This document shows positions 1 to 26,066 of a stretch of 26,066 nucleotides of DNA, in pieces. The stretch's first letter is position 1. Each line of letters starts with the position of its first letter. The DNA is taken from contig CAZBFB010000057.1 of NCBI GenBank assembly GCA_964491085.1, forward strand, positions 1 through 26,066, written 5' to 3'. The stretch comes from an uncultured Gammaproteobacteria bacterium. Lineage in GTDB: Bacteria > Patescibacteriota > Patescibacteriia > CAZBFB01. A program made the position numbers and the translations under genes. Under the pieces are notes generated by a model that saw only the letters and a program-made list of their open reading frames with translations, was not told the DNA's origin and made no database searches.

Positions 1-114
1 AACAATCAAAAAACCGATAAAAAACATTTGCTTTCTAAGGTCAGGGCGTTTAATAAAAATTAAGAGCCAAATTATTGATAGAAATAAGGCTCCAAATGCG
101 TATCCGTATTCCAT
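1..114 (-). CDS. hypothetical membrane protein, N-terminal fragment running off the left edge
   Basis: Hand translation of the minus strand from ATG (112-114) gives MEYGYAFGALFLSIIWLLIFIKRPDLRKQMFFIGFLIV, open to base 1. It is hydrophobic and TM-like, too short for the ORF track, and AT-rich unlike the backbone. Confidence 0.4.
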   Translation of the reverse strand, partial: MEYGYAFGALFLSIIWLLIFIKRPDLRKQMFFIGFLIV

Positions 115-348
115 ATGATTAAAAAATTTTCTTCCCCCAAATTAAAATATGGTTCGCGCCGACCCGCTTCGCCGGAGCTTTAGCGAGGCGAGTGTTTTTC
201 TCCGGGTTCTTTTGCGGTTTTGAGCGGTGCGGCTCCCCGGCCTCGCCGAGACGGCGAGTCGAGGCGGGCGCCGCCTTTCCGAATTTTCGCGGGGGGAATT
301 CCTCGCCGCCGCCGGCGGCGAAATGCGTTCGGACTAATTCAAGAATTC

Positions 349-420
349 TGCTCCCGAGAGGAATCGAACCTCTATTACAAGATCCGGAATCTTGCGTCCT
401 ATCCGTTGAACGACGAGAGC
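349..420 (-). tRNA. tRNA-Arg (anticodon CCG), CCA not encoded
   Basis: The reverse complement folds as a 72-nt cloverleaf: acceptor GCTCTCG/CGGGAGC, D stem GTTC/GGAC, anticodon stem CAAGA/TCTTG with loop TTCCGGA, T arm AGAGG-TTCGATT-CCTCT, discriminator A. Confidence 0.9.
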
Positions 421-1415
421 TTTTTTAACCAACGCAATGCCGCGTACATCCTATACCACTGCGACTGACAAATCAAATCATATGTGCCGCCATATTCTTT
501 AATGTGGCCGCCGAAGCCTTGTTTGAATCGCGTGATCCCAGCCCAGTCAGGCCGCGTTCCGGTCGTATTCACACCCCACCAATCATACTGCCGATACCCA
601 AGTGCTTGCACGCGCTGAATAATTTCCCAATGCAAAAGATATGGCGCCATCAACTGACGATCGGTGTTGCTAGACGCGCCGTGCAAATATGTCGCGGTAT
701 CACCAAACACGGCAACCATGGCCGCGGCCAAAACTTGCTCGCCGCGCCGAGCCACAAATATAGTGACGGCTAATTCACGCGCCGCCGCCGACGGTAATGC
801 CATCACCCCAAGTTGTTTTAACAAGGTGCTATAGTGCTGATCCGAATGAGCGGTAAATTTATCGCGGGCACTCGTCATTTTCATCAGTCGCAAAAAATCC
901 GCTGCCGCGTTGCTCACTGCAACTACCACTCCGTGCCGCTTGGCCACTTTGATATTATATCGCGTCTTGGCATGCATGCCCGTTGGCAACACTTCGACTG
1001 GTTGCGTCAAATCAAGCAAGCTGGTTTCCACCGGATGAATTTCTTTTACCCGCTGACCCACACCAGTCACTGCCGTCGCCGGCTCAACGCGTATAAACAC
1101 CACTTGGGGACGAGACGCACACCAGCGTTGACGCAACAACGCCAGCATACTTGGCATCAAGTCGGGCGACGACATCACTGGCCCATACGGCAAAAAAATA
1201 TATTTCTTATTACCAAACAACGTCCGCTCCACTGCCAGCGCTTGCGCCACCAACGCACCAGCATCATCGTGTATCGCCAACCGCTCAATACCTTGTCCTT
1301 CCGCTCGCAAACACTCCCCCCATTCCCACGATTGCAAAAAAAGGCGGTCGTGTGCTGGCGAAGCGAGGAGAAAGGAATTCCAGGTGGTTTTATTTTTTAT
1401 TTCCCGTATTTGCAC
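399..1415 (-). CDS. FemAB-family (FemX/MurM-like) peptidoglycan aminoacyl-tRNA-dependent transferase
   Basis: 338-aa ORF with FemAB-like motifs FLQSWEWGE, ATYLHGASS and APYLLHWEIIQ. GTG start lies 14 nt after the ruvA stop (operon). The last 22 nt overlap the 5' part of tRNA-Arg. Confidence 0.75.
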   Translation of the reverse strand: MQIREIKNKTTWNSFLLASPAHDRLFLQSWEWGECLRAEGQGIERLAIHDDAGALVAQALAVERTLFGNKKYIFLPYGPVMSSPDLMPSMLALLRQRWCASRPQVVFIRVEPATAVTGVGQRVKEIHPVETSLLDLTQPVEVLPTGMHAKTRYNIKVAKRHGVVVAVSNAAADFLRLMKMTSARDKFTAHSDQHYSTLLKQLGVMALPSAAARELAVTIFVARRGEQVLAAAMVAVFGDTATYLHGASSNTDRQLMAPYLLHWEIIQRVQALGYRQYDWWGVNTTGTRPDWAGITRFKQGFGGHIKEYGGTYDLICQSQWYRMYAALRWLKKLSSFNG

Positions 1416-1429
1416 AAAAACTTAAAAAT

Positions 1430-1990
1430 TTACGACAAGTTTTTCAACGCCTCTCTCACCTTCTTTCCCACCTCGCCCGTGCCGACCACTTTCCCCGCCG
1501 CTATTTCCGCGTCTTTCTTCTGATAGCCCAGCGCCACCAACGCCGATACCACATCGGCATCACCGCGCGGAGCGAGAACCGACGTGCCGTCGTCGCCAAA
1601 TTTGGAACGCAGTTCGAGCACGATCCGCTCCGCGGTTTTTTTGCCAATGCCGGAAACGCGAGTGAACACGGCGGTTTCATTTTGCACTACCGCGCGCCGC
1701 ACATCATCCGGCGAGTTCAGTGCTAAAATCGCGATCACCGATTTCGGCCCCACGCCGGATACCGAATCAAGCGCTTTAAACATAGCCAATTCTTCGGCCG
1801 TACGCACGCCGTACAAATCACTCACATCCTCACGCACCACATGATGAATCCAAACCTGCAAGCGATCGCCGCTGTGCAATTCCGCCAACCATATCGGCGA
1901 CAAAAAAACCTCATACCCCACCCCGCCCACCAACATCGTGGCGGTCGTAACACCGAGATTGATAATAGTGCCATCAAGATAGCCGATCAT
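1430..1990 (-). CDS. ruvA: Holliday junction DNA helicase subunit RuvA
   Basis: Canonical N-terminus MIGYLDG from the ATG at 1988-1990 (the longer track ORF begins at a TTG). Also GGVGYEV and HhH motifs VSGVGPK and VSGIGKKTAERI. Confidence 0.9.
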   Translation of the reverse strand: MIGYLDGTIINLGVTTATMLVGGVGYEVFLSPIWLAELHSGDRLQVWIHHVVREDVSDLYGVRTAEELAMFKALDSVSGVGPKSVIAILALNSPDDVRRAVVQNETAVFTRVSGIGKKTAERIVLELRSKFGDDGTSVLAPRGDADVVSALVALGYQKKDAEIAAGKVVGTGEVGKKVREALKNLS

Positions 1991-2053
1991 AGCTATACAA
2001 AAAAACAATAAATCGCTAGTATCAGCATAGCACCCAAACCTAAAAATTCCAAT

Positions 2054-4105
2054 GTGAACACCTTCGCACTCACCTCTGACCTAAAACCCACCGGCGATCA
2101 ACCGCAAGCGATTGCGGCGTTGACTGATTGGCTGGGAGAAGGCAACGAATATCAAACCCTGCTCGGCGTAACCGGCTCGGGGAAAACTTTCACCATGGCC
2201 AACGTGATTGCGAATCTCCAACGACCGACACTCGTTATCTCGCCGAACAAAACTCTGGCCGCGCAATTAGCCGGCGAATTTCACACCCTGTTCCCCACGA
2301 ACGCCGTGCATTATTTTGTTTCCTACTACGACTACTATCAACCCGAAGCGTACATTCCGCAAAGTGACACCTACATTGCCAAAGACGCGGCCATCAACGA
2401 CGAGATTGATCGCTTGCGCCACGCCGCCACTCACGATTTGTTGACGCGCTCGGATGTAATCGTCGTGGCGAGCGTCTCCTGCATTTACGGTTTGGGAAAT
2501 CCAACGGCCTATGCCGCGCTATCCTTCCCCGTGTCCGTCGGATCATCCTACGAACGCCGCGATCTGCTGTTAAAATTAACCGAACTGCAATATCAACGCA
2601 ACGACACCGAACCCAAACGCGGCACATACCAGGTCAAAGGTGAAATCATCACCATCTATCCGCCGTTCGCGCTCGAACGCCTTGTGCGCTTGCAATTTTT
2701 CGGCAAACGGTTGGAAAAAATCGAAGAGCTCCACGCCATCACCCATGAAGTCCTCTCCGTTTTCGAAACCGTGCATTTATTTCCGGCCAAACATTACCTC
2801 GCGCCGGAACGCGCCGTCGCGCAAGTAACGGATATGATCCGGGCTGAATTGGAAATCCACCTCGCGCTGTTGAAAAAAAATAATAAGCTGGTGGAAGCAC
2901 AGCGTCTACAAGAACGAACAAATTACGACTTGGAATTATTGGAAACCACCGGCTACTGCCAAGGGATTGAAAACTATTCGCGCTACTTCGACGGCCGCAA
3001 CCCCGGCGATTCACCGTTCACCTTGATTGATTATTTCCGCCACGCCTACAACCGAGACTGGCTCACGTTTATTGACGAATCCCACATCACGGTGCCGCAA
3101 ATCCGCGGCATGCACGCCGGCGATCAAGCGCGCAAAACCACGCTAATTGATTTTGGTTTTCGTTTGCCCTCGGCGCTCGACAACCGACCGCTCACTTTTG
3201 CCGAATTTGAAGATAAAGTGCCGCAGACCACCTATGTCTCGGCCACGCCAGCAGATTATGAAATTACCCAATCGCGTAGCAAACCCCATTCGGGTCATTC
3301 GGATACATTCGGGTCATTCGGATCGGTAAGCGATTCCCCGAGAATCACCGAACAAATTATCCGCCCGACCGGTCTGCTTGATCCAGAGATTGAAATCCGT
3401 CCGAGCGAAGGCCAAATCAAAAATTTGATCAACGAAATTGAAATGCGTACCGCTAAACACCAACGCGTACTGGTGACTACGCTGACCAAACGCCTAGCCG
3501 AAGATCTGGCGGATTATCTCACGCAAGAGGGCATCAAAGTTCACTATCTGCACTCCGAAGTGGACACGCTTGACCGCATTCAAATTTTGCAAGACCTGCG
3601 CCGCGGCGTGTATGATGTGGTGGTCGGCATCAATTTGTTGCGTGAGGGTTTGGATTTGCCAGAGGTCTCGCTGGTGGCCATTTTGGACGCGGACAAAGAA
3701 GGATTTTTGCGCTCGCATACTTCCCTCCTGCAAACCATGGGCCGCGCGGCGCGGCATGCCGAAGGTTATGTCATCATGTATGCTGATAAAATTACCGGCT
3801 CGATGAAATCAGCCCGGGCAGAATCAAACCGTCGCCGGGTCGTGCAACAAAAATATAATGAGGAGCATAACATCACGCCGCAAACCATCACCAAAGCGAT
3901 CGATTCGAGCGATTGGATTTTGCAACTCACGCGCAAACGCACGGCTGAAGAAGCCCCTCTGCCGGACTCGAGCGCGCTGTCACCTAAAGAACGCGAACAA
4001 TTAATCAGCGATCTAAAAACGCAAATGGACTTGGCGGCACGCAACCTGGAGTTCGAAAAAGCCGCATTACTACGAGATCAAATTAAACAAATACGGAAGA
4101 AATAA
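2054..4105 (+). CDS. uvrB: excinuclease ABC subunit B
   Basis: GTG start. Walker A [33 protein letters not shown], helicase motifs [10 protein letters not shown] and GRAAR, C-terminal UVR domain [13 protein letters not shown]. Confidence 0.95.
   Translation: [683 protein letters not shown]
3287..3324 (+). repeat. tandem 19-bp duplication (four CATTCGG sub-repeats) in frame inside uvrB
   Basis: CATTCGGGTCATTCGGATA (3287-3305) is followed by CATTCGGGTCATTCGGATC (3306-3324). It encodes [13 protein letters not shown] within an apparent insert before [14 protein letters not shown]. Confidence 0.85.
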
Positions 4106-4206
4106 ACAACAAATATCCATAAATATCAAGCAGTATCTATAAATATCTGATACTAGTAGATACTTGCTCGCTCCGCTCACGATATTGGCAGATACTAATT
4201 TAACGT

Positions 4207-4893
4207 ATGTTCGGTTTTTTATATATCAACAAACCCTCCGGCCCCACTTCGCATGACATCGTGGATAGCGCGCGTCGCTTGACTGGCGAGCGACGGGTTG
4301 GTCATGCTGGTACGCTCGATCCGTTCGCGTCCGGATTGTTGATTGTTGGCGTTGGCCGCGAGGCGACTAAACATTTGGGAGAATTGATCGGGCTGGATAA
4401 AGAATACATTGCGACCATTAAACTCGGGGCCACTTCGGATACGTATGACCGCACGGGAAAGATTACCGGTACCGGTCATCAGGAACCAGTCACTAGGGAA
4501 AGAATACAAAATGTTCTGCAAAAATTCACGGGTACGATTCAGCAAATTCCACCCATGTACTCGGCGAAAAAAATCAACGGCAAAAAATTATACGAACTCG
4601 CGCGCGCCGGCAAAGAGATCACGCGCCAGCCAAACGCCGTCACAATCCATAATCTCGAACTGCTCGAATATGATATTAAAAACCACCTGCTAAAAATAAT
4701 CGGCACGGTCAGCTCCGGCACCTACATTCGCTCCCTCGCCCATGATATCGGCCAAGCGCTGGGGTGCGGCGCATACGTCGCAGAACTCGAACGTACTGCC
4801 ATTGGCCCGTTCAAACTAACCGAAGCGCAAACTCTCAACGAGCCGCTACAGTATCAAAAATGGGAAACAATAAAAACAAAATTACTAAATTAG
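4207..4893 (+). CDS. truB: tRNA pseudouridine(55) synthase
   Basis: Catalytic Asp motif GHAGTLDP, plus QIPPMYSAKK and GTYIRSLAHDIG. Confidence 0.9.
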   Translation: MFGFLYINKPSGPTSHDIVDSARRLTGERRVGHAGTLDPFASGLLIVGVGREATKHLGELIGLDKEYIATIKLGATSDTYDRTGKITGTGHQEPVTRERIQNVLQKFTGTIQQIPPMYSAKKINGKKLYELARAGKEITRQPNAVTIHNLELLEYDIKNHLLKIIGTVSSGTYIRSLAHDIGQALGCGAYVAELERTAIGPFKLTEAQTLNEPLQYQKWETIKTKLLN

Positions 4894-4929
4894 TCCCGAG
4901 GACTACATATAGTCCCGAGGACTACATAT
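4892..4929. repeat. perfect tandem duplication of a 19-mer overlapping the truB stop codon
   Basis: AGTCCCGAGGACTACATAT occurs at 4892-4910 and again at 4911-4929. Confidence 0.9.
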
Positions 4930-4975
4930 GCTAATTTCCGTCTGGGGCGGAAAATTACTAATATGAATCTCCGGT

Positions 4976-5153
4976 TGTCATTCCCGTGAAAACGGGAATC
5001 CAGACCCCCCAGCTTAATAATTTCTAATACCCAATTCCCAATTTCCAACAAAATGTCCAATGCTTAATGCCAAATTTCATTGGAAATTGGATATTGGTAA
5101 TTGGAAATTTGAATAGGGGTTAATCTGGATCCCCGATCAGGTCGGGGATGACA
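4976..5153. repeat. MITE-like composite palindrome bounded by inverted R1 (TGTCAT-hairpin) modules
   Basis: Left end is TGTCATTCCCGTGAAAACGGGAATCCAGA (4976-5005). Right end is TCTGGATCCCCGATCAGGTCGGGGATGACA (5124-5153) in inverted orientation. An internal AT-rich inverted repeat pairs CCAATTCCCAATTTCCAA (5031-5048) with TTGGAAATTGG..TTGGAAATTT (5081-5110). No ORF. Confidence 0.7.
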
Positions 5154-5178
5154 TGGTGCATTAATTTATTAGCAATTT

Positions 5179-5211
5179 CCCGCCATAGGCGGATCATCCT
5201 CTGACTGAAAG
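5179..5211 (+). repeat. R5 repeat copy (CCGCC-N3-GGCGGATC-N-CTGAA)
   Basis: CCCGCCATAGGCGGATCATCCTCTGACTGAAAG. Related copies are at 6829-6861 and 17308-17338, all in the same orientation. Confidence 0.7.
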
Positions 5212-5278
5212 AATTAATAAACTAGCAAATTTAAAAACAGGAGTGAAGCGAGCCGACCGCTCACCTCACTCCTCGTTA

Positions 5279-6688
5279 CTACACCTGCTCCGGACTGGGG
5301 CCGCCGCCGTAACAAAAATCACATACCGAACCGACTTTCGCCACTTCCGCTATCACCCGACGATAACGGAACTGATCCAGAAACAGCACCGAATCAGCCC
5401 CCAGCTCTTGAGCGAGCCAATTAGCGTCTTGCTCAATACCCGGCAAGCGCGCCGCCAAGAGTTGATCCGTCCGCGGCATGGTCACGCCATAAGGACAGAC
5501 GCGCTTGATGGGCGATGACGCTACTCGCAGATGGACTTCGCGAGCGCCGCCAAGACGCAACAGTTTAATCACACGCCGCGCCGTGCTACCGACCAGCAAA
5601 GAATCGTCCACCACCACCAGACGTTGTCCCTTGACCATGGCGGGCACAATTCCCAGCTCGATCTTGGTACCAAACACCTGAACTTTGGTGCCATCATCCG
5701 GTTCAGGCACGTGCCGGCCACCGAAAGGATTTTTTTGAATCACCGGATGAAACGGCAATCCTCGCGCCGCGGCATAGCCATGACCAGCCACAATCCCGCT
5801 CATCGGTACAGCTGCCACAAAATCCACGGGCGTTTGATCTCGAGCGGCCAACTCCTGACCTAGGGCATAGCGCAATCTATAGACCGATCCAAAGTCACCA
5901 TCGGTCGCGGTATGCAACGGAATGAAAGCGGCCCGATGCAAACACGGAGTGGGCACGACTTCACTGTGCGCGAAACGCACCCGCTCTATTTCCATCTGCT
6001 GACCGCGCGCGCGAAATACCGTCATGAACCCCGACCGAATTACTTGGGCCCGGTGCGCCTCAACCAGCGGGAAACTCGTGCGCTCGCTCGATAACACCAC
6101 GCCACCGGCTACCGGCAACTCGGCTTGATAAAGCGCGTGCACCCCGTGAGGATCGCGCGCGGCGATTATCACTTGCTCGCGCGGCGCCAAGATCAACAGC
6201 GCATAAGCTCCGCGAACGCGATTCAGAGCCGTGGCCAAACGATCAGCCAACGAACCGCGCGCTCGCGCTAGGAAATGCGCTAACAATTCCGGATCACTCA
6301 CTTCACTATCGCCAGAAAACAGCGCGGTATCACGCAATTCTGCCAACAACGATGCCCGATTGGTGAACGCGCCATGAAAAGCGATGGCCAGCGGACCCAG
6401 CGCGCCGTGATTTGGTATCGCGAACAGACAAGTATCCCACGCCGGACGATCGGCACTGGCCTTGCTCACTTGGCCGATAGTCATAGTCCCGCGCAAGCGC
6501 TTCAACTTGGCTTCATTAAATATCTCCGTGACCAAACCATAACCGCCATGGACACCAAGCTCACCCGCACCGGACATGATGGCCACATGCGCGCTCTGGC
6601 TGCCGAGATGCTGTAAGCCGTGCAGGCACGGCACCACAAACTGTGCCGCGTCATCTTGCCCGCTCAACACACCAACAATTCCGCTCAT
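5279..6688 (-). CDS. amidophosphoribosyltransferase (PurF)-like protein with degenerate glutaminase active site
   Basis: Class-II GATase plus PRTase layout. PRPP motif RLVVVDDSLLVGST and C-terminal CDFCYGG resemble the Fe-S type PurF. The start is assigned to the second ATG (6686-6688), 8 nt after TAAGGAGGGA, giving MSGIVGV where canonical PurF has MCGIVG. Confidence 0.75.
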   Translation of the reverse strand: MSGIVGVLSGQDDAAQFVVPCLHGLQHLGSQSAHVAIMSGAGELGVHGGYGLVTEIFNEAKLKRLRGTMTIGQVSKASADRPAWDTCLFAIPNHGALGPLAIAFHGAFTNRASLLAELRDTALFSGDSEVSDPELLAHFLARARGSLADRLATALNRVRGAYALLILAPREQVIIAARDPHGVHALYQAELPVAGGVVLSSERTSFPLVEAHRAQVIRSGFMTVFRARGQQMEIERVRFAHSEVVPTPCLHRAAFIPLHTATDGDFGSVYRLRYALGQELAARDQTPVDFVAAVPMSGIVAGHGYAAARGLPFHPVIQKNPFGGRHVPEPDDGTKVQVFGTKIELGIVPAMVKGQRLVVVDDSLLVGSTARRVIKLLRLGGAREVHLRVASSPIKRVCPYGVTMPRTDQLLAARLPGIEQDANWLAQELGADSVLFLDQFRYRRVIAEVAKVGSVCDFCYGGGPSPEQV

Positions 6689-6761
6689 GAGCATTCCCTC
6701 CTTAGAAATTTGTCACCCCCCACCGCCAGACCTTACCAAATGATGACAATCAGTTCAACTG

Positions 6762-6789
6762 TTGCAAAAATTTGAAGCTATGGTATAGT
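6762..6789 (+). promoter_or_regulatory. sigma70-type promoter for rpsT (TTGCAA-N16-TGgTATAGT)
   Basis: -35 TTGCAA at 6762-6767, extended -10 TGGTATAGT at 6781-6789. The leader of about 77 nt runs to the rpsT ATG. Confidence 0.55.
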
Positions 6790-6805
6790 GCTTTTACTTA
6801 ACCTA

Positions 6806-6861
6806 AAAAGCTACTGAAGCTATAAGCTTCCGCCCAAGGCGGATCAGCCTCTGGCTGAAGG
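6806..6861 (+). repeat. rpsT leader carrying an R4 copy (AAAAGCTACTGAAGCTA) and an R5 copy
   Basis: R4 is at 6806-6822, identical to 8398-8414. R5 is TCCGCCCAAGGCGGATCAGCCTCTGGCTGAAGG at 6829-6861, enclosed by the AGCTTCC/GGAAGCT stem. Confidence 0.7.
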
Positions 6862-6872
6862 AAGCTACCCTT

Positions 6873-7127
6873 ATGCCCAATACCCAATCAGCCGCCAAGC
6901 GCTTGCGCCAAACCAGCAAAGCCACTGCCAAAAACGTCCAAGCCAAGCGCACAATAAAATATCTGGTCAAAGAAACGCGCGGCGCCGTGGCGACATCAAA
7001 AGACGAAGCGTTGAAATTATACCGCTCCGCCCAAAAAGCCATTGATAAAGCCGCGCAACGCGGAGTTATCACCAAAAACACCGCTGCTCGCCGCAAATCA
7101 CGATTAATGAAAGCGATCATAAAATAA
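6873..7127 (+). CDS. rpsT: 30S ribosomal protein S20
   Basis: 84-aa basic protein with the typical N-terminus MPNTQSAAKRLRQ and an SD-like GAAGGAAG upstream. Confidence 0.9.
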   Translation: MPNTQSAAKRLRQTSKATAKNVQAKRTIKYLVKETRGAVATSKDEALKLYRSAQKAIDKAAQRGVITKNTAARRKSRLMKAIIK

Positions 7128-7136
7128 TTTTGATTT

Positions 7137-7179
7137 TTCCTCCCTCTTTATGCAGAAGGGGGAGGTCAGGTGGGGGATT
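7137..7179 (-). repeat. R3 repeat copy (intergenic, inverted relative to the pepP-internal copy)
   Basis: The reverse complement AATCCCCCACCTGACCTCCCCCTTCTGCATAAAGAGGGAGGAA matches 7496-7536 except for the loop and 1-2 other bases. Confidence 0.8.
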
Positions 7180-7208
7180 AAAACAGCTTTAAAAAGCTGT
7201 TTTAATTT
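7180..7208 (+). terminator. rpsT intrinsic terminator hairpin
   Basis: AAAACAGCTT-TAAA-AAGCTGTTTT forms a 10-bp stem with a 4-nt loop, with T residues at the 3' side. Confidence 0.6.
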
Positions 7209-7216
7209 CCAAAAAT

Positions 7217-7225
7217 TGGTATACT
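7217..7225 (+). promoter_or_regulatory. extended -10 box (TGgTATACT) 6 nt upstream of the pepP ATG; predicted leaderless mRNA
   Basis: TGGTATACT-GTCTCC-ATG, with no SD possible. Confidence 0.5.
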
Positions 7226-7231
7226 GTCTCC

Positions 7232-8344
7232 ATGTCCAACATTCATCTCAAACAATTCCGCCGCGACTTGCACACGCACAACATTGATGCGGCGTATATC
7301 GTTTGGCCGGAGCATATGCAGTATCTGACCGGATTTTATGATAGCGATTCGCGTTTGATCGTGTCCCAAAAATCACTGGCCGTGTTATCTGATCCGCGCG
7401 TGTTGGATTTGGTTCGCAATCACAAAACTAAATTCACCTGTTTTGATATCAGCTCGCCCGCGTTCAAAAATTCTTGGGTAACATGGTTAAATTCCATCCC
7501 CCACCTAACCTCCCCCTTGAGTACAAGAGGGAGGAAAAATAAAACTATTGGTTTTGAAGCCAACCATTTGACCGTTGCGCAACACGCTCGGCTAAAAAAA
7601 ATATTCCCACATGGCACATTCGCGCCGATTGATTCTATTCTGGAAACCAGCCGCGCAATTAAACAACCGGACGAAATCGATTTGATCAAACAAGCGTGCC
7701 AGATTACTCACCGCGCTTATCAAATCATCAAGCCGCGGATAAAATCCGGTATGACTGAACTCGCCGTCGCTTGGCAGTTGGAAAAAATCATGCGCGAGCT
7801 GGGCGCGACCGGCTTGGCTTTTCCGACAATCGTCGCCACCGGCCCCAACAGCGCCATTCCCCACGCGCAACCAACTACGCGAACCATAAAAAAGAATGAC
7901 ATCGTGCTGTTGGATTTCGGCGCAAAAATTGGCCTGTATCACGCGGATATGACACGCACATTTTTTGTCGGTAGCCCTTCGACAAGCTCAGGGAATAAAC
8001 TTAGAAATATTTACGACATCGCCGCTCGCGCCCAACAACTCGGAATCAAAGCCGCTCGCGCCGGAGCATTTATTCACAAAGTAGACAACGCCGTCCGTGA
8101 TTATATCCGCGCCGCCGGTTTTGCCGACAACTTCACCCACGCCACCGGCCACGGCGTTGGCTTGGAAATCCATGAAGCGCCGGCGGTGTCAAAAAAACAC
8201 CCTTCGACAAGCTTAGGGTATAAACTAACATCCAATATGATTATTACCGTCGAGCCGGGAATTTACCTCCCCGGCATCGGCGGCGTGCGCATTGAAGATA
8301 CCATTAGAATTACAAAAAACAAACCGGAAATACTGACAAAATAG
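7232..8344 (+). CDS. M24B family Xaa-Pro aminopeptidase/dipeptidase
   Basis: Metal-ligand motifs DFGAKIGLYHADMTRT, HATGHGVGLEIHE, VEPGIY and RIED, with an N-terminal creatinase-like domain. Confidence 0.9.
   Translation: MSNIHLKQFRRDLHTHNIDAAYIVWPEHMQYLTGFYDSDSRLIVSQKSLAVLSDPRVLDLVRNHKTKFTCFDISSPAFKNSWVTWLNSIPHLTSPLSTRGRKNKTIGFEANHLTVAQHARLKKIFPHGTFAPIDSILETSRAIKQPDEIDLIKQACQITHRAYQIIKPRIKSGMTELAVAWQLEKIMRELGATGLAFPTIVATGPNSAIPHAQPTTRTIKKNDIVLLDFGAKIGLYHADMTRTFFVGSPSTSSGNKLRNIYDIAARAQQLGIKAARAGAFIHKVDNAVRDYIRAAGFADNFTHATGHGVGLEIHEAPAVSKKHPSTSLGYKLTSNMIITVEPGIYLPGIGGVRIEDTIRITKNKPEILTK
7496..7536 (+). repeat. R3 palindromic repeat copy in frame inside pepP
   Basis: ATCCCCCACCTAACCTCCCCCTTGAGTACAAGAGGGAGGAA contains the hairpin CCTCCCCCTT/AAGAGGGAGG and is translated as IPHLTSPLSTRGRK. 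Confidence 0.8.
7975..8001 (+). repeat. R2 repeat copy (CCCTTCGACAAGCTCAGGGAATAAACT) in frame inside pepP
   Basis: Translated as PSTSSGNKL. Near-identical copies are at 8200-8226, 15825-15848 and 24984-25006 (inverted), and a shorter copy lacking the flanking bases at 15650-15666 (inverted). Confidence 0.8.
8200..8226 (+). repeat. R2 repeat copy in frame inside pepP (second)
   Basis: CCCTTCGACAAGCTTAGGGTATAAACT is translated as PSTSLGYKL, in the same element frame as the copy at 7975. Confidence 0.8.
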
Positions 8345-8414
8345 CTTCAGTAGCTTTTGGGGAGTCGCTTGAATTTCCTACTGCACCTACCGAAGCTAAA
8401 AGCTACTGAAGCTA
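8342..8414. terminator. 17-bp perfect inverted repeat (R4 arms) between convergent pepP and holA; bidirectional terminator candidate
   Basis: TAGCTTCAGTAGCTTTT (8342-8358) pairs with AAAAGCTACTGAAGCTA (8398-8414). The terminal TAG and CTA triplets are the stop codons of pepP and holA. Confidence 0.6.
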
Positions 8415-9434
8415 CTTCTGTACCGATTCGTACAAAAATTTCGTCAACAAGGCCGACGGCGGTAATGACGTCGTTTTTAATTTTAGCTCCAACTGCAAAA
8501 CCAGCTCAAGCAAGCGCTCCAAATCCTCGCGCCGATACCGCTCGGCTTGCGCTTTCATCTTGCGCGCCACAAACGGATGCAATCCCGGCACCTCGCCGGA
8601 AAAAATATGCATATCAACCAGTAAACGCACCTGCCGCGCGATCATGGATAATAAATGTAACGGCTCATGATCTTGTAACAGGTGCTCTTCCAACTCCTTA
8701 AGCGCCGCGACCCATCGCCCCGTCCCCACCGCATCAACCAACGCAAAAATATCTTCTTCAATCCGCGCCACCGACAACAACGCCACTACCTCTTTTGTGA
8801 CCGCGCCGGTGGCACCCACATAACTGGCACACTTATCCGCCTCATTTTTTAGTTGCCACAAATCAATCCCCACTCGCTCCACCAAATATTCCCCCAAGCG
8901 CGGCTCGCTAAGTACATTACGCTTCGCCCAAACCTGACGCACAAATTGCGCTGGATCAACCAGCGTCATCACATCACGACATTTGGTTATTTCTTTAGAA
9001 CCTTGCACCCAAAATGCCTTAACTGCGGCTACTCCCGTCTTAGCTTGCGCGTGCGCTGTTTTAAACCACCCCATTCTTTCATCCGGACTACCTTCATACC
9101 AAATTACCAGCGTGGTATCAGCCCCGACTGTTTCCAGCAAGCGCGCCAGTGCCTCGGCCACAGCTTTATCTAATTTTTCCGTCAACCGCAGAATCACTAA
9201 TCGTTTGCTGGAAAACAATGACTGACTCGCCACGGCCGCGTGTAGTTTCCCCGCCCCATCTTCGCCTTTCAAATCATCGCTCGCCACCGCCACAAAATTT
9301 TCCAAACCATATTTTTTAGCAAACGCCTCCCGCCACGCCGTCACGGTCTCGGCAATAACAACGCTAGCATTGCCATACCAAAAAAAAATATGCGGCACCG
9401 ATTTTAATTTTGCTTCAATAAATTCAGTCAGCAT
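8412..9434 (-). CDS. holA: DNA polymerase III delta subunit
   Basis: HolA-like length and pattern (IFFWYGN, SKRLVILR, EEDIFALVDAVGTG, HEPLHLLSMIARQVRLL). The start is placed at ATG 9432-9434. The longer track ORF begins at a TTG that is the -35 TTGACT. Confidence 0.7.
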   Translation of the reverse strand: MLTEFIEAKLKSVPHIFFWYGNASVVIAETVTAWREAFAKKYGLENFVAVASDDLKGEDGAGKLHAAVASQSLFSSKRLVILRLTEKLDKAVAEALARLLETVGADTTLVIWYEGSPDERMGWFKTAHAQAKTGVAAVKAFWVQGSKEITKCRDVMTLVDPAQFVRQVWAKRNVLSEPRLGEYLVERVGIDLWQLKNEADKCASYVGATGAVTKEVVALLSVARIEEDIFALVDAVGTGRWVAALKELEEHLLQDHEPLHLLSMIARQVRLLVDMHIFSGEVPGLHPFVARKMKAQAERYRREDLERLLELVLQLELKLKTTSLPPSALLTKFLYESVQK

Positions 9435-9441
9435 ATAATTA

Positions 9442-9470
9442 AATGTAGCAAACGCAAAAACGGTAGTCAA
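9442..9470 (-). promoter_or_regulatory. holA promoter TTGACT-N17-(TGc)TACATT, 7 nt upstream of the ATG; predicted leaderless
   Basis: The minus strand reads TTGACTACCGTTTTTGCGTTTGCTACATTTAATTATATG. Confidence 0.5.
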
Positions 9471-9505
9471 TTGGTCTAATCCTGCATACCCTCCCCCCTT
9501 CTAAC

Positions 9506-9544
9506 AAAAAAATAATCCCCACGCAACGCGCTCGTTGCATGGGG
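9506..9544 (-). terminator. intrinsic terminator of the 204-aa orphan gene
   Basis: On the minus strand, CCCCATGCAACG-AGCG-CGTTGCGTGGGG (11 of 12 pairs) is followed by ATTATTTTTTT. Confidence 0.7.
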
Positions 9545-9558
9545 GAAAGGACAAAGGA

Positions 9559-10173
9559 CTACTTGCGCCGACAGAACACCCAACGCACGTCGCCAGCGTA
9601 GACAGAGTCGGGATTGGCTTCGTTGCTGTCGAGGTACCAGCTGTCGTCGTCGTCCTCGACGAGGAAGACGCTAGGGTCGCCGCTCGCGTCAGCAATCGGC
9701 TCCATGCCGATCAGGTACCCCTCGCCTTTCGGCTGGTCATTGTCAGCGAGCCGACAAGCGAGACCGACTTCGGCCGGGCACTTGTCAAATCCGAATCGTT
9801 CGGCACCGGCGAACACTTCGGTAATCGTCGCACTATCTTTGCCGGTGAGCACCTTGGTGGTCAGTGCCACCAGGTCGAGGGTGATCTTGGTCTGGCTGAT
9901 CGGGGTCTTGGCGAGCATCTGCCGCGCATAGACCCTGACCTGCAAACTGGCCAACTCCAGCGTGGCGGTGTAGGCCTCGACGGTTTTGTGGAAGCCGAGG
10001 GTGATGGTATGCGGGAAAAACGCGGTCATTTCGGCCCACGGATTCTCCTTGCGGAGAAACCGTTTGAGTGCGGAGAGCCAGATCATGCCCTCCGAGCCGG
10101 CCAACTTCTCAAACAAATCCTTGAGCGGTCCGCCAATCTGGCGGAGCGCCTCACCGAGCATGGCGTTATCCAT
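9559..10173 (-). CDS. hypothetical cytoplasmic protein with acidic C-terminal region (orphan, GC-rich cassette)
   Basis: 204-aa ORF with SD AAAGGAAAA 6 nt upstream of the ATG, high G/C at third codon positions, and its own promoter and terminator. No motif recognised. The antisense 222-aa ORF looks like a shadow. Confidence 0.65.
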   Translation of the reverse strand: MDNAMLGEALRQIGGPLKDLFEKLAGSEGMIWLSALKRFLRKENPWAEMTAFFPHTITLGFHKTVEAYTATLELASLQVRVYARQMLAKTPISQTKITLDLVALTTKVLTGKDSATITEVFAGAERFGFDKCPAEVGLACRLADNDQPKGEGYLIGMEPIADASGDPSVFLVEDDDDSWYLDSNEANPDSVYAGDVRWVFCRRK

Positions 10174-10290
10174 GGTCAGTTTTCCTTTTGCATTACTGCA
10201 TGAACGCTAGCGGGCTACCGCAATGGTAGTCATAGCCAGAAAATCCCAATGATTTAGGAGTTTTTGGTTGTGACTAGCGATTAATAAATG

Positions 10291-10319
10291 AGTGTAGTAT
10301 GTGCGTTATCTTTTGTCAA
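10291..10319 (-). promoter_or_regulatory. sigma70-type promoter TTGACA-N17-TACACT for the 204-aa orphan gene
   Basis: The minus strand reads TTGACAAAAGATAACGCACATACTACACT. The leader is about 115 nt. Confidence 0.55.
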
Positions 10320-10381
10320 ACGAAACCGCCGCGGGACGGGCGCATCACTATTTGTCTGCGTTAGTCAGCGTCAAGTCCGCG

Positions 10382-13108
10382 TTAGTCCGCGCCCACGGGG
10401 ATCATCTCTCCCCAATTTTCCCCGACCTTCACATCCGCCACCAACGGCACTTTTAATTTTGTAACATTTTCCATAGTTTCCTTCACCACTCGCGCCACTT
10501 TTTCCACTTCATCCGCCGGCACCTCCAACACCAATTCATCATGCACTTGCAACAACAATTTCGCTCGTGCGCTCACTTGCGGTAACGTCTCATGCAATTT
10601 AATCATCGCCAATTTAATAATATCGCCGGTAGCCGTACCTTGCACCGGCATGTTGGTAGCCATCCGCTCGGCCGCGGCGCGGAGCATCGGATGATCGGCG
10701 TCAATGTCCGGCAGATAGCGGCGGCGACCAAACAGCGTTTCTACATAACCATGCTCACGCGCGAATTGTTTGGTGCTCTCGATATATGCTTTAATGCCGC
10801 TATGAATTTTAAAATAGGTTTCAATAAATTCGCGCGCTTCTTTCCCGTTCATATTCGTTACCCGAGCCAAATGAGTCGCGCCCATGCCGTACAAAATTCC
10901 AAAGTTAATTGCTTTAGCCGCGTAACGCATCTCTTTCGTGACTTGCTCAATCGGCACGCCGTTAATTTCCGCCGCCGTGCGCGCGTGAATATCTTCCCCC
11001 TGCTGAAACGCGGCCATCATTTTTTTGTCGCCGGACAAATGCGCCGCCACTCGCAATTCAATTTGCGAATAGTCCGCCGATACGAGACGATTACCTTTAT
11101 CCGCCACAAACGCGGCGCGAATTTCTCGCCCCAATTCTGACCGGATGGGAATATTTTGCAAATTTGGATCCGAACTGGACAAGCGACCGGTTTCGGCAAT
11201 GGTTTGATTAAAACTGGTGTGAATCCGACCGTCAGCTTCCACCAATTCCGGCAGGGCTTCCAAATAGGTGGACAGCATTTTTGACAATTCGCGATGTTCC
11301 ATGATTTTCGGAACAATCGGATGTGCCTCCACCATTTTTTCCAGCTCGGCGGCGGCGGTCGAAATACCAGTTTTTGTCTTAGCCAATCCTTTAGTCGAGA
11401 TCTGTAATTTTTCAAACAAAATAACTTTCAACTGCTTCGGCGAAGCAATGTTGAACTCTTCCCCAGCTAATTCCCAAATCGTTTTTTGCAATGCCTGCAA
11501 ACGCACCCGCACTTTTTTGGCAATCGCGACCAGAACTTTTGTATCGAGCGCGATGCCGGCGTGTTCCATCTCGGCCAAAATCGGCACCAGTGGTATTTCA
11601 ATATCAGCCAGCACTTTATCCACGCCGTTTTCTTTTAATCGCGGCGCCAGCAGATGGTACAACCGCATGGTGTAATCCGCATCCGCGCAAGCGTATTGCG
11701 CCAAGTCAGCCAGCGGCACTTTAGTGATGTTAATTTTTTCTGATTTGGTCTCGCCGGTGAGCTGTTCGATCGTCGTCATTTCAAATCCAAATTCGCGAAA
11801 CACCAACGACTTAAGATCATAATTCCGCGCGCCCGGATGCAACAAATATTCGGCGAGCATGGTATCAAACGTAATCCCCTGCAGGGGAACGCCGTGATTG
11901 CGCATAATTTCCAAATCATACTTGGCATGATGACAAACTTTTTCGATCTTAGGATTTTCCAAAATCATTTTTAATTCATTCGGAATTAGTAATTCGGAAT
12001 TCGTCATTGCTACAAAGTACGCCTCACCTTCTCTCCACGAAAAACTCATACCAACCAGCTTGGCGCGACGCGGGTTCAACTCGGTTGTTTCGGTATCAAA
12101 TGCAAACCGTCCCTGTTTACCCAACTCACGCACAAAATCAGCGAGCTGGACATCGGTTTCAATCAAGTGATAGCCCGCATTCTTTTTTGGCGCTTGTGGC
12201 GTGCCGGTTTCGGTTTCATTCGTCGGAATTTTCCCGATCAATGAAGAAAAACCCCACTCTTGAAACAGCGCGGCCACCGCTTCGCGATCAAATGGCTGAC
12301 GCAAAGCACTCGCGCGCGAAAAATTGATCGGCACATCACGCCGAATTGTTCCCAGCTCGCGGCTCATGAACGCCGCCGCGCGGCTCGTGCGCAATAATTC
12401 TTTTTGCCGCCCGGACAATCCCGCGTCATCACGATCCACCGCCTCATATAACGCGTCAAGCGTGTCGAATTTTTGCAACAACTCAACTGCGCCTTTTTCG
12501 CCGATCCCTTTTACTCCCGGCAAATTATCCGACGGATCGCCCTTCAACGCTTTCAAATCAATCAACTGTGAAATTTTCAATCCATAACGCTCCTCGACTG
12601 CCGCCGCATCATAAATCACAGTGTCGGAAATTCCTTTTTTGAGTGTGTATACTTTTGTGTATTCGTCAATCAATTGTAAAGCATCCAAATCGCCGGTTAT
12701 AATCACCAGATTGCTTGCTTGATTTTTTGTTTTCTTGTTTTCTTGAACAATCGTGCCGATAATGTCATCCGCTTCAAACCCCTCGGCTTCATAAATCGGA
12801 ATATTCATGGCCTGCACCAATCGCTTAATCAAGGGCAACTGATCATACAACTCTTGTGGCTGTTTAACGCGGGTGGCTTTGTATTCTTTGTAAGCCAGAT
12901 GTCGAAATGTCGGCCCGCGCAAATCAAACGTGGCCACGATCGCGTCCGGATCGAGCTCTTTCAAAATTTTCAACAAAATCGTGGCAAAACCATACACCGC
13001 ATTCACCAGCAAACCGTCTTTGGTTTGCAAAGGCGGCAAGGCATGAAAGGCGCGATGCAGAAGGGCGTTGCCATCGATAATAACGAGAGTAGGGAGTTTT
13101 TTTGGCAT
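10382..13108 (-). CDS. polA: DNA polymerase I (5'-nuclease, 3'-5' exonuclease and polymerase domains)
   Basis: LPGVKGIGEKGA (H3TH), FDTETT and HHAKYD (exonuclease motifs), DYSQIELR (motif A), RYAAKAINFGILYG (motif B), QVHDELV (motif C). Confidence 0.95.
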   Translation of the reverse strand: MPKKLPTLVIIDGNALLHRAFHALPPLQTKDGLLVNAVYGFATILLKILKELDPDAIVATFDLRGPTFRHLAYKEYKATRVKQPQELYDQLPLIKRLVQAMNIPIYEAEGFEADDIIGTIVQENKKTKNQASNLVIITGDLDALQLIDEYTKVYTLKKGISDTVIYDAAAVEERYGLKISQLIDLKALKGDPSDNLPGVKGIGEKGAVELLQKFDTLDALYEAVDRDDAGLSGRQKELLRTSRAAAFMSRELGTIRRDVPINFSRASALRQPFDREAVAALFQEWGFSSLIGKIPTNETETGTPQAPKKNAGYHLIETDVQLADFVRELGKQGRFAFDTETTELNPRRAKLVGMSFSWREGEAYFVAMTNSELLIPNELKMILENPKIEKVCHHAKYDLEIMRNHGVPLQGITFDTMLAEYLLHPGARNYDLKSLVFREFGFEMTTIEQLTGETKSEKINITKVPLADLAQYACADADYTMRLYHLLAPRLKENGVDKVLADIEIPLVPILAEMEHAGIALDTKVLVAIAKKVRVRLQALQKTIWELAGEEFNIASPKQLKVILFEKLQISTKGLAKTKTGISTAAAELEKMVEAHPIVPKIMEHRELSKMLSTYLEALPELVEADGRIHTSFNQTIAETGRLSSSDPNLQNIPIRSELGREIRAAFVADKGNRLVSADYSQIELRVAAHLSGDKKMMAAFQQGEDIHARTAAEINGVPIEQVTKEMRYAAKAINFGILYGMGATHLARVTNMNGKEAREFIETYFKIHSGIKAYIESTKQFAREHGYVETLFGRRRYLPDIDADHPMLRAAAERMATNMPVQGTATGDIIKLAMIKLHETLPQVSARAKLLLQVHDELVLEVPADEVEKVARVVKETMENVTKLKVPLVADVKVGENWGEMIPVGAD

Positions 13109-13114
13109 GCCTCC

Positions 13115-13123
13115 ATACTAACA
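13115..13123 (-). promoter_or_regulatory. extended -10 box (TGtTAGTAT) 6 nt upstream of the polA ATG; predicted leaderless
   Basis: The minus strand reads TGTTAGTAT-GGAGGC-ATG. GGAGG is only 1 nt from the ATG, too close to act as an SD. Confidence 0.4.
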
Positions 13124-13171
13124 CAAAATTACTAAATTGCTAATTCTGAAATTGCCATCCAGGCCTGACTT

Positions 13172-13214
13172 GGAATCCAGTTAACTTAGATCCCAAATCT
13201 AGTTTGGGATGACA
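13172..13214 (-). repeat. R1 (TGTCAT-hairpin) repeat copy
   Basis: GGAATCCAGTTAACTTAGATCCCAAATCTAGTTTGGGATGACA. The stem CCCAAA/TTTGGG replaces CCCCGA/TCGGGG of the copy at 5124-5153. Confidence 0.75.
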
Positions 13215-13268
13215 AAATAAAAAAACGCCCGAGAGTCAGACCACCACGATGGTGATGTGACTCCCGAG
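13214..13268 (-). terminator. strong intrinsic terminator of the GC-rich 333-aa gene
   Basis: On the minus strand, CTCGGGAGTCA..(inner CACCA/TGGTG)..TGACTCTCGGG forms an 11-bp stem including G-U pairs, followed by CGTTTTTTTATTTT. Confidence 0.75.
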
Positions 13269-13319
13269 CGAGACCTAGGCGCTCACACGGGAGCGGCTAG
13301 GGTACTGCGTTGCCGACGA

Positions 13320-14321
13320 CTACGCCGAGGCGGAGGCGGTCGCGCCGAGCTGGTTCGGCGGGACGAACGTCATGTCGATGACGCCGGGACGCGCCGACAA
13401 GAGACCCGTCGTGAAGACGGCCGGCTCGTTGGCGTGCGTGCTCTGCGTGATCGGCATGGCGTGCTCGGGCGTGAGCTCGGCATCCTTGACGAGCGTGCCC
13501 TGGGCGACGATGGCGTTGGCGTTGATCGCCTGCGGCAAATTCGCCGCGTTGATGTCGGCCATCTTCACCTTGGCCCACTTGCCGTTGACATCCGTGAACG
13601 TCATCTGGCCATTGCGGCCGTCGGACAGGTAGGCGATCGGCGCGTTGGTCGGGCTCGCGACCTGGTTCCAGGCCATGCCCGCGCCGAACAGCGCCGCGCC
13701 CTTGGTCAGATCCGCCATGTACACGGTCCCGTCCTCGTCGATCGCGACCGCCAACCGGTCGTTGTTCTCGACCAACTGAACGATCTTGAGCGCGCTGTCC
13801 TCGAGAGCGAAGATGCCGTACGTGCGACCGTCGTCGAACGACGCCGAGGTCACCGCTTCCGCGATGAACCCGACGAAGTAGATCCCGACGTAGCCGGTGA
13901 GCGGCTTCGCGAACTCGACGAGGGTACGAACGATGCTCGAGATGACGCCCTGACTGGTGATCCGGTGATCGTGGCGCAGGACCTGCACGTACGCGTTGCT
14001 CTGGAAGCTCCCGATGAGGAGCGCCTGCGCGGGCAGGACGACCGTCTCGTTGAGCTTCTGGCCGATGGAGCGCACGATGCCCGTCAGGTACGCGAACGTG
14101 ACGCGCGACCGGTCGGGACGCTCGTTGTTCGGCTCGACGCCCAAGGCGACGAGCTGACGCACGGTGGTCTTCACGCCGAAGTCCCGGGCGCCCTGGTCCG
14201 TCCCGTCCCCGCCCTTGATCAGCTTCCACGAGGCCGTGGCCATGGCGTAGAAGCCGGTGAGCACGGCGTACAACCGAACGAGCGGAATCTTCAGCGTGTT
14301 GATACGCGGATTCGTCTTCAT
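13320..14321 (-). CDS. hypothetical secreted protein (orphan), extreme GC3 codon usage
   Basis: 333-aa ORF with balanced amino-acid composition and a hydrophobic N-terminus (LVRLYAVLTGFYAMATA). By hand count about nine in ten codons end in G or C. The two overlapping ORFs (400 aa on +, 310 aa on -) are Arg/Asp/Gly-rich shadows. Confidence 0.7.
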   Translation of the reverse strand: MKTNPRINTLKIPLVRLYAVLTGFYAMATASWKLIKGGDGTDQGARDFGVKTTVRQLVALGVEPNNERPDRSRVTFAYLTGIVRSIGQKLNETVVLPAQALLIGSFQSNAYVQVLRHDHRITSQGVISSIVRTLVEFAKPLTGYVGIYFVGFIAEAVTSASFDDGRTYGIFALEDSALKIVQLVENNDRLAVAIDEDGTVYMADLTKGAALFGAGMAWNQVASPTNAPIAYLSDGRNGQMTFTDVNGKWAKVKMADINAANLPQAINANAIVAQGTLVKDAELTPEHAMPITQSTHANEPAVFTTGLLSARPGVIDMTFVPPNQLGATASASA

Positions 14322-14624
14322 GATGATGCTATTCCCTTTGACCCTTTGAGGTCGCTGTTTACTGCATCACTTCCAGGTCTCGTGCTGGAAGCCCCACGTC
14401 ACTGCAAATTACATTGCGACGGTATCGCCCTCCAAACGATACACATCGGCTATTATTAAAGAACTTCTAAACCCCTCCCACAGCTGGGTACCATACGTCT
14501 GTTGACATACGATACGAATATCGTCCGGTACCCACCTGTTGAAGGACTTTTTCCAAAAAAGAAAAGAGGCGCAATGCCTTTGGTCTCTCGACCTCACAGC
14601 CCTGATATTTTTTAACTTGGCAAC

Positions 14625-14653
14625 ACTGTATCGCACTCCCCAAATCTTGTCAA
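14625..14653 (-). promoter_or_regulatory. sigma70-type promoter TTGACA-N17-TACAGT for the GC-rich 333-aa gene
   Basis: The minus strand reads TTGACAAGATTTGGGGAGTGCGATACAGT. It predicts a leader of about 297 nt. Confidence 0.55.
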
Positions 14654-14675
14654 GAGCTTGCTCTTTGTGTATGCT
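14647..14675 (+). promoter_or_regulatory. candidate tRNA-Cys promoter TTGTCA-N17-TATGCT
   Basis: The -35 overlaps the minus-strand -35 in the palindromic CTTGTCAAG. The predicted TSS is about 19 nt before the tRNA 5' end. Confidence 0.4.
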
Positions 14676-14700
14676 TTCTTTACAATACAGTAAGCAAAAC

Positions 14701-14774
14701 GGCCACGTAGCCAAGTGGTTAGGCGTTGGTCTGCAAAACCAATTACGCCGGTTCAATTCCGACCGTGGCCTCCA
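14701..14774 (+). tRNA. tRNA-Cys (anticodon GCA), CCA encoded
   Basis: Acceptor GGCCACG/CGTGGCC, anticodon stem TTGGT/ACCAA with loop CTGCAAA, T arm GCCGG-TTCAATT-CCGAC (one C-A mismatch). It has the U73 discriminator and A13-A22 mismatch typical of tRNA-Cys, plus a 3' CCA. Confidence 0.9.
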
Positions 14775-14783
14775 TGACAATCA

Positions 14784-14816
14784 AAAACACGGCTTCTATG
14801 GCCGTGTTTTTATTTT
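14784..14816. terminator. bidirectional intrinsic terminator after tRNA-Cys
   Basis: AAAAACACGGC-TTCTAT-GCCGTGTTTTTATTTT has an A-run upstream and a T-run downstream, and lies between convergent units. Confidence 0.7.
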
Positions 14817-14828
14817 AAAAAATTATAT

Positions 14829-15386
14829 TCAATGCGTCCCGCCGCCGCCATTCATTTCACCGCGGCGGGCGTAGGACCAGGTATTTATGTTTTGGACCAC
14901 TTCGCGTGGTTGCGGTATTTGCTCCATTTTCAAATTCACCTCCGCCCCGGCGGTTTCTACTTGCACATCACCAAAATTAAATACTGTGTGTAGGAATCCG
15001 GACACGTCGGCAGTGACATTTTGGATCCGCTCGAGCCGATATTGCGTCACCACGCGCGAGAACAAACCGTTTTGGTTGATATCAATAATGCGATGACTGG
15101 TAATAATCCACACATCTAAATAATAATCCACCCAATCATAAAACCAAACGGCGACAATGGCTAAATAATATAAAGACGCGCCCAGCACCACCAACGCGCG
15201 ACCGATGGCGTCGCCCAGCAAATAATCCAAACCAAACCAGGTCAGCGCCAACCCGATGGCTGGTGGTAGCCAGGCGAGCACTAATAATTTAAGCAAGCGC
15301 CGACCGATCACCAGCCAATGATGCTTTAATACTGTAAAAATTTTTTCATCCGGCTCGAGCTTAAGCCAGGAATTACGAATCTTCAT
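14829..15386 (-). CDS. bacterial PH domain (bPH_2, YdbS/YdbT-like) membrane protein
   Basis: Two TM helices followed by ITSHRIIDINQNGLFSRVVTQYRLERIQNV..FGDVQVETAG. Confidence 0.75.
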   Translation of the reverse strand: MKIRNSWLKLEPDEKIFTVLKHHWLVIGRRLLKLLVLAWLPPAIGLALTWFGLDYLLGDAIGRALVVLGASLYYLAIVAVWFYDWVDYYLDVWIITSHRIIDINQNGLFSRVVTQYRLERIQNVTADVSGFLHTVFNFGDVQVETAGAEVNLKMEQIPQPREVVQNINTWSYARRGEMNGGGGTH

Positions 15387-15619
15387 AGCTTAGTATTTAT
15401 TTGTAGCCACGACTGCGACCAATCAACCGCGGGCAGGGCTTGTTGGGTAAAAAGTAATATAACGCACACTGCCAGCACTACCAAAATACTCATAATTACG
15501 GGAGCCGCCGTCAACGGTGAAAATTTAATCAAATGCCAAAAACTAGCCACCATAAAAATCACCAAACCAAAAACGAGAATGGCATAGGGAATGAAGAGGA
15601 AGGAGAGGGTGAGAGACAT
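15383..15619 (-). CDS. small integral membrane protein (2-3 TM), translationally coupled to the bPH_2 gene
   Basis: 78-aa hydrophobic ORF with an ATGA stop/start overlap with the downstream gene. Confidence 0.55.
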   Translation of the reverse strand: MSLTLSFLFIPYAILVFGLVIFMVASFWHLIKFSPLTAAPVIMSILVVLAVCVILLFTQQALPAVDWSQSWLQINTKL

Positions 15620-15649
15620 ATGAAATGCGTTTTGAAATTTTTGTTATTG

Positions 15650-15690
15650 CCTGAGCTTGTCGAAGGCCACTACCACTCCTTCGACCACTC
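15650..15690. repeat. inverted R2 copy plus a degenerate direct half-copy forming a hairpin
   Basis: CCTGAGCTTGTCGAAGG (15650-15666) and CCTTCGACCACTC (15678-15690). Confidence 0.6.
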
Positions 15691-15824
15691 ACCGCTGATA
15701 AGTTTTTCTTTCTTGACTCGAGTCCAACGCTGATCTGGCTTCCAAGTCATTCCCGTATAATAACTTTTGTCTTCACACTCCAAAATGTACACGTACCATT
15801 TCCAGGTCATACATTCTTAAATGC

Positions 15825-15848
15825 CCCTTCGACCAGCTCAGGGAATAA
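15825..15848 (+). repeat. R2 repeat copy, intergenic, next to the ruvB stop
   Basis: CCCTTCGACCAGCTCAGGGAATAA. Confidence 0.75.
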
Positions 15849-15854
15849 TACTAT

Positions 15855-16892
15855 CTATATGAGACGACTTTGTAAATCCGCCGGCGGTGTCAATCCCAAA
15901 TGTCGATATGCTTTCTCGGTGGCCACGCGGCCGCGGGCGGTACGCGCTAAAAATCCTTGTTGTAATAAAAACGGTTCGTATACATCTTCGATGGTTTGCA
16001 TTTCTTCGCTCGAGGCCGCGGCCAGCGCTTGCAGACCGGCCGGCCCGCCACCAAAACGATCAACTAATATCTGCAAAAGCGCGCGATCATGCGCATCCAA
16101 ACCGTGCCCGTCAATTTCCAGCAAGGCGAGCGCGGCCGTGGCTGTCGCGGCATCAATGATGCCATTCCCGCGCACCTGCGCAAAATCGCGTACGCGCTTA
16201 AGCAAACGATTAGCCACGCGCGGTGTGGCGCGAGCGCGCGTGGACAAAGCAACGCGCGCCGGCACTTCCAGCTGGGTTTGCAAAATAGCAGCCGAACGAT
16301 CTAAAATTTGTTCGATTTCAACCGGACCGTAAAAATCCAAATGCCACTGCACCCCAAACCGATCGCGTAATGGCGCGGACAACAAACTCACCCGGGTGGT
16401 GGCGCCGATCAAAGTGAAATGCGGTAGATCAAGGCGTAATGTTTTGGCGCTCGGCCCTTTACCTAAAACAATATCCAGCGCGTAGTCCTCCATGGCCGGA
16501 TACAATACTTCTTCAACTACCCGCGGCAGGCGGTGAATTTCATCAATAAATAAAATATCGTGATCTGCCAAATTAGTCAAAATCGCGGCCAGATCACCCG
16601 CGCGCTCCAGCGCCGGACCGGAAGTAATTCTGATTTGCACATTCATCTCACTGGCGATCACATTGGCTAGCGTGGTTTTACCCAAGCCCGGTGAGCCGTG
16701 CAACAAAATGTGTTCCATCGGCTCGCGGCGACTTTTAGCCGCGGCCATAAAAATCGCCAAGTGTTGCTTGATTTTTTCTTGGCCAATATAGTCGGCCAAA
16801 CGCCTCGGTCGCAGAGAGCGCTCAACCTGTTCTTCTCCCACCTCAACTTCCGCCGCGCTGACCCGTAATTCATCTTTTGGTTGATCCGACAT
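15855..16892 (-). CDS. ruvB: Holliday junction DNA helicase RuvB
   Basis: Walker [10 protein letters not shown], Walker [11 protein letters not shown], sensor regions, and a RuvB winged-helix C-terminus. Confidence 0.95.
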
Positions 16893-16898
16893 GTCTAT

Positions 16899-16907
16899 AC
16901 GGTATCA
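16899..16907 (-). promoter_or_regulatory. extended -10-like box (TGaTACCGT) 6 nt upstream of the ruvB ATG; predicted leaderless
   Basis: The minus strand reads TGATACCGT-ATAGAC-ATG. The hexamer keeps the TAnnnT positions. Confidence 0.35.
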
Positions 16908-16981
16908 TTATTAAGTAAGACCAACAAGCATCCCCCGACTTTACTGAATTTACTGGATTTACTTTCCCATTTTTATCCCCC

Positions 16982-17011
16982 TTGACAGTGATTTGATGGG
17001 CATGATATGAT
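16982..17011 (+). promoter_or_regulatory. orphan plus-strand promoter TTGACA-N18 with extended -10 TGaTATGAT
   Basis: TTGACAGTGATTTGATGGGCATGATATGAT. No plus-strand ORF follows it. Confidence 0.55.
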
Positions 17012-17017
17012 GGAAGC

Positions 17018-17075
17018 AATCAATTAAAACCCTCGACTTTTCAAGTAAAGAAAGGCCGTCGAGGCTTTCTTTTTT
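17018..17075 (+). ncRNA. candidate small RNA (about 58 nt) from the orphan promoter to a hairpin plus T-run
   Basis: CCTCGAC (17031-17037) pairs with GTCGAGG (17058-17064) and is followed by CTTTCTTTTTT. An alternative GAAAG/CTTTC stem is possible. Confidence 0.35.
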
Positions 17076-17112
17076 ACTGTAAATCAAGGGTAAAACGCAT
17101 ATTCATACGAAT

Positions 17113-17226
17113 TTGAGGCCTCGAGAGACGACAAGCGTGGGCACTAGTTCGTAGGTAGCAGAGGGTTTTGGCTTCTCCTTTTCCTTCTCCTGTCCTCGTA
17201 CTATTACTCCTCTCTCGAGACCTCAA
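17113..17226. repeat. 114-nt imperfect inverted repeat enclosing a CU-rich tract (structured RNA or REP-like element)
   Basis: TTGAGGCCTCGAGAGA (17113-17128) pairs with TCTCTCGAGACCTCAA (17211-17226). The interior includes GCTTCTCCTTTTCCTTCTCCTGTCCTC. Confidence 0.5.
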
Positions 17227-17237
17227 GTGTCGTATCT

Positions 17238-17261
17238 AAAAACCGCTCATCGAGCGGTTTT
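17238..17261. terminator. bidirectional intrinsic terminator abutting the VanW-like stop codon
   Basis: AAAAACCGCTC-ATC-GAGCGGTTTTT. Confidence 0.75.
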
Positions 17262-19153
17262 TATGTGGCTGGCGATGACAATAATTCAGCTGCTGGCGGT
17301 TCACTCTCTGCCAAAGGCGGATCTGCCTTTGGCTGAAGTTTCTCTACTCCCACCAAACAAACGGCCTGCCACGGACGATAATAACTTTTGAATTCACGCT
17401 TGGTCTCACGGCCATCCGGATAAGTAACCACATAGTTAAACACCGCCCGCGCGCCCGGATGCGCCCGCTCGGTGCACTTTTGTTCACCCGGCTTTAAATC
17501 AAGTGTCTCAATATATTTTGTCGGCGGCGGATCGGTCTGATTGGTTACCACCGGAGTGGTTGTTTGAGCCACGCGCTCGTCTTTGGTGCCCCAAAATTCA
17601 ATAGTCAAAAAATCTCCTTCCACCCGTGCTTTCAATAAAATATGTTGCCCGGTGTCATTGCGAAAAGAAAAATCTGGCACGGGATCATAAATAGTCGCGT
17701 CCATACCAACTGGTGGTTCGTAATACGGCACGCGATAAGAATGATTTTGACGTGACATAATCGGCAAGCCGGCGTTGAGGGTGGCGCGGAATAATGTGGT
17801 GCCGATCTGACATAATCCCCCACCAACTTCCGGTATGGTTTGATTGCCTTTGATTACCAACTCCGCGCGATAACCGGCCTCTACTGTGAAGGGACGCAGC
17901 GCGGCCAGGGCCGAAAATATTTCATCCGGCGCCACGAGCAAACCGTTTAACTTATCAGCCCCCACCGCGATATTGTGCCGCCGATTGGTTGGGCTACCAG
18001 CAAAACTGGTTTTAGCGATGCCTATTAGTTCTTTGATGCCATATTCGGCGGCCACGGCAGAATAGGGCGGCTCGGTTATGGTCACAATCAGCGGCACGGT
18101 TGTTTTCGGCTGGGGATTGGTGCCGTTGGTAAGGCGCGTGATAGCCGCCATCACTTGCTGTTGCGAAGCGGGCAGATCAACCGCGCGACCAACCACTGGC
18201 AATTCAAACCGCACCGCTCGATTGCCTTCCAGTTCAAACTTGGCCGCCTGCGGATGGCGATTGACCGCTTTGACAATACCACTCCACCACGCGGACAGGG
18301 CTGACTGATCAACCACCAAACTAACATCCTCACCATTTTTTTCTGGATACAAGGCAGACACTGCCAACGCTGTGGGCAAACGCCACACTTGCGTATCGTC
18401 GGTTACACTAATCTCTTGACGCAATAACCGTTCAACTTGAGGTTTGGCTTGTACTAAAAGTAACGGGTCGCGCCGAGTATTTTTATCTCGTAACACCAAA
18501 GTAATTGGCTGATTAATACCGTGGGCTAAATTATTGGCCAAGGTGTCGATCGCTTGATCATAAGAAAACTCACGACCACTTGAGCCGTGCAGAACCACAA
18601 TCGCTTTATCCCGCAATTCATAACGCGGCTCTACCACCAAGGTTTCTTTATCCTCAAATTCCTGATGCAAAATTGCCGTCACTTCAGCCCGCCGCACACT
18701 TACGGGAATGGCCACATCAAATCGGCCAAGGTCGGCGTTGGTGTAGTCAGCCAAGCGTACCCACCACGGGCCGCGATGACCAACCAGCGCCGCGGCTTTA
18801 GCCGCGCCAACTATATCAAAACTTACCAATTCAATCGCCACATCAGTCCCAGACAAACCCACCAGAGTAGCTTTAACCGTGTAACTCTCACCATTAGCGG
18901 TAAACACAAAACCAGCGACGCGCCACTGCTCAACGCGTTGGCTCAATAACTCCTCGACTTCTTCTGGGGTTTTCCCCCCCACGGGCAGACCGGCCACATA
19001 AACACCAGATAAAATACGCTGGCTAGCTAGATCCACCCCAACCATTGCCAACAAACCGATAAAAACAAAAATGGCGACGATGGTCGTCGGCCGCTGTAAC
19101 CACTGTATAATTTTACGCCCTAGCGTATTAGACAGCATCATATTCCAGACCAC
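17261..19153 (-). CDS. VanW/YoaR-like family protein with N-terminal TM anchor
   Basis: VanW domain IPEVGGGLCQIGTTLFRATLNAGLPI..YRVPYYEPPVGMDATIY. The track start is a GTG; ATG alternatives are at 19141 and 19138. Confidence 0.85.
   Translation of the reverse strand: MVWNMMLSNTLGRKIIQWLQRPTTIVAIFVFIGLLAMVGVDLASQRILSGVYVAGLPVGGKTPEEVEELLSQRVEQWRVAGFVFTANGESYTVKATLVGLSGTDVAIELVSFDIVGAAKAAALVGHRGPWWVRLADYTNADLGRFDVAIPVSVRRAEVTAILHQEFEDKETLVVEPRYELRDKAIVVLHGSSGREFSYDQAIDTLANNLAHGINQPITLVLRDKNTRRDPLLLVQAKPQVERLLRQEISVTDDTQVWRLPTALAVSALYPEKNGEDVSLVVDQSALSAWWSGIVKAVNRHPQAAKFELEGNRAVRFELPVVGRAVDLPASQQQVMAAITRLTNGTNPQPKTTVPLIVTITEPPYSAVAAEYGIKELIGIAKTSFAGSPTNRRHNIAVGADKLNGLLVAPDEIFSALAALRPFTVEAGYRAELVIKGNQTIPEVGGGLCQIGTTLFRATLNAGLPIMSRQNHSYRVPYYEPPVGMDATIYDPVPDFSFRNDTGQHILLKARVEGDFLTIEFWGTKDERVAQTTTPVVTNQTDPPPTKYIETLDLKPGEQKCTERAHPGARAVFNYVVTYPDGRETKREFKSYYRPWQAVCLVGVEKLQPKADPPLAESEPPAAELLSSPAT
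17308..17338 (+). repeat. R5 repeat copy embedded in the 3' coding end of the VanW-like gene
   Basis: CTGCCAAAGGCGGATCTGCCTTTGGCTGAAG contains GCCAAAGGC/GCCTTTGGC as a 9-bp palindrome. On the minus strand it is translated as LQPKADPPLAE. Confidence 0.7.
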
Positions 19154-19265
19154 TCAACAAAATATTCAAGGCGGAATGATACTCGTTTTGATCCGACAGC
19201 GTCTCGGGCGGCGCGGTAGTGTTATGCGGATCTAACAAAGCTATTAATTCTTCATTGGTGTGCAT
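19128..19265 (-). CDS. candidate 45-aa small protein overlapping the VanW-like start
   Basis: Hand translation gives MHTNEELIALLDPHNTTAPPETLSDQNEYHSALNILLSGLEYDAV. Its stop overlaps the ATGATG start region of the downstream gene (coupling geometry). No SD is seen. Confidence 0.3.
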   Translation of the reverse strand: MHTNEELIALLDPHNTTAPPETLSDQNEYHSALNILLSGLEYDAV

Positions 19266-19273
19266 AGTATTTG

Positions 19274-19373
19274 TTCGTAAATTTCGTATCTGTTAATAGT
19301 TCGTACCCGTTAACCCCCTATGCTTCATCTGGGGCATAGAGTACTAACTACGAAATAGCATGAACGTTACGAA
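19274..19373. repeat. 100-bp imperfect palindrome with TTCGTA x3 / TACGAA x2 arms around a CTATGC/GCATAG hairpin
   Basis: TTCGTA occurs at 19274, 19283 and 19300. TACGAA occurs at 19349 and 19368. The central stem is 19318-19323 paired with 19333-19338. Confidence 0.55.
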
Positions 19374-19381
19374 ACTTTCAA

Positions 19382-19921
19382 TTAGTGTGCCAAACCAAAC
19401 GCGTCATCCCTGACCGACTTGTCCACGACCGGCACACGGAATGTACCCTCGGCTTTTAGTTTGGGCGCGGTGACTAACAAAATGCCATTTTTTAATTGCG
19501 CCGATACTTTAGCCGGATTGATTTCCGATGGTAGCACAATGGTACGGCTAAAACGACCCCAATGACATTCACTAGCCAAAAAATTTTGACCGGATTTCAA
19601 ATTTTGTTGGGCCCGCGCCCCAGCAATACCAACTGTGTCATTACTAACCATAATATCCAAATCATCGGGCTCAACCCCGGCAATCGCTGTGCGGATATAG
19701 TAGGTGGTAGCGTCGTGCCAGACATCCACTGCCAATTCACCCTCGCTTTCGGTTAGCGCCGGTAACACACCGGATTCTGACGCGGTTCGGGCGCTTGATT
19801 GACCGTGTTGTTGCACAATATTTAACCAATCCAAATCATCATCCGTAATTTCCTTCGCGTGGCCGCTACCAAAACGTTCAGCCAACGTGGCTATTTGTTG
19901 TCGAAATGCATTCGAGAGCAT
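19382..19921 (-). CDS. Hsp20/alpha-crystallin family small heat-shock protein
   Basis: Alpha-crystallin domain ELAVDVWHD..YYIRTAIAGV..GRFSRTIVLP..NGILLVTAPK. The start is placed at ATG 19919-19921, because the upstream part of the track ORF runs into the predicted terminator (19981-20008) of the upstream gene. Confidence 0.85.
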   Translation of the reverse strand: MLSNAFRQQIATLAERFGSGHAKEITDDDLDWLNIVQQHGQSSARTASESGVLPALTESEGELAVDVWHDATTYYIRTAIAGVEPDDLDIMVSNDTVGIAGARAQQNLKSGQNFLASECHWGRFSRTIVLPSEINPAKVSAQLKNGILLVTAPKLKAEGTFRVPVVDKSVRDDAFGLAH

Positions 19922-19927
19922 GTCTTC

Positions 19928-19936
19928 ACTATACCA
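19928..19936 (-). promoter_or_regulatory. extended -10 box (TGgTATAGT) 6 nt upstream of the hsp20 ATG; predicted leaderless
   Basis: The minus strand reads TGGTATAGT-GAAGAC-ATG. Confidence 0.5.
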
Positions 19937-19980
19937 TAAATCAACAAACGCCGCACGACTTATCCTCACCGTCTCCACCA

Positions 19981-20008
19981 AAACAAAAACCGGCCTCGCG
20001 ACCGGCTT
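19981..20008 (-). terminator. intrinsic terminator after the 6-TM protein gene
   Basis: On the minus strand, AAGCCGG-TCGCGAGG-CCGGTTT is followed by TTGTTT. Confidence 0.5.
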
Positions 20009-20020
20009 GATAACTCAATA

Positions 20021-20554
20021 TTATTTTGCCGAAATAAGCCGTCCGGATGTGACCCTGACAAAATAATTGACCAATACCGGAAGGCTAAACAAGATGGCGG
20101 AAAAAAACAGATCGCCGAACAGCATGTTGCGGAAAAACGGCAGGCCGAGGGTGTAGCTGGTCATGAGACCGGAGAATGTCTTGGCATACCAGGGCGTAGT
20201 GGCCCAAACTGCAAAATTAGTGATCAAGAAAAATAAAGTTGAACTCGCCACGGCCGCACCGGCGATCGCGAGCGGAGAACGACGCGCCCGCAAAACCAAA
20301 CCGAGTACGCCCACGAGCGCAAAACTACCATACACACTCGCCATCACCCACGGCTCATATCCACCCAACCAAATATCAGACAGCGCGAGTGCCGCGAGCG
20401 GCACCGCGACCGCCCAGGATCGCCGCGTCAAATACGCCCCGGCGAATAACGCCACGGCCCCGACAGCGGTCATGTTGGGCACATGAAGCCACAGGCGCGT
20501 GGTTACGGCGAGGATAATTAACATCAGGACGATAAGGGGTTGATGACGAGACAT
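20021..20554 (-). CDS. small 6-TM integral membrane protein (ECF S-component-like / DUF6580-like)
   Basis: 177 aa with six hydrophobic segments. Size and topology resemble vitamin-specific S components. The family assignment is from memory only. Confidence 0.7.
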   Translation of the reverse strand: MSRHQPLIVLMLIILAVTTRLWLHVPNMTAVGAVALFAGAYLTRRSWAVAVPLAALALSDIWLGGYEPWVMASVYGSFALVGVLGLVLRARRSPLAIAGAAVASSTLFFLITNFAVWATTPWYAKTFSGLMTSYTLGLPFFRNMLFGDLFFSAILFSLPVLVNYFVRVTSGRLISAK

Positions 20555-20561
20555 AAACTTA

Positions 20562-22490
20562 CTACTTTAATGACTTAATACTCACAATACGCCAACCAGA
20601 ATGAAGCGCAGACCCTTCAGGAATATTAACATAAATTCCTTCCTCGTCTCTAATTATTCCAACTCCACTATGTACTGACTGTTGCATTTCTATTTGCTTT
20701 GCTGTTAAAAAACCAGGACTGGCAATTTCAAAAACATACTTATGAGGACTTGGTTCTTCATTGTCCACTTTTACAACATTTCTATCGCGGTGATCCACTA
20801 TCTTATCACTATAAAAAATTCTTTCCATTACTGGTTGCACTACTGCATCCGCTTTTTTTGATTTAACTTCAAATAATTTTAGTCGCAACGATGAACCATT
20901 TTCGGTGACATAATAAATTGATTGAGAGAAAAGATCATCTAGAAACATAGAGATATTTCCCTGTCCCTCTAAATACTCTTGTTTAAAAAATGGAACTTCA
21001 TAATCTTTTGACGTACTGAATCTATATTTAAAAACACTCGCATCATCCAGATGCTTCATCAGCTTTGCAACTATATTATATTGTGAAAAGCATTCCAATA
21101 ATTCTTGCTGCCTACTCACCACATAAGCATCCACCTGCCCTCTTGAGACAACTATGTTACTATTTATCTTTTGAGCAAGCTCAAAAAGTGCTTCCTTAAG
21201 AATTTCTATTTTTTGCTCCTCCGAAAATTGTTGGCGTTCAAAACTTTTTTCTTCCTCCGCAATTTGAGCGAGCTCTTGCGTAAGTTGTCTAAACGAATTT
21301 GTTTCCTCTGCAAAAAAAGTTTTATATTCACCTTCTCCTTGGTTAAATCGCTCTTTAATAGCACCCTCTTTTTGTGTAATCCGTACTCGTTCGTCCTCTT
21401 CTGCATGTTGTCGCTCTTTTTCCCTCTTAACTCGTTCGGCAATTCTTTCAGTCTCTTCTTTTATTCTCAACTCAAAATAATCTTTGAGAGAAATCTGTTG
21501 CCCCCTATCCTCAATTTGGTATTTTTTATTTTCAGGGTGAGCAATACTATCCGTCAAAATTTCGACATATTTCTTTTTTAATTCTTTGTAGTTTTGAATA
21601 ATTTGACTCAATCCTTCCTGCGTCAAATCTTTCGAGAGTATGCTAAGAGCAATAGCCGTATGCTCGACATACTTGCTCAAATATTTTTCTCTACTTTCTT
21701 GATGTTGTAAGTATTGAAAAACAGCCAAAAATAAATGATGACTATCATTCCTTAAAAGCTCACCAAATAATTTTTTATCTTCCTCTGAAATTTCATCCCT
21801 AAATTGTAAATCCCGATTCTTACCAGAGAAATTTCCAATCCTATCAGTATTCACTTTCTCATCTTCAATTCCAATTTCCTTTCCTATCAAATCATCAATT
21901 TCTGTCTCCACCAATCCAGGATTAATATCCAGCTCATCTCGTCCTTCCTCTGCTAGTAATCCCCGCAATTCGTCTTTTGTTTCATCATTAAGATTATTGG
22001 TAATAAGAAAATATAAAAGACGGCTTGTTCTGCCATTTGCATCCGAATATGCATGAATAGCGTTAAAAGAAGACGAAACAAGTAATGCAATATCTTTCAA
22101 ATCTCTTCCACTGCGATTCATTTCCTTTACCGAAGCTAGAACCTTATCAAACAACCCTGGTTTATCTTCTGGTCTTGGTGACACATAATCAATCCCTTGC
22201 AATACCCCTTCAAGTACCATGGTTTTTTCGTGCATACCCCATTTATCTTTCTTTTTGTCACATAAAATGCCATTTACTCCATCCAATAACTCAATAAATT
22301 CATCAGGTTGCAACCCCTCGATAAAAGCACGCTTTGTATCTTCGCTGGAAAATATATCCTCCATTTTTTTCCCATGAAATGATGTTATATTTTCTGCTGA
22401 TTGTAAAAAACGCAAAAGTACCGTCGATCTTTTTTCTCGATCAATGGATTTTTCGTCTCTTGTATTTCCAAAATTAATACGTTCCCTCAT
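20562..22490 (-). CDS. Fic/DOC (Fido) domain protein with long coiled-coil and C-terminal extension; AT-rich
   Basis: Fic motif HAYSDANGRTSR (nt 22020-22055) fits HxFx(D/E)(G/A)N(G/K)RxxR with F replaced by Y. A central Glu/Lys/Arg-rich segment is present. About one-third G+C by eye. Confidence 0.7.
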   Translation of the reverse strand: MRERINFGNTRDEKSIDREKRSTVLLRFLQSAENITSFHGKKMEDIFSSEDTKRAFIEGLQPDEFIELLDGVNGILCDKKKDKWGMHEKTMVLEGVLQGIDYVSPRPEDKPGLFDKVLASVKEMNRSGRDLKDIALLVSSSFNAIHAYSDANGRTSRLLYFLITNNLNDETKDELRGLLAEEGRDELDINPGLVETEIDDLIGKEIGIEDEKVNTDRIGNFSGKNRDLQFRDEISEEDKKLFGELLRNDSHHLFLAVFQYLQHQESREKYLSKYVEHTAIALSILSKDLTQEGLSQIIQNYKELKKKYVEILTDSIAHPENKKYQIEDRGQQISLKDYFELRIKEETERIAERVKREKERQHAEEDERVRITQKEGAIKERFNQGEGEYKTFFAEETNSFRQLTQELAQIAEEEKSFERQQFSEEQKIEILKEALFELAQKINSNIVVSRGQVDAYVVSRQQELLECFSQYNIVAKLMKHLDDASVFKYRFSTSKDYEVPFFKQEYLEGQGNISMFLDDLFSQSIYYVTENGSSLRLKLFEVKSKKADAVVQPVMERIFYSDKIVDHRDRNVVKVDNEEPSPHKYVFEIASPGFLTAKQIEMQQSVHSGVGIIRDEEGIYVNIPEGSALHSGWRIVSIKSLK

Positions 22491-22502
22491 TTTTATTAGA
22501 AA

Positions 22503-22937
22503 TTACTTTTGTGTTTTGATAAACTTCCACTCCACCACGTCGTTCGGTTGAATCTGGTAGCGGTCGGCGGCTAGTTGGATTTGATCGTGATTGACCCAAT
22601 ATTGCCAGTAACGATCGCCGTCGCCGTTCTGGCGCGTGCCGATTTGACGGATGAATACGCCCCAACTGCCGGGTGGATCAAATACAAATGGCATTGTCTG
22701 GCGATCGGTAAAATCTTTGGTCAGAGAAAATACCGTTGCTCCCTCACTATAGCGAATGTTGCGCTCAATCTCAAGCACATCGTCCCCAAAATCGATCATC
22801 AAATGAGCCACCTGGCCAGTGGCCGGCACCGCCGGATTGATCGGCGCAGTGATCGGCGACAAATGCGCCATCCAACCCAACAAAAAACCCAGCGCGAGAA
22901 CCAGAAATAATTTTGCGCCGGGAGTTTTGATATTCAC
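22503..22937 (-). CDS. membrane-anchored DUF4430 (transcobalamin-like beta domain) protein
   Basis: GTG start and an N-terminal TM anchor. DUF4430-like C-terminus YWQYWVNHDQIQLAADRYQIQPNDVVEWKF. Confidence 0.75.
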   Translation of the reverse strand: MNIKTPGAKLFLVLALGFLLGWMAHLSPITAPINPAVPATGQVAHLMIDFGDDVLEIERNIRYSEGATVFSLTKDFTDRQTMPFVFDPPGSWGVFIRQIGTRQNGDGDRYWQYWVNHDQIQLAADRYQIQPNDVVEWKFIKTQK

Positions 22938-22953
22938 AAAGATTTACCACTCA

Positions 22954-23033
22954 TGTCATTGCGAGCGACCGGAGGGAGCGTGGCAATCTACAGCCAAGAG
23001 ATTGCCACGTCGCTATCGCTCCTCGCAATGACA
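22954..23033. repeat. 80-bp hairpin element with TGTCATTGCGAG / CTCGCAATGACA termini
   Basis: 12-bp perfect outer arms and 11-bp perfect inner arms (CGTGGCAATCT/AGATTGCCACG). It lies inside the operon, between the two DUF4430-containing genes. Confidence 0.85.
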
Positions 23034-23051
23034 AAATTTTAGGGTCTCAAT

Positions 23052-24974
23052 TTATTTTGACTTAATCCGAACCGTCACCTGACCACCACGAGCCGGCTTG
23101 GCCGCTGATTTGTGCGCCGGCTTAGTGATACGAATATGAACCTTGCCGCCGGTCGCTATCGTTCTGGCGGTCGGCGCAACATTCATGACCGGAAGCGGCG
23201 GCGGGCCCACTTGCGTTGACGACGGAACTGTCGGTCTAGTTTGGACTGGTGTCGGTGTCACGGTGTATGCCGCCCAACATTGATCAATCGCTTGTCGCTG
23301 GGCTAAGGTGTGTCTCGCCGCCCGCACTTTACATGGCACCCATGACAACGGATCATAACCACTCCTCACCTCGGCCGCATCACTATAACCATCCCCATCT
23401 GTGTCGCTAACATTGGGATTAGTGCCGATTAAACGCTCGACCACATCCGTCAAACCATCATTATCCGTATCAGCCGCTGGTGTTGGCGAACCATTATTTG
23501 ACGGCGGCGGATTGATCGGCGGGTTCACTAGCGGCGCGCCAGCCACCACAATGGTGGCGCTGGTTGGTCGCACAAAACCATCACCCCCGGCGGTTACTGT
23601 CCAGGTGCCACTCGCCAAATTGTTTATTGTTTCATTAGCTTGATCAACCATAACGCTACGATCCGCCACCCGCAAGATAACTTGATTGACTGGAACCGTT
23701 TCCCAGCCGTGGGTAATATCTGAATAAAATTGTACCGAGACCGACAGCGCTTGACCGGGATCGAGCGTGGCATCATCAACTAACACCCGCAGGGGTTTAA
23801 CATCAAAACGACCAAAATACCACAACACATCATTACCGGCGCTCAAACTATAATCACTCGCCCCTACTGACGGCTGTTGCCAATTCACCCGATACATCCA
23901 GCCGGTATCACCGCTCGCGGTTTGCCCATTGATACCACGCACATATTGACCGAGACCAACATTGGCAATATCCAAACTCAAAACGCAGTTACCGGAAATT
24001 TGTTGCAAAAGATCAAGCGGGTTAGCGGCCAAAGCTGTCCCCTGACAAAATTGCGCGTCGCGGCCTTCAATACGATAATCAACCGATACGCGTGTGCCGA
24101 TCGGCGGGTTGGTATTATTACTATTGTTGTTCGGATTATTGTTTACAATACCCCGCACCGGAAATGACGCGTTAGCCAAAGCAATCGCGGCATAGGCGGT
24201 CATAAACGGTGTGCCGTTCAAGTCCTGCGGCCGCCAGCGATATGAACCATCACTCAAGCGTTGATTGTCTAACCACATTTGCGCGCGGTTGGCTTCCGCG
24301 CTGTAGCCGGCTTTAGTGAACGCGGTCGCTACCCAAGCAGTCGAAGCAGTATCTGGATCATTCGTGCTCGCGTAGCCAACGCCACCGTCGTTGCGTTGCG
24401 CTTGTTTCAAATAATTAAAACCGCGCACCAAACGAGCGTCACCGGTGGAGACGCCGGCTTCTTGTAGGGCTGACAAAACAACAGCCGTATCATTCGTATC
24501 CGAGCTAGCCGTCCGAGCAAAACCCCAACCCCCGTCGGTATTTTGGTAATTCAATAGCCAGTCGCGCGGCGCGGTAACGCGGCGATCAGTGGTCGGAACA
24601 CCCGCCGCCCGAAATGCCAGAATTCCCCAAGCATCGTCATTCAACAAACCAACTGCGCCCATTTGAGTGCCATCAAAAAAATCACCCAGTCGCGTCAGCC
24701 AGTTACTGCCGGCGAATGTGGTCGGATCTTGTCCGGCCGCCACGATTGCCAAAATGCGGCGCTCGTAATCCGTGGCATCACTGCCGGGACTAGAACGCAA
24801 GTGATCGGTTGAAACATTCGTATCGCCACTCGCCACGCGCGCCATGGTGATCCAATCGGTCTGCGTCGCATTACGCAAATAATCGCGAGTTTGTGAAGAG
24901 ACAGCCGCTTGTGCCGGAACCGTAACTAGTAATCCGTAAACCGTAACTAGTACCAGGGTGAAAAATTTCTTCAT
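23052..24974 (-). CDS. secreted alpha/alpha-toroid (prenyltransferase/squalene-cyclase repeat) + DUF4430 + TSP3-like Ca-binding repeat protein
   Basis: Signal peptide MKKFFTLVLVTVYGLLVTVPAQA. Repeats TDGGWGF, NDGGVGY and SDGSYRW. Asn-rich linker. DUF4430-like GWMYRVNWQQPSVGASDYSLSAGNDVLWYF. DTDNDGLTD..DTDGDGYSD repeats. Confidence 0.85.
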   Translation of the reverse strand: MKKFFTLVLVTVYGLLVTVPAQAAVSSQTRDYLRNATQTDWITMARVASGDTNVSTDHLRSSPGSDATDYERRILAIVAAGQDPTTFAGSNWLTRLGDFFDGTQMGAVGLLNDDAWGILAFRAAGVPTTDRRVTAPRDWLLNYQNTDGGWGFARTASSDTNDTAVVLSALQEAGVSTGDARLVRGFNYLKQAQRNDGGVGYASTNDPDTASTAWVATAFTKAGYSAEANRAQMWLDNQRLSDGSYRWRPQDLNGTPFMTAYAAIALANASFPVRGIVNNNPNNNSNNTNPPIGTRVSVDYRIEGRDAQFCQGTALAANPLDLLQQISGNCVLSLDIANVGLGQYVRGINGQTASGDTGWMYRVNWQQPSVGASDYSLSAGNDVLWYFGRFDVKPLRVLVDDATLDPGQALSVSVQFYSDITHGWETVPVNQVILRVADRSVMVDQANETINNLASGTWTVTAGGDGFVRPTSATIVVAGAPLVNPPINPPPSNNGSPTPAADTDNDGLTDVVERLIGTNPNVSDTDGDGYSDAAEVRSGYDPLSWVPCKVRAARHTLAQRQAIDQCWAAYTVTPTPVQTRPTVPSSTQVGPPPLPVMNVAPTARTIATGGKVHIRITKPAHKSAAKPARGGQVTVRIKSK

Positions 24975-24983
24975 AGCTGAATA

Positions 24984-25006
24984 TATTCCCTGAGCTCGTC
25001 GAAGGG
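24984..25006 (-). repeat. R2 repeat copy in the 5' UTR of the 640-aa gene
   Basis: The minus strand reads CCCTTCGACGAGCTCAGGGAATA, ending 10 nt before the ATG. Confidence 0.75.
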
Positions 25007-25055
25007 GTCGCCTTCAACTTCGTTCGGGCAATAACATTATTTATTTAAATAATAA

Positions 25056-25115
25056 GGGAAAAGAGCCGCTCACACGCTCATGAGGCCGACGCCCCATTAA
25101 AGCAACTCTTTTCCC
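25056..25115 (-). terminator. 10-bp inverted repeat with large loop downstream of the lipoprotein gene (terminator candidate)
   Basis: On the minus strand, GGGAAAAGAG..40 nt..CTCTTTTCCC is followed by TTATTATTT. It overlaps the next promoter. Confidence 0.35.
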
Positions 25116-25124
25116 TCGTGTCAA
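25096..25124 (-). promoter_or_regulatory. sigma70-type promoter TTGACA-N17-TTTAAT for the DUF4430 operon
   Basis: The minus strand reads TTGACACGAGGGAAAAGAGTTGCTTTAAT, about 115 nt upstream of the 640-aa gene ATG. Confidence 0.5.
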
Positions 25125-25179
25125 TCCCTCCCGGTGGTCGGGCGGTGGTCGGGCGCGGACAAAATTAATTGGTCCACAT

Positions 25180-25599
25180 TTAACCGCACCGCGACAAAAG
25201 CTCGATCTGATCGAGCGGACGGTTGGCCACCGGATCCCAGCGCACCAGTACGGTGTCAACAGTCACGGGACCGGTAAAACCGGGCGGCACGCGACCAGTG
25301 GTGAACCAGCCGTTCACGGAAAACTCCTCACACACCGTGACTGCACCAGCCGTCATACTACCCGGCCGGAAGTACGCCACCGTGCCTTCGACACCACTGG
25401 TCGAATAGCCCGGCGCAAAACCCACCTGATCGCCGTACAGACGCGAGAACGCTTCCCGCAAGGGAATCACATCGACATCGTTCGCACCACCATCCTCATC
25501 CGGCGTCGAGGGAACACTTTCCGTACCACACGAAGCCAGAAAACGCGGTGCCACGACGATCATGCTTGCGGCACACAAAAACTCTCGTCGACTCGTCAT
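25180..25599 (-). CDS. hypothetical Tat-signal lipoprotein (orphan, GC-rich)
   Basis: The start is placed at ATG 25597-25599, 7 nt after GGAGAGGA. Twin-arginine motif SRREFL and lipobox LASC. No catalytic motif recognised. Confidence 0.65.
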   Translation of the reverse strand: MTSRREFLCAASMIVVAPRFLASCGTESVPSTPDEDGGANDVDVIPLREAFSRLYGDQVGFAPGYSTSGVEGTVAYFRPGSMTAGAVTVCEEFSVNGWFTTGRVPPGFTGPVTVDTVLVRWDPVANRPLDQIELLSRCG

Positions 25600-25781
25600 G
25601 ATTTGTTCCTCTCCGACCCCAGACACAAACCCGAGATCCGTTATGTGGTTATCATTTGATCATTGCTCGGCGCATCGCTTCCGCATAGCTCCGGCTTATC
25701 GAGTAATACCGTTGCTGGTTATCACTCGGTTTTGTCGGGGTTCTCTTTTTGTCTGCCAAAATCGATTACAATTTTGGGACA

Positions 25782-25819
25782 AAAAGGAAAAACAAAACGC
25801 CGCCTCGCAAAGAGACGGC
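25782..25819 (-). terminator. intrinsic terminator for an unidentified minus-strand transcript entering from the right
   Basis: On the minus strand, GCCGTCTC-TTTGC-GAGGCGGC is followed by GTTTTGTTTTTCCTTTTT. Confidence 0.55.
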
Positions 25820-25942
25820 CACATCAGAACCCGCCTACCGATCCATGCTGTTAGCCGACAAGTGTGGGACTAAAACACGGACAGGTAGGTAGGTCCTGAT
25901 ATTCCGCCTTTCTCTGGTCGCGAAGAAAGTTGGAGGAATCAC

Positions 25943-26059
25943 ATGACTATTTCTGGCCCGGGCTCTCCGCCGATGAGCGGAATTACCGTTGCGCGTCAGC
26001 ATCCAGAATTGCACTGGAATTTCCTGAAGCAATCATGTCTTTTACAAAGAACTCGTTGA
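25943..26059 (+). CDS. candidate 38-aa ORF with strong SD (very uncertain)
   Basis: GGAGGAATCAC-ATG, translating to MTISGPGSPPMSGITVARQHPELHWNFLKQSCLLQRTR. The SD is partly sequestered by the helix 25901-25939. No homology recognised. Confidence 0.2.
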   Translation: MTISGPGSPPMSGITVARQHPELHWNFLKQSCLLQRTR

Positions 26060-26066
26060 GCTTACA

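Follow-up and report, generated by a model that had tools for sequence, protein, structure and literature searches.

Phage morons are independent promoter-gene-terminator units of deviating GC content that lie between conserved genes (PMC3594210). The locus described here lies in a patescibacterial contig of 26,066 nucleotides (the window, by which we mean the whole stretch of DNA that was analysed). It resembles a moron in that a single gene of deviating GC content, ORF333, is bracketed by its own promoter-like site, a match at the level of the consensus, and by a strong terminator, and in that it too is set between conserved genes and its function is not tied to that of its neighbours. It differs from morons in being chromosomal, in the interval between polA and a tRNA-Cys gene, rather than part of a prophage; the 26 kb contain no phage genes and gave no PHROG match. 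Furthermore, morons are usually recognised against relatives that lack them, whereas ORF333 is likened to them from the locus alone.

ORFan genes and islets beside tRNA genes offer a second comparison. Most bacterial ORFans are AT-rich. Like the tRNA-side islets, ORF333 is atypical in composition and codon usage, lies next to a tRNA gene and lacks detectable homologues, and the content of its interval differs in a syntenic contig. Unlike these islets it is very GC-rich, consists of a single gene and is accompanied neither by an integrase nor by a duplicated tRNA end.

Within the window itself, the initial annotation had pointed to another GC-rich cassette, ORF204 (9559-10173), which we find to be a member of a variable-protein family of diversity-generating retroelements (DGRs). 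The DGR cassettes of this family are like ORF333 in being GC-rich relative to the host, in using CTC over CTG, in having a consensus promoter and a hairpin terminator, and in being inserted singly between housekeeping genes beside polA. In contrast to them, ORF333 lacks a template or variable repeat as well as a reverse transcriptase, is unrelated to the family in sequence, and has a single relative as against at least 40 for the ORF204 family. In the tiny genomes of Patescibacteria, accessory genes are foremost candidates for a part in host interaction.

Composition and Reading Frame of ORF333

ORF333 is flanked by polA, tRNA-Cys, a bPH_2 protein gene, RuvB and holA. The features of the locus are the following.

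13180 to 13214, no strand assigned: resident REP-like hairpin (TGTCATCCCnnAC...GATnnGGGATC..TTAAC), abutting the terminator, with a second copy at 5119-5153
13214 to 13270, minus strand: intrinsic terminator with lower stem CGCUCGGGAGUCA/UGACUCUCGGGCG, variable upper stem and U7-A-U4 tail
13274 to 13301, minus strand: hairpin 1 of the 3' UTR (CCUAG.CGCUC-loop-GAGCG.CUAGG), kept in the sole relative
13257 to 14459, plus strand: antisense shadow open reading frame of 400 aa, spurious (GC1/2/3 = 0.89/0.45/0.57)
13320 to 14321, minus strand: coding sequence of ORF333, from GC3 periodicity and homology to P0003 in the same frame
14322 to 14624, minus strand: leader of ~300 nt with host-like composition (GC 0.38-0.54)
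14625 to 14653, minus strand: sigma-70-like candidate promoter TTGACA-N17-TACAGT, from its match to the consensus
14701 to 14774, plus strand: tRNA-Cys(GCA), the divergent neighbour on the 5' side

The gene encodes 333 residues and is foreign in composition, as is expected of horizontally transferred DNA. Its GC content is 65.8% (GC1/2/3 = 0.59/0.44/0.94) in a contig of 50.2% GC. The initial annotation had judged about two-thirds of its bases and about nine in ten of its codon ends to be G or C, with polA mixed at third positions, and measurement bears this out: GC3 is 93.7% in ORF333 as against 0.54 in polA (ruvB is also at 0.54). A single codon of the 333 ends in A and 6% end in T, GC3 is even along the gene (0.92-0.95 in each third), and the relative synonymous codon usage (RSCU) of ORF333 correlates with that of the host polA at only 0.26.

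Two further long frames are open in this segment, as had been reported: the 400-aa frame on the plus strand and one of 310 aa on the minus strand (13297-14229). ORF333 is nevertheless a real gene that is read in the 333-aa frame, in agreement with the initial annotation. The GC3 periodicity and the homology of its relative both fall in this frame, which opens with an ATG straight after an in-frame stop, ends at a dedicated terminator and encodes a protein of normal amino-acid composition. The exact 400-aa sequence stands on the NCBI record for the contig, and the same call is found in one Logan gene set; its cluster consists of these 2 copies only, both from the ORF333 locus (NCBI contig and Logan L019). 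Because this antisense frame was called instead, the ORF333 protein is absent from the NCBI-derived protein set. The deposited call and the abrupt change in composition are what could suggest that the 400-aa frame is the true gene, or that the segment is an assembly chimera or a contaminant. We regard both ideas as scarcely credible, given the GC1 of 0.89 and GC3 of 0.57 in the plus-strand frame, its translation rich in Arg/Asp/Gly, and the recurrence of both junctions in three assemblies from different runs, that is, the NCBI contig and the Logan assemblies of ERR4904393 and ERR3478687. To the extent that sequences can decide, chimera and plus-strand gene are refuted.

SNPs at 12724, 13019, 13279, 14473, 14594 and elsewhere distinguish the three assemblies. 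None of these SNPs lies within ORF333, and the gene is fixed in three or more populations that are closely related. ORF333 has 0 differences over 1002 bp where the flanks have 9 SNPs, a weak signal (P ~0.07) from counts too low for a selection test. Standard annotation overlooked an accessory gene that is both intact and fixed, which shows that foreign genes in patescibacterial genomes need composition-aware gene calling.

The Sole Relative and the Shared 3' End

The ORF333 protein comes close to being a true orphan. As the initial annotation had stated, it belongs to no recognisable family, and searches of Pfam, PHROGs, NCBIfam, PADLOC and PDB sequences gave nothing significant. A k-mer and HMMER search of 5.8 billion clusters returned the query itself only. 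Exhaustive phmmer against 1.84 billion representatives returned P0003 and two repeat proteins that we regard as spurious, namely P0002, which is Ig-like and has the common 7-mer FTDVNGK repeated ten times, and P0004, which is of the leucine-rich-repeat type. P0003 used as a query returned P0003 alone. Phage and plasmid collections gave no ORF333 match by tblastn, metagenome and viral contig collections gave none by pattern scan or tblastn, and an exact-pattern scan of the metagenome and viral collections with the conserved 3' block turned up no other copy.

Among ~15 billion proteins the sole relative is P0003, a truncated fragment of 99 aa encoded on contig L002, with 37% identity and a GC3 of 0.96, which aligns to residues 221-321 in the same frame. 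Identity by codon position is 0.56/0.63/0.60. The same codon is used at 30 of the 37 conserved residues, where 24.4 +/- 2.5 would be expected at saturation, and in mismatched codons third positions are random (~47% identity).

Contig L002 has the C-terminal domain and a two-hairpin 3' UTR in common with ORF333 in a different genomic context. The strong intrinsic terminator that had been described downstream of the gene is confirmed as a hairpin of 13+7 bp at 13226-13270 followed by T7-A-T4 at 13214-13225, with a folding energy of -49.2 kcal/mol for the 118-nt 3' region (z = -5.4 relative to shuffles). In the relative, the sequence of the lower stem of the terminator is kept and the upper stem is variable, whereas hairpin 1 carries two compensatory pairs. 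Three blocks of the 3' UTR (CCCTAGCCG, GCCTAGGTyTCGCyCGGGAGTCA and TGACTyyCGGGCGTTTT) are conserved despite synonymous sites that are near saturation; Rfam assigns the 3' UTR to no family. The homology between ORF333 and L002 stops exactly at the end of the T run, which argues that the coding sequence and its 3' end act as one unit in the two genomic contexts.

The REP-like hairpin that abuts the terminator is the 3' edge of the foreign segment. Its second copy shows compensatory stem changes, and 2 matches were found where 0.00 were expected. The hairpins of the 3' end do not identify ORF333 as an integron cassette, a reading that we reject: they carry CCTAG/CTAGG and CGGGAGTCA/TGACTC rather than attC cores (RYYYAAC / GTTRRRY), and neither an integrase nor a cassette array lies beside them. 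Likewise, no integrase, transposase, recombinase or flanking direct repeat was found around the gene, repeat searches for mobile-element ends found none, and a group II intron or IS target was rejected; the adjacent tRNA-Cys is the only mobility-type feature.

Promoter-Like Site and Leader

The TTGACA-N17-TACAGT element that had been proposed as the promoter is present (14653..14625, minus strand) with 10 of 12 consensus matches, in DNA of host composition. Only three sites in the first 20 kb combine a perfect TTGACA with at least 10/12 matches, this one among them. Another of the three is the similar TTGACA-N17-TACACT (10319..10291) that precedes ORF204, also as reported. The -35 element of the ORF333 site overlaps, near-palindromically, that of the divergent tRNA-Cys promoter (TTGTCA, 14647-14652, plus strand). 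The earlier proposal of a resident promoter is plausible, but 300 nt separate the candidate site from the start codon.

The intervening leader contains neither an Rfam family nor a convincing small open reading frame. A Shine-Dalgarno-like element (AAAGGGAA, 14332-14339) is weak, with a long spacing of 12 nt. The 316 nt from 14310 to 14625 fold at -104.9 kcal/mol (z = -3.7), and two of the between-strain SNPs, at 14473 and 14594, lie in the leader.

The ORF333 Protein

The product had been described as a secreted protein with a hydrophobic N-terminus. Its hydrophobicity is marginal: the best 10-residue Kyte-Doolittle mean is 1.87, compared with 1.90 in the cytoplasmic polA and 2.4-3.7 in membrane and secreted proteins of the contig, and the best 19-residue value is 1.38. 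An A-T-A|S site is present, and hydropathy reveals neither a convincing signal peptide nor a convincing transmembrane segment. Because the hydrophobicity of the N-terminus equals that of cytoplasmic polA, secretion is unsupported, and the product is probably not exported by the Sec pathway.

Secondary structure prediction suggests helices in the N-terminal half of the protein and a beta-rich C-terminal half. AlphaFold reaches a pLDDT of 37 for the full-length protein and of 49.6 for the C-terminal half with P0003; the low-confidence model is a beta-meander. In Foldseek searches of PDB and BFVD the best matches are propellers only, all sub-threshold (E >= 0.0024, TM ~0.3). The protein is like NHL propellers (PknD 1rwi; Pizza 6ren) in having a blade motif, LAVAIDEDGTVYMAD, at residues 189-203 (z = 6.6), with ~40 residues to the next beta-hairpin. 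Unlike them it has this one significant motif, other segments not being significant, and too few repeats for a closed propeller. A profile match to the designed NHL propeller 6ren (E 1.5e-4) is summed over repeats and carried by the repeats of the target, the match to PknD stands at 0.057, and no Pfam NHL family is listed at E up to 1. The 5-6 tandem blades of ~40-44 residues with a profile match that define an NHL beta-propeller are thus not seen, and the fold predictions, all below significance, give a weak hint that the beta-rich C-terminal half may have NHL-like blade character. Our best guess is that the product is an accessory binding or recognition protein and not an enzyme; should binding be its role, it would count as an interaction factor specific to the lineage.

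Origin of ORF333

On balance, we consider it probable that ORF333 is a single-gene cassette of moron-like build that arrived by horizontal transfer from a high-GC lineage not yet sampled. Such a cassette would be a self-contained unit of promoter-like site, leader, 333-codon coding sequence, structured 3' UTR and intrinsic terminator. The coding sequence and its 3' end would have been transferred horizontally from a lineage with a GC3 of ~0.9 or more, and the landing place would be the variable tRNA-Cys/polA interval of a patescibacterial genome of ~50% GC. Apart from the 99-aa fragment no homologue was found that could identify a donor, so that transfer is argued from composition alone.

With regard to the donor, the codon dialect of ORF333 is best fitted by the housekeeping genes of L025, a patescibacterial contig of 61% GC with a GC3 of 0.69-0.84 in all genes (r = 0.91, logL -0.751 per codon). 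References from Streptomyces and Mycobacterium phages reach r ~0.8, with logL -0.777 and -0.786 per codon. The codon usage that had been called actinobacterial in style is thus not diagnostic, since L025 fits at least as well; with few references compared, that phylum stays a candidate. The tRNA-Cys...polA...holA neighbourhood recurs in L025, where ORF333 is missing and different genes fill the tRNA-Cys-polA interval. The scope of this same-site comparison is set by polA, which is at most 50% identical to any GTDB representative. In published work, the majority of the gene transfers detected into Patescibacteria have other Patescibacteria as their source (PMC12455944). A high-GC patescibacterium or its mobile element is at least as likely a donor as an actinobacterium.

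The initial annotation had instead proposed a recent acquisition from a high-GC actinobacterial host, placed under a resident promoter and encoding a secreted host-interaction factor. The foreign composition stands. The actinobacterial or host donor is unsupported, there being no homologue among ~15 billion proteins, and so is the recent date, as the sole relative has a like GC3 in a different context. A GC3 of 0.94 with C/G-ending codons and the fit of the actinophage references are compatible with Actinobacteria, one motif is like the NHL blades of the mycobacterial sensor PknD, and the promoter-like site does lie in host-composition DNA. Nevertheless, we find this account quite improbable: sequenced actinobacteria contain no homologue, the high-GC patescibacterial contig fits the codon dialect better, no protein segment reaches transmembrane level, and the canonical U-tailed terminator is conserved and common to the relative. 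Nor is polA closer to Saccharibacteria (a sole match, 46%) than to its nearest matches in Falkowbacteria and other Patescibacteria (49-50% identity). A somewhat different doubt is whether the transferred DNA has any function here, the frame staying open because GC3-rich sequence has few stops. Long frames are indeed open in three frames of the segment, and the distant promoter-like site and the poor Shine-Dalgarno element point the same way. We think this unlikely in view of the start, terminator and amino-acid composition of ORF333, its lack of differences between populations, weak as that signal is, and the conservation of the protein in the same frame by P0003.

The preferred reading, a cassette whose composition reflects its donor, has also to be weighed against one in which GC-richness is a property of cassettes themselves. 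Both known members of the ORF333 family lie in moderate- or lower-GC surroundings, and thus GC-richness could be the cassette's own and not that of a donor genome. A pool of GC-rich single-gene cassettes would then circulate in Patescibacteria, keeping their composition whatever the GC content of the host. The conservation of the 3' UTR blocks fits such a pool, as does the ORF204 family, whose promoter-ORF-terminator cassettes exceed the GC content of their hosts in five Patescibacteria (host GC 0.37-0.46). We are doubtful of it, as only two sequences are known, the 3' block has no further copy, and the ORF204 family is compositionally native in one high-GC patescibacterial contig, so that for this family an ordinary transfer from relatives of high GC content suffices as an explanation. 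It is similarly doubtful that ORF333, its truncated relative and the DGR-type ORF204 are examples of a pool that prefers the polA flanks as landing site. There is a slim chance that the two-hairpin 3' end is a sequence-specific handle for capture or mobilisation (cf. attC, DGR 3' element), against which stand the lack of attC core sites and of a recombinase, and a conserved terminator may be merely a terminator; if the 3' end is such a handle, it would indicate a way of exchanging cassettes that is so far undescribed in Patescibacteria. Highly improbable, finally, is that ORF333 is itself a remote DGR target, as the proximity of ORF204, the GC-rich 3' end of ORF333 with a hairpin behind it and the Asn-rich C-terminal part might suggest. 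The 26 kb hold neither template repeat nor reverse transcriptase, hhalign shows no relation to the ORF204 family beyond a non-significant stretch (WKxIKxGxG....AxDF), third positions are random in mismatched codons, unlike AAC-type diversification, and ORF333 is not polymorphic across the three populations. With these results the DGR reading is for the most part refuted.

ORF333 and ORF204 lie on opposite sides of polA and together mark its flanks as a place where GC-rich cassettes land, probably out of high-GC members of the same radiation. For the ORF204 family, the test for variable and template repeats together with a reverse transcriptase was positive in two contigs (L020 and L023).

Composition and Reading Frame of ORF333

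ORF333, the GC-rich gene between the tRNA-Cys gene and polA, is a genuine, neatly delimited foreign orphan gene. Its immediate setting is as follows.

13320-14321 (-), ORF333, 333 aa, 65.8% GC, GC1/2/3 = 0.59/0.44/0.94
10382-13108, polA, GC3 0.54
14653..14625, promoter-like site of ORF333, TTGACA-N17-TACAGT (sequence match)
13180-13214 and 5119-5153, two copies of a REP-like hairpin, TGTCATCCCnnAC...GATnnGGGATC..TTAAC, with compensatory stem changes

The window is an entire NCBI contig of 26,066 bp with a GC content of 50.2% overall, and ruvB, like polA, has a GC3 of 0.54. Among the 333 codons of ORF333, A stands at the third position only once and T in 6%, a bias that is uniform over the length of the gene, and the GC-rich segment has sharp edges at ~13225 and ~14300. 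The composition is therefore foreign, and the strong GC3 contrast with polA that led the initial annotation to propose horizontal acquisition is real.

Both shadow ORFs described there, of 400 aa on the plus strand and 310 aa on the minus strand, are also present. The antisense 400-aa ORF (13257-14459, +) is what was called as the gene on the NCBI contig and on one Logan contig, and the 333-aa protein is recorded from one Logan contig only. However, the 333-aa frame has the codon periodicity of a real high-GC gene and holds the conservation with P0003, the only relative, whereas the 400-aa frame has a GC1 of 0.89, a GC3 of 0.57, and an Arg/Asp/Gly-rich product. Thus, the gene is real, its 333-aa frame is correct, and the deposited 400-aa call, which would have made another frame the true gene, is spurious. 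The true protein is absent from the NCBI-contig protein set, and the public annotation of the gene is wrong.

A 2,187-bp Logan contig (run ERR4904393) carries a gene for the identical 333-aa protein, and the locus is also found on a 6,433-bp Logan contig (run ERR3478687). These contigs match the window at 99.8% and 99.9% identity and have the same junctions to polA and tRNA-Cys. One differs from the window at positions 12724, 13019, 14473, and 14594 and the other at 13279, 14939, 14982, 16368, and 17275, with no SNP inside ORF333. Because the two SNP sets are distinct, three distinct populations share this locus structure. Within the limits of assembly evidence, a chimera, which had been a concern at the island edges, is excluded: the junctions are identical across three assemblies. 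Fixation of ORF333 in the sampled populations is the best-supported reading.

Relatives and Predicted Fold

Among 5.8 billion protein clusters, only the ORF333 protein itself was recovered. Exhaustive phmmer against 1.84 billion representatives added P0003, a 99-aa protein (E 1.7e-5), together with two repeat proteins, which we regard as spurious. P0003 aligns to ORF333 residues 221-321 with 37% identity, and its gene (GC3 0.96) lies on a 1,168-bp JGI contig, L002, where it begins exactly at a breakpoint with a CATG junction (L002 598-610). A 5'-truncated DUF711 gene lies on the opposite strand, so that both genes are cut; P0003 would therefore be a truncated remnant or lie at a rearrangement, and the junction may be either a real deletion/inversion or the product of a chimeric short contig. 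Identities between the two genes by codon position are 0.56/0.63/0.60, and of the 37 conserved residues 30 share the same codon, where saturation would predict 24.4 +/- 2.5; this points to a deep divergence with conservation at the protein level. Scans of metagenome and viral collections with peptide patterns and the conserved 3' block yielded no further members. ORF333 appears as an orphan throughout these searches, and the earlier impression that it matches no recognizable family agrees with sequence searches of Pfam, PHROGs, NCBIfam, PADLOC, and PDB, none of which gave a significant match.

AlphaFold confidence is low (pLDDT 37 at full length; 49.6 when residues 163-333 were aligned with P0003), and the two low-confidence models are consistent in placing helices in the N-terminal half and mostly beta structure in the C-terminal half. 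A two-sequence profile covering the latter half matched the designed NHL propeller 6ren with an E value of 1.5e-4, summed over identical blades of the target, and the PknD NHL sensor with an E value of 0.057. The LAVAIDEDGTVYMAD motif scored z = 6.6 versus shuffles; other ORF333 segments were not significant. In PDB and BFVD the nearest Foldseek neighbors are without exception beta-propellers (RCC1, BamB, WD40), none with E <=0.001 and with TM ~0.3. We offer as a lead rather than a result that the C-terminal half may be an NHL-like beta-meander, probably a binding module.

The idea of a secreted protein with a hydrophobic N-terminus finds no positive support. The best 10-residue hydropathy of the N-terminus (1.87) is at the level of cytoplasmic polA (1.90) and far under that of the membrane and secreted proteins of the contig (2.4-3.7), and no 19-residue window exceeds 1.38. 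A non-secreted, binding-type function seems the likelier one.

Boundaries of the Unit

Only three sites in the first 20 kb combine a perfect -35 with at least 10/12 matches, and two of these precede the two GC-rich ORFs, as the initial annotation had observed for TTGACA-N17-TACAGT and TTGACA-N17-TACACT; ORF333 may be transcribed from the former. The strong terminator noted downstream is likewise present as a hairpin of 13+7 bp with a U7-A-U4 tail, and the 118-nt 3' region has a folding energy of -49.2 kcal/mol (z = -5.4). Between ORF333 and L002, hairpin 1 of the 3' UTR (CCUAG.CGnnC...GnnCG.CUAGG) carries two compensatory pairs, the lower stem of the terminator is kept at 21/23 and 15/17 positions, and the upper stem is replaced; this comparison shows that the 3' structure is conserved. 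The homology ends where the T run ends, and beyond it the window carries the resident REP-like hairpin at 13180-13214, so that the ORF together with its 3' end behaves as a single unit in two different genomic settings. Each copy of this hairpin sits shortly downstream of a strong terminator.

The Second GC-Rich Gene

ORF204, on the other side of polA, has the following features.

9559-10173 (-), ORF204, 204 aa, GC3 0.79
10291-10319, promoter-like site, TTGACA-N17-TACACT
9517-9544, terminator, 12-bp hairpin
Family members on other contigs: L020 8001-8615 and 10725-11360; L022 8001-8654; L023 8001-8624; L024 6001-6726; L026 789-1436

About 40 patescibacterial relatives exist, none of them named. 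On L020 and L023 they adjoin RVT_1 genes, and their 3' variable repeat has an intergenic template counterpart, from which it differs almost exclusively at template adenines (20/25, 16/20, and 20/21). This combination identifies the family as variable proteins of diversity-generating retroelements (DGRs). The window holds neither a reverse transcriptase nor a template repeat, so ORF204 would be a remote or orphaned DGR target. On L020 the reverse transcriptase gene, itself AT-rich (GC 0.30), is flanked by two paralogous targets whose TTGACA...TATAAT promoters are nearly identical. The family is GC-raised over its whole length (gene GC 0.51-0.64, GC3 0.53-0.82) in five hosts with GC of 0.37-0.46, and in L025, a contig of high GC, it is compositionally native; such a pattern is what one would expect of transfer from members of the radiation with high GC.

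ORF333 is unrelated to this family by comparison and has no DGR signature. Its residues 31-48, SWKLIKGGDGTDQGARDF, resemble the near-invariant WKTIKLGTGLKTADDF of the ORF204 family without significance (hhalign E = 0.13), a likeness that could reflect coincidence or a short module common to both.

Origin of ORF333

The closest GTDB representatives of polA are Patescibacteria such as Falkowbacteria, at only 49-50% identity (a Saccharibacteria match has 46%), which makes the host a poorly sampled patescibacterium. ORF333 prefers CTC over CTG, GTC over GTG, and ACG over ACC, strongly prefers GGC over GGG and CCG over CCC, and keeps some TTG, whereas the host favors TTG, GTG, AAA, and GAA.

An actinobacterial donor, possibly the host of an episymbiont, had been suggested from this composition. 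L025 (ENA ERZ27249449), a 21.3-kb patescibacterial contig found via the ORF204 family, has 61% GC and a GC3 of 0.69-0.84 in all genes, and its housekeeping genes correlate with ORF333 codon usage at r = 0.91. In the choice among GC-ending codons these housekeeping genes are the best reference (likelihood -0.751 per codon), ahead of Streptomyces phage phiC31 (-0.777), mycobacteriophage L5 (-0.786), the polA genes of Planctomycetota (about -0.77), and a deltaproteobacterial polA (-0.94), with small margins and few references. The codon dialect thus does not appear specific to Actinobacteria, the actinobacterial proposal is left without positive support, and, given those margins, the defensible position is that a patescibacterial donor of high GC would fit no less well; this is the donor type we infer. 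A published survey traced the majority of detected transfers into Patescibacteria to other members of that group (PMC12455944).

Positions 1-12305 of L025 carry a tRNA-Cys...polA...holA neighborhood like that of the window (polA 46.6% identical). Four other ORFs occupy its tRNA-Cys-polA interval, among them a DGR-family gene and a 109-aa ORF resembling a template, and since this content differs from that of the window, the flanks of polA appear to be a landing zone of variable content. No mobility genes or target duplication were found in the window. We favor, with some reserve, the hypothesis that ORF333 is a horizontally acquired single-gene unit resembling a moron (a phage-type promoter-gene-terminator unit of deviating GC) from an unsampled high-GC lineage; it would have inserted into the variable interval beside polA and then become fixed in the sampled populations. 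That these cassettes belong to a GC-rich pool with a sequence-specific 3' handle, a notion drawn from two sequences only, seems to us improbable. As a phenomenon, a horizontally acquired ORFan is ordinary; the extreme GC-richness, the reduced genome, and the near absence of relatives are unusual.

Other Features of the Window

A low-GC island at 20562-22490 (-) (GC 0.35, GC3 0.27) contains the gene for a Fic-domain protein of 642 aa that weakly matches SoFic in PADLOC; it is a second compositionally foreign gene of the window, with a bias opposite to that of ORF333. At 5019-5109 a hairpin with 36-nt arms gives a spurious mir-576 match in Rfam. A 44-nt inverted repeat (7135-7178 / 7496-7539, 75% complementary) surrounds the start of an M24 peptidase gene. 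The 34-nt sequence CCGCCnAAGGCGGATCnnCCTyTGRCTGAAg occurs in three copies, 71-85% identical (5180-5213, 6830-6863, and 17308-17341), one intergenic and two within or at the ends of ORFs.
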